From: Octopus sinensis
Taxonomy: Eukaryota
Direction of reading: 5' to 3'
Assembly (NCBI RefSeq): GCF_006345805.1
Contig: NC_043003.1
Span: 51,708,001-51,772,000, forward strand
DNA: 64,000 nucleotides
The number at the start of each line of letters is the position of its first letter. Within the stretch, counting starts at the first letter, position 1. The notes beneath the pieces were generated by a model. The model did not search any database. It was given only the letters and a program-made list of their open reading frames with translations, and was not told the origin of the DNA. Shown here piece by piece: positions 1 through 64,000 of this stretch. Made by a program: the position numbers and the translations under genes.

Positions 1-1318
1 CAGAACTAAGATGATGAAAAATTGGACCAAACGGGAAAAAACAAAGTTTGTCATCAAATACAGAGGCAAATTGGTAAGCCAAAATTATTTAAATCAAATA
101 AAGTAGCATATGGTGTTACAGGAAAGAAATTCTATTTCATTGGTGAATGTATTTGCAATGTAACTTTTCAAGGTGAAACGAAAAGGACAATCATTTATGT
201 GTTGAAAAAATCATTAAACCTATTTGGTACAGAATGCTTGGAGTTATACAAAATGTGGGCTACCCCCATTAGTGTGTTCTGTGAAAATGTAGTTGGCTCA
301 GTCAAAATTTTGAATGAGGTCAAGCAACTAAGACAAAAAATTAAAAAAATGTTTCCAAATGTGTTTTTGGAAGGATTAAGTTGTTGCACTAAAACAAAAG
401 CAAGGATTGCAATAAAAGAAAAGGCAACACCCGTTTTTTGGCTCAAATGGAATGTGCCATTTGCAGCATTAGACCACATAAATAAAGAGCTGGAAAGACT
501 AGAAAGTGTAAAAAAAACTGAAAATGTCAGCCATTCAGCACTGACAGTTTATGTAAAGGAAAAAATAATAAACTAAGAGTGTGTGCGAAGCCACATATTT
601 ATGGTCAGAAATGTGCCAGAAGGAATCTGATGAGTTAAAATGCGTTTAACTTCAGACTTGTCACTTTACACACTTCGATCCAAAATTGGAGACAATACTG
701 GCAACAGATGCTAGTAGGTGTCATACTTCTACACAAATGTAAAGATGGCAGTCAAAAGGCCATAGCTCATGCATTGTGGATGGTATTGACAGTGGAAAAC
801 AGTACTGGGAAGGTGAAATTACAAAGTACATAGGAAAAATAATGTACAGGTTAAAAAGCAGGAAAGGTATTGAAAAAAGATAGAAACCAATTGAAGAAGT
901 GATCCATAGAAAATGAACCAGACAGATTGGAAGAACCTGTGGAATGGCTGTATGAAACATTCCGGGTACCAACACCATTACAGGTTGTTGAACCCACATG
1001 TACAAGTGGAAGAAAAAGGAAAAACACAGAGTTCCTACAAATAAACATCAAAAAGAAAAAATATTGGAGGAGGGTGAATAAAGTAAAATTAAATTACTTA
1101 CTTCCTAAAGAAAAAAAAAACTAAAAGGGGAGATGTTGTAGTGAAAAATTGGTACACCCCTTCCCACATGACAAGTCAATTGTGTGACAGTCCAAGTCAG
1201 TCAGTAGTGGACATACAAGTAGTAACATACAAGTGGACAAGGAAACACATTATAACAAGATCACATAATTACCATTGACTAGAAATATCAATTTTATAGT
1301 GCTTTTGTAATTGTAACA
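1..1318 (+). mobile_element. Degenerate, internally deleted Ty3/Gypsy LTR retrotransposon (pol remnants, PPT, 3' LTR)
   Basis: ORF 22-576 contains KATPVF..NVPFAALDHINKELERLE (protease-RT linker). An RNase H remnant (ATDAS, KDGSQKAIAHA) lies near 705-775 and an integrase-tail remnant near 800-900. The polypurine tract AAAAGGGGAGA (1123-1133) is followed by TG...CA at 1134-1318. Confidence 0.85.
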
Positions 1319-1342
1319 TACATACATACATACATACATACA

Positions 1343-1390
<48 letters not shown>

Positions 1391-1575
1391 CTTTATTTAA
1401 AAGCAGCAGAAATTCAACAAAACATGTTACTCGGAGTTTCACGTTCCCGTTCGTCGGACAGTTTTGTTAACAGGTTTTGTTGAATTTCTGCTGCTTTTAA
1501 ATAAAGCATATTACTCTACCCCTGGTATTTGAGTACTCTTTTTTCCACCTTCTTTCACATTTATGTGTTTACTCC

Positions 1576-1579
<4 letters not shown>
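1391..1579 (-). mobile_element. Penelope-like-element-derived fold-back repeat with a hammerhead-like core (copy 1)
   Basis: Perfect 33-bp inverted repeat (1391-1423 / 1474-1506) around TGT-CCGACGA-ACG GGAA CGT-GAAA-CTC C GAG-TA-ACA; a near-identical element lies at 29092-29275. Confidence 0.7.
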
Positions 1580-1611
<32 letters not shown>

Positions 1612-1614
<3 letters not shown>

Positions 1615-1791
1615 TCATCATCATCATTTAGCGTCCGTTTTCCATGCTAGCATGGGTTGGACGGTTCTACTGGGGTCTGTGAAGCCAGAAGGCTTCATCA
1701 GGCCCAGTCAAATCTGGCAGTGTTTCTACGGCTGGATGCCCTTCCTAACGCCAACCACTCCGAGAGTGTAGTGGGTGCTTTTTACGTGCCA

Positions 1792-1795
<4 letters not shown>
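1612..1795 (-). mobile_element. SINE 3' part with (CAT)n tail; family seen many times in the window
   Basis: Shares ccatgctagcatgg and ggatgcccttcctaacgccaaccactc with copies at about 12340-12500, 18290-18440 and 36510-36660. Confidence 0.75.
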
Positions 1796-1796
<1 letters not shown>

Positions 1797-1846
<50 letters not shown>

Positions 1847-1849
1847 ATA

Positions 1850-1899
<50 letters not shown>

Positions 1900-1918
1900 A
1901 TATATGTATATATATATC

Positions 1919-1951
<33 letters not shown>

Positions 1952-2080
1952 ATATATATATGTATATATATATATATATATAATATATATAATATATATA
2001 TATGTATTATATATGTATATATATATGTATATATATATAATATATATATATGTATATATATGTATATATATATATATATG

Positions 2081-2112
<32 letters not shown>

Positions 2113-2166
2113 TATATATATGTATATATATGTATATATATATATATATATTATTATATATATATA
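1797..2166. repeat. (TA)n/(TG)n compound microsatellite
   Basis: Read directly. Similar tracts at about 3895-4168, 4370-4640, 14790-14975, 33320-33390 and 62245-62320. Confidence 0.98.
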
Positions 2167-3275
2167 TGGACTCTACCTCATAGTATAACCTATTTACAAC
2201 CAGCATAACTAGGTTACTGATACAGGTCTTCTAGGTCATTAACATATGAAAGCTTGACAAATGAAGGTCATGACCAGTTATATATACAAAGCAACCCCAT
2301 TGACAGAATGCAATAAGTTGATCATTCAGTCTCTAGGTTGGAATTCCTTTAAATTTTTCAGCAGTAGCAGTACAGGTAGCAGCAACAAAAGCAGTTGTAG
2401 CAGCAGCAAACAACAGCAACAGCAGCTGCCGCTTTCAAGTTTGTTATTCTTCTTGAATAACTTGCCATGGTTTAGGTAATAACTGTAGGAATTCAAAGAA
2501 TTTATAATTTTGTCAGTGCCATTGATGACTGATCACTTAATACAACTGTGAATGCTTTATCACTTCCACAATTATTTTACTCTCTCCTCTTATATTGGAT
2601 ATTTTTACATTCAGTTTACTTACAAGGCAAAGAGTTTTTATGTCCATTTTCAGTGGAATGAATCTCCTAATGATTGAATATTACGAAGGAATAATAAAAA
2701 TCACATTCATGAATTTCCTTCAGACTGTGATTATTTCCAAATGCTCATTTCATAAAATGTTTAATTAATAAGTCACAGGTTATGCCATGCTGATGATTTC
2801 TAAGAAGAATGAAATAGTGCTTACATAATTACCATTGACTAGAAATTCTAAGAACTTTGTAATAGGTAAACAAAAACAAAAATTAAATATGCGAAACTTA
2901 TGCATCTTTTTCCTTACAATTCCTTAATTTCAATTTCAAATTTCTAAGCCGGTTTTAAATTATTTCAAGGGAGATAATCATATGGAGAAATGATTATCTC
3001 CTTTGTAATAGCTGTGACTATTAGAAGGACCACATAAGTAAAATAGAAATGTAATGTCAAAAGTATTGTATATCATTAGTACACATTACAGTATGGGCAG
3101 CATATTTAATTGGAGCTGAATTTCTTTTATTCGAAACATCGATATTCCAGTTCATTACAGAAAATATAACAGAAGATTCTAATTCTTCAATTGCATGTAA
3201 CACGGACAACACCAGGTATCTCTGCTTGGAAAGTGGCTGTTAAGTTAATAATGATGATGATGATGATATCTAACT

Positions 3276-3712
3276 GGGCCCCACCTGCAAGGTCATGTGC
3301 TGTGTATCTTGATATGAGATCACCATGTCATGCGCATATGGTTGTGATGCATGTGCCTGGTGTACCCTTACCAGATGGGTAGTCATGATGGGTATACTGG
3401 GCTTCGCATATTTTACCCCAGTGTCACTTTGAGGGCTTGCACTGCTCTCTTACTCAATAGCAATTACAACAACAATAATAGACCATTTGAGTGGATTTGG
3501 CCACTCAACAGGAAGGAAGTTCAAAATAGGCCCTACCTGTAAAGTCATGCACTGTTTATCTTGATATGAGATCTCCCTGTCATGCACATATGGTTGTGAT
3601 GCATGTGCTTGGTGTACCCTTATCAGATGGGTAGTCATGATGGGAATACTGGGCTTTGTATATTTTACCCCAGTGTTACTTTGATGGTATGTGCTGCTCT
3701 CTCACTCAATAA
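3276..3712. repeat. Two diverged tandem copies (about 3276-3459 and 3529-3712) of a roughly 180-bp interspersed repeat
   Basis: Shared core atcttgatatgagatc..catatggttgtgatgcatgtgc.tggtgtaccctta.cagatgggtagtcatgatggg.atactgggc. Confidence 0.8.
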
Positions 3713-3956
3713 TAATAATAATCCTTTCTACTAAAGGCATGAGGCCTGAAAAATGGGGTAGGTGACTAGTCGATTATATCAACCCCAGTTTTTCACTGGT
3801 ACCTATTTTCACTGAAAGGAAGAAAGGCAAAATCAACCTCAGCGGAATTTTGAATTCAGAATCTAAAGATAAATGTAATGATGCCTGGTGTGCTAATATA
3901 TACATACATGTATGCATATATGCATACATACACGTGCGTGTGTGTGCATATATATA

Positions 3957-3991
<35 letters not shown>

Positions 3992-4000
3992 TACATATAC

Positions 4001-4032
<32 letters not shown>

Positions 4033-4059
4033 CTATATATATATACATATCATACATAT

Positions 4060-4145
<86 letters not shown>

Positions 4146-4272
4146 TATATATATATGCATATATACATAGGAAGGAAAAATTATAAAGAGGCAGAATGCT
4201 AAATTGAAGGTAAATTTTAATGAAAATGGGTGTATGGAAAATTAAAAAAAAATTTTTTTTAAATATTAACTC

Positions 4273-4330
4273 AAAAATATGGAACGCTTCATGAATTTGC
4301 GTGTCATCCTTGCGCAGGGGCCATGCTAAT

Positions 4331-4361
<31 letters not shown>

Positions 4362-4369
4362 ACTGCCGA
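4273..4369 (-). pseudogene. U6: U6 snRNA pseudogene (5'-truncated)
   Basis: The reverse complement matches U6 from TCGGCAG to CCATATTTTT. It lacks the first roughly 9 nt, has a 1-nt deletion in ACAGAGAAGATTAGC and a CG>CA change, and has only (TA)n upstream. Confidence 0.9.
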
Positions 4370-4380
4370 TGTATATTATA

Positions 4381-4421
<41 letters not shown>

Positions 4422-4482
4422 TATTTACATATTTTTCTTTCTTAAATGACTACAACCATGTGTAAACAGATCTGATACCTTT

Positions 4483-4515
<33 letters not shown>

Positions 4516-4538
4516 GCATACATATATATATATATATG

Positions 4539-4595
<57 letters not shown>

Positions 4596-4664
4596 TATAC
4601 ATATATATATACATATATATATATAATATATATATATATATACATAACACCTATCTGTGTTCAT

Positions 4665-5750
4665 TTTGTCCTTACACAGAGGCCATCCGGATTCCCGTTT
4701 GCGCCGTGAACAGAATTAATCTTCTCTCTTCGCTCTTATACGCCATTTGGTCTCAACTCTCCCCCCCTCCTCATCTAACCCCCCCTCTCCCCCCCTCCTC
4801 ACCTATCCTTCTCTCCCCCCGACCCCTACTTCTTCTTCAGTCCTTCATTCATCCTTCACCCCTACTCCCCTTCCCTTCTTCCCTCTTTCTCCCTCCCTCT
4901 TCCCCTTCCCTCTGCTCCCTCACTCCCTCTCTCCCCCTCTCCCTCTTTCCTCCTTCATCCCCCTCCTCCCCTTCCTTCTCCCCATCCTCTCCTCTTCCCC
5001 CTTCTCCCCCCTCTTCTTCTTCCCCCTCCCCTTCTCCCCTCCCCCCTCTTCTCCCCCCCTCCCCCCTCTTCTCCTCACTACACCACATGACTTTACACAT
5101 CACATCACATATGATGTGCCATACTAATACACACACCAACTAATACATACTAATACGTACTAATACATACTAGTACATACTAATACTTACACCAACCCTA
5201 TACATACACATGTCCACCCCGCATACGCACTTATACTCTCTCACACACACACACACAACCATATACATACCAATACGTACTAAATACTAATAATACATAC
5301 ACCAACCCCATACATACACACGTCCAGACCAATCTTACGCACTAATACTCTCTCATACACACACACCACACACACACACACACACCCTTATACATACTAA
5401 TACATACACACACAACCCCATACATACACACATCCAGACCCCCCCACGCACTTTTAGCTGTCCCTCAACCCTTTTATCAACCCTATTATCTCCCCTTATT
5501 TCGCTCTCGCGTCTCATGTTTGATCTTTGACCTCTGGCCGAAATCAGATCGCCATGTTGATTCGTTAGCTACTGCACGCATTTTTTTCTCTCCTTCTTTC
5601 TGTGTTTTCTCTCTCTGTGTATCTTTCTGTTGAAGAGCGTAGGCTCGAAACGTTAAAGACTTGTTTTATTTATATTTCCTGAGCGCCATACTAATACAAT
5701 TGTTCGTTGTTTTCCACCTGCCTCGTCTTGTGTTTATTTTCATAAAGCTT

Positions 5751-5755
<5 letters not shown>
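4665..5755 (+). mobile_element. Penelope-like element 3' remnant (GIY-YIG C-terminus, low-complexity spacer, pseudo-LTR)
   Basis: 4690-4757 encodes DSRLRREQ / [15 protein letters not shown] across one frameshift, typical of the PLE GIY-YIG end. The terminal segment contains TTGAAGAGCGTAGGCTCGAAACGTT. Confidence 0.75.
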
Positions 5756-5790
<35 letters not shown>

Positions 5791-8569
5791 ATATGCACTG
5801 GAGGTTTGCATAATAAAATTTATGCTAATATTAATATCATAATGAAACAAAGAGTTGTATTGCAACATTATATAGTAAACTGAGAATTCCTGTTTCGCGC
5901 CTTACGGTTATTAAACTTCCAAGTCTCAGTTTTAACTCATGGGAATGCCATTTTTGTTTGCAGTAAAGAGTTTTGCCAGCATAACATGGCAGTCCTGGTT
6001 TAGGACGAATGTTGCTATAATTTAGCCCCAGGAGGCATCACCTCCAGCTGGCTATATGACATGATCTGTGTCCTTATATTTTTTAACAAGGGAATCTAGT
6101 ACCCCCACTCAGCTCAAAACAATATCTGTGTATTGCGATTTCTAGGTTATTTTCCTTCATCAGCACAGAATAATTGTTCGGCTAGAGGTGGCGCTGGTTT
6201 CTACACACAAACAATACACACACACACATACGATGGGTCTCTTCCAGTTTCCATCTACCAAATCCACTGCTCGGCCCGAGGCTATAGCAGAAGATACTTG
6301 CCCAAGGTGCCATGCAGTGGAACTGAGCCTGGAACCATGTGGTTGGTAAATAAGCTACTTACTACACACCCACTCCTGCACCCATATATACATTAAAGTA
6401 ATAAAGTTAATGTCCGGTCATAGAGTAAACAATGGTTTCCTATTCATGAATGCCATAGCTTTGTGGACAACTCATCAGACTTTAGTCTGAAGATAAATTT
6501 AACTCTTCCCCTCTCAGAGGTGAAAACTTTTTATGGTCAATAGTCAAAAGGTCAATAGAGAATAAAAGGTCCAGCAATAGTGAGGACAGGTTATCCTCCC
6601 TAGACCAGCTATTTGGAGATGGAGAATAAGGGATCTATCCTTTGGCCTGCTTATGAATCATAAGGACTCTTCCAAGCTTAGCTAGCAAATGGGGAATTCC
6701 ATGTTTGCAGCAGGTAGCACTTGAAATGGATGCTTGACGTGAAGATTTCTTGGTAAGTATTCAGCAACCCAGGTCTCCAAGTCTCAGGGAGTTTTTAAGC
6801 ATCCTAGCTTGCTCAGCTATGCAGAGCTTGCAGTATCTGCTCCAACCATTCTAAGATCTTCCACTTAAAATTTTACGGAGTCCCTTGATCTTTCAGGTGC
6901 CACACATGGTTTCCACAGATGTGATGAATCATCTTTCTGGGACCATGAAAGAGGACCTGTGACTGTACAAGCATCACTTGAATGCTGTACTGGATGATCC
7001 AATGTATTTCTAGTCATGGGTGTTGGCTGTGTTCATGTTATTGGTGCATCTCTGATTGACTCCAGGCCTGGGAATGTTGCTATTGCCACTTGTGTTGTTG
7101 GGGCTATCATCTGTGCTGCGATCATTATGATGTGTGAGTCCAGCAATATGGCTGTGGCTGCAGTCACTGTGGTTGTTATCGTTGTAGTTGTACATGGCTA
7201 TAGGATTGGCACTATTGCTGCCAGTGATGTGGGTGCCATCAGTGATGGGGGTACTGTCGATGGTAATGTTTGGTGTGGGGTTGGTAGATTCACTAATGTA
7301 ATGGTGTTGGCATGGTCATCTTCTCTGGCTGTAATGCTTGCACTGGGGCTGTTTGTGTCAGTGCTGGTGTTTCCACTGCTGTCACGGCCTCCGATGCCGT
7401 TGATGTTGCTGAATGATCTGTTGCTGCTATTACTGTGGTTGCCATGCTTGGATGTCACCACAGCTTCATAGATGACACCCTTGGCCTTGCATTGGCCTCA
7501 CACTGGACAGTCATTGTACACTCTGCAAGAGCAGCCTGCCTCTTCCCATATTTTATATATAATATATATGTAGAACCTGGTCAAATCGTCTAACCCATGC
7601 TAGCATGGAAAACGGACATTAAATGATGATGATGTATACATACATGAACACACACACACACACATTGTTCTTCTATCAGTTACTGTCGATTAAATCCACT
7701 CACAAGGCTTTATTCACCCTGGGACTACTTACCCAAAGAGCCATGAAGTGGGACTATACCTGAGACCATATAGTTAGGAAGCCAGCTTCTTAAACATGGA
7801 GACACACCTATGTGTATAAAATTAGATCAGTACAAATTTTTTTCTTTCTTGCTCGACAAGAAATTTTGTTTCTGTAGCATAATGTTATTTCATATTGCTT
7901 TATAAAGAAGAAATAAAAAGGTAAAAAAAACAGGTCATTCAAACATTCCTCCTACACAAGGTTTGGTGACATCAATTGTTTGCAAAACTCATGTCAATGT
8001 TACACCTTACCTTTCTGTTCATGATGTGTTAAATCCGTCATTCATTAAAACTTCTACCTCCTTAAACTTTCACCTTTTCTCTTGTCCATTACATAACTAC
8101 CATTATCTAAATGTCGTTATTGTTTACAATATTACAACGATTTTCTAGAGATTTTTGTGGTAAGCAAAATTTGAGCATTCATGTTTCCTTTCTCTTTTTC
8201 TTTTTTCTCCTTTGTATATTCACATTCTTATATTATGTCTGGATTTCAGAATATTTAATGGATTACCATTGTTATTTCCTGTGCTAGCAACATGTAACAC
8301 AAATTTCTTGAATAGCCAACAGCTTACATTAAAAACTTCTATTTCTCAAACAAACAAAGGTACCTTTGTATGATTACTGAACTAGCTAGAGATAGAGATT
8401 AAAGCTCTCTTAAATCACACCATATACTTGCCTAATAAAGTAAGGACATATGTTCTGTAGAACAAGATGCATTATATAGGAACAAAGGCTTAGCTGATCA
8501 CTGAAATGCTATGTAAAATAGGCATACTTGATTACAAGAGACCAAGGGCGAATGAAAGGGGAAGAGAGC

Positions 8570-8697
8570 AGAAAGAAAGGAAGAGAAAGGAAAGAAAAGA
8601 AGAAGAAGAGAAGAAGAAGAAGAAGAAGAAGAAGAAGAAGAAGAGAAGAAGAAGAAGAAGAGAAGAAAGAAGAAGAATAAGAAGAAGAAGAAGAAGA

Positions 8698-8746
<49 letters not shown>

Positions 8747-8748
8747 AC
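8570..8748. repeat. (GAA)n followed by (CTA)n microsatellite
   Basis: Read directly. Confidence 0.97.
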
Positions 8749-10151
8749 TTGTTATATTGAGGAAAGTCTACATGGTCATCTGATGTACCAGTAATAACAA
8801 CCAAATCTCTCTTTAATTGTACCCTACCAGAGAAAGACGGACACAATGTAGTCCTGAATACCTCTAAACCTGGGGTGGGGAAACTTCTTAGTACAGCAAG
8901 CAAAAATTTCCAAAGGAAAAGGTCCATGGGTGGATCGCAAGTTCTAATTCTTATATCTGTGTTGACCTTGTTTATATCTATGTATAATTCGATGTATATT
9001 AATAAAGATCAGTTTAACACATCCAATTAATGTGTTACATCTTCATTAACACTGCCACTGAATTTTAGACATTTATATTTCTTATGAGGTATTCTATATT
9101 TTCCAGTTAGAGTGTAGTTGGGGGTTAACCTCCAGTTTCTGACCTGGGTAAAAAAAAAAATTGTGTAATAGGTGTAAAACAACAAGTAGTAAATGAGTAT
9201 GAAAAGAAAATGCATGTTGGTGAATGGGAGGGGAGAGACAACTTGGAAAATTCACATGATCAAACTCGCAGGATCCAAAAACTCAATGTTAACACCTGGT
9301 CACAAAAAAAAAATAGTGTAATAGGTGTAAAACAACATGTAGCAAATAAATATGAAACAAAAAAAATGTGCGCTGACAAACGAGGGTGAGGAGAGGACCA
9401 AGAAAATTCGCATGATACAATTTTTTCCCTCAAGAAAATGGATATTCTTCCCAACCACACAGTTCTGGGTTCAGTCCCATTGCATAGCGCTTTGGACAAG
9501 TGTCTTCAACTATAACTTCAGGCATCCTGGAGGGCAAAGGCAGCATTTCAGAGGAAAAATTATCTGTGCTATAAACGAAGATGAAAACACAAATTTGGGC
9601 ACAAAATTTTTTCGATTCTGTCTTCTGCATAATGGTATTAACAGAAACAATTGCCTCGTAAATGTTTGTAAGCCATTCAAGAACATACACACACAAAAAA
9701 AAAAAATCGTTAGTTTCACGGCAACATTTAAATCTCATTCCAATCTCAATATTTTTGTTGCTTTGAAACTGAGACTTGTTCAATGACAAAACAGATGCAG
9801 CCCGAATGTTTGTCAGGGTTTTGTTGTGGTTTCAAAGAACAAAAATATTTAGACACAAATGAGATTTAAATGTTGCAGAAGGTATGCTTGAGGACTCTCC
9901 ACCCATGACCCTCCCAGGAATATATGGGTGAAGATGAGATGAGAACTTCAAAGTTTGCAAATTCTGACATGACAAGCTTGTGAAAAAAATATAAATTTTC
10001 ACATACTGAAAAATCTTTAAAACTATTGTTAATGTGTAGTCCCAATTCAGTTTTGATCAAAGATATTCGTTTGTTCAGATGTACTGTGTCAAGAACTGAA
10101 TTTAAGACATAGGATGTTACTTGAGGGAGAGTTGGCTCCTAATAATAATTC

Positions 10152-10370
10152 CTTGGGGAATGTGAAGAAGCAGGCTGGAAAGCAGAGCATTTTCCAATCG
10201 AAGTTGGATGTGGAGGGTTTGTTGGACACAGTGTGAGACGACTGTTGTTATCGTTAGGCCTAACTCATCGTAAAATCAATACCACTATGACCGATATCCA
10301 AACTACGGTGGAGAAGGCTAGCCACTGGATTTGGTTAAAAAGAGACGATGAGCAATGGCTAGAGAAATAG
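10152..10370 (+). mobile_element. C-terminal fragment of a restriction-like-endonuclease non-LTR retrotransposon (R2 superfamily, HERO-like)
   Basis: Translation LGECEEAGWKAEHFPIEVGCGGFVGHSVRRLLLSLG...VEKASHWIWLKRDD-stop matches the P(V/I)EVGCRGF...ERAS.WLWLKR signature. Confidence 0.75.
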
Positions 10371-11040
10371 TGAGCTTTATTTAATAACCAGTTGATCTAG
10401 CAAGCAGGGCCTCGTATCAGTGAGGGGGTGGGGTGGGCATGCGAATTGATGTCATTGAGAGGTAGGCCCCAAAACGGCGTGCATTCTCACCTGATGACCC
10501 TATACACTTGCTGGCTTCCGGTATGTGGAGTTCTTGACTAGTAGCACTTGTATGTGCAAGTTGTTTGCAAGACATCTAGCAGCTCATCTCCATTTATGCA
10601 AGTGGATGTTGGACAATCAAATCAATTGATAGGTAAATGGTCTGCGGCCACAAAATGAAAAAAAGAAAAATGTCTAGTGAGTTGAGTATATCCCATTGGA
10701 TGTGTAATATCAGTAATGTCATTATGTATGAATGATGGAGGACAAGTGTGCTGAGAAGAAAAAGAAAGGTGCATTATAAAACAGCTGTAATGTATAAGAG
10801 GGAAAACTGAACTGGTATGGACAAGTGAATTATTTTTTTATTTGTTGGGTCTAAAGAAAGAGACTGTTTACAAGCATTCTGGAGCTGGTGGGATTCATGC
10901 CATTAATGTTCTTCTTGAGCCATTGCTATTCAACATCTACAGCAAAGATATGAGCAAGGAGGGAGTTCCAGTAGGTAGTGACAATGAAGGATTGGATGTA
11001 GTTAGAGCAGGCCCTGGGGAGATGGACATAAGAGTGATGA

Positions 11041-11258
11041 AGGCGGTGAGCTGGCAGAAACGTTAGCACACCGGGCGAAATGCTTAGCAGTATTTCGTCT
11101 GTCATTATGTTCTGAGTTCAAATTCCACCGAGGTCGACTTTACCTTTCATCCTTTTGGGGTCAATAAATTAAGTACCAGTTACACACTGGGGTCGATGTA
11201 ATCGACTTAATCCCCTTGTCCCCTCTATGTTTAGCCCCTTGTGGGCAATAAAGAAATA
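11041..11258 (+). mobile_element. tRNA-derived SINE
   Basis: Head ggcggtgagctggcagaa..gagttcaaattc and core gtcgacttt.cctttcatcc..ggggtc.ataaattaagtacc. Other copies at about 3720-3870, 13100-13460, 23300-23470, 27530-27780, 37800-37990 and 52340-52560. Confidence 0.8.
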
Positions 11259-11669
11259 AGAAGGGTGATGAGGAAAGAGATGAGTGGGTTAGGAATGCTC
11301 TAGTAAATGTGCCATGAGACCAGTCAGCTCTCAGAAGCAGAGGTCAAAGTTAGAGAGGAAGCAGACAGTACACCTCTGGGCTTGTGTCTATTGGCCATCA
11401 GCTAGATGACTGTTTTCTAGATACAGTCTAGGATGTTTGTGGGTGCAGCAGTAATACTGTTCCAGATATGGGAACAAAAAATAGTTCAATGTTGGACTCA
11501 CTGGGGGCGGGGGGCTGAAGAATCTCTTAGCTCTGAAGAAAAGGGCTTGTCACTGCAATGTAGTCCTAGTTCTGTTAAAGATCTGCTTTCATCAGAAGAA
11601 ACCCTTAAGAGATAGTAAGACCTAAAATTTGAAGGGATCATGAAAGCTTTAGTTGCATGCTGCATATGT

Positions 11670-12500
11670 TTAAAGAGTGTGTGGTACAATAATGTTCTCA
11701 TGATATGAATAGTGTTTGTGTTTCCGGCCATGTGGCGAGAATGGATGTGGATAGCTGTGCGAAAAAGTGCCACAGCCTAGCGGATGAGGGAACCTGTGGA
11801 AGAGGTAAACCCAAGAGGACCTGGGATGAGGTGGTGAAGCATGACCTTTGAACATTGGGCTTCACCGAGGCAATGACTAGTGACCAGGACCTTTGGAAAT
11901 ATGCTGTGCTTGAGAAGACTCGGCAAGCTCAAGTGAGACCATAACCATGTGACCTATGTCAGAGGTGTAACCAGCCCACTTTATGCGTACCTTTCCCTCA
12001 TTGGATACTAAACTCTGCTTGTGAAGACCTGTTGAAGCAAGTGAAATCAAAATCGATGACTGGCATTCGTGGTAGTGGAGCGCGAAGAGTACCATACGAA
12101 CGTGATCGTTACCAGAGCAACAAGCTGGCCTCCGTGCCGATGGCTCGTAAAAAAGCACTGTTCAAGCGTGATCATTACCTACGTTGCCTTACTGGCACTT
12201 GAAAAACATTTGAACGAGGTCGTTGCCAGTACCGCTGGACTGGCTCCTGTGCAGGTGGCACATAAAAAGCACCATTTGTATGTGGCCGCTGCCAGTACTG
12301 CCTGACTGGCCCTCATACCGGTGGCACGTAAAAGCACCCACTACACTCTCGGAGTGGTTGGCGTTAGGAAGGGCATCCAGCCGTAGAAACTCTGCCAGAT
12401 CAGATTGGAGTCTGGTGCAGCCATCTGGTTCGCCAGACCTCAGTCAAATGTCCAACCCATGCTAGCATGGAAAGCAGATGTTAAACGATGATGATGATGA
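11670..12500 (+). mobile_element. RTE-clade LINE 3' end followed by a SINE-like tail ending in (GAT)n
   Basis: Encodes GHVARMD..GRGKPKRTWDEVVKHDL..EAMTSDQDLWKYAVLEKT. Related RTE tails lie at about 18050-18200 and 55010-55150. Confidence 0.8.
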
Positions 12501-12559
12501 TTGTTGTTAAAAGAAGCAAAATTCATACACCTCTATTGGAGGATGCTTTGAGATCACTG

Positions 12560-13930
12560 TTCAAGGAATATTGTGATGTCTAGATTGTATATAAATGTTG
12601 CATGGATGGGGAAGGTTGAGGGAGAAGGAAGGATGGCATTATCTGCATAGAAGTATCATAGGAAGTAACAGTAAGTAGGTCATTGATGTAGAGAAGAAAG
12701 TGGGGGATAAAACTGAACACCAGAGGATGTCAGACAGATTTGATTGAGTAAGGAATAGAAAGCACTCCAGCAGCAGTGCATGTTGGGAAATACAATCTGT
12801 TAAGAAGCTACTGATCCATGAGATGAGACACAATGAAGCACATAGGTAGATATTTTAAATATATGAGATATGGTTGAAAGTCTTTGCTGATATCAAAGGC
12901 AAAAATCATTGCTTTCACTAAATTTTCCAAGGTGAGAGCTCACTGGTGGGTGACAAATGATAGTAGGTCACCGATGGATTTAGCTTTATGGAACCTGTAC
13001 TTGTGGTCACTGATGAGAAAGATTCCAGTTGTTGAACAACATTGCAGTTAACGGCTGTCACTAGCACTTTAGAAATATTGGTTTTAAATTTTGGCAGAAA
13101 GCCAGGAATTTGTGGGGGAGGGGATAAGTTGATTACATCGCCCCCACAGAGTACTCAACTGGCACTTATTCTAAAGCATTTGGCTGGTAGGCAAACAATT
13201 CTACCAGCTTGTCACCTTATCACCTTAGAAATATTAATTTCTTTATTGCTCACAGTTGTCTAAACAGAGTGGACAAACAAAGGGATTAAGTCGATTTAAT
13301 CAACCTAGGATTAAGTCGATTTAATCAACCTTGAAAGGATAAAAGGCAAAGTCAACCTCAGCAGAATTTGAACTCAGAACATAATCGCAGACGAAATATC
13401 GCTAAGCATTTCACCCAGCATACTAACAATTCTGCCAGTTCACCACCTTAGAAATATTAAGTGCAATAGGATGATGCAATAGGATGATGCTTGGCAGAGC
13501 CAAAGAAATTCCCTTTCTTCAGAATGGGATACATTGCAATGTGTTTTTGAAGATTAGAGCATATATCTATCTGTAGAGAGAAATTGGTAAGTATAGTAAG
13601 TGTCTGGTTCTGGGGTGCAATGTTTAAGGGTAATGGAAAATACATTATATGAATATGTTGTTTCAGTACTTTGAAGCAACTAGATGTAGTTTTACACATG
13701 GCATGTATGTAAGCAAGGAAGGGTACATAGAAAGATGGGGTAAAATATATTTCGGAGGATATGTAAAAAACATTTGAAGGATATTTGGTTGAAAAATGAT
13801 GCAAGTGGTAAAACCAGAAAAAAATGTATTGAGCAAATAGTGAGATCAGAATTCAGGATGCCAAATATAAAAAAGCAACAATAAAGGACAGCAGCATATC
13901 GTGAGGTACTGTACTGGAACATACCTTCCC
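12560..13930 (-). mobile_element. Decayed CR1/L2/Jockey-group LINE reverse transcriptase, interrupted by SINEs at about 13060-13460
   Basis: Frameshifted motifs PILKKG...HHPIA, AFDISK, LISWISSFL, SVLSPT and YINDLL...YADN. Confidence 0.7.
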
Positions 13931-14878
13931 AACTTAAATAACAAAGAACAGCAGATTTAAAATCAAATTTTTAAAAAACAACAAAAACAGTTTATTTCTT
14001 TAACAATCTTTATTTCATTTTCACATTTTCTTTCATTATTTTCCACAAATTTTGATGTTTTATATTTTCGTTTTTTTAATATATCATTTATATATTTATA
14101 ATATTTACAGATAAATAAATAGATTGTTCAATACATTCGACAACTATGGTCACTATACAGGGAACACAACCATTGCAGACAGCTTGCTTCCTAACAGGAC
14201 AAATCCTGCGATGATTAATCCTTCCAAATATGGTAACTATTATACCAGTATATACACACACATATGCATATATGTATATATATATATATACACACACACA
14301 AACATACACATGTAAGCTACATATATATGTAACACACACGTGTAAATGTATATATATGTGTGTGTATATATATATATATATTCACACACACACACATATA
14401 TAAAGTACACATGTGTGTATGTATTAATGATGGTTATCAATAAAATATTAACAAAAATGATGATGTAATGATATACCCGTAGAAAACAGAAAAAAATGGT
14501 TTTCTATTTAATTCATAAAAAAATAATCTTTAAATTTATATACACACTTGCATATATAAATGTGTGTTTATTGATATATGAATGACTGCATTTGTATTTG
14601 TGTGTGTATCTATGACAATATTGTATATCAGTTTTTGATATGTACGTGTGTGTGTGTGTGTGTTGTGTGTTTATATATACATATATGTATGTACATATTT
14701 ATAAATATATAATACATCCACATACAGACACACACAAATATTTATATATATAGCTATACAGATACACATATTGTGTGTAAGTATATAAGTTTGTATGTGT
14801 GTGTGTGTGTATATATATATATATACACACACACACATACGTGTATATATATATATATATACATACATGTATATATAT

Positions 14879-14957
<79 letters not shown>

Positions 14958-17900
14958 CATATATATATATATATTTGTCAATATAACATATATCAGAAAA
15001 AGAAACACTCTAAAGAATAGAGCAGTAAGTATTAAACAAAGTTTAAGTCAGGTCATAGCGTGACCAATGGTTTCATATCGACGAAAGCTATAGGCTGTAG
15101 CTTTCGTGGATACAAAACCACTGATCACTCTATGGCCAGACTTTAACTTTGTTTTATATATATATATAAGGTGTGTGTTGTAAGAGTGTATGTGCATAAT
15201 TATGCTGTGAGTGTGTGTGCATGTGCACTATGTACATGCATACACAAATGCAATCCCCAGAAAAAAAAAATGCCTGCATATGTGTTTATCTTAGTCTGTC
15301 ATTAAACCTCAGGGCAACTGCAACAGCAGAAAAAAAAAGTTTAAAATATGAAATAATAAAGAAGCATGGATAGGGTGCATTTTTTTTGTATAACAAATAC
15401 TTTGTAAATACCTCCACCTTAAGGGACTTGAAAAATTTAAAACAAATTCTTAAAGAATTGCATCTATTCTACTGTATTGAATTAATGTTCTGATATAATT
15501 AGGCCAATACCCCCACAACAAAGCAAGCCAACAAGAGAGGGAAAGTGACTCTAATTACTAAACCCGCAATAAATTCCAGTCAGATGTTTCTCTTAAATTA
15601 CATCCCTGTGGCTTAAAAAAGAATGGATGCATTGGATAATGTAGCCCTAGAAACACTATACTCAATCATTCCACCACCACAAAAAGGTAAAAAGCCAAAT
15701 AGTCACAGCTAGAACATGTTTACTTGTAGGCATGCTCAATTGGAGCTGACCTGGTGCTAAACAATAACATTTTCACCATCGATGCCACTCCTAATCTGAG
15801 GGGCAAGAGATGTGCATGTAAGTGATCTGAACAAAGCTGGACCCATTATTTTATTTGGCATCCTGGATAATCAAACATCTGCAAGAAAGCAGCTTTCAGC
15901 TAGCCCCCATGATCGTCCTCAACATGGCCAACAAGACACAACAGAAACAACCATTTGGTAACATGAAATAATGAAGAAAATGTGACACAGAGACAGTGTC
16001 AAATATTTAGTTAAAAAGAACATTTTGTTCATTATTATTCACTGACCAGCTGAGTTGCCCCGTTCTTAATGTCAGGGTTTACAGCTACCTCTACCCCAGT
16101 TTCTGACTTTTGCCCTTCAACAGACAAACTGTTGAGCCAGTATTTCATACGAAAGAAACAAAGAAAATCAAGATGCAAATAAATAAATATATACATAGAA
16201 GAGCAGCAAACAGTTGCTAATTGCAGCAATGTTGTTGTCTTGTAGCTAACTGCACTGCAGTGAGACAGGTGAAAGCAGGAAGTCTTTTGAGCACCACACA
16301 TATGCAATCTGTCTAGTGTTGCAGTAAGAATCTAAATTATTCCACCCATTAACAAAAGAACAACTATAATTCTTTCCCTCCATCCCATTTTAAGGTTTGT
16401 TGAAAATAAATTTTTAAATAAATATTGCTTTTATTCTTCAGTCTTAGGGAGGTGTGAAAAAAAAAAAAAAAATTCAGAAGGAATTGATAAATACAAATTC
16501 TTTAAACAGGCAAATAAAAGCAAGGAAGTTGTTTACATATGCATTGCAATGCCTGAAATTGTTTGAGAGTTGAATTCTCATGAAAATAAAGCCTTGCAGT
16601 TGCTACTACATCTTCTCCAGAATGATGATAAATAATGGTAAAATTAGTAGATGAATCCCAACAACGAATATTGCACTGCTATATCTGATATTTTCCTTAT
16701 ATGCAGAACAATTGTACTTTCTGGAACATGATGTTGCGGTTGTTTTTATTGTTGTAGATTAATGAAATCGAAGTTGAAATATTGAGGTTTGACAGCTTCA
16801 GATACTGGTAGTATAATTTGTAATGAATGTAGGTTGGTGAGTGTCACATAGTGTAGTATGGTGTGGTGAGATGAACTGTAACATTATTTTATAGTTGTGT
16901 TGTATGTCTGTATCACTGCATAGTATAGTGATGTCTTTAAAGCATAATGTAGAAGTATAGCGATTGCATTTTAATGCACTGAATAATTCCAGTGGCCCAT
17001 AACAATAAAGTGCAATGTGATGCTGTGTGGTGCACAGTTTTAAATTGTTGTCATAATGTTTGGTTTTGGAAGGAAGTTCCTTTCCACCTTAAGGCCACAA
17101 CATGTATTGGTTGCTTGAATTGTTTCATTTGTAATAGTAAGTTCTTTTGTGTGACATTTCATAGAGGTAAGAATATGATGATGATGATTTTGATGATTAT
17201 GATGATGAGAATGATATTGATAATGACAATGATATACTGCACCAGTTTTGTTGTGGTTGTTGTTAAGGAAGATACAAACTATGAATTTACAGTGCATTAC
17301 TTGTTGTACAGATGCCCTTAACACCATCAATGTCTGTAGTTTAGTCTTATAATAACCCTCCAGCAATGTCTGCATTGTTGTCATATATTTTCATTCTCTG
17401 TACTGTGGGTAGTAGTCCACTCACAAATGGTGTCTGTACGCTTTTATTGAAACACTCCAATTGTAGAGTTTATATGATAGGAGAACACACCACTATTGTC
17501 TGTTCAATGGGAATACTCCTCTGCTACCTGCATTGTTGTCGAATAACCCACCACCAGTGGCTGTACTCTTGCTGAACACTCCACTATCAGTGGCTGTTCA
17601 ATTATCGAACACTACACTTCCACCAGAATTTATTTTACTGTTGACGAATACTCCAATCCCAGTTCTTCATCTGAAGATTGAATGTGTTGGCCTTTCTCAA
17701 TGCACATTCCAACCTATCTTGCACAAAGGATAAGTGCCTTCCACCGTATGCTGACCATTTTGCCCAAGAAGGTCTTGGTCATTATCACATGACTGGTAAA
17801 CAGCTCTAAGCAGAAGTTAAATCTCTGTGATGGTTGATAAAGTTAAATAACAGGGATGAGAGGGTTGATGGCAGTAGTTAGAAATTGAAGTTCAATAATC

Positions 17901-18976
17901 TGGTTGGTAAGGATGATATTTTGCATGAATATTTCTGAAAAGATAACAAAAATAAATAAATATCATTGAATAAATTAATTAGTAACAAGAATTTAAAGTC
18001 ATTGAAAAAATTATTTTCCTGTTTGTTTTATATTTATTTCAGCTGCCACTAAAGCTGTAGACCCAGGAAGACGTGGGATGAAGTGGTGAGAAAGAATCTT
18101 CAGATGCTGGACCTCACTGAGGAATTGACTAGGGTCTGGAAAGTGTGGCGATTTGCTGTACTTGAAAAGACGTGTCCAGCTAAGTAAAATTGTTGTCTTC
18201 CATACATACAGACTTGTCCTTTCAAGTGCTGATGCCACATACAAAGCATCCATGCCGGTGGGCCATAAAAAGCACCCATCACACTGTTAAGTGGTTGGCG
18301 TTAGGAAGAGCATCCAGCCATAGAAACCTCGCCACAACAGACAATTGGAGTCTGGACAGCTCCTGGTTGCCTAGTTACGTCATACCATCCAACTTTTGCC
18401 AACATGGAAAACAGATGTTAAACGATGATGATGATGATGATGATACTGTCCAAAACTTTTAATGGGGATTCAAACTTGGCTCCTATTAATCTCTTCACAG
18501 AAAATATAAAACAAAGCAGAATAATGTAGGTTTCACAATTGAAGGGAAATGAATCACAGTGAAGGGACGCAACTCTAACTGCTCATCATATACAGCCACC
18601 AACACTTCACATTTTTGATAGGACGCAGAGAGTAAGCTTGGAATACATGTACATTATGTAACGATCGTTTTGATCTTCGATTTTCATCATCTACCTTATT
18701 TATAGCGTTGGGTCTGCACAAAGAGCTAATAAAACGTGTAAATGATTATATATACATATATATATATATATAGAATAATAAATTTTAGTGGAGATGGTAC
18801 TACATGTAGAGTACAATTGTGATTTGGGCTTGTTTATGAGTTAAGGAGTAATAAAATTTTTAGTATAAGATAAAAAACTTTGGTTATCAGTAATTTACAT
18901 CCCAATAAACGAAATCATGCTTCCAGTGATTTATGAGACATGACTGGACGGGATACATTTGTCTTCTAAAAGTTTT

Positions 18977-19007
<31 letters not shown>

Positions 19008-19411
19008 CATACACACACACACATAAATATATATACATGCGATACACACACACACACAAATTCATACTGTTAATTCCTTTGTTGTTAGAGATGAGTAATT
19101 TACAATATTTACTTTTTCCTAACATATTAACAGAACAGTAGTCATTCCTTTTGATTTCTAGATAGAAGCAAATAAGAAACAACACTTACTGATCAAAGCC
19201 TAAAACAAAAAATTAAAATTTTGTTACAGTGTATTGAGTCTTTGTCCAACTCATACCTGTATGGAAAAGGTGGTGCAAAAGAATGGATAATTAAATATTC
19301 TAAAGATGGGTAATAATCTAGATTATCATGTTGATTGATTACGTTTTCAGTTGTATTGTTTCATAAAAGACTTATTCAACTTACTTATGTTAAATAATTC
19401 TATTTATTTTG

Positions 19412-19497
19412 CTATTTACTGCCGTCCGAATCTGAACTATCTTGTTCTTTAAGCTTCCGTCTTTTGCTTTTATAACTGTGTTCTTGCTCCACAGCAC
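19412..19497 (-). CDS. ptc: Patched last coding exon: [28 protein letters not shown]-stop
   Basis: cattccag acceptor in the matching phase (1); TAG at 19412-19414. Confidence 0.8.
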
Positions 19498-22400
19498 CTG
19501 GAATGAATAATTGAAAGAATTAGATCATATTGGTGAAATAGCTCTTATATACTCAATATAATGTAGAAATGGTGAAGCCTTAATATATTAAGACATTCTT
19601 ACAATAAGAACTGGTGAAAAAAAATCTTCTACAAAATCTCTCCTTACCTGGTAAAGGTGTGTGCACTTCAACTTTGACTGTAGCTGTGGCTTTTACTCTG
19701 GTTATATGTTTGGTGGGGACTTGGGGTGTTTCATAAGAGAAATTCTGAAAGTAGAATTAATAATAATAATAATAACAATAATAATTTATTTTACTAAAGG
19801 TGCAAAGCTTGAAATTTGGAGAGGGGAAATAAATGATTAGATCAACTCTCGTGCTTGACTAGTACTTTATTATCAACCCAGAGGGATGAAAAGCAAAGCT
19901 GACCTCAGAATTCTGCCAATCCACCACCCAAACACAAAGCCATAAACTTTGGAAATGGTTCCTAGTGTTTCACTGGTGTTTATTTTTTGAGTTTATTTTG
20001 GATTCGGAATGTAAAGAGATGAAACTAAGCATCACAAGGTATTTTGTTTGATGCTTTAGTGATTTTTGCCATTCCTCTAGCTTCTTGATATAATATTTTT
20101 ATTTTCTAAGATATGCATAAGCCCTCGGGTCGTTATGGAAGGAAATATTGACTAAATTGAACCAAGTAATAAGTACTAAATTGAACCAGTGCTTATTTTA
20201 TTGATCTCAGAAAATGAAAAGCAGAGTCAACTTTGACAGGATTTGTACTAAAAAAAACCCCCAAAAGAACATAACGGAAGTAAATAATTACCACAAGGCA
20301 TTTTGACTGGTATTCTACTACTCTACCTTCCATGGCACAAAACACTGGTAAAAGTGTGAGCACTTACATTGGCACAGTAACATGCATTTTGATACAGAGG
20401 GGTTACTATTACCTCTAGTTTTATAATCATTGTTCAGGAGAAAATCAAGGAATCATATAACAATATGTAAAGATATGTGTAGAGGAAGGGGGACTTACAT
20501 TATCACAAAAGTCTTTTTTGGTCTGTGTTGACGATGTGGTGATAGGAATGGTGGTAGTTTCAACAACCACTTCTGGCTGTACAATGATTTCATGTGAGGA
20601 GTACTGTGTAGGTTCTTCTGTTATAGTGCTCAGTGAAATATCTGAAGGCATTCGAGGATATATATGCCGGCTCACTGATTTGATAGGTCTTTCTCTTGGC
20701 CTTGGTGAAGGTTCTGGAGTAGGAGGCTCAATCATGTCACCATTATCTTTGGGTACAATCTTTAAGTAAAGCAGAAAAAAACAACATCAAAGTCAACACA
20801 ATTAATACTAGTATAGTTATCTTTCTTGTTTTAGATTCATTTTTTTTTTTCATGCTTGCATATAAGTGGGTTAGTGTCTATTAAACCTCGATGATTTTCC
20901 TGATGTTAACCACTCAAAAGAAGTGTGTGTGTGTGTGTGTGTGGTGGGTGGGGGTGGGGGAGTAGTGCCCTTGGTCATCACAATCCTTTCATGGCTGGTG
21001 AGATGAGATTGATACAGGCATCTAGTTTAACTATTTGTATATCAACACATCTGCAAAGAATTCCAGAGCCTTAATGCTTTGAGGAAGAAGGATTGAACAT
21101 GGTGGTTAGTATGGTGCCTGATAGGTAAGCTACAATAGGGCTGATGAGAGGATGAGAGATGAATTTCCAGTCTTGCTTGGAGTCACTGCTACACACAGTA
21201 GCTCTAATTAGTTGTTGGCGGAGATTAACCCCATGGCTAGTGGTCCAGTCATTTTGAAAATAGATAAATAAATAAAAAGTAAAAAGATCTATTATGATAA
21301 ATCAAAACAAATTCAAGTTACTGATAACATGTGGTAAATATAAAAATGGAAGTTACTGACTGAATTAGTAACTGTAAGATTGTGAGTTCAAACTTTAAAA
21401 CAGTAATTATATTGTAGTACAGTCTCCTAGACAAGGTATTTTAGATTCTTTTCTACTGCAGGCTGCTCAGTGAAAAACAGGGCATACCTCTCCAAGTCCC
21501 ATGATTCAATTTTACCAGACTATCTTGGATCCATTACAAATGAAAAGTGGAGGGGGAATGAAAGTAAGGAAGCACATTGGGGGAGTAAAAAATAAGCAGA
21601 GCCATGGCTCTTTGCAAGCTTACCTCACCAGGTGGACCGATCACAGAGAGAAGTACAGGTAAAAACCATAAACCATTTAGTAAACCTAAGAGTACCAACA
21701 CTGATAAAACATTGAAGATATATCTGAAAGAGTAAAATATAAAAGATATGAATTAAATTAAGCAACAAGGATATTAAGAGGTTGTGCAGTATGATCATTC
21801 GTAAATAAAACAATTTTTAGTTTTAAATACTTGAATTATTATACATTTTCTATAAATCTTCTCTATTGATGTTACTAAGTTGTATATATACTTCATCAGG
21901 GTTTTTAGTGATTAAGCTATTTTATATCCTTTTATATGGTGTTCTACCCTACCTGATCATTTTAATACTTTATAATTGCCTTGAGATAAACCTAAATTTT
22001 TGTACCCCTATAAATTCATACTTTAGCTTATATAAAACAATATGGTTATCTTCACAACTTAAAATTAAACTGCTTAGATTATAATTCAATTAATTTATAG
22101 TAAATTTGTCCTTTCACCTCAATGCTAAATCTTCTTGATAACCCTAAGTTTTAACTTTATACAAAATCGCTATATTGTTTAAAATAGTTTTAGTAATTAA
22201 TTTATTTATCCCTTCCTTAAAGTGTTCCATCTTCCTGATCTTTGTCTATCTCTTTACCTTCTTGGAGATTTTAGGTAAAATTATACTAATGTGTCCATCT
22301 GTTTTAATTTAATTAAATTCTATGTCTTTATGCAGCTGAGGATTACTCTGCATTTAAATTGATGTAATGATTGCATTGTTCAAGTAGTTGGAGTTGCTTG

Positions 22401-24919
22401 AAACGAGCGTACTGCATTACCTCTGGACATCCTTGTTGAGTATTTTAATTTTAATCAACTTATTTTGAAATTGTATGGATAATACCATACTAAATTCTGG
22501 TGCCTCAACTTAAGTACCATGTTCATCTGAATCTAAATTTTTGCTATAAAAGATATAAATAGATTCAGAAGAAAATAGACATTTTCTTTTAAATCTTATA
22601 ATGAAGTAGAATTAAAAGATAAAATTAGTAAGATCACAGTCTCAATGTTTATATCTTTATTATTTGTTTGCAATTGATAAGTGAAGTAAAGCCACTACTA
22701 ATTGTCATACATATATATTACACACATACATTCATGCTTCCATGTTAAATACAAAATGGCATGTTGGTTAATGTATCCTAGAAATACAATGTCTGATAAG
22801 TGGGGGTGGTCATGGTTACAATGTCTATAATCATAGACTTGTGCATTTACGACTAAACAACAACCACCACCACAGTTCTGTCTACCAGCCCTTTCTCTCT
22901 CTCTCTCTTGCAACTATCACTGACCATGCTTCCACAGAAGCTCACCCAAAGCTAAACAACAAGAACAATTATAGGTAAGAAAACTTACTTAATAATGAAA
23001 TCAAACTCTGCTCCTATTAACATAATGATCCCTAACAACGTTGACATACCGCCATGGACAACAGGGACGAAAGTGTGTTCCAGTGCTAACAACATACGGC
23101 GGTCTCTACTGCCCACAGATGTGATGAAACCCTGCAAAATAGAAATGAAACATTATCATCATGATAACCATTATCAACATCATCATCGTAACCATTATCA
23201 TATAACATCAATTACCATCACCTCTATGATCATATTTATTTTAATCCTCCTCCACAATAATCATCAATCCCTTCCTACTCTGCAAATATTGGTTTCAAAT
23301 TTTGGCACAAGGCCAATAATTTTGAGGGATGGAGTAAGTCAATTACTTCGAGCCCAGTGTCCAACTAGTACTTATTTTAATGACTTTGAAAAGATGAAAG
23401 GCAAAGTCGATCCTGGTGACATTTGAACTCAGGAATGTAAAGATGGACAAAGTGCTGCTAGGCATCTTGTTTGACATGCTAATGATTTTGCCAGCTTGCC
23501 ACCTTCTACTCTACAAATATTATCAACCCCTTCATCCATCCCAGTTCACCTTCTCTTCATTAGAATCAACATGTCAACTCTTCTGCTGCTACTGCTCCTC
23601 CTCTTTCTTCCCCTCCCCCTATTACTACATAGTCATGGCCATTGCCACCACAGTTAGTGCCACTGCTTGACATCACCAATAACACCCCCTGCCCTGAGGC
23701 ACAAGGCCAGGCAAGGTTGTTTTTAATGGAAGACCAGCAATCGCTCATGCATACTAGCCTCACCTCTCTACACCACTGATGTTATCTAAGGGAACAGCAA
23801 AGGCTGATGCAGCTTGGCACTAGTGATGTTGCAACTCATTTCTACAGCTGAGTGAACTGGAGCAATGTGAAATAAAGTTTCTTGCTCAAGAACACAATAC
23901 ATGGTCTGGTCCAGGAATTGAACTCACTACCTCATGATTATGAGCCTGATGCTCTAAACACTGAGCTATGAGCCTCCACTTTGACATACCATTAACACAA
24001 TTGCTATCAACAGATATAAAGCCTGCAGATTTATGACCATCACCACAACTATTACTACCAATTCCTACAGTGACCATCACCAAAGCCAATGACAAATTCC
24101 TATAATTTTGACCAGTATCTACATCTAGCACCACTAATGTCAGCAGTGACTAACATCGAAAACTATAACTAATGACGATGGCAAACATAAATACTCCAAC
24201 TGTAAGGTGGCATAAATCAAGCCACCTTTAAACAAACCAATGACAGATCTATTATATAAAATCCGTTCTGTCTGTCTGTGTGCGTGTCTTCTAGGATCTC
24301 GAGCATCCTCCATCTGATTGCGCTCAAATTTGATATGTAGATACCGATGGTATCAGGGTGAGTAAAAGTCTTGAAAAAATTACAAAAATCGATTCCAGGT
24401 GAGAATGCGAATATAAAGCCATGGGAAATCGTTTTTCTTTGGAATAGAAAAAAAGTCTATCTTTATTTCTTCTTTGTTGGTGTCTCAAATTTAGGTTAAA
24501 TCAGTGTTTCTCAAAGTTGAGGCCTGTGGGACGGTTGGACAAATTGTTTTCAGAAAATTTGGTTTAAGTGTTTGACAAATCAGCACCGTCCATTGGATGG
24601 GGGTGGGGGTGGTGTTTTGCTCGTGTGTGTAATATAAGCCATGCAGATGTTGTTACTGTTGCAATACTTACTATGCATACATGTGCAATAAATTCCATGC
24701 CAATGCCAACAGCTATGACCAAAGTAACTGCAGGCACTGCACTTAGCTTGATTCCTGCAATTCCCATAAAACCAAGGAGTTGTAACACCAAACAAAGCAG
24801 TATTGCCATCTACAAAAGAAAAATAAATATATCATACTGAGTGAACATCATTTTATGTGATAGGTTGGAAAGATTCTGGACATTATTAAAGAAGATGGTT
24901 AATGTGTGTGATAACATGA

Positions 24920-24959
<40 letters not shown>

Positions 24960-25648
24960 AAGAAAGAGAGAGACAGACAGAGAGTTTGTATTGTTGTCTA
25001 ATTCCAAATTAGCTCTGAATGAGCAGGCCTATGATCAACAAAAATGATCCAGCCAGTCATCACAGTTTGTTTATTTGTATATAACATATCCATCCATTTT
25101 TAAGATGATAGGATGTGACCTGAGGATACTTGGTAGCTATTTTTAACAGTTGATTCTTTAGAATGAAAATATAGTTGTTGTTGATTAATCCAAAGTTAAG
25201 CCTGATTATAAAAACCGTGTGATTATACACAGGCAAAAACTGTGCCAGAGCTTCCAGATATATAACAGTATATGGAAGTAGGGAGAAGATAAGAAAGAAG
25301 ACAATAATATGTAACGTGAGAGAGATTTGACTGCTATTTCTTTCAAATTCAGTAACCATGTAGTGGTTCCCATGGCAAAAAGAGTGAACAGTGTGAAGAG
25401 ATTCAAACAAGAGGGAAAAAATAAAATATACTTACCACAATTACAGCTATCCATAAGTTGACCAGTATGATAGCAATGACAAGGAATGTCATTATAAGGA
25501 TACACAAAATAGACAAGGAGAGGTACATGCGAAGGTGCAAATACTGTTCCCAGTAGGTAAAAGGGACCCCACGTGGATAATTAGGGAGACCTTTTCCTTC
25601 AAACTCCTTACATATGGAACGGATGTGCTGTAAGAAATAAAGATAAGA

Positions 25649-25679
<31 letters not shown>

Positions 25680-28232
25680 ATTTCAAATTACATGAAGATG
25701 TGGATTTTCGATTTCAGTTTTGTTGATAGCAATATATTTAATTTTTGCTGTGTCTAGGGAGAGTCATTATGCTAATTAACACAAACATTGGTTCAATTCC
25801 ACTCCTTTTCTTTATTATTAGTCGAACGGATAAATATCCAACTAACTAATTTGTTTTGTTTTTGTTTGTCAAAGCTCTTTCATTCCTACACGCAACTTTT
25901 TCAATTTAACGTTATAAATACAACAGTTAAAAAAACAAGTGGTTATTTGCAAGCATGATAATATGGTTGAACTATAAACTGAGGATTAAAGGAAAAGAAA
26001 TGTGAACTTACTCGTACAGTTTCAATCATGTCACTGGTGTTGGATAAATTAGTTAGGTAAAATGGCAACTGAGCATACTGTATTTGGTGAGATTTGAATA
26101 CTGAAAATGGTAAGAAATGGTATATGGTAAAGTGGTATATAATGGGATGAAATATATAAACCGTAAAGTCAACATGAACTTTTAGAAGAATTCTACAAAA
26201 AAAGTGTTAAGAGAAAGTAATACTGTCTCAAAATACTGACTTAAAAAACGATTGCAAAATATGATTAAATCATTTAGAACCCCTTGTCCTAGCGTCTCAG
26301 TGATATACGAAAACAATCATTAAAGTTAACTATTTGTAGACTGCACTGAGTAATTTTCTTTACGCTTAAATATATACATAAGAGTGACAAAGAAAAAAAA
26401 TTTGCCACCTTAGGCTGAAAATATTGTGGCGCTGGGAAACTTCTCTAATGACTTTCGAGGCATGCCAGCAGACTTGCAGCATTGCCACGGGTGATGGCGA
26501 GGCTGATGTGCTGGAACAACCAAGCGCCCTCATGAACTTCACCAGCTACCTCTGCTAGGCGAGCTGCCAGTGAAGACAGGAATCTCGTAATCAGTGGTCC
26601 AACCCCACCAAACATCTGTAGATGTTGTTCAAATACTAATTCACTTTTATTAGCATTCATGTCAATGATTTCAGGCTTTCTGTTGAAAAACCTTATGATA
26701 TGAACACATTAAGAGCAATCTTGGCTTTTTGAATCTCATCATTCCGACTATCTTTTTGTCTTACCAACTCGTCATTTTGTTGAATATAGTGGGCATGTCG
26801 TCCACAATGAAAATAAAATGGCCAGTAAATCAACAACTGAGACAGAAAGATATTGAAGACTGCAGAATAGAAATCTTCTACTGGTCAGTTGTATAAACAA
26901 AAGTAGGCTGTTACAGCTTAGTTTCTAGCATTGAAATTACATATCAGTTCAGGGTCCAAAAATAGACTGAACAGTTGAGCGAGTACAACTTGTTTAGGTT
27001 GACACACTGTACTCCATGTTTCATTATTGCATGTATAATCTTCAGCTAGATGTGGAAATGATACCAGCTTCTTAATTACTGTCACATCAATTGGTCAACC
27101 ACAATGACTAATGTATTCTATTGAATTGCCACCTGACATAAATCTGCTTGTGTTGCTCAAGCTTACCTTCTAAGCTTCTATCTCGATAGTCATGGACAAA
27201 GGATTTTAATGGTGGGTAGAAATCACCCATAGCCGAGTCGTATCCTAACACATCAGTTCCTCGCCAGGCTGACAAATAGTTATAGAATCCAGATGGGTTG
27301 ATGATGCCATCCTTAACAAGACGTACTTTGTGAACCTGGAAATACAGAGAGAAATAGTATAGGTTATAATACAGTGTGGTTAAGTGGTTCAGGTATGTAT
27401 TTACAGTGTTTGATATAAAGGTGTCGGTAGAGTCTATGCTTACAGTGTGTATATCTGCCTGTATGCTGTATGCCATTGTGTTAAGGTACCATATACACAT
27501 GCCATACAACATGTACCACGGTGTATGTAGTCTATATCTGTTTCTTTATTGCCCACAAGGGGCTAAACATAGAGGGGACTAACAAGGACAGACAAACGGA
27601 TTAAGTCAATTACATCGACCCCAGTGCATAACTGGTACTTAATTTATCGACCCCCGAAAGGATGAAAGGCAAAGTCGACCTCAGCGGAATTTGAACTCAG
27701 AACGCAACGACAGATGCAATACCACTAAGCATTTCGCCCGGTGTGCTAATGTTTCTGCCAGCTCGCCGCCTTCATGTAGACTATATGTAGTCTATATCAG
27801 CTATGTATTACATAGTTGACAAAAGCAATATACTGTGTATAATTTTTTTTTTCAATGGCCATGCTGGGGCACTATCTTCAAAGGTAAGTTAACTGCATCA
27901 ATCCCAGTACTTATTGTAGGGATCTTGGAAGAATGTGAGGCAAAGCAGAAGCGGGCAAAATTTCAATTCAGAATGGAACAATACAAAAAGTATTTTGTCT
28001 GCTGTTTTTTGTCTTTTGCCAACCACCTTCCATGTTTGTAAATAACTATATCACACACACACACCTATGTAGGCATGACTGTTGTGCGAGGTTCAAAGCT
28101 CTAGGCAGGTATCTTTTACAATACTTTTGGAATTGACCAAAATTATATTTACTATGAGAATATGATCTGGTAGGTGGAAACTAATAATGTGGAAACCTGT
28201 CATTGCATGTATGTGTGTGAGCATGTGTCTGC

Positions 28233-28269
<37 letters not shown>

Positions 28270-29471
28270 AGCATATAGAAATGCATGTGTTTATGCTTAC
28301 ACAAATCTAAAAACTGGTATTGTTCATATTGCTGTTCTTTAGTCATCCCTTTATTAGTGGAAACAGAAGAAAAAACAGACTTAAGCAAATATTGAGGCTG
28401 ATATAATTGATTTAAATCTTTGAATATAATGCTTCAGTATGGCCACAGTCCAATGACTGAAATCTGTAAAAGAATCTCTAGTCAATTCTTACCTGGTTAA
28501 CATCAAAAGGATCATCAACATTGCCAGTCTGGGCCAGAAGTCGGAAAGCCAAAATACCATTCTGAGAAGCATTTTGGTACCATTTCCGTGGACCAATGCA
28601 CTTAGTAGCCACATCATTATCAAAAGACTTTTGTAAATCTGAAATTAAAAAGGGTAAAAAATGGTGAGTAAGCAAAGTATTTCAGATGAATAACAATGAA
28701 AACTGAAGAAATTAATACATGAGACCAAGGTAAGGAGAAAGAAGGAAACAAAAGGACAATAGCATCAGTTTTTCATCATCCCAATTCAAAATAAAAATCA
28801 ATGAAAAAATTTAGGTTTCCATAAAATATTTCAGAAATTTAAAATAGCATACCATGGAGCCATTCTCTGAAAAGCTGTAGCCAGAATGTGGGCAGAGAAC
28901 CATCTTCTCGCTTGATGATGTGATTGACTTGTTGGAATGCTTTGTGATAGGAATACAGTAACTTCTGGTTGTGAGCATAATCAAAGTTATTCTGTGGAAA
29001 AACACAAGTAGAATGAAAATGAGAATGAGTGAGAGGGAAATTGAGAGAGAAGAGAAGAAAATAGTGGAGAGAGTGTATATATATATATATACTTTATTTA
29101 ATGCAGCAGAAAATTCAACAAAACCTGTTACTCTGAGTTTCCCATTGCCGTTCATCGGACAGTAACAGGTTTTGTTGAATTTTCTGCTGCTTTAAATAAA
29201 GCATATTACTCTACCACTGGTATTTGAGTACTCTTTTTTCCACCTTGTTTCACATTTATGTGTTTACTCCGGTATATATATATATATATATATATTGTAT
29301 TTCAGGATGATCTTTTTTTTTGCCAAATAAATACCCACACTATATATTCAGTGGTTTTGCTTGGTTCTATTACATACACTTTAGATGAGTTGTAGTGCAC
29401 CTGAGTACTGTACACAATGTTTTATTATTATTATTATGTGGTTATTTGCCTGTAGCGGGTTGCCTATATGA

Positions 29472-29507
<36 letters not shown>

Positions 29508-32500
29508 GTATGTGTGCAGGTATGGTGTTTGCAAAGTAGTTGATTGATCTTGCTTCATTCTATTCATGAAGTACAAAATCTTAATTTTTTTCTTTTTAAA
29601 CAAATGAGAGTGGAGCTGCACAGTTAAGGTACTGTGCACTTTTTGAGCACATGTGCATGCACAACTTCAGATCTTGCTATTGCTGTTATGCTGTGCTCCT
29701 GAGCAAACCATTTAACTCTGCTGAGTAAGTTTGCCTGATTGAAACTTTCACATAATATGGATGATTAATGGAAGAATGTCACCCATCTGGTTGTAAAAAT
29801 AATTGATCTAACAGATATTTTATCTTACTCATGCAAGTATAAGAAAATAGTTGTTAATACAATTTGGTAAAACAAGAACACCTAATGAAATTTATGACTG
29901 CCTTCATAGTCAGATTCTGCCAAATTTCCATTACAGGGCTTTGATGAAGCTAAGATTATAACCAGAGACACTTGCCAAAGTTGTCATGCAGTGGAACTAA
30001 ACCCATATCGAAAACCAAAACCACACAGTTGTAAAACAAACCTCTTAACTATGCAGTCATACATGTGTTGTAAACATACAAAGGACTGAACCAAAAAGGA
30101 GATCTATATAGAAATGTCAGGATCTAGCCATCCTGACCAATGAGTAAGGGACAGGACACTGTCATGAAAAGCAGGTCATTAGAGAAATGTAGAAATACTT
30201 ATATATTTATTAACCTTTGTCACAGCAAAGAAGTTGTAAAATCCAAAATATTTGGATTTTGCTTCCAAGAAGTTGTACTCGGCCGTTCCATGTGGCACAA
30301 TGTCTGTGAGTTCTAAGCCGTCTTCCACAAGTGTGATGCCATAAATGCCAATGAGTGTGATAATCAAAAATACTACAATAGTGAAAACCTGGAAATAAAG
30401 AAATATGTATGATATAAAGGACATATGGACAATAGCATCAGTCTTTCATCATCCCAATTCTAAATATAAATCAATGAAAAAATTTAGGTTTCCATAAAAT
30501 ATTGCAGAAATTTTTAATTGTAAATTATAACATATTGATTGCTCTTTCTCATTATATGCTCACTACATTAAGTGTGTTAGTACTCACGGTTGATCTGAAA
30601 CTAAGCAATAACAAACACAAAGATCATAACAATTGGTGTGTCTGGAAAGTTTGTGCCGATTTTTAAAGGAAAGAAAAAGGTCAATAAATACTTGCCATTA
30701 CATTTTTAATCAACCAAATATGAACCATTTTGTTGCACAATGTGTCTCTATCTTTCCTTTAACATGAAAATACCCTCTTCCCAGAATTGAGATGGTTTCA
30801 TAGCAAAGAATTCATCAAGGTATCTTTTTACATCATCCAAGGAATTGAAATTTTTACCATTAAGACTATTCTGCAGAGACCTGAATAAGTGGAAATCTGA
30901 AGGAGCAATATCTGGTGAATATGGAGGGTGGGGTAACATATCCCAGTCGAGCTGCAGTAAATTTTGTCTGGTTCCCAAAGCATCAAGTGCTGAAAACGAA
31001 CTTTCTTATCTTCCATTTTAAAGGGTTACAGAATTAACACAGGTTATAGGAACATAAACCTTCTTCCACGAAAAGATAGCTTAAACTGTGCTCTAAATGG
31101 AAGTGTAGTAAAATCCTATTTTATGGAGTCAACCATGTTCTAAAATAAGTCGAAAGGTAAGCTACTATAAATCGGCACAAACTTTCCAGACAACCCAATA
31201 TCAGAAACAGTTATGGAAAGCAACAACAAATGTCACTTGTGTTGCTAAACCCACCTTTGTTGGTGTCTTCTGTAGAAATGGCCCGTAATGATTCTTAACA
31301 ATATTTGCTAACGAGAAGTTGAAGCATTCATGCTGCATCTGTAGCCAACAATCTTTGAATGAGACAGTGTCAATTGGTGTCAAACACTGACGAGACGATG
31401 TATTGGATGGACATGCTGCAAACAGAAATTGAAGAATGAGGTTATGGTCTCCACTGAAAATTTCCTTTCATCTTTCACAAATAATAATTTCACTGTTCAA
31501 TCTACAGACAGATACACACATACAAAGGAAGAATATGTACACACACACACACAATCATCATTTTAACATCCATTTTTCCAAGCTTGCATGGATCAAGTAG
31601 AATTCATTGAACCAGAGTTTCTACAACTGGATGCCCTGAAATATATAAAAATAAATTCAGGCTTACCTGGAGGATATACAGGATTTTGAATTGGTGGTTT
31701 TTCAGTGAGTACTGACTTGAGTGAATTATCTGGAAACAGGACTTTCAGAGGTTTATCAGAAACAAGGAGTTTTGGAGATTTTTCAGGAAGAATGGCTCTT
31801 GGATATTTTTCTGGAACAAGGGCATTTGAAGGTTTTCCTGGAACAAGGGCATTTGTAGGATTTTCTGGAACAAGGACACATGGAGATTTTTCTGGAACAA
31901 GGGCATTTGGAGTTTTTTCTGAGACAAGGGGCTTTTCTGGAGCAGGGGTCTTTTGAGGTTTTTCTGGAACAAGTGCCTTTGAATGTTTTTCTGGAACAGG
32001 GGCCTTTTGTGTTTTTTCTGAATGTACTGGCTTTGTTGAGTGGCTTTGATTGACAACACGTTCTGTTGGCTGCATTGCTAAACAGGTGACTGGCTGAGAG
32101 CCATTAACAGAAATTTTAGTTACGGTCTGATGAATAGCAACACTTGATGAGGTATTTGGGATGCTCAGGTGTGTTGAAGTGAAACCAAAATGTGATAAAC
32201 TGTGTTCACTGTCCCTTTGTGGTTGTAATTCTATCACTTGGTTGGCCATAGAACTGTTGGAAAGAAAATTTGGTTTATGAATCTTGGTATAATAATGTTT
32301 TCTACAGAATTATTCTGATTTGTCACATTTTTTCGTTATTATGGTTTAGTTTAGGGGCAGGCAGGATTAACCCTTCCGTTACTGTATTTATTTTTAGATG
32401 CTTTGTTTTTCTCTCAATTATTTTAAATATAACAAAGAATTTAGCAAAACAACTTAGTTATCATTAAGCTAGTGTTAGGAACATTAATTGTGACTAAGTG

Positions 32501-33313
32501 TTGGTGAAAGATTTTAATTCAAACCTTATGAAAATAAAACATTTGTACTACAGAGCCAGAGGCGGTTTAAACCAGGTTGGTATCGAAAGGGTTAAGCAGA
32601 TCTAATCAACAATCTTACTTTGCGTTGTATGCGCACACCTAAATTATTCAATGTGTGCTTCTTTTCTAAGATGTGACCTGAGGGAGATATAGTTACTATT
32701 TCTAGCAGGGTGAACAATTATGTAAATGCATGTTGCTTTTAATTAAAATCTTAATGCTTCAAATAGGTGACATAAAGCTTGTAATAATATAAAATAACTG
32801 TTTTGAAACTCAGTAATTTAAGCAAAGTTGTTTATAGAAAGAAAGAGAGAAAGAGTGGAGGAAGAAAAATACCTTTGGAAACAACAGAATACATCAATTC
32901 GTTTATCTTCACGCCGAACTAAATCCCAACTAACAACTGCAGGCAGGATCAGAAGGATAGAACTAAGATTGAAGAACACAAGAATTGCAGCCTGAAATAA
33001 ACAATTGTTGAAATATAGTATGACATAATATGCACAATAGTTTATGGTAGTACATGGCAAAAATGGACATGAAATGGTGACATGAAGTTGAATGTTGGGG
33101 GGGGGGGGAGAGAGAGACGTATACTCCTTGCTATTTTGATAGGAATATACATTTCATATAAATTTTAAAAAGATTTAGTACAGGAAACCACATGGTTTCG
33201 GGTTGTCCCACTTTGTAGCATCTTGGGCAAGTGTCTTCTAGAATAGTCCCAAGCTGACCAATGCTTTGTGAGTCAATTTGATTGATGGAAACTGTGTGGA
33301 AACACATCGTATA

Positions 33314-33392
<79 letters not shown>

Positions 33393-35881
33393 TGTCTGTT
33401 TGCCTCCCACACTGCTTGACAATTGGCGTTGGTTTGTTTATGTCACCATAACTTAGCAGTTCAGCAAAAGAAAATAATAGATTAAGTACCGAACTTAAAA
33501 TGGGATCAGTTTGTTTTGACTAAAACTACTACAAGGTGGTGTTTCAGCTTGGCTGCAATCCAACGACTGAAACAAGCAATAGATAAAAGAAAAAATCTAC
33601 TCATATGGAATATAAGAACCATTATAAAACCAGTAAAGGATGAAGGCTACAACTTGTCACGTCATTACAACACTGCTATAGAAGAACTACCTCTGCTACA
33701 TCACCAGCAAAGAATGAAATCCAGAGTTACCACAGGCACACTACTGGTAAAAATTGAGAGCCATCACTAGAGCATTGGTAACCCTCTAACCTTCAGATAT
33801 TTTCTGTCAAATGTAAGGCTTAGTTATTCAATTGTTTTGTATTAATCATCTAAAAGCTGTGAAATTTTGATGATGTGGTTGTTCATTTTTAGATTGACAT
33901 TGTAGGGTAGGTGTGAGAAACCAGATATGGCTGGTTTGAACAGAAAGAAGGGAGAAACTTCTGGCCAGATATGGCTGGTTTAAATGCTAAGGGGTTAAAT
34001 CATATCATTAAATCCACTGGTAAATGAGACAAGGGAGCCTATGTGTGAACACTTGACTTCCTTGAAATAGTAGTGAAAACTTTCTCAGAGCATATCTTAC
34101 GATCTTCAAAAGAGAAGGATACATTGGTCAACATGAAGATCTTAATGGATGGTCTTAATTTAAACCACCTTAAAACAGAAAGTTTGTATCATAGAACAAG
34201 GGGTAGTCTTAGACAGGTTGGTATCAAAAGGGTTAAAGAAAATCAAGCAGTCCAAGAGGAAGGAGGTTATGAAAGAAGACCAGACCAGACCAGTTAAGAA
34301 TACGAAAAAAAAAAAAAAAAAAGTAAAGCTACTTTCTCGAGTTATACCAACTCATAAGAATCTGTTTCCTGGTCTCATGGTGTATATTATTCCCCACCTG
34401 AAGGGGACACCAGTTAGTTGCAGGATTACTTATTTTTGACAGCTAAATGGACTGGAGCAACATGAAATAAAATGTATTTCTCAAGAACACAATGCTCCAC
34501 CTCGTCCAGGAATTGAAACCACAATCTTATGATCATGAGTCCAACACCCTAACCACGAAGCCACATGCAAAGAAGTGGTGAAGGGACTGCAACAAGTGGC
34601 GTAATGGGTATTCTGGAGAAACTACCCACCACAAATGAATTCCTATTGTTAAAAAGGTGGGTTTAAGTGATATAACTGATGTGGCAATAGAGGCTCTGTG
34701 GTGTAGTGGTGGATCTCACCCTCAGCTAGTGGCGTGTATGAGAGAGATAGACCATGTGACTACTGTTGCTGAGAAATAGTATGGGGGGGATACCATCGCC
34801 ACCACCACCACCACAGCCACTACTGTAGTTAATAGGGTTACTATTACAACACAATTAATACACTACTATAGAATTAAAAAAACAAATTTGGAGTAGAGCT
34901 GGACAACTTAGTCGTAGTAGTGGTGGTGGAAGTGGTGGTAATAGTAGTGGTGGTGGTGGTGGTAGTAGTAGAAGTAGTAGTAGTCAGAACCAAAAGGGGG
35001 AACAAGCAAGACAATTACTACCACCACCACAACACAACAAATGCTAGTGGTATTGGTGGTAGTAGTATTAGTAACAACAACAACAGTAACTATAGTGGTG
35101 ATAAGTGTCACAGCAGCAGCAGGGCTAAAAGTATATCCTGAGATAGGTTTGGGGGCGAAAGGAAGAGGAGAGGGTGGTGGCAAAATAAGGGTGAGGGCAG
35201 TGGTAGTGGTGGTGTAGAACAGTAGTAACCTGAATAGTGGTGGGAGTACTTTAAGAGTTAAGAGGGGTAGGAGGTGAGGGTAGATTACTACTGCTCCTAG
35301 GCCTCTTTGCCATACAACCCCTACAGTATCACACAGGCTGTCCTCTTTCAGAGACTTGTATAAACAAAACTGCAGAGCATCATGGGAAATAACAGCCATA
35401 GTGAGAAAGAGAAGTAAAGGGAGACAGACAGATAGATAGATATGAAGAGAAAGAGAGAGAGAGAGAGAGGCAAGAAAAGATGGAAAAGAAATCAAGAAAT
35501 ACCTTCTACCCACCTTTCCCTCCCAAATTCTATCTATTTTCCTACCTACTTGCTAGTCTGTCTGTCGGTCTATCTGTACAGCTATCTGTCTATCTAACCA
35601 TTTCCTCTTTTCCATCATCCTTATTGTGTCTCATCCCACCTAAGCTCAGGACACTTAATCTAATCCTTGTTCTTCTGTAAGGAGGAGAGACAAATACTTT
35701 TAAGATAGGAAAAAAAAAAGTCACAATTAGATATAGATAGGTAGATAGAACAATATAGATAGGCGGATTGAAAGATATATAGATTGAGGGAATCACAAGA
35801 TAAATAGGTAAGTAAATAAAAAAAAAAGCTGCAGGTGTAAGAGAGAGAGAGAGAGAGAAAGAGAGAGATAGGTAGATAGAT

Positions 35882-35917
<36 letters not shown>

Positions 35918-38893
35918 AGAAAGTGAAATGAATGAAAAGAAAATAGGGGCTTCTGTTGACCTACAAGCCATCAAAGTCAGAAGGGACCTAGTGACAGGCA
36001 ATGCTGGGAGAGAAGAATAGGCCTTTTCCACAACCATGGTAGATGGGAATGAGATGAAGGGATGATTGGCTGACACAAAAGGAGAGGAGAGAGCTTGGCT
36101 TTTAAGAATCTAGGAAAAGTCACTGGGAAGAGAAAAAAATCCCATAAAATAGTCACACACACACACAAAGTTACATGAAATCATTATTTTCATTCCCTAT
36201 TTGTTTAAACTCCTTAACGTTATTCCACAGACACATGGAATATAAAGGATAAACCTGGAGAATTTATTTCAAAAATAAAATCTTTCATTCATAAATATTA
36301 CATTTATATGTGTAGATCTAGATGTATGATCATGTATACAAATGTGCAACAAGTATATGTGTGTGTGTGAGAGAGAGAGAGAGGAAGAGAGATGGTGAGA
36401 GTGTGTTGTGTGTCTATATATGTAATTATTAGAGTGCATGAGAATAGCATGAGTATGCATATATGAACATGTGTTTGCACATTAGTGTTTTTTGTGTACT
36501 TTCACATCATCATCATTATTAAACATCCATTGCCCATGGTGGCATGGGTTGGATGGTCTGACTTGGCTGGTACGCTGGAAGGCTGCACCAGGCACCAGTC
36601 TGATTTGGCATGGTTTTCTATGGCTGGATGCCCTTCTTAACGCCAACCACTCTGAGAGTGTAATGGAACTCAGCTACCTAACCTCTGTGAGGCCCAACAC
36701 TCAAAAGGAACTTAGTCACTATGCCTTTGTGAGGCCCAATGCTCAAAAGGAACTCAGCCACTTTGCTCCCGTGAGGCCCAACATTCAAAAGGAACTCAGC
36801 CACTTTGCTTCTGTGAGGTCCAACACTCAAAAGGAACTCAGCCACTTTGCATTTGTGAGGCCCGATGCTCAAAAGGAACTCAGCCACTTTGCTTCTGTGA
36901 GGCCCAACATTCAAAAGATGTTCTTTACGTGCCACCAGCACAGGTGCACTTGGCTTGATGGGGACTGTCAAGCATAGCACATTGCCAAAGTTCTCGGTTA
37001 TTTGTTAATAACGAGAAGTGACAATAAGCAAATATATTTCTCATACCTCACGCTAACAACTTTTCCCAGTCCTTCCATCACAAAAGTCATCCCCAGCAAA
37101 GATGAAAGGTAACCAACAGATGGAATACTATATGTATGCACCTGACAGGTGGAACGTTACAATCATGTACCCTTACAGGCAGAACACTACATGTAAATAT
37201 CAACAGGTGGTACACTATAATACAATAAGTAAGTTCTTACTGGTGTCACACTACATTGAGTACTGACAGGTGGTGTATTAATGAAGAATGAAACTCAATA
37301 ATGATGATGTAAGGTGACTGACAGATAAGTAGAATAAATACTACAGGTGTATACAAACAGGTGGCACATTATGTGTAAGTGCTAAATGATTGCCAAGTTG
37401 CATCTAGGTACCTAGAAGTATAGGTGTGGGTGGTACTATTACAATTAGCATCAGTAGTAATGATATGCAGATCAATTGTAACATTAGTGTGACTGTTAAG
37501 CTGGTGGACTGACAGATCACCAGAGCACCAGACAAAATAGCTTTCAATATATTTCTTCTGGCCTTAAGGCAGTGAGTTAGCAGAACTATTAGCACCTGGA
37601 GCAAAATGTTTAGTGACATTTTATCCATCTTTATGCTCTAAGTCCCCCACCAAAATAGTTCAGGCCAACTTTAGCTTTCATTCTTTCCAGATTGATAAAA
37701 TAAATACCAGTTGAGTACAGAGGTCAATGTAATTGACTTATGATGCCTTCCCTGAAATTGCTGGTCTTGTGCCAAAATTTGAAATCAGTATTTTTTTCTG
37801 GCTTTAAGGTAGTGAGCTGGTAGAATCATTAGCACCTGGGCAAAATGCTCTTATATTCTTAGTTCAAATTCCGCCAAAGTCAGCTTTGCCGTTCATCCTT
37901 TCGGGGTCGATAAAACAAGTACCAGTTGAGTACTGGGGTCGATGTAACCGACTTACCCTTCCACCAAAATTACTGTCCTCATTCCAAAAATTGAAATCAT
38001 CATTCTTTCTGATTTTTTTGTTTTGAGTACAAATTTTGCCAAGATGAAAATTCCTTGGGGGATGGGAGGGGTCCAGATTCCAAAAATTAATTGCGATTTT
38101 TTTTCCTAGCCAAAATTGTGACTTTATTACCAGTCAGCATCAAATATTGGGGTGGGCGATGCAATAAAGTGCAAGGAGAATACTGAAGTCCATTGAATCA
38201 ACTAACCCACCCCCACAAAAATTGGTAGCCTTGTGTCGAAACTAAAATCAGATATTATTATTGTTTGGACAGTGTAAATAGATGGAGGCAAAGGTGGTGT
38301 TGGTGGTGCTAGAGAAAGTGAAAACATGTCAGTACTGTTCTTGAAGGTAGTGCAAATGTAATGGTGGAAGCATATAATAACAGTAGGGGGGGGGGTCATC
38401 ACTTTTGGCTAGTCACAAGTCAGTCCTGATCGATTAAGACTTATGGTCAAAAGAAATTCCAGCTATGACCATGGATTCCTACATCTATAGTATCTAACAT
38501 TTCTTACTCTATTCCAAGACATTAGAAAACGTTTTAAGGAAAATTTGGTTGCTATCTCTATCATGTCGATAGAGTTCTCCATTTCTTAATAGTGGCAGTG
38601 GTCTTAGTTGTTGTTAGAAATAGTAGTGGTGGTAGTAGTGGTGGTGACAGTTGTAGCAATATTACTACAGTGGTAGTAATTGTGGGAGTTAGTTGTCACT
38701 ACCACAAATAGTAGTAGTAGTAGTAGTAGAAGTAGTTTGGAGAAGAAAGGGTGGTGGTGGTGCTTGTGATGGTATACTGGTGAAGAAAACTATCCTGACC
38801 CAAATATGACTTCTTAAGAATAAAATAAAAAAAGACCAACAAAACAAGTGACAGAAAGATTGAGAAGGAGCAGCAGAATGATACTGTTATTGT

Positions 38894-38925
<32 letters not shown>

Positions 38926-39413
38926 TAAGAAAAAGCGTTGGTGGTGGCAATGATGGTGTTATTGAGTGATAGGAAATTGATGTATGGGTTGATAGTGTTA
39001 AAACATTTGAGACAGTTGAAACAGCAGGCAGAACACCACCACCACCACCACCACCACCACCATCATCAACATCATCATCATCATCAAAGTGTGGTGGTGG
39101 GTGGCCCTGCTTTCACTTCTTAATCCACTAAGCCCTGTGGACACCCTCCCTGCTCCGGGGCCCCCACCCCCATACAACATCTGCACATATATTCTCTGTC
39201 CCCACCACTACCCTCTGTTACAGCCACCAACCTAACACATCTCTCTCACCAAGAAACACCCACTCTTACACAAGAATAAACAAGAGCATGTAGAGATGTG
39301 TCTAGAATTTTACATACATACATATATTTGTATGTGTGTGTGTGTATGCATGTATCTATTATATGTATGCATATACATAAATTCTAGAAGAATCTCTACA
39401 TATATATAAGAAG

Positions 39414-39483
<70 letters not shown>

Positions 39484-40760
39484 ATCTATATATAAAATTT
39501 ATATATAGGTAGATACATATATATACACATACACATATTCCCCCTTCCCCTCTATTACTGACATCATCCATTCCCTATATCTCACGTAGAGACACTCACT
39601 CTTACACTAGGGTTAACTGAAACATGCAGAGAAACTTCTAGTATTACACATACACACACACACAGAGAGGAGCAGGCATGGCTGTGATTAAGTTCACTTA
39701 GTAGCCATGTGATTTCAGTGCCAATACATGACATTATGGACAAATGCTTTCTACTAGAGTCCTGGGCCAACAAATGATGGAGGGAACTACAATACCCTTC
39801 ATGTGTATGTGTGCGTTTTTGCATTTATATATTTACAGATGTTGAACCTGTCAAACTGTCCAACCAATGTCGACATGGAACAAAAATGTTAAATGATAAT
39901 TATGTTCTGAGACCCCCTTCAGTCATGACACAGACCATGGGATTGCACCATAGAAAATTACCCTCCCAGGCACAAGTTCGGGCGAGATTGTTTATGGAAG
40001 ACCAGCAGTCACCAGTGCATACTGGCCTCCCCTCTCCATGCCACCAGTGTTATCCAAGGGAAAGGCAAGGGCCGATACAGCTTGGCACTTGTGACGTCGC
40101 AACTCATTTCTACAGCTGAGTGAACTGGAGCAACGTGAAATAAAGTGTCTTGCCCAAGAACAACACGCAGCTCGGTCCAGGATTCGTGCTCACAACCTCA
40201 CGATCATAAGCTCGGCGCTCTAACCACTGTAATCAAAAGTGATTACAAGTGGTTATATGAAGTGTAAAGAAACTGGTGAACAAGACACTTTCAGTCCATG
40301 CTAGCATAGAAGAATGAAACAAAGATGTCTGCTGCTGCTGCTGCTGATGATGATGACGATTATATATTATATGTACTGACCTGAAGAGAAAAAGCCCTTA
40401 ATGCTGGTATAGGGATAATAGCAGCAGCCAGAAAACCCATGATGTTGGTGACAGAGGTGAGTAAAACGCTAACACCAGTCCTTTTCAAGCATTCCCCAGT
40501 CCGCTCCTGAAATAAGGGAAGAAAAAAGATGCAATGAATGTGACATGATTTATTGTGGGAAGATGGATAATTCTATAATGATGTTAAAAAGACTGATGTC
40601 GAAAATCTGTATTGATGGAAACCACCTATACCTACTCAGCTAAGGTTTCATGTGTCCCAAGCAAGGAATTTCATGAGAAATCTATCAATGTATACAGATT
40701 AGTGAGATTCAATAAATTAATATACATACATATATATATATATAATATATATATATATAC

Positions 40761-40808
<48 letters not shown>

Positions 40809-43800
40809 TGTATATATAAGTACACACACACATATGATGTACTTGTCACCTGAATAAATGCACAAAATAAGCAACTCAGAGAAGTGAAGGAAAATTGAAA
40901 TAAAGTCTTATTTGTACACTTGAAGCAATGCAACATTGAAATAATTCAATAACTATTATGTGTATGTATGTATGTATGTGTGTGTATGTATAGTAAAGAT
41001 GTAAATTTCAAAACAGATTAAAATAATGACATGAGAGAAAGCGTCCCATATTGAAAATATGATAGAAAATACAAGACTTTTATTAACACAATATAGCTGT
41101 CTGTCTGTCCCTGGCCCACCCTCTCTCTCTCTATATATATATATATCATCATCATCATCATATATATATATATACGCACATATATGCATGTGTGGTGTGT
41201 ATATGTGCATATATGTATTGGCTAGGGATCATGGGTAAATGGTTATGTTGAATAAAATTATCTTGTGACATTTATTTGTCCATCAAGATGGACCTAGCCA
41301 TTTGATAAATAGAGAACAAAATAAATACCAGCAAAAAGAATAAAAAAAAATATATGAAACTAAAGAAAACCAAAAAAAAAGTCCAACCATTTGAACATGA
41401 AGAAGGTGCAATGAGTGAAAAGGAAGAGAGCAAAGAAATACTTACGTGCATCTCTGGCAGCATGAATAGATATAAAAATAAAATTTAACATACAAAGAAA
41501 CTGCTTACTCATTTGTAGTATTCTGTTGATTAATTAATAAAGCACTTTTTACATCTACCATGTTTCCATTGGTAATATGGCTAAATAGTCCATTGTACAT
41601 AGACACATACATACACATATGTATATGTGTGTGTGTGTGTGTGTGTGCATGCATGTATTAAGTTTTGTGTGAATGCTTACAGACTACACTGAGCTATGAC
41701 TAGAGACTACGGTGATATTTATTGACATTTCTCATCAATAGATTATATGCCAGCTTTGAACATTTGAATTCCTCTTGAATAATAAATCCCTTAAATGAAA
41801 AACAGGTATACATTGGTAACAAATAGAGCACCAAGGGGTAAAAATGCTGCCTCAAATGCTCCCCAACTGAGCCATACTTGCATGGAAGAACAGATGTGAA
41901 ACAAAGTCATATATATATAGAAAGATATACAAATATATGTAAATACATACCATAAAAGGAATGTTATTGCTATTTTCAGCATAGGTGTGAGCTATGAGGA
42001 ACATATCATCAACTCCAAGACCCAAAGCTAGAAATGGAACAATCTGGAAAATAATAATAAAAAAAAAATCAATAAATCCTGTGTTTCACATTATATATTT
42101 ATGAATTGGGAGGTGTGAGTATATTTTACAGTATATAAATTCTCTCTCTTAGACAAGGAGCTTCCATGCTTCCAGAAATTTGCTAACAGTACACCTGACG
42201 TCCTCCACTCCTGTTTCTTCTTTCTTTCTTTCTTTTTTTGTTAAAGACTTTTTCATTGTTCACTTCCTGTGCATATTCTATGTACTGTTTATGCAGTTTT
42301 GGTTACTTTTTCTGATGAGTTGTAAGTGCACCTGAGCATTGTATACAATAAATTCATTAGATATATAAATATCTGTCCTTCTTTCATCTTGCCTCAACAT
42401 ATGACCTCATCCAAATTTTTAAACTCTAACCAAATGATTTCTGCTGATATAATAAATCAGCACAATTTCACCACAAAACTCTACTTTTAATTTTGAGACT
42501 AAATAAATAACCAAATAAATGTTTTCATACATAAAATGAGGTAAGGAAAAACAAATGAAACAAAATTGCTACTTACTTGTGTTGTGGACGCATTAAACTT
42601 GATGCCCAAAACAGAACATAAGCCAAGACCAGCTGCTACAGAAAGACCAACAAGCAATACACCAGCAATACCAATAACACATTGTGAGTTAACAGCATCA
42701 TTGCACTTCAACAAAGATATGCAGGCATACAGCAACTGAAATTAAAACAAAAATAACAATCATAATGAATTCTCCCCCTTCAATAGATAACTTCTTATAT
42801 CTTTCCACATGCAAAGCAGTATTTCGCCATGACTAGATATACTTAACATAGAAAACCGGAAATGATAATTGCTTTAATAATGATGACTAGCACTCGGGTT
42901 ATAGTGCTAGTGCATGCATATACAGCTGCATGCGTGTGCACATACACGCGAGTACTGTCCGAATCTCCGACCAATCACATACAGCTAGCTGGTATTCAAT
43001 TGGTGTATCAAGTTTCGGGCATTTTGATTGGGATTTGGATAGAAAATTCACAAAAAAGTTAATTCTATTGATTTTTTAATGGCTTTGCGGGATGACTGGG
43101 GAAATATAAAGATGTGCACGACCACCCTTGAGCGGTTTTGAATGACCATAGAAAGTGCGAGCCCTCTAACTGAAAAATTGTGGATTTGTATAAAGGATAC
43201 ACACACACAGACAGACAGACATTTTGCTGTTTATATATATAGAGATGATACTTGCTCATTTATAACCATCATACAATGGGATGCACAAATACACACACAC
43301 ATATACAATAGGCTTCTTTCAGTTTCCATTAACCAAACTCTCTCACAAGACCTAGAACTATAATAGAAGACACTCGCCCAAGGTGCTGTGCAGTGGGTCT
43401 GAACTCATGACAACAAGTGGGAGACAAGCTTCTTAACCACCCCATCATCCTGAATTGGAACCTTTTTCTATTGATCCAGTAGGATGAAAGATTATGTTAA
43501 CTTTTATAGGATTTGAACTCAGAGCATAGAGAGTTGGAACAAATACACCAAAAAAGAGAGGAAACGATGAATCAGAAGAGATATACTTACCATTACAATG
43601 TACCCCAATGCAATGCGTACAACACTGACACTAGAAAACTTTTCCATGATATCAGCCAGAGATGTTGATGAGAAAACATGAATGTGTTGTTGATGCTTGC
43701 CATTGTATATGTTGTCCACTTCCTGTTTAAACAACAAAACCACATACAATTAAATTGCTATCTAATTGACAGACCAAAAATCTGAGATGTTTTTATGGAC

Positions 43801-45950
43801 AGTCAGTCAAATTGTAAGTGCCAACCTGATTAATACTATTAATGGAAAATCTTACCAGCATCACTTAAAACAAAATTTTATTTTTCTGAAAACTTATTGT
43901 CTACATATTAGCTTAATATACCAGTTATTGATAAAAATAATATATCTTTTTTTTACTGGAATCTTATGAAGTTAAACACCTACAAATTATTAATTACTTT
44001 GTAAATGAAGCTACAGGAATACTCAATAAAACTACAAAATGGAATCACTTAATTTTTCAATGCCTATATTTGTTTCCAACATTACTTATGCATCAATAGT
44101 TTTTTTTTAAAAAATAATTAATAATTTGGAGGTGCATTTATCATCACCGTCATCATCATTGTTTAACGCCCGCTTTCCATGCTGGCATGAGTTGGCCGGT
44201 TTGACTGAGGACTAATATTTTTCTTTTTATACAGGAATTTGAAAAGTATGAAAAGGTTCTTCCAGAAAATTATAATGGAAGAATTTTAATTTAAATACAT
44301 TTTAATCAAGAAGTTTTGTATCATAGAAAGAGGCAGTATGAGGCAGGTTGGTAGCGAAAGTGTAGACAAAAACTATGTAAAGAAGAGCTAAGCAGGTTAA
44401 ATTTTGGATTAAAATGTGTAGTTAGGCTAAATTGTGCAATGGGAAGACCAGATTTTTGCAAAAATCCCTCTTGTGAAAAGAATGAAGTACTTACAGCTGT
44501 GAACTTGCGATGCCACGTTTCCAGGATCATTTTGGCCTTGTTCATGGTCCAGTCAATGGTGCGTACCTTCCTCACATTTTGGTAATATTCAAACATATCT
44601 TTCTCACCCATCAACTGGATTATGGACTGTAGAGCCTCTGCTCTATAATGGTAGAGACGAAAGTAAAACATTGAGAGGGTTAAAGCTACTATTGAGACAT
44701 ATCTATGTATGTATGCACAAGTGTGTGTGATATTGTATATGTACTTAAGTGAATTTTGATGCTAAAGTTAGTAAATGGAAATGTCATCATTTACATATTT
44801 TCCCATTTTTTCTTACCAGCAATGAAAGAAAGAGCACCAAATATTAAGTAAAATAGGTTGCATTATGTGGTGAAGCTCTCTAACTGTAGACTACAAAAGA
44901 ACATGAAGGCGAACACTGACTCACAATGAAAGGAAAATATCTTAATGAGTTTACCAGTGAAGAATTTCATTTTCCTGTAATTTGAGCACCCTGTTAGTGA
45001 CCATCTTTCTCCAAGATGTTCTCTAAGGCCAGAAATTGCAGGTAAATGAAGTTAACTGTCTCACCAAGTTGGGATAAAACCTGCACAAGAGTTGTAACTT
45101 TTAGTTTGTCAAAAGCTTATTGTGACTTCCCTCTAAATGGTGGTCATGCTTCAGACACATGCTACTGAGTTCAAATCCTGGCATGAGCCACTTCAAAAAC
45201 CCCAAAAGATACTTTGGACAATGTAATCCAATGTGTTTCTAAAGAGATAAAGTTGTCATGGTTGGAATGTCCACAATCATGGATATGCTCAATCAGGACT
45301 GACCGGGGACTAAACAACAAGCATCACCAGGTACCAATCAGGAAACCTTTACTTGGTTGCTCTATCTGCTGTGAATAGTAGTCTAAATCTCCCACCAAAC
45401 TATATCCTATAGCCTTAAATAAGGCCATAGCTTGACTGTCTTTGAACAAAGGTCTGCTCGATCAAGGCTAACATGGAACTAGGCAGCAGCAGTAACTTCT
45501 ACTGACTGGTATCACTAGCACCATCATTAGAACCAATAAAAGGGATAGCATATTTACCGAACAATGTGATTTGTCTTGTTTCTTCTAATGCCACCTATAA
45601 TCAAGTCTTCCTGCCAGTGCATGTATTTAGAAGCAAAGCCAGTGCAGCCATTTGTGAGCTCAGCTCCAATGTCTGGTGGCTGTAAATACAAGAAGGAAAT
45701 GTAAAGGTAAAAAAAATTAAGAGGGGAAAAAGAGAAGAAGATTAAAATGGAGTAATTGGCAAGAATTTGTAAAAATAAAAAAAAAAGAATTAAGGAAGGA
45801 AGAAGAAAACAACTTACCAATCCTGATTGTTTGTTGGGTGCTAAGTTGGGACATTTTGGATCCTTTGGATTAAGACATGGCTTTTCTAGGTAGCCACTTT
45901 TGATACCAGCCTGGTTGAAAAAGAGAGAAAAAAATGAAAGGAATAATGAA

Positions 45951-46001
<51 letters not shown>

Positions 46002-48164
46002 GAGAGAGAGAGGGGGAGAGAGAGAGAGAGAGAAAGGGAAAGAGCAAGAGTAATTGAGAATGAGAGAAAAACAGAGAGGGTGATGAGTAAAGGACCATGT
46101 GCAATGGGGGAAAGTGTAAACAGAAGGAAAAAGAAAAAAAAGATGCAAGAACCCCCCCCCCTCAAAACAAAAAAAATAATCATGGTTCAGTCAAGAAGGA
46201 CAGTGCCTATAAGATTTGTAGACCATCCAAAACTGGTTAAATCAGTGTTTCTCAACTATTTTTTGACTGTGGACCTCTTTGGTTCCTATTTTACTCAGGT
46301 GGACCCTTCAAGTCATTTGATGTTAAGAAAAAAAAACCTATTATATTTTTATAAGTAAATATTGTTAGGAATTGTATAAAAGCAAGTGTTAAAATATTTT
46401 GTGTCTGGTAGAAAGAAGTATAACCTTATTTTTTGCAGATAAATTTTAACAACCAAATCTTCTATGTACTCGCAAGAGCCATGTAGGATCCAGTCGAAAA
46501 ATCACTGGGTTACATTGATATGATTGATGTTCACTGCAAACATTGACAGGGCTACAAAGTTAAGTTGTGGTACATGGAGTAGGATCCCAGAGGATTGATG
46601 TTGGATAGGAAGGATAAAGTGCTTAGTGTGTGACTTGCAGAGGTAGGTGTAGGGACACACAGAGAAAAAAATTTACCGGGAGACTTTAGATGTGTAGCCA
46701 GAATGAAAGCCATAAAGAAAACTACCTGATGCTTTAATGACTGTCAATTTGACCAAACCCTTATCAAACAGACATCAAATTCTAAATTCCTCACCACCCT
46801 GTCTTTTTTTAACTGTATGTAGGAGTACATATCTAATGTATTTTGTCCTCTACAAAAACACATGTGTATGATTCTGAGGGAGATTTGGCTACTATTTCTA
46901 ACAGGTTGAGTAACCAAATTGTTGCTCTCTCCACTCCCATCACTGGTTTGGTGTATACATGTAATTAGCATAGGTGTGTGTACATTTGATTAATGTGCGT
47001 TTATGTATGTATGCACATGTACATACACATGTGTGCATGTGCACACACACACACATGGTCAATGAATAAAGGTAGCAAGAGTGTGGAGGGGGTATCTTTT
47101 TTTTTCCAGATGTCCCTTCCTCTCTGATAGGCTGTGTTATGGTGAGGAGTAGGAAAGACCATTTAAAATTACAACAGGAAATAGGGGACACTGGTGCATA
47201 AACAAAAAGACAGGGCACAGGGAATAAAAAGAGTGGAGGCAATGATAGTGGAGGGGTGGTGGTATGCCACTGATGGTTGTAGTAGTAGTAGTAGTAGTAG
47301 TGATTATTGTAGTGGTAGTATAACACTGGCAACTGTTACAGCTGTAGTAGTAGTAGTAGAAGTAGTGTTTGTGACAGTAGTTACAACAGTGGTAGTAGAT
47401 ATGAAGGTAATTGTGGTGGTAGTAATAGTGGTGTTAGCCATGCTGTTAAATGTGGTAGGGGGTACATTTACCATTTGTGATGACAAGCAGTGATGATGGA
47501 AATGGTAGTGATCATGGCAGCACCATTGGTGAATGGTAGCAGTGATGATGGAAGTGATAGTGGTGGTGATGGAGGTGGTGGATGGTTGGCAGTAGTGGTT
47601 GTGATGGAGGCGGTAGTGTTGGTGACGGTGATAGTAGTGGTGGTGGGCATGTTAAGAATGACATTTTCAGTGGTGGAGGCGGTAATGGAGTGTTGTTGTA
47701 ATGGGCGTAGATGATTGCTAGTGGCATGGAAGTCAAGTGGCAGTGGTGGAGGTGGTGGAGCTATAGAGGTGTAAAGACTGGTGGGTGCCAGATGGTGTGT
47801 AAAAAAGGTTGAGGGTGAGAGATTTGTGACCTCTGAGGATATAAACATCCTTGTCAAGATCTTGTAAAATTGCATCTCCAGGGAGAAAATGAATAAATAA
47901 ATAAATAAACAGGCCCTTTTGTCAGATGTTAGAAGTAAGTTTCAAGGATCACCATTTTCCTTTGTCTTGGTGTTACTTGGTCCTATCCTGGGATTCATGT
48001 GGACTTGGGAATAACAGTAGTAGAAAAAAATGGAAAAAGGATCTCTAATACAAGAAGGAGCTGTAAATGCCCTTAATTTTAAATGTAAGGGAACAGATAT
48101 GGAATTCTGGTTGGTGGATGGATAAGATTGCTTAGATGTATGGAACATCTGGAGACCAAAAGAA

Positions 48165-48234
<70 letters not shown>

Positions 48235-48946
48235 TAGAGATAGAGAGCTAATGGAGTTAGAAAGTTTAGTAGAACTGAAAGAAGAGTTCAGATGAAAGAC
48301 ACAGAACACAAAACATAGTTTAGAGATCGTAAACGTGAGTTCAAACACAACTGGATCCCTGGACACTAGCATATCTTTCTGTATGAAACATATAGTGATC
48401 TAACAAGGGCAGTTCTCATACAGGCAGACCTACTAAAGAAGTATACACTCCTCACATACATGCTCACTTTGGAGTTGGTTATTCAGTCTGTTGCCAGTAC
48501 TATTCATATATTTCAATAAAAATAGACTCTACATTTTTGAGTACTCTGAACCATTGATTGGTTGGTCTGTTGGAAACTTGTAACTAATGATACTAAATAT
48601 TATTACCACAGGCCAGATTTCAGTCTAGTGGTCTTATGTTTGGCACAGTTGACATACGGTATGTATGAGAAGTGTCAATACCTTCTGTCAAGATACAAAG
48701 TGAAAGAGGAAGAGAGAGAGAGAGAGAGAGAGAAGGGCGGAAAAGGAGAATAGAAATAGACACTTACTCGATCCATTACATCCAGTATGACATCCCTGTT
48801 ATTGATATCTGATTTTTCAACCATTTCTCTTGGATTTAAGTTGGTCCATTTAACATTGTTGGAATATTTCCTGTGGAATAATCAAAACAACAGAAATGAC
48901 AATACAGCAGAAGTAAACGGCAAAACAAATACCTCACTTTGTGTGC

Positions 48947-49009
<63 letters not shown>

Positions 49010-52000
49010 TGTGTGTTTGCATGAGACCAAACCTATACATGTTGTATTTTGGATGGGGATAGCATGAAGGCTGTATGAACTGATCAGACCTATGACTGAA
49101 CATGTATCATCCCTAGCCATATAAATTTTGTTTACAGTGTGCACCAAACTATATCACTCAATAAAGAGTGTTTTGAGATTTGGTTGTCGTTTCTAGCAAA
49201 TCATATGACCACACTGAAGTTCATTCATGCCTATAGTTTAATATAAACAAATGAAGTGAGGTTCCAGATACAAGAGGCATGGACATGTCTTGATAATTCA
49301 AAAACCATAAGACATTATTATGGACATAATGTAGATGTCTGATAGAGAACCTATTGGTACTTCCTTTGTAAACACTTTAAACATCCATGAGGTTAAAATG
49401 TATCTCTCTGTGTGCAAAACATGTGTAAGTAGGTGAGTGTATATTAGTATGTGCGAGTGTAAGTGTTTGTATGAGTGTTTTGAAGTGTTGTTATCTTGCG
49501 TTAAAATTCTATAGTGACTCATGCTTACTTCCCTTGGGCCAGCAACAGTAAACATGTGACCTATAAAAGACTTTGGACAGGGATAGATTCATTGGAGCCT
49601 TTGACTCCTGATGGAGTCATTAGGATGCCATCATGACATGCCTGAACATTGCCAATTTACTCAGAGAGAGAGAGAGAGAGAAAAAGAGAGAGAGAGAAGG
49701 TGGGGGAATTAACTCTAGTACTGGACTGGTGCTACTTTATCAACTCCAAAAGATGGAAAGTAAAGTTGATGTCATAGGAATATAAACTCAGGAGTTTAGA
49801 AAGCCACAATAAATACTACAAAACATTTTATCTGCCAACTTAATGTTTAGACACAAGATGGCTATTAGAGACACATAGGTAGGACATACAAAGATATACA
49901 CGTGCTAACATGCACATAGATGTCTGTCTGTCTATCTCAGTGACACTCATATACAGCTATCACAAGATATTAAGACAAGGAGATACAAACATACAAGCTC
50001 TCTCTCACATACACATAACCGTTTCAGTTACAAATTCACCAAATCCACTTACAAAGTTTTGGTTAGCCAAGGGCTATATTAGAAGACACTCATCCAAGGT
50101 GCCTCACAGTGGAATTGAGCCTGAATCCATGAGGTAAGGAAGCAAACTACTCAACCACTCAGTCACATCTACACTTAAATCGAATGTCCTTTTCTTTTAA
50201 GATGTGCATTTTGAAGGAATTCTGACTGCTATTTCTAGCAAGCTGAACATCCACTACCAGGCTTTGTCATTGATTCCTGGCTGCCATGCTTCTGGAAAAA
50301 TACCTATGTATGTCTGCTGAGTAAAAACTTGATACTCAAGTGGCAGAATGGTTAGAGCACCGAACAAAATGTGGTATTTGTTCTAGGTCTTTAGATTCAG
50401 AGTTCAATTCTTGCCAAGATCAACTTCACCTTTCATCCTCCTGGAATCTTATAAACCAAGTACTTATCAAGTACTGAGGTTCATGGTTATCAATTAGCAG
50501 TCTTCCCTCAAAATTCCCATCCTGGTGCCTCAATCAGAAACCATTATGATTACTTAGTAGTAGTAGTAGTAGCAAGAGTAGTTTTAGTAGTAGTAGTAGT
50601 AGTAGCAGCAGCAACAGTATTTTTTAATCTGGGTAGACCACCCATGATGGTGAATAGTGGTAGCAGGCACCTAAGCTAAGCTGAGCTGTATAGGTAAGGA
50701 GGGAAGGGGCATTTCAGCAGGCATGAAGAGAAGGGAAGGAGAAAGAGTGAGAGAAAACCATAAAAGTATCAGGGTTAATCAGTCAGACCAAACTGGTGGT
50801 ACAAACAGCAGTAGAGGAAGTAGTAATAATAGTAGTAGTAGTAGGAGGAGGAATATAGTGACAGCAGCATCGGTCTGCTTATGGCATTATTTGTTACCTA
50901 CATATCCTTGAAGTGGTAGTATGCTGTTGTTGTTTAGCCCCAGGTGAAAACTGATCCAGTAGACCTACTTATGTGAGGAGTCATTCCAGTTGTACCTATC
51001 TAGATTCTGTATTTCAGTCACAACATTTTGCTGTGTCCTTTATTAATGTTGTGATTTAATGATGTTGCTACTATTTTCAAATAGATTGATTTGCCACATA
51101 CAAAACCTTCTCACTGATAAATGATGGTGTTACTGTCACAAATCAATCCTGATAGAAAGGCACTATGACCAATAGAAATATTTTCCTTTTTTTTTTAAGA
51201 CACAGGGCATAATTTGAGTGAGAATTGGTTATTATTGATGAAATACAGGTAGTTTTTTTTCAGTAGCATCTTCACAAGAATTGAGGGTTAAGGCATGTGA
51301 GATTTGACTTCGTTGGCTCATTGAATTTAGCTCCCATGCTAAGACTTGAACCATGACTGCTTGGTTTAGAGCTAGAAATCCTAGTGATGGTAGTAGTGGG
51401 GATGTAGAAAAAATAATGGGTGGGGTACCATTCTTACTTGGTGGTCCAGATGGACTGGTGTAGAGGTGGGAGTTAGTGATGATGATGATGTGGTAATTTG
51501 AAAAGAGAATATACGATAAGGGAAAGGAGAATCAGCAAGGGCAAAGGGGTGGATGCAGTGCAAAAGGCTAAAAGAAAAAGTAAAGTACATAGGAAAAATA
51601 TAGTGGGTGTGTTCTGGTGCTGGTTGAGAACCGATTGGGTTCACTGCTATACTCATGGTACATTCACAAAAAGAGCCTCTGTGTAGTTACTCAGCCAGCT
51701 AGAAATAGCAACCAAATCTTTTTTTAAATCACATCTCAATGTCTTAAAACAATATGGGATAGTCACAGTTAGAACATCATTTGCCTGTGATCAATGAATA
51801 AAATGAAAACGACCTGTTGTCTTTAAAGTGTCCAAAATTTGATAATTGTCCACAGAAGGGATGTAAAGAATTTTTTTAAATAACTCTTTCTCTATTGGTG
51901 TACTCAACATTGTGTACAAAAGGTATAAAAATTCAACATAACCCTATGCATGCCTCACCAAAATATTACCATGCCCCATGTTGGGAATCACAGATCACAG

Positions 52001-54530
52001 GTCTGCTGGTTCAGGATTGTCATGGGATAAAACAACAGGTTATGGTGAGAATAATAGATTAAGCTACCACCCATGTTAATGTGATGAAATGACAGGGTAT
52101 TGTAGACCTGCTGGGTGGTTAAGTTTGCTTTTCAACTACAAGGTTTTGGGTTCTGTCACACTGTATGGCACATTTGGAAAGTGTCTTCTATTTATAGCCC
52201 TGGACCAACCCATCATCCTCAATCAGTAGTACTTTTATAGTATATAGGCCCCCAAAGTATGAAAAAGGAATTTGACATTTAAAGAATGTTTTTTTTTTAA
52301 TATAGGGCATGATATGAGAAAGATTTGGCATTTTTTCTAGCAGGTCAAAGGTGGTGAGCTGGCAGAATCGTTAACATACTGGGGAAAATGCTTATCGGTA
52401 TTTCCTCCATCTTGATATTCTGAGTTCAAATTCTGCTGAGGTCAACATTGCTTTTCATCCTTTCAGGGTCAATTAAGTAAGCACCAGTTTTGCACTGGGG
52501 GTCAATGAAATCAACTTACCCCTCCCCCAAAATTTCAGGTCTCATGCCTTTAGTAGAAAGGATTATTTCTAGCAGGTCAAACCAATGTCAGGAATAATGA
52601 ATTGCTTTTTAATGCTTGTAATAATGATTATTATAACTATTTAGCCCCACTGTTAGTGAAAAAGTGGTGTGTGCCGTCACTAGAGGAGGAGGGCATTTAT
52701 TGATAGAGAAAGGTATGAAGACTGAAGAAGATGAGGGGTAGAAGAATTGTAGATGCTAGCCCTCGCAATTGAGATGATACAGGACTGAAGCAAATGGCCA
52801 TATACTAAAATGGTTTCACATATGAAGTGGTGCAGCATAAAAACAAGAAAAGATAAAATCAAGATATGGCAGGCCCAACAACTTATACAAGCAAAGATGT
52901 TAAAATGATATTTAATTAAAAATTGAGAAGTTGTATACTTACATTATAGACATATGATTTTCAGGTCCAAAAAGCTTTGCTCCTTCCCAAAAGCAATCCA
53001 AAGGACTTATAATCATACATGGTAATAAGTCTGTTAGAATCTATCAAGAAAATTAGAAAAAAAAAAAAAATAGTTGTTAAAATCCCAGTGAAATAATTCC
53101 ATGTGAACAGAATAAACAAGTATTTGAAGTTAGATTAGTAAAATATTCCAATTAGATTAATTAAAAACTTTTTTTTTTTTTTTGCTGGGTTCAGTCATTG
53201 CATTGTAGCCATGCTGGAGAACCACCTTTAAGAATTAAGTAGATCACATTGTCCCCTGTACTTAATAATCTCTATTTTTTTTTTAACTGCTAAGCTACAG
53301 AATATAAATATAAACAGTTTAAATACATGCAAACACATGACAAGCTTCTATAAGTTTCCATCAACCAAATTCCATGCATGAATTATTGATTGACCTGAGA
53401 CTACAAGCAGAAGACATTCGTCCAAAGTGCCAAAGTGGTGGGACTGAACCCAGTTTGTTCAACTAAACTCTTGAAAGTGATGTTCCAGCATGGATGCCAT
53501 CCAATGACCGAAACAAGTAAAAGAATAAAAAAAACTGGATCAGGTGGTCAGAGAATTGCAGTTCTTTCTTTGTGGCACTGATAACCACCAAATAAAATCT
53601 TTCTCCCACTGTCTTCCTGGCTGCTTTCAAGTCATGATTACAGTGTAGTGGAAATGATGGGAGATGAACTTAATATCATTTTAGCTACTCAACCAATATG
53701 ACTGGTCATTTCTATAATGTAAGGTAGTGGATAGTTTCAAGAGGAATTACGATTGTTATCTCATGTTGCCACCACTGTAGTTCTAGAGAATTGCCATGAA
53801 ATATGAAAAGTACGTAGCTTTGGGTCAGTCTTGTTGCATACCACCTTATGCATGTGTCATCTACTACAGCCTCAGGCTGACCAATGCTTTGCAAGAGAAA
53901 TTTAGTAGGTAGAAACTGTTCAGAAGCCTATATGTATATATATATATATATATATAAAATTGGCACTCTGTCGCTTACAATGGTGAGGGTTCTAGTTGAT
54001 CCAACCAACAGAACAGCATGCTCCTGAAATTAACGTGCAAGTAGCTGAGCAAACATGTGAACCCTTAATGTATTTCTCAGAGAGATTCCGCATGACACAG
54101 AATGTGACATGGTTGGCCTTTTGAAATACAGAATACAGATACTACTCATTTTTGCCATTTGAGTGGACTGGAGCAACGTGGAATAAAGTGTCTTGCTCAA
54201 GGATATAACAAGTCACCGGGATTTGAACTCACAACCTTATGATTGTAAGCCAAATACCCTAACCACTAAGCCATGTAAATATATATATATATAAAGTTTA
54301 TTAGATTGATTTGCTGCAAAATTACTTGGACAATGAAGTAAAAAATAAAAATTGTGAGTAGAAGAATATAAAAAGAATATATATGTCTTTTCATTAGTTA
54401 CATCAATGTAGATATTGTCTGTGAAGTTGAGTTGTAAGAAATATTCAGAGAGATACTTACTTTCTCAAGATATGGCTGCACAAATATATCTGATGAAGGA
54501 GCATAGCAAATATCATGCAAAGACCATGTT
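19412..54530 (-). CDS. ptc: Patched (Hedgehog receptor), spliced CDS of 25 exons in the window, 5'-partial
   Basis: Hand-spliced exons give one continuous frame with the family motifs [30 protein letters not shown], the sterol-sensing domain ([20 protein letters not shown]), [41 protein letters not shown] and GAEFDFII. All introns are GT..AG with matching phases. Confidence 0.97.
19648..19744 (-). CDS. ptc: Patched exon (97 nt): [32 protein letters not shown]
   Basis: [13 protein letters not shown] resembles the insect Ptc C-tail motif; canonical splice sites. Confidence 0.85.
20499..20759 (-). CDS. ptc: Patched exon (261 nt): C-tail [19 protein letters not shown]...TKKDFCDN
   Basis: PTPEPSP motif just after TM12; ttaaag acceptor, gtaagt donor at 20498. 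Confidence 0.88.
21624..21723 (-). CDS. ptc: Patched exon (100 nt): [33 protein letters not shown]
   Basis: TM12 NGL..LPVLLS motif; canonical splice sites. Confidence 0.97.
22989..23131 (-). CDS. ptc: Patched exon (143 nt): [47 protein letters not shown]
   Basis: TM11 motif; canonical splice sites. Confidence 0.97.
24248..24480 (+). mobile_element. Possible non-autonomous Helitron-type element (5' part only)
   Basis: Starts TCTATTATATAAAA..CTGTCTGTCTGTG like the element at 42887-43245; no 3' end recognised. Confidence 0.4.
24672..24809 (-). CDS. ptc: Patched exon (138 nt): [46 protein letters not shown]
   Basis: TM9-10 with GxxxEF motif. Confidence 0.97.
25436..25627 (-). CDS. ptc: Patched exon (192 nt): [33 protein letters not shown]...VNLWIAVIV
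   Basis: GLPNYP.G.PF.YWEQY motif; canonical splice sites. Confidence 0.97.
26012..26100 (-). CDS. ptc: Patched exon (89 nt): [29 protein letters not shown]
   Basis: YAQ.PFYL motif; canonical splice sites. Confidence 0.95.
26445..26612 (-). mobile_element. CRE-clade-like non-LTR retrotransposon C-terminal fragment
   Basis: [21 protein letters not shown]...[16 protein letters not shown] matches the FGGxGP...LSxAIQRGNA signature. Confidence 0.7.
27167..27335 (-). CDS. ptc: Patched exon (169 nt): [24 protein letters not shown]...HDYRDRSLE
   Basis: GIINP..FY.YL.AW motif; canonical splice sites. Confidence 0.96.
28493..28638 (-). CDS. ptc: Patched exon (146 nt): LQKSFDND...[27 protein letters not shown]
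   Basis: [11 protein letters not shown] motif; canonical splice sites. Confidence 0.96.
28853..28991 (-). CDS. ptc: Patched exon (139 nt): [22 protein letters not shown]...[14 protein letters not shown]
   Basis: FWL.LFREWL motif; canonical splice sites. Confidence 0.95.
29092..29275 (-). mobile_element. Penelope-derived fold-back repeat with a hammerhead-like core (copy 2, Patched intron)
   Basis: 40-bp inverted arms (29092-29131 / 29162-29201, one mismatch); core CTGT-CCGATGA-ACG GCAA TGG-GAAA-CTC A GAG-TA-ACAG. Confidence 0.7.
30215..30388 (-). CDS. ptc: Patched exon (174 nt): VFTIVV...[38 protein letters not shown]
   Basis: TM7 and [10 protein letters not shown] motif. Confidence 0.97.
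30633..31198 (-). mobile_element. Internally deleted mariner transposon
   Basis: TIRs ttgg.gtgtctggaaagtttgtgccgattt / aaatcggcacaaactttccagacaacccaa, with TA at 31199-31200. ORF 30748-30978 contains [21 protein letters not shown]. Confidence 0.92.
31255..31415 (-). CDS. ptc: Patched exon (161 nt): [13 protein letters not shown]...[21 protein letters not shown]
   Basis: Similar to WTLSSFAEKHYAPFL; tttgcag acceptor, gtgggt donor. Confidence 0.92.
31667..32253 (-). CDS. ptc: Patched exon (587 nt): cytoplasmic middle loop containing a 9-aa PEK tandem repeat
   Basis: Open frame between ccaacag acceptor and gtaagc donor; phases (2 in, 1 out) join both neighbours; begins [12 protein letters not shown], like SRVIQVEPQ. 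Confidence 0.88.
32371..32591. mobile_element. piggyBac-type MITE
   Basis: TTAA-CCCTTCCGTTAC ... GTATCGAAAGGG-TTAA. Related ends at about 33780-33997 and 34235. Confidence 0.8.
32873..32991 (-). CDS. ptc: Patched exon (119 nt): [39 protein letters not shown]
   Basis: TM6 and [13 protein letters not shown] motif; canonical splice sites. Confidence 0.96.
36665..36916. repeat. Six-copy 42-bp minisatellite embedded in a SINE
   Basis: Contiguous units GGAACTCAGCCACTTTGC.T.TGTGAGGCCCAAC..TCAAAA starting at 36665, 36707, 36749, 36791, 36833 and 36875. Confidence 0.95.
40381..40506 (-). CDS. ptc: Patched exon (126 nt): [42 protein letters not shown]
   Basis: SSD TM5 motif; canonical splice sites. 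Confidence 0.97.
41951..42043 (-). CDS. ptc: Patched exon (93 nt): [31 protein letters not shown]
   Basis: GxxxDD motif of TM4; ttccag acceptor, gtatgt donor. Confidence 0.97.
42577..42735 (-). CDS. ptc: Patched exon (159 nt): LLYACISLL...[32 protein letters not shown]
   Basis: SSD TM3 motif; canonical splice sites. Confidence 0.97.
42887..43245 (-). mobile_element. Non-autonomous Helitron-like element
   Basis: A|TCTCTATATATATAAAC 5' end, subterminal hairpin ACTAGCAC..GTGCTAG and CTAG|T 3' end. Confidence 0.6.
43591..43722 (-). CDS. ptc: Patched exon (132 nt): EVDNIY...[26 protein letters not shown] (start of the SSD, TM2)
   Basis: Similar to [23 protein letters not shown]; canonical splice sites. 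Confidence 0.96.
44495..44642 (-). CDS. ptc: Patched exon (148 nt): [20 protein letters not shown]...[11 protein letters not shown]
   Basis: ALQ..QLM motif; canonical splice sites. Confidence 0.96.
45558..45679 (-). CDS. ptc: Patched exon (122 nt): [40 protein letters not shown]
   Basis: [13 protein letters not shown] motif; canonical splice sites. Confidence 0.97.
45818..45910 (-). CDS. ptc: Patched exon (93 nt): [31 protein letters not shown]
   Basis: GY..KPCLNP.DP.CP..APNK motif; canonical splice sites. Confidence 0.96.
46243..46507. mobile_element. hAT-type MITE with an 8-bp target-site duplication
   Basis: Ends CAGTGTTTCTCAA / TCGAAAAATCACTG; flanks GGTTAAAT and GGTTACAT (7/8). A related partial copy lies at about 61270-61443. 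Confidence 0.8.
48768..48870 (-). CDS. ptc: Patched exon (103 nt): [34 protein letters not shown]
   Basis: WTNLNP motif; ccacag acceptor, gtaagt donor; phase matches both neighbours. Confidence 0.93.
50636..50644 (+). promoter_or_regulatory. Perfect Gli/Ci consensus site GACCACCCA in a Patched intron
   Basis: Exact 9-mer match. Patched is the canonical Gli target, but function here is untested. Confidence 0.4.
52943..53040 (-). CDS. ptc: Patched exon (98 nt): [32 protein letters not shown]
   Basis: [11 protein letters not shown] motif; gatag acceptor, gtaagt donor. Confidence 0.96.
54461..54530 (-). CDS. ptc: Patched exon (70 nt): [23 protein letters not shown]
   Basis: tttttacag acceptor, gtaagt donor; similar to QWKLEHLCYK of PTCH1. 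Confidence 0.9.
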
Positions 54531-57119
54531 CTGTAAAAATAAATTAATTGTTAGCATAAGCGTTATGAATCCCCTCCCCTCAAAAAAAAAAAAAACCTCT
54601 TGTATTGTAGAAGAATCTTATTTACCAAGAAATAAGGGTACAAATGAGCCAAATGGCAGCTTCTAAGCAATGATTGGATCTACAAGAAATAGATATCTAG
54701 AAAAGAAAAAAAAGGGGGTCTGTGTGTGGTGGTGGTGGTGGGGTACATAGGGTAATACAGTTCTAGAGAAAGAGAGTCAGTGATATGGATGTGATGCTTT
54801 TGATCAGGTCTACTCAACCAGAGCTAACTTAGGGTTAAACAATGATAAACAACCATGCACTGATTGTGATCATTAAATATATTGTTTATTTTTGTCTTTA
54901 CTACTGTCTTACATCTATGTTTCAATGTTTGCTTGGGCCAAATGGCTTTTTCTGATGGGAAAGCTGGAAGCTCTTCCAACTATCTGTTCAACAATGAAAT
55001 ATTTGTGTAGGGTACCTATGGAAGAGGTAGACCTAGGAAGACATGGGATGAAGTGGTGAAATATCATCTTCAGATTTTGAGTTTTACGGAGGCAATATCA
55101 GTGACCGAGACTGTGGGCAATTTGCTGTACTTGAGAAGATTAGTGAAATTGTAGTCATGGCCAGTGTTGGTGACACATAAAAGGCACTTGTGCCATTTTA
55201 TATGTTAAAGGCACCCAGTTCACTCAGTGGAGTGGTTAGCATTAAGAAGGGCATCCAGCTGTAGAAACCAAACCAAAACAGACAGGAACCTGGTGCAGCA
55301 CTCCGACTAGCATCGGAAATAGATGTTAAACAACGATGAGGTAGCCATTGAAAAAGTCAGGTTAATAGATATTGACATACAGACAGACAAAAAGAAATCC
55401 AACACATTCTCTTTGTTATATATTTCCGCAATGAAATACTGAGAAACATTGGTATAGATATTATAAATTAATGGTGCAGGCATCATTGGTGAAAAGGATG
55501 TTGCTGTTGTAGTTGTTTAAGGGCCAGGTCAGATTCCATCAAGTCAGTCTGTGCATTCCTTTTATTTGCTTCAGTTGTTTGACTGTGGCCATGCTGGAGC
55601 ACTGCCTTGAAAGGCTTTAGTCGAACAAATCGACCTCAGGATTTATTTTTTAAGCCTAGTACTTATTCTATCAGTCTCTTTTACTAATCCACTAAGTTAC
55701 AGGGATGTCAACACACCAACACTGGTTATCAAGTGGTGATGGGGGGGGGGCACAAACAGACACAAAGACACATACACATATATAATATATATATATATGA
55801 CAGGCTTCTTTCAGTTTCCATCTACCAAATCCACTCACAAGGTCTTTTTGGGCCCAAGGCTATAGTAGAAGACACTTGACCAAAGTGGGACTGAACCCAG
55901 AACCATGTGGTTGGGAAGCAAGCTTCTTACCACACTGCCATGCTTGCACCTATATGCCCAAAAATGTTCCATCACATCACTTTTTCCCCAGACACAGTAA
56001 AGATGTTTAGCAGTGATCTGAAACAGACATGGTTAATATTTCTAGAAAATGGACCAACTGCATAGCAGTTCACTTTGTAAAAGAAGTGTTCTGGGTCAGA
56101 GCAGATGGGTGCTTGTAGAAGGATAGATATAGGTATCTCTCTATCCATATGTATCCACAAACACGTGCACACACACACAGAGTAGAGAATGCACTTAGAA
56201 AAACTGGTAGAGTAGTGGTGAACATTGTAAAATGATGATGTATTGTATGCAGACTCATAACCCATTGGATAGATTTCAAAGATACCCTGAACAGAAAAAA
56301 AACAAAACAAAACATATATATAAAAAAAAAAAACAGATGTTAAAATCGTGATAATAACGATGATGATGATAGAATTCCTCAAAAATAAAAATGCAATTTG
56401 GCTTTAGAAGATGTAGTTTATTTTCTGTACTTTTTTTCTTTTCTTTTGCACTCAGTAACAAACTGGTCAGATGTTCTCATCGCTAGGGAAATGTAAGTGG
56501 TGCTATTAGCAGACAATGTTTAACAGTATAGATAATAGACAGAGACAGGAGCCTGTTTCTAATGAAATGCAGTTAAAGAGATAAACCATCTACACCACAT
56601 GGCTACCATCTGGGAGTATTTATAACTTTATAAAATAGAGGTATAAAAGTTAGGTATGTCCATAACCTTTGTAATGCAGCGTAAACAACTTATAAACTTT
56701 ATTATACAGTATAATACAGAAGAGCAACTAAGCTTAGAATGATATGTTGTGAATTATAACATGTGTTGTGAATGTTGATATTGTTGTTGTTTGTTTTAAT
56801 AAAGGGAATAATTAACCATTTTGTGAGTGACAGTTGTAGCTGATCTAACGTTCTATTCCAGAAACCAATCTTCAAAGATTGTTTGGAATATTTATCTATT
56901 AAGGATACACACAGATCAAATAAAGAAATTTAAACATCAACTGCTTGATCTCTTTTACTCTTTTACTTATTTCAGTCATTTGACTGCGGCCATGCTGGAG
57001 CACCGCCTTTAGTCGAGCACATCGATCCCCAGAACTTATTCTTTGTAAGCCTAGTACTTATTCTTTTGCTGAACCGCTAAATTACGGGGATCTAAATACA
57101 CCAGCATCGGTTATCAAGC

Positions 57120-57335
57120 GATGTTTGGGGGGACAAACACAAACACATATATATATATATACATATATACGACAGGCTTCTTTCAGTTTCTGTCTACCAA
57201 ATCCACTCACAAGGCTTTGGTCGGCCCGAGGCTATAGTAGAAGACACTTGCCCAAGGTGCCATGCAGTGGGACTGAACCCAGAACCATGTGGTTGGTAAG
57301 CAAGCTACTTACCACACAGCCACTCCTGCGCCTCT
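57120..57335. mobile_element. SINE (representative of an abundant family)
   Basis: ccaaatccactcacaaggctttggtcggcccgaggctatagtagaagacacttgcccaaggtgcc. Copies at about 6200-6390, 43300-43440, 55790-55950, 58470-58620 and 62560-62730. Confidence 0.8.
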
Positions 57336-60300
57336 ATGTAACTAGTGATAACTTGTATTTGAATGATTAGCTTTTAAGGATTTGAAGGTTGAAAAAAATG
57401 AGTGCATTTATGACTACACATTTCTAAATGTGTGGCCACAGCGTGGTTGAATGGTTAAGAAGTTCTCTTTGCAATATGAAGTCTGGAGTTCATTCCCACT
57501 GTGTGGTGTCCTGGGCAAGTGGCTTTTGGCCATTAGTTGATCCATATAATATGAGTGAAATTAAGATAGACGAAAACTGTGCAGAAGCTTATTACATGGA
57601 TTGTATCTGTAATTCAAAAGATCCAACCATATGACACACTAACAGTGACTCTACCCGAGGGCTATAAAGGGACCAGTGTCTTTGGAATACTCAGCCACTT
57701 ACACACAGACTGATTTGATGGAGCAACAATAACAAGGCTTAGAAAATACTAACGAATCTAATGAGGTACATTAATACAAATAAATTACAGTATCAATATC
57801 AACAATGCACTATCGATCAGATCACTAAGATGCTCTCTCAATGTTCTAGATTGAAGTATTTGTTCAGGCTCTTTACATTCCGAGTTCAAATCTTGCTATG
57901 GTCAATATTGACTTCCATCATTCTGGGAATCGATAAAACAACAGCAGTTGACATGGTCATGTCAATAAAATAGGTATCAGTTATACGCTCAAGTCGAATT
58001 CATTCAATCTAATTCTCAATTCCCAAAGTAAAATCAACGTAAACACAAAATTTGTATTTTGGTTCGTTGCATTTGTACTTAAATGCACTTCCTGCGCTTG
58101 ATCTCATGTAAACCTAACTCTGCTTTTCCTATGGCTTCGTTACTCGGTGGTGGTGATAGAGTAGTACCGCTGAATTCTAAACGATTGGCGAATAGAGTTA
58201 TCTCCCTTAAAGCTCGGCGAATATAGCGACACATCCCTGTACTCATTACTCTCTCCCTCTCTCACATACACACACAATGTCCTTAATCTTTTGTTCCACT
58301 CAATAGTCGACGGCCAAGCTTGGGCACCACAATGAAAAGTTTTAGTGGGACAAATCGATCCCAGTACTATTTTGAAGTCTGATACTTATTCTATCGATTT
58401 CTCTTTTGTCGAACTGCTAGTTTACGGGAACGCAAATAAACCAATACTGGTTATCAAACGACGGACCACACACACACAACAGGCTTTCACACAGTTTCGT
58501 TTACCGAATTCATTCATAAGGCATTGGTCAACCAGGGGCTATAGTATAAGACGCTTGCTCAATGTGTCGCGAGTGAGCTGAACTCGAAACCACATGGTTG
58601 CGAAGTAAGCTTCTTAACCAATGCATGCATGCACGTAAAAGAGATAGATAGATAAACAAAGAGGGAAAGCGAAAGAGATAGAGAGAGAGAGAGGAAGAAA
58701 GAAAAAGAGGGGAGGCTAGGACGGAATGGTTCAAATACAATCGGTATGAAAGATCAATTTGATACCGATAATATGACAATGGAATAATGCGTTGTCGTTG
58801 CTTTTCTGATTGCTGCAACCGCAATTAAATAAATAAAGAGCCGAGAGCGACCACACTGAATTTTCAGATTATGTGGCAATACGAGTTTAAGGAAAATGAC
58901 AAATTGCATTCTGGTTCCGTCCATACCTTTCCCAAGCACGAAAACAGATAAGTAGATGAGCGAAAATAACGATACATGAAAACAAAATCACAGTAATATA
59001 TACACAATGCTATTAATATGTACACGATTCAACAAATTACACGTTAGAGAAGAAAAAAAAAGTCTCGTTCTAATCAGTATTCCCCACCTCCAAGAAATCA
59101 GTATTCTATTGAAATTTCCATGTTTTTTAATTTTTTTTTCTTTGGATTCGTTAAGTGAAATGGACTAGTGTGAAGTGGGATACTTGAAAGCGCGATGCGA
59201 TGTCAACTTCTTGTATTAAACCATACCATGCCTTGTGGAACTCATATTACTGAAACTATTAAACCGAGACTATTATCGAGTTAGGGTTGTCTTGAACACT
59301 CGAGTTTTCAAATTTTAAAAATCGTAGATGATTTTTTCAGATAACCGTAGTTGTTGCATAAACTCCTTCATATATTTCATATTGGTCAGTTCAGAATCAA
59401 TAAAGGTATGAACCAGAATATTAATCAGCATGTATCAATCGGCAAAGAAACTATTTTTCATAATGACCAAGAGACCGTTCAAGTTAAAAACCCTACAACC
59501 AAACTAGAAAGCTTCCTACATGGTCGCTGATCTGCTTAAAATTTCCTCAACATATGCTACATACAATGCTAAATAAAAGCATGCTATGGTGTGTGTGTGT
59601 GGGGGGGGGGAGGTTAGACAAGATGCTTTTGGTCATGGGTTTTCTGGATCAGGATTGATCTGGAGCGAAACAATAGCAGCAACAACACTAACTCCACATC
59701 AGTCAGTATTGCCAAATATTTTGAGATGTTAACTTTTTTTTTTTTAAATATACATAATTCCAATATACAATTGAGAATCGCAAATTCTAATGAGGTGCAT
59801 TGAAAGGAATTGGTTTAAGAGTGAATGGCAATAAACGAAAGTATTTATGAATCAACTCCATTTGTCAAGGTTATTTCTAAAGATTTTCTATAGAAATTAT
59901 AACTGATTTGTAGAGATAACCTTAACAAGTGACGTGATGACACTGCTAACACAGTAGGACACAGTATTGACTTATAAAAGCATTTAATATACTTTGTAGT
60001 ATATTATGATTGCATAACAAAATACAATGTCCCTACACGTCTCTTATTTCTTTACATTACTTTACAATGTCCATACACGTCATGAAACAACTTATGCATG
60101 AGACGGATTCCTAACGCCATCAATTCATTCAGAGAATTTTCAACGACACATCGATGTTCTTATTTAGCCTCCATCTCAGCCTTGGCCAGACTGACATAAT
60201 TACAAACGTTCACAATTTTTTTGTTTGTTTTGTTTTTGTATAGCAAAGACTAGATTATCCATTGAATTACTTTTTCTTGGAGCAGTAGGTGAGAAGTAAT

Positions 60301-60589
60301 CTGAGGGATATAAAATAGGTATCTGTCAAGCATTGGGGTTATGTTAGAAATCATTAATCAATAGTAGTAGTGATATTGCCGGTAATTTCAGAAACTTTCA
60401 AAATCGCTGCAAATGCAAGACCTCACGATCACTGGTAGATGATTCTCCAGACAATCTCACACCAACAACACAGCAAAAGCGGCAATCCCAAACACTGGTG
60501 TTCCTCTTTAGGAACACACACAAAAAAAAAAAAAACTTCAGCGACAAACTGCAAAGGTGATAATCACAATGGTATATACTTGCACTCAC

Positions 60590-61010
60590 ATCTTGGACTG
60601 TGTTGCTGTTACACATACGGACATCATAAATCCTCCTCCAAAAAAAGCAGACTCTATGTCAAAAAATGGTATAGTCACCTATCAGCATGTCCCTCAGGCA
60701 TAACGTCTTTTTATTCCACTATGTCTATTTATGCTACAACGATAACTTCAGATATTCAGAGCTGTGTAGTTTCAAACCACCTCCATTCAGGGCTATTTGT
60801 ATCTCTTCTTAATCACCCATCCTATATCTAACCCCTCAAGCGCTGAACTAATAACTATAAAACTTAGATGTGTTTCGACCAAAGACTGGTCCAGGCCATG
60901 TCTAACTTAATAGCACCACCTGATAGGATTATCTAAATCCTGTTTAAGTCAAGTTTTGTTTATGGTCGAATCATTCCTTCCCAGAACGTCAAACATCTGG
61001 AATTCCCGCT
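60590..61010 (+). mobile_element. Decayed LINE (CR1/L2-like) ORF2 C-terminus
   Basis: Frameshifted remnants and the terminal motif SFLPRTSNIWNS at about 60970-61005. Confidence 0.55.
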
Positions 61011-62239
61011 CTGCTCTTGTGGTAGTCGATTTGTATGCTCAAGAACAAAATAAACTACGCCAACCCCTCAGGTTTCGGTCTTCGCAGGCGATGTGCAACA
61101 GAGATCAAGCCATAAAGACTCCTTACTTCTAATAATACAGAAATGGCAATTAGTAACTTTGGAACTGTTCGCATCGCAAATAGCTCTAGAGTATTCATCA
61201 GAAACACCTCCTGTCAACGTTACCACACACACAGACACACTATTCTACACTACTGGATTTCCATAACCAGTCGATGTTTAAAAAAATCGTCTCATATTTT
61301 TATTATTAAATATTATTAGGAATTGTTTAAAAATTATTAAAATATTTTGTATGTTGTAGAAGTATAACGTATTGCACATAAATTTTAGCAACAAAATCTT
61401 ATGTGCACCCCAAAGATCATATGGATCGCGTTGAGAACCACTAGAGTATTGGCATCATGATCAGTTTTCTAAAAGATCACCGATTCAAAACTTTTAGAAT
61501 ATTTGTATAAAGCAGAGCCCTTGTGTGTGGTCAGTTAGAAAGTAATTTCCTCTTTCACCTTCGGGAACCTCTCTCTCTATTTCATTTCATCTCTTTCTTT
61601 CATCCCTCATACTTCTCTCCCACCTGCTTTTCACCTTACTCCACTCTCTCTCTCAGCAACATCCTCTACTAACCCTCTTCCCCCTCCTTTCAGCACCACC
61701 ACCATGCCATCGAGGTATCTTGCACTGGTTCAACTGAACTCACTGACACTGCCACACACAACCTAGTAAAGTGGAGGAGGTGATGGTGGTGGTGGTAGGA
61801 GTGAAACAGTTAGAAGAAGAAACCTTCAAAGAGAGAGAGAGAGAGAGGGGGGTAATAAGAGGTGATAGCAAGAGGAAATATGATGGCGGGGTGGTGAAAA
61901 GAAGATAGAGCAGTGAGGGTTGTAAGCCAAATAAAGCATGCTATAAGCTGTATGTATGTATGCTAATGCCTGAGAGAAAGAGAGAATTTGTTTTAATAAA
62001 TGAATGAATGAAAAAAATATTTGAATGACGGGAAGCGTGTGAAAGATGGGTGTGAGAAAACGAGTACGATTTAACGTACGCACACACGCATATTTACTCG
62101 GAGTTTCCACCAATTCTCTATTTTAAAAGAGAGTTACGTAACCATGTCATCTAAAGAAATGACACAAAAAACAAGCTGAGTAAATTTAACGATACAATAT
62201 GTAGAATATGTTTCTTCTGGTCATTATAATTAACGCGAG

Positions 62240-62314
<75 letters not shown>

Positions 62315-64000
62315 TATATATATGTATGTATGTTTTGCTTGTGGCCATTAGGCCGACGAGGCCAGGTTACCAGATAATCGGTCACTGGACTGCGACCATC
62401 GTGGAGTACTATTTTGAAGCATTTAGTCGAACAAATCGACCCCAGAACTTTTTTTTTAAAACCTGATCGGCCTCATTTGTCGAGTCTCTGTTGCAGGGAC
62501 GTTAACAAACCAAAACCGGTTGTCAAGCGGCGGTGAGGGGCGGGGGCATACAGAAATAAATATACATACGGCGGTCTTCTTTCAGTCTCCGTCTATCAAA
62601 TATCACTCACAAACCTTTGGTCGGCCCGGGACTATAGAAGATACTTGCCAAAGGTGCAACGTAGCAGGACTGAACCTGGAACCTTGTGGTTGGAAAACAA
62701 GCTTACCACACAGCCACGCATGTGCCTACACACACACACACACACACACACAAGTACATATATGAACAAGTGCGTACGTCTGCTAGATGTCATCTACATA
62801 AGTTTAGTACCTCACCACCAACTGTGCGATTGAATAGGCCGGCCTATGATGATTAGAGGCAACAGTTTTTCTCTGAACGGTAATTATCTAATGTGCTTCC
62901 CACTTTTTAAGACATTAAGGTATGGTTTGGAGAAGATTTTGGTTATTCTTTCAACGTAGACGCGCACAGAACAGCGACCCAAGAAGGGAGCCTTCATATG
63001 CTTGTCCGACCTTTCAAAAATAGCAGCCAAATTTTCATTCCGTTATTTTTTTACACATTGGATTCTGTAGTCTTGGAAAATAAAATGGCTGGGGGGTTTT
63101 GATCACAGGCCTGATAGATTAGAGCAATTTATGCTCCCTTGGATTCTAGTATAGTTTTTATTTATATTAGGAACATAGAAACTAAACCTTAGTACCTGAC
63201 CAAAATTTTACAGATTCAAGTGTTGCCAAATGAAGAGTGCAGTGATTGTTAAAGTAACTAGTGAATTACCGCAAGACCATGTCAACGAGGAGTACTGTGT
63301 AGAATGTATAATAAATGGACGAGAGAACATTTATAAATTTAATGTGTTATTTTTTTCGTTCTTTCCTTTCTTTCATCTCAACCCTTTCCCTTCAAGCGAG
63401 CCCCACTCCGCCTCGTCTTCAATTGACATTGTAAACTAAGATAGGAAAAGCGTGGTATTATAGAGAGAAACGAGGAGGGACAAGGCAGAGACAGATAGAC
63501 AGATAGATAGATAGTTAGATAGATAGATAGATAGATAAAGAGAGCGAGACAGTGACTATGTTTATTTTGTTGTAGTGATTAGACCGTGATGGAGAAGGAA
63601 ATCTTGTGTGTTCTTTCAGGGAGGTCCTGGGGCAAACTTGAAAGAGAAATCCGTTGAATATATGAAGTTTAGTATGAGAGGAGCAGAAGATGGTGGAAGC
63701 GAAGGATACGGTGGCGATGGTGGTAGCCGGCCTGCTTGATGGTTCTTAGGGCCCAATGGAAGACAGAAGATCGACTTTCAAGTCTAAGCTTACAAAATAT
63801 ATAAGAGTGAAATAGTACGCATGCCATGCGTAAATGTAGTAGTCGTAGTATTATCAGTAACGTAGTGAAAAAAAAGGTTTACTATAAAATAGCGTGCGAG
63901 TATGTACGTAGAAAGATTCTCTCTCACGTGTGTGGCGTAGCTTTTTTTTTCTTCTTTCTTTTTTTTTTTTAACCTCTCCGCCACCACTTACTACATATTC

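What the first reader, a model, noticed from the sequence alone, without database searches (positions are those of the whole stretch)
31692..32033. Roughly 13-copy 9-aa 'xALVPEKxP' tandem repeat inside the Patched cytoplasmic middle loop
Seen in the sequence: a 27-bp periodic array encoding about 114 aa ([54 protein letters not shown] ...). It stays in frame inside a 587-nt exon whose phases join both flanking Patched exons. Known: the TM6-TM7 loop is a regulatory region, and I know of no such repeat in fly or vertebrate Patched. Inference: a lineage-specific disordered K/P/E-rich module, reminiscent of titin PEVK or neurofilament KSP tails. It could act as an array of ubiquitin-acceptor lysines or S/T-P phosphosites (EKSP, EKTP) and so tune receptor turnover.
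Basis: partly seen in the sequence, partly recalled or inferred. Interest (0 to 1): 0.75.

Follow-up and report, generated by a model that had tools for sequence, protein, structure and literature searches.

The report
Octopus Patched loop coding minisatellite
An in-frame 27-base tandem repeat really does lengthen the flexible cytoplasmic middle loop of the octopus Hedgehog receptor Patched; it is an octopod-specific expansion of a kind common in disordered protein regions, and nothing yet shows that it changes signalling.

Summary
On the minus strand, window 32033..31692 holds 13 tandem units of 27 nt (one pair shortened to 21+24 nt). They lie in frame inside the 587-nt exon 32253..31667 of Patched. 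Exons spliced from the window reproduce residues 302-1427 of the Octopus sinensis RefSeq protein exactly. The array is residues 675-788, in the TM6-TM7 cytoplasmic loop, which AlphaFold2 predicts as coil and which has no counterpart in solved PTCH1 structures.

The array is octopod-specific. Argonauta has 7 degenerate units in an orthologous 443-nt exon. A non-octopod cephalopod transcript has one unit. Other molluscs have none.

The array evolves at two speeds. The old flanking units are under purifying selection (omega about 0.16). The young central units change fast by substitutions and in-frame indels.

The best reading is a coding minisatellite expanded in a hypervariable, disordered spacer of the loop. 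A specific function is possible but unshown. The S/T-P phosphosite idea is weakened, because Argonauta has none. Teleost PTCH1 has its own tandem repeat (4x PPxY) in this loop, so loop repeats are not unique to octopods.

A side finding may matter more: cephalopod Patched lacks the loop PPxY motifs found in the other molluscs examined.

The parts
31667..32253 (-). Patched middle-loop exon, 587 nt (phase 2 in, phase 1 out), encoding residues 602-796 of O. sinensis XP_029639053.1
   Evidence: Splice sites and phases. The spliced translation is an exact substring of P0124. The orthologous 443-nt exon in Argonauta (L001 62424..62866) has the same phases.
31692..32033 (-). 27-nt (9-aa) tandem array, 13 units, 114 aa (residues 675-788)
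31953..32033 (-). Old 5' units U1-U3 ([27 protein letters not shown]), with orthologues in Argonauta
31773..31952 (-). Young central units U4-U10, up to 26 of 27 nt identical to each other. Absent from Argonauta. Every substitution and indel separating O. sinensis from O. bimaculoides within the array falls in U3-U10.
31692..31772 (-). Old 3' units U11-U13 ([27 protein letters not shown]), conserved in Argonauta mainly through synonymous change
32076..32141 (-). Conserved loop motif [22 protein letters not shown], just upstream of the array (pan-lophotrochozoan HQTVT..G..VT.LA)
   Evidence: Alignment A1. AlphaFold2 draws a weak hairpin here.
32145..32213 (-). [23 protein letters not shown], the position where other molluscs carry 1-3 PPxY motifs. 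No PPxY here.
32873..32991 (-). Upstream exon encoding TM6 and ...[14 protein letters not shown]
31255..31415 (-). Downstream exon encoding the conserved [11 protein letters not shown] motif and the pre-TM7 segment
30215..30388 (-). Exon encoding TM7 and the start of extracellular domain 2

Best explanation
The feature is a coding minisatellite. A 27-bp unit encoding K-x-x-x-P-(D/E)-K-x-x was duplicated in tandem, by replication slippage or unequal exchange, inside the constitutive exon for the cytoplasmic TM6-TM7 middle loop of octopod Patched.

Shown:
- The array sits at the loop's hypervariable spot, between two conserved motifs (HQTVT..G..VT.LA and CPSTTSSRQCL).
- That stretch is predicted to be coil, and the same loop is unresolved in human PTCH1.
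- Growth was stepwise: one unit in a non-octopod cephalopod, about 7 degenerate units in Argonauta, and 13 in Octopus.
- The central Octopus units are young and still changing by in-frame indels and apparent unit-to-unit copying.

Inferred: the array acts mainly as a tolerated, proline-rich, Lys/Glu-charged flexible spacer that lengthens the tether between the two halves of the transporter. The older flanking units have acquired, or always had, some sequence-specific constraint. No defined signalling role is shown.
For: - Identity and placement: the spliced window equals O. sinensis Patched residues 302-1427. Solved mouse PTCH1 aligns to residues 24-621 and 799-1363 only. AlphaFold2 with a 48-sequence alignment gives pLDDT below 50 and coil for draft residues 296-513, which are residues 597-814. 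Human loop residues F614-T728 are unresolved by cryo-EM (PMC6750913).
- Hypervariable site: alignment A1. The TM6-to-TM7 segment is 125-279 aa across 121 Patched proteins, and the Octopus proteins are the longest. Teleosts carry unrelated low-complexity sequence at the same spot.
- Stepwise growth.
- Minisatellite behaviour: O. bimaculoides differs by indels of +3 and -2 aa, and its unit 3 is a copy of unit 2. Young units share up to 26 of 27 nt.
- Not a dispersed element or a shared domain.
- Relaxed but real constraint: omega is 0.16 in aligned units against 0.039 for the rest of the protein, Fisher p = 1.5e-7. Amino-acid divergence between O. sinensis and O. bimaculoides is 6.2% in the array against 1.0% elsewhere.
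Against: - Purifying selection on the old units (pN 0.16 vs pS 0.59) shows that their sequence matters, which a pure spacer does not predict.
- Among the young units, 14 of 15 inferred changes are nonsynonymous (one-sided p = 0.069). This could be diversifying selection rather than drift.
- Cephalopods lack the loop PPxY motifs, so a new loop module could have a compensating role.
- No transcript reads, proteomics or functional data for Octopus were available.
Confidence: 0.6

Rival explanations
1. The array is a functional multivalent module for receptor turnover or trafficking. It would provide lysines as ubiquitin acceptors, or a repeated docking motif for an adaptor or E3 ligase, and would compensate for the loss of the loop PPxY motifs that recruit HECT E3 ligases in other animals.
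For: - Every non-cephalopod mollusc and nemertean examined has 1-3 PPxY motifs in the loop. Cephalopods have none in the loop or the C-tail.
- The loop PPXY is a known Smurf/HECT degradation signal (PMC4080449; PMC6750913).
- Lysines are retained: 18 in Octopus and 13 in Argonauta.
- The old units are under purifying selection.
Against: - The non-octopod cephalopod also lacks PPxY and has no array, so the loss and the gain are not coupled in time.
- PxxP and S/T-P motifs are not conserved between Octopus and Argonauta.
- No known motif family matches the array.
- Nothing here tests ubiquitination.
Confidence: 0.2
2. The array is a phospho-regulated set of proline-directed Ser/Thr sites (EKSP, EKTP), like neurofilament KSP tails.
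For: O. sinensis has four S/T-P sites in the array and O. bimaculoides has five in the array plus its tail. Both KSP and both KTP sites are conserved between these two species.
Against: - Argonauta has no S/T-P site in its array.
- The sites sit at the most variable unit positions, 8 and 9.
- Only 2 KSP sites are present, against dozens in NF-H (from general knowledge).
Confidence: 0.07
3. The array is a PEVK-like entropic spring with a mechanical role between the two halves of the transporter.
For: P+E+V+K make up 55% of the array, with 20% proline. The array is predicted to be coil.
Against: - There is no match to the titin PPAK/PEVK model or to any Pfam family at E up to 1, apart from one chance-level PARM hit (E 0.55).
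- Loop length varies from 125 to 279 aa across functional Patched proteins.
- Cryo-EM constructs with a shortened loop still fold.
- No mechanical load on this loop is known.
Confidence: 0.03
4. The array is an artefact. Either the segment is intronic or mis-annotated, or the repeat number is an assembly error.
For: No Octopus transcript reads could be inspected directly. All Octopus proteins used here are gene-model predictions.
Against: - Independent assemblies of O. sinensis and O. vulgaris give the same loop sequence, and O. bimaculoides gives a near-identical one.
- The exon length is 3n+2 and the exon carries conserved loop motifs, so it must be included for TM7-12 to be read in frame.
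- Argonauta has an orthologous exon with the same phases.
- Two RNA-seq assemblies of a non-octopod cephalopod contain the homologous loop region in a mature, intron-free transcript.
Confidence: 0.03

Closest known systems
In-frame coding minisatellites (tandem repeats in intrinsically disordered protein regions)
   Same: - The unit is 27 bp and the copies lie head to tail in frame.
- Copy number and indels differ between related species.
- Young, similar central copies are flanked by old, degenerate ones.
- The array lies in a predicted disordered segment.
   Different: Polymorphism within a species has not been shown. O. sinensis and O. vulgaris are identical here.
Teleost PTCH1 middle-loop repeat: 4x (S/T)PPPSY(R/H/S), plus an N/S-rich tract
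   Same: It is in the same protein and the same cytoplasmic loop. It is also a lineage-specific tandem amplification of a short peptide, with low-complexity sequence at the same hypervariable site.
   Different: The teleost unit is 7 aa and is the known PPxY ligand of WW domains. The octopod unit is 9 aa, has no known motif, and lies downstream of the PPxY position.
Titin PEVK region (PPAK motifs)
   Same: Similar composition, rich in Pro, Glu, Val and Lys. Both are expected to be extended and disordered.
   Different: No profile match. The unit is 9 aa rather than about 28 aa. The array is 114 aa in a membrane-receptor loop, not a sarcomeric spring.
Neurofilament-H/M KSP repeat tails
   Same: Lys-Ser-Pro and Lys-Thr-Pro occur within a K/E/P-rich repeat.
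   Different: Only 4 S/T-P sites are present and none in Argonauta. They sit at variable unit positions. The protein context is unrelated.
Human and mouse PTCH1 middle loop (intracellular loop 3)
   Same: Same topological position. Both are unresolved or disordered. The conserved flanking motifs (VIQ/VIE..PQ upstream; S(T/S)SxR..L and HYAPFL downstream) align.
   Different: The mammalian loop carries a PPXY motif (residues 642-645) and no K/P/E array. The octopus loop has the array and no PPxY.

Membership tests
Patched (PTCH, RND-type sterol transporter and Hedgehog receptor) | Full-length similarity to PTCH1, including the sterol-sensing domain and 12 TM helices in two halves | tested here: met
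   phmmer against PDB PTCH1 gives E = 0, with residues 24-621 and 799-1363 aligned. Pfam Sterol-sensing scores 6e-36 and Patched 4e-25. The sequence is identical to RefSeq 'protein patched homolog 1' of O. sinensis.
Patched | The repeat lies in the cytoplasmic loop between TM6 and TM7 | tested here: met
   In the AlphaFold2 model the TM6 helix ends at draft residue 288 and helices resume at 515. The array is draft residues 374-487. It falls in the unaligned gap 622-798 relative to the mouse structure.
Coding minisatellite (in-frame tandem repeat) | Head-to-tail units of 10-60 bp, more than chance would give | tested here: met
   TRF scores 194 and 113. Spacing is 27 nt. 0 of 100 shuffles reach the observed matches.
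Coding minisatellite (in-frame tandem repeat) | Copy number or unit content differs between related genomes while the frame is kept | tested here: met
   13 units in Octopus, 7 in Argonauta and 1 in P0003. O. bimaculoides differs by +3 aa and -2 aa. The exon lengths of 587 and 443 nt are both 3n+2.
Coding minisatellite (in-frame tandem repeat) | Length polymorphism within a species | not testable with these tools
   Only one sequence per species is available. O. vulgaris and O. sinensis are identical in the loop.
Titin PEVK / PPAK repeat | Match to the PPAK motif profile; units of about 28 aa | tested here: not met
   hmmscan against Pfam at E up to 1 finds only a chance-level PARM hit (E 0.55). 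The unit is 9 aa.
Neurofilament KSP repeat | Many reiterated K-S-P tripeptides, conserved as phospho-acceptors | tested here: not met
   2 KSP and 2 KTP in Octopus, 0 S/T-P in Argonauta.
PPxY (WW-domain ligand) loop motif of Patched | [PL]PxY in the middle loop | tested here: not met
   None is found in the loop or C-tail of Octopus, Argonauta or P0003. Other molluscs and nemerteans have 1-3, and teleosts have 4.
Intrinsically disordered region | No confident predicted structure; composition typical of disorder | tested here: met
   pLDDT is about 30 with no secondary structure across the array. Proline is 20%. The charge-hydropathy value is only borderline: 0.427 against a boundary of 0.435.

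The most novel reading that the evidence does not exclude
Cephalopod Patched lost the canonical PPxY degradation signals in its middle loop. In octopods a new, selectively maintained K/P/E repeat array then took over, or re-tuned, control of receptor turnover or trafficking. On this reading, repeat number would act as an evolvable dial on Hedgehog responsiveness in a lineage with unusual limb and brain development.
Probability: 0.12. Interest if true: 0.6.

Novelty: new member of a known kind. Interest (0 to 1): 0.3.

Why it matters
Patched turnover sets the range and sensitivity of Hedgehog signalling. Its cytoplasmic loop is where one known degradation signal (PPXY) sits.

The array shows that the loop tolerates, and in octopods keeps, more than 100 extra residues. 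It also gives a dated series (1, 7 and 13 units) for how such inserts grow.

Taken alone, this is an ordinary case of repeat expansion in a disordered linker. The more useful lead is the cephalopod-wide absence of loop PPxY motifs. That raises a testable question: how is Patched down-regulated in these animals?

Tried and rejected
- Searching 5.8 billion proteins with the exon peptide alone (194 aa) gave no hit at E up to 0.01. No other protein of comparable length (107-340 aa) shares the repeat, and no fragments from other octopods were found.
- A 435-aa query spanning TM5 to extracellular domain 2 found no further cephalopod fragments.
- DNA for O. bimaculoides and for the O. sinensis record could not be fetched, because the gene range exceeds 100 kb or the protein is not on record. 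No Octopus-to-Octopus dN/dS was therefore possible.
- Pfam gave no family for the array.
- A transposable-element or exonisation origin is rejected. The unit occurs nowhere else in the window, and degenerate orthologous units exist in Argonauta.
- An RNA-structure or editing-substrate idea is not supported. The array RNA folds no better than shuffles, z = +1.44.
- Alternative splicing that removes the array has no in-frame route. There is no in-frame internal acceptor, and the only in-frame GT..AG pair (32238/32093) is weak and lies outside the array.
- Literature searches found nothing on repeats in cephalopod Patched, and the species behind SRR8281693 and SRR29271472 could not be identified.
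Full report
**Observation.**
The gene is on the minus strand. Read that way, window 32033..31692 is a head-to-tail array with a 27-nt period.
- Tandem Repeats Finder reports period 27 at 31771-31930 (5.9 copies, 80% matches) and at 31933-32020 (3.3 copies, 77%).
- The repeat finder gives start-to-start spacings of 27,27,27,27,27,72,27 across 31703-32034. The single 72 reflects one pair of units shortened to 21+24 nt.
- The peptide units are [105 protein letters not shown] and KSVLTEKPP, 114 aa in all.
- The consensus 27-mer and its 14-nt core occur far more often than in shuffles. Apart from three 2-mismatch matches to the core, they occur only here in the 64-kb window.

The outer units are recognisable mainly as peptide.

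**Gene and exon.**
- The array lies in a 587-nt exon, 32253..31667, with acceptor ccaacag|TT and donor CCAG|gtaagc.
- The upstream exon (32991..32873, TM6...[14 protein letters not shown]) ends in phase 2. The downstream exon (31415..31255, [12 protein letters not shown]...) starts by completing a phase-1 codon. The frame is therefore continuous.
- Joining 21 exons chosen from splice signals alone gave a 1126-aa protein. It is an exact substring, residues 302-1427, of Octopus sinensis 'protein patched homolog 1 isoform X1' (XP_029639053.1, P0124).
- O. vulgaris differs at one residue outside the loop. O. bimaculoides is 98% identical overall.
- All five full or near-full annotated isoforms in the three Octopus species contain the exon.
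- Because 587 = 3n+2, skipping the exon would put TM7-12 out of frame.
- No internal acceptor in the exon is in frame with the upstream exon. The only in-frame internal GT..AG pair is weak and lies outside the array.
- I could not inspect Octopus RNA-seq reads, so transcript inclusion rests on these arguments and on the public gene models.

**Position in the protein.**
- phmmer against all PDB chains aligns residues 24-621 and 799-1363 to mouse and human PTCH1. Residues 622-798 are left unmatched.
- AlphaFold2, run on the window-encoded protein with a 48-sequence alignment, ends the TM6 helix at draft residue 288 and resumes helices at 515. Draft residues 296-513 (residues 597-814) have pLDDT below 50, about 30 across the array. 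They show no secondary structure apart from a weak hairpin in the conserved [16 protein letters not shown] motif.
- In human PTCH1 the same loop, F614-T728, is unresolved by cryo-EM (PMC6750913).
- The array is 20% Pro, 16% Lys, 11% Leu, 10.5% Val and 9% Glu. Its charge-hydropathy value is only borderline: 0.427 against a boundary of 0.435.

**Distribution.**
- Among 495 Patched relatives found with the loop region, only three clusters cover more than the conserved flanks: Octopus, Argonauta hians (P0002) and an unnamed transcript assembled from two RNA-seq runs (P0003; L002 and L003).
- P0003 is 79% identical to the Octopus protein, against at most 61% for any other mollusc. I take it to be a non-octopod cephalopod, probably a decapodiform. 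The species could not be identified.
- Argonauta has an orthologous exon of 443 nt with the same phases (L001 62424..62866). It holds seven degenerate units: [55 protein letters not shown] and KAVLAEQPP. TRF no longer detects these as repeats.
- P0003 has a single unit, KGTNPDKTL (AAA GGA ACA AAT CCA GAT AAA ACA CTT), followed by unrelated P/S/Q-rich sequence.
- Gastropods, bivalves, a chiton, nemerteans and teleosts have nothing comparable.
- In alignment A1 the array fills a gap between two motifs conserved across Lophotrochozoa, HQTVT..G..VT.LA and CPSTTSSRQCL.
- The segment from the end of TM6 to the DGL(D/E)LTDIVP motif just after TM7 is 125-279 aa across 121 proteins (median 170). The Octopus proteins are the longest.
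- The exon peptide alone finds no other protein among 5.8 billion, and no Pfam family matches the array.

The module is octopod-specific and grew in steps of 1, about 7 and 13 units.

Tandem repeats in this loop are not unique to octopods. Teleost PTCH1 proteins carry four head-to-tail copies of (S/T)PPPSY(R/H/S), and in my simple periodicity scan they score higher than the octopus array. They also have about 100 aa of N/S-rich low-complexity sequence at the same hypervariable site. The loop is a recurrent site of lineage-specific repeat growth. What is new here is the K/P/E 9-mer, not the phenomenon.

**How it evolves.**
- Octopus against Argonauta (Nei-Gojobori):

| Region | dN | dS | omega |
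|---|---|---|---|
| Aligned repeat units, 63 codons | 0.189 | 1.165 | 0.16 |
| Non-repeat part of the same exon | 0.134 | 1.510 | 0.089 |
| Rest of the protein | 0.042 | 1.083 | 0.039 |

  For the repeat units, the excess of synonymous over nonsynonymous change is significant (Fisher p = 1.5e-7).
- Five hand-paired units give the same picture, pS 0.59 against pN 0.16. For example, KVLFPDNSL and KVLVPDNSL differ by five synonymous changes and one nonsynonymous change.
- The old flanking units are therefore constrained as peptide, about four times less tightly than the rest of the protein. Two caveats apply: dS is near saturation, and aligning repeats can inflate identity.
- The central Octopus units U6-U10 share up to 26 of 27 nt. 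Of the 15 changes inferred from their consensus, 14 are nonsynonymous (pN 0.255, pS 0.057). At unit positions 1, 8 and 9, pN is 0.46 and pS is 0. The one-sided binomial p is only 0.069.
- Between O. sinensis and O. bimaculoides, all 7 substitutions and both in-frame indels (+3 aa, -2 aa) fall in units 3-10. Unit 3 of O. bimaculoides is an exact copy of unit 2, which suggests conversion or re-duplication.
- Amino-acid divergence between these two species is 6.2% in the array against 1.0% elsewhere.

This two-speed pattern, with old constrained edges and a young unstable centre, is typical of minisatellite growth. Whether the centre is drifting or diversifying cannot be settled without more DNA.

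**Mechanism.**
- *Shown:* an in-frame tandem array, predicted to be disordered, lies at a hypervariable site of the loop and was expanded in octopods.
- *Inferred as most likely:* the array arose by slippage or unequal exchange. It persists because this part of the tether between the two halves of the transporter tolerates extra length. It behaves as a flexible, proline-rich, charged spacer.
- *Against a pure spacer:* the constraint on the old units shows that at least KPVHSEK.., KALVPEK.. and KVL(F/V)PDNSLK(S/A)VL(T/A)E(K/Q)PP have sequence-dependent value.

- S/T-P sites number 4-5 in Octopus and 0 in Argonauta. They sit at the most variable unit positions.
- PxxP motifs are likewise absent from the Argonauta array.
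- Lysines are retained, 18 against 13. This is compatible with, but does not demonstrate, a ubiquitin-acceptor role.
- The PEVK and KSP comparisons hold for composition only.

**A side finding that may matter more.**
- In human PTCH1 a PPXY motif in this loop (residues 642-645) and one in the C-tail recruit HECT E3 ligases and drive degradation (PMC4080449; PMC6750913).
- Every non-cephalopod mollusc and nemertean examined has 1-3 [PL]PxY motifs at the aligned loop position.
- Octopus, Argonauta and P0003 have none in the loop or the C-tail. P0003 keeps degenerate SPPYS and IPYS. Octopods have SLSHFGF and SIPNTSS, window 32213..32145.
- The loss predates the array, because P0003 lacks both. 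The two events are therefore not tightly coupled.
- It still leaves open how cephalopod Patched is turned over. It also gives the 'turnover module' reading of the array a concrete, testable form. I rate that reading at about 0.1-0.2.

**Verdict.**
It is speculative about function, and its phosphosite idea is contradicted by Argonauta. The feature is a new example of a well-known kind, a coding minisatellite in a disordered loop. The protein is already annotated, and no paper in the library describes the repeat. Interest is modest.

Noticed in passing
window 32145-32213 (-); proteins P0124, P0002, P0003 compared with P0004-P0039: Cephalopod Patched has no [PL]PxY motif in the middle loop or the C-tail. 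Every other mollusc and nemertean examined has 1-3 in the loop. These motifs are known HECT-E3 degradation signals in mammals.
   Followed up: partly
P0047, P0051, P0070, P0060, P0118 (teleost PTCH1), middle loop: Four tandem 7-aa units, (S/T)PPPSY(R/H/S), amplify the PPxY motif. About 100 aa of N/S-rich low-complexity sequence lies at the same hypervariable site as the octopus array.
   Followed up: partly
window 31773-31907 (-), units U6-U10: Among the young units, 14 of 15 inferred nucleotide changes are nonsynonymous. At unit positions 1, 8 and 9, pN is 0.46 and pS is 0. This is suggestive of diversification but not significant (p = 0.069).
   Followed up: partly
window 31810, 31837, 31864, 31891, 31936 (-): Each central unit contains YYCTTGTTCCAG|A, which looks like a 3' splice acceptor. 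All are out of frame with the upstream exon, so using them would break the reading frame.
   Followed up: partly
window 56990-57380, 55589-55956, 6205-6390, 62548-62727, 33186-33332 and 8 more places: A dispersed element of about 200-390 bp has 13 copies in the window at 70-87% identity, on both strands. One copy lies in the intron just upstream of the repeat exon. It looks like a SINE.
   Followed up: partly
window 30751-31005 (-): An intronic open frame (...[18 protein letters not shown]...) resembles, from memory, the C-terminal part of a mariner-type transposase. A Pfam scan at E up to 0.01 found nothing.
   Followed up: partly
P0123 (O. vulgaris CAI9725751.1, 1455 aa): An alternative annotated isoform has a different, longer C-terminal end (...DSDGKIFMQNIILTNQ...). 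It looks like read-through into an intron in place of the last splice.
   Followed up: no
window 1280-2230, 3770-4650, 14090-15060 and elsewhere: Long TA/CA-type microsatellite tracts give spurious '[12 protein letters not shown]' open frames on both strands, in the introns and flanks of the gene.
   Followed up: no
window 32076-32141 (-); draft residues 343-358: AlphaFold2 draws a small, low-confidence beta-hairpin in the conserved loop motif [22 protein letters not shown]. It is the only secondary structure predicted in the loop.
   Followed up: no
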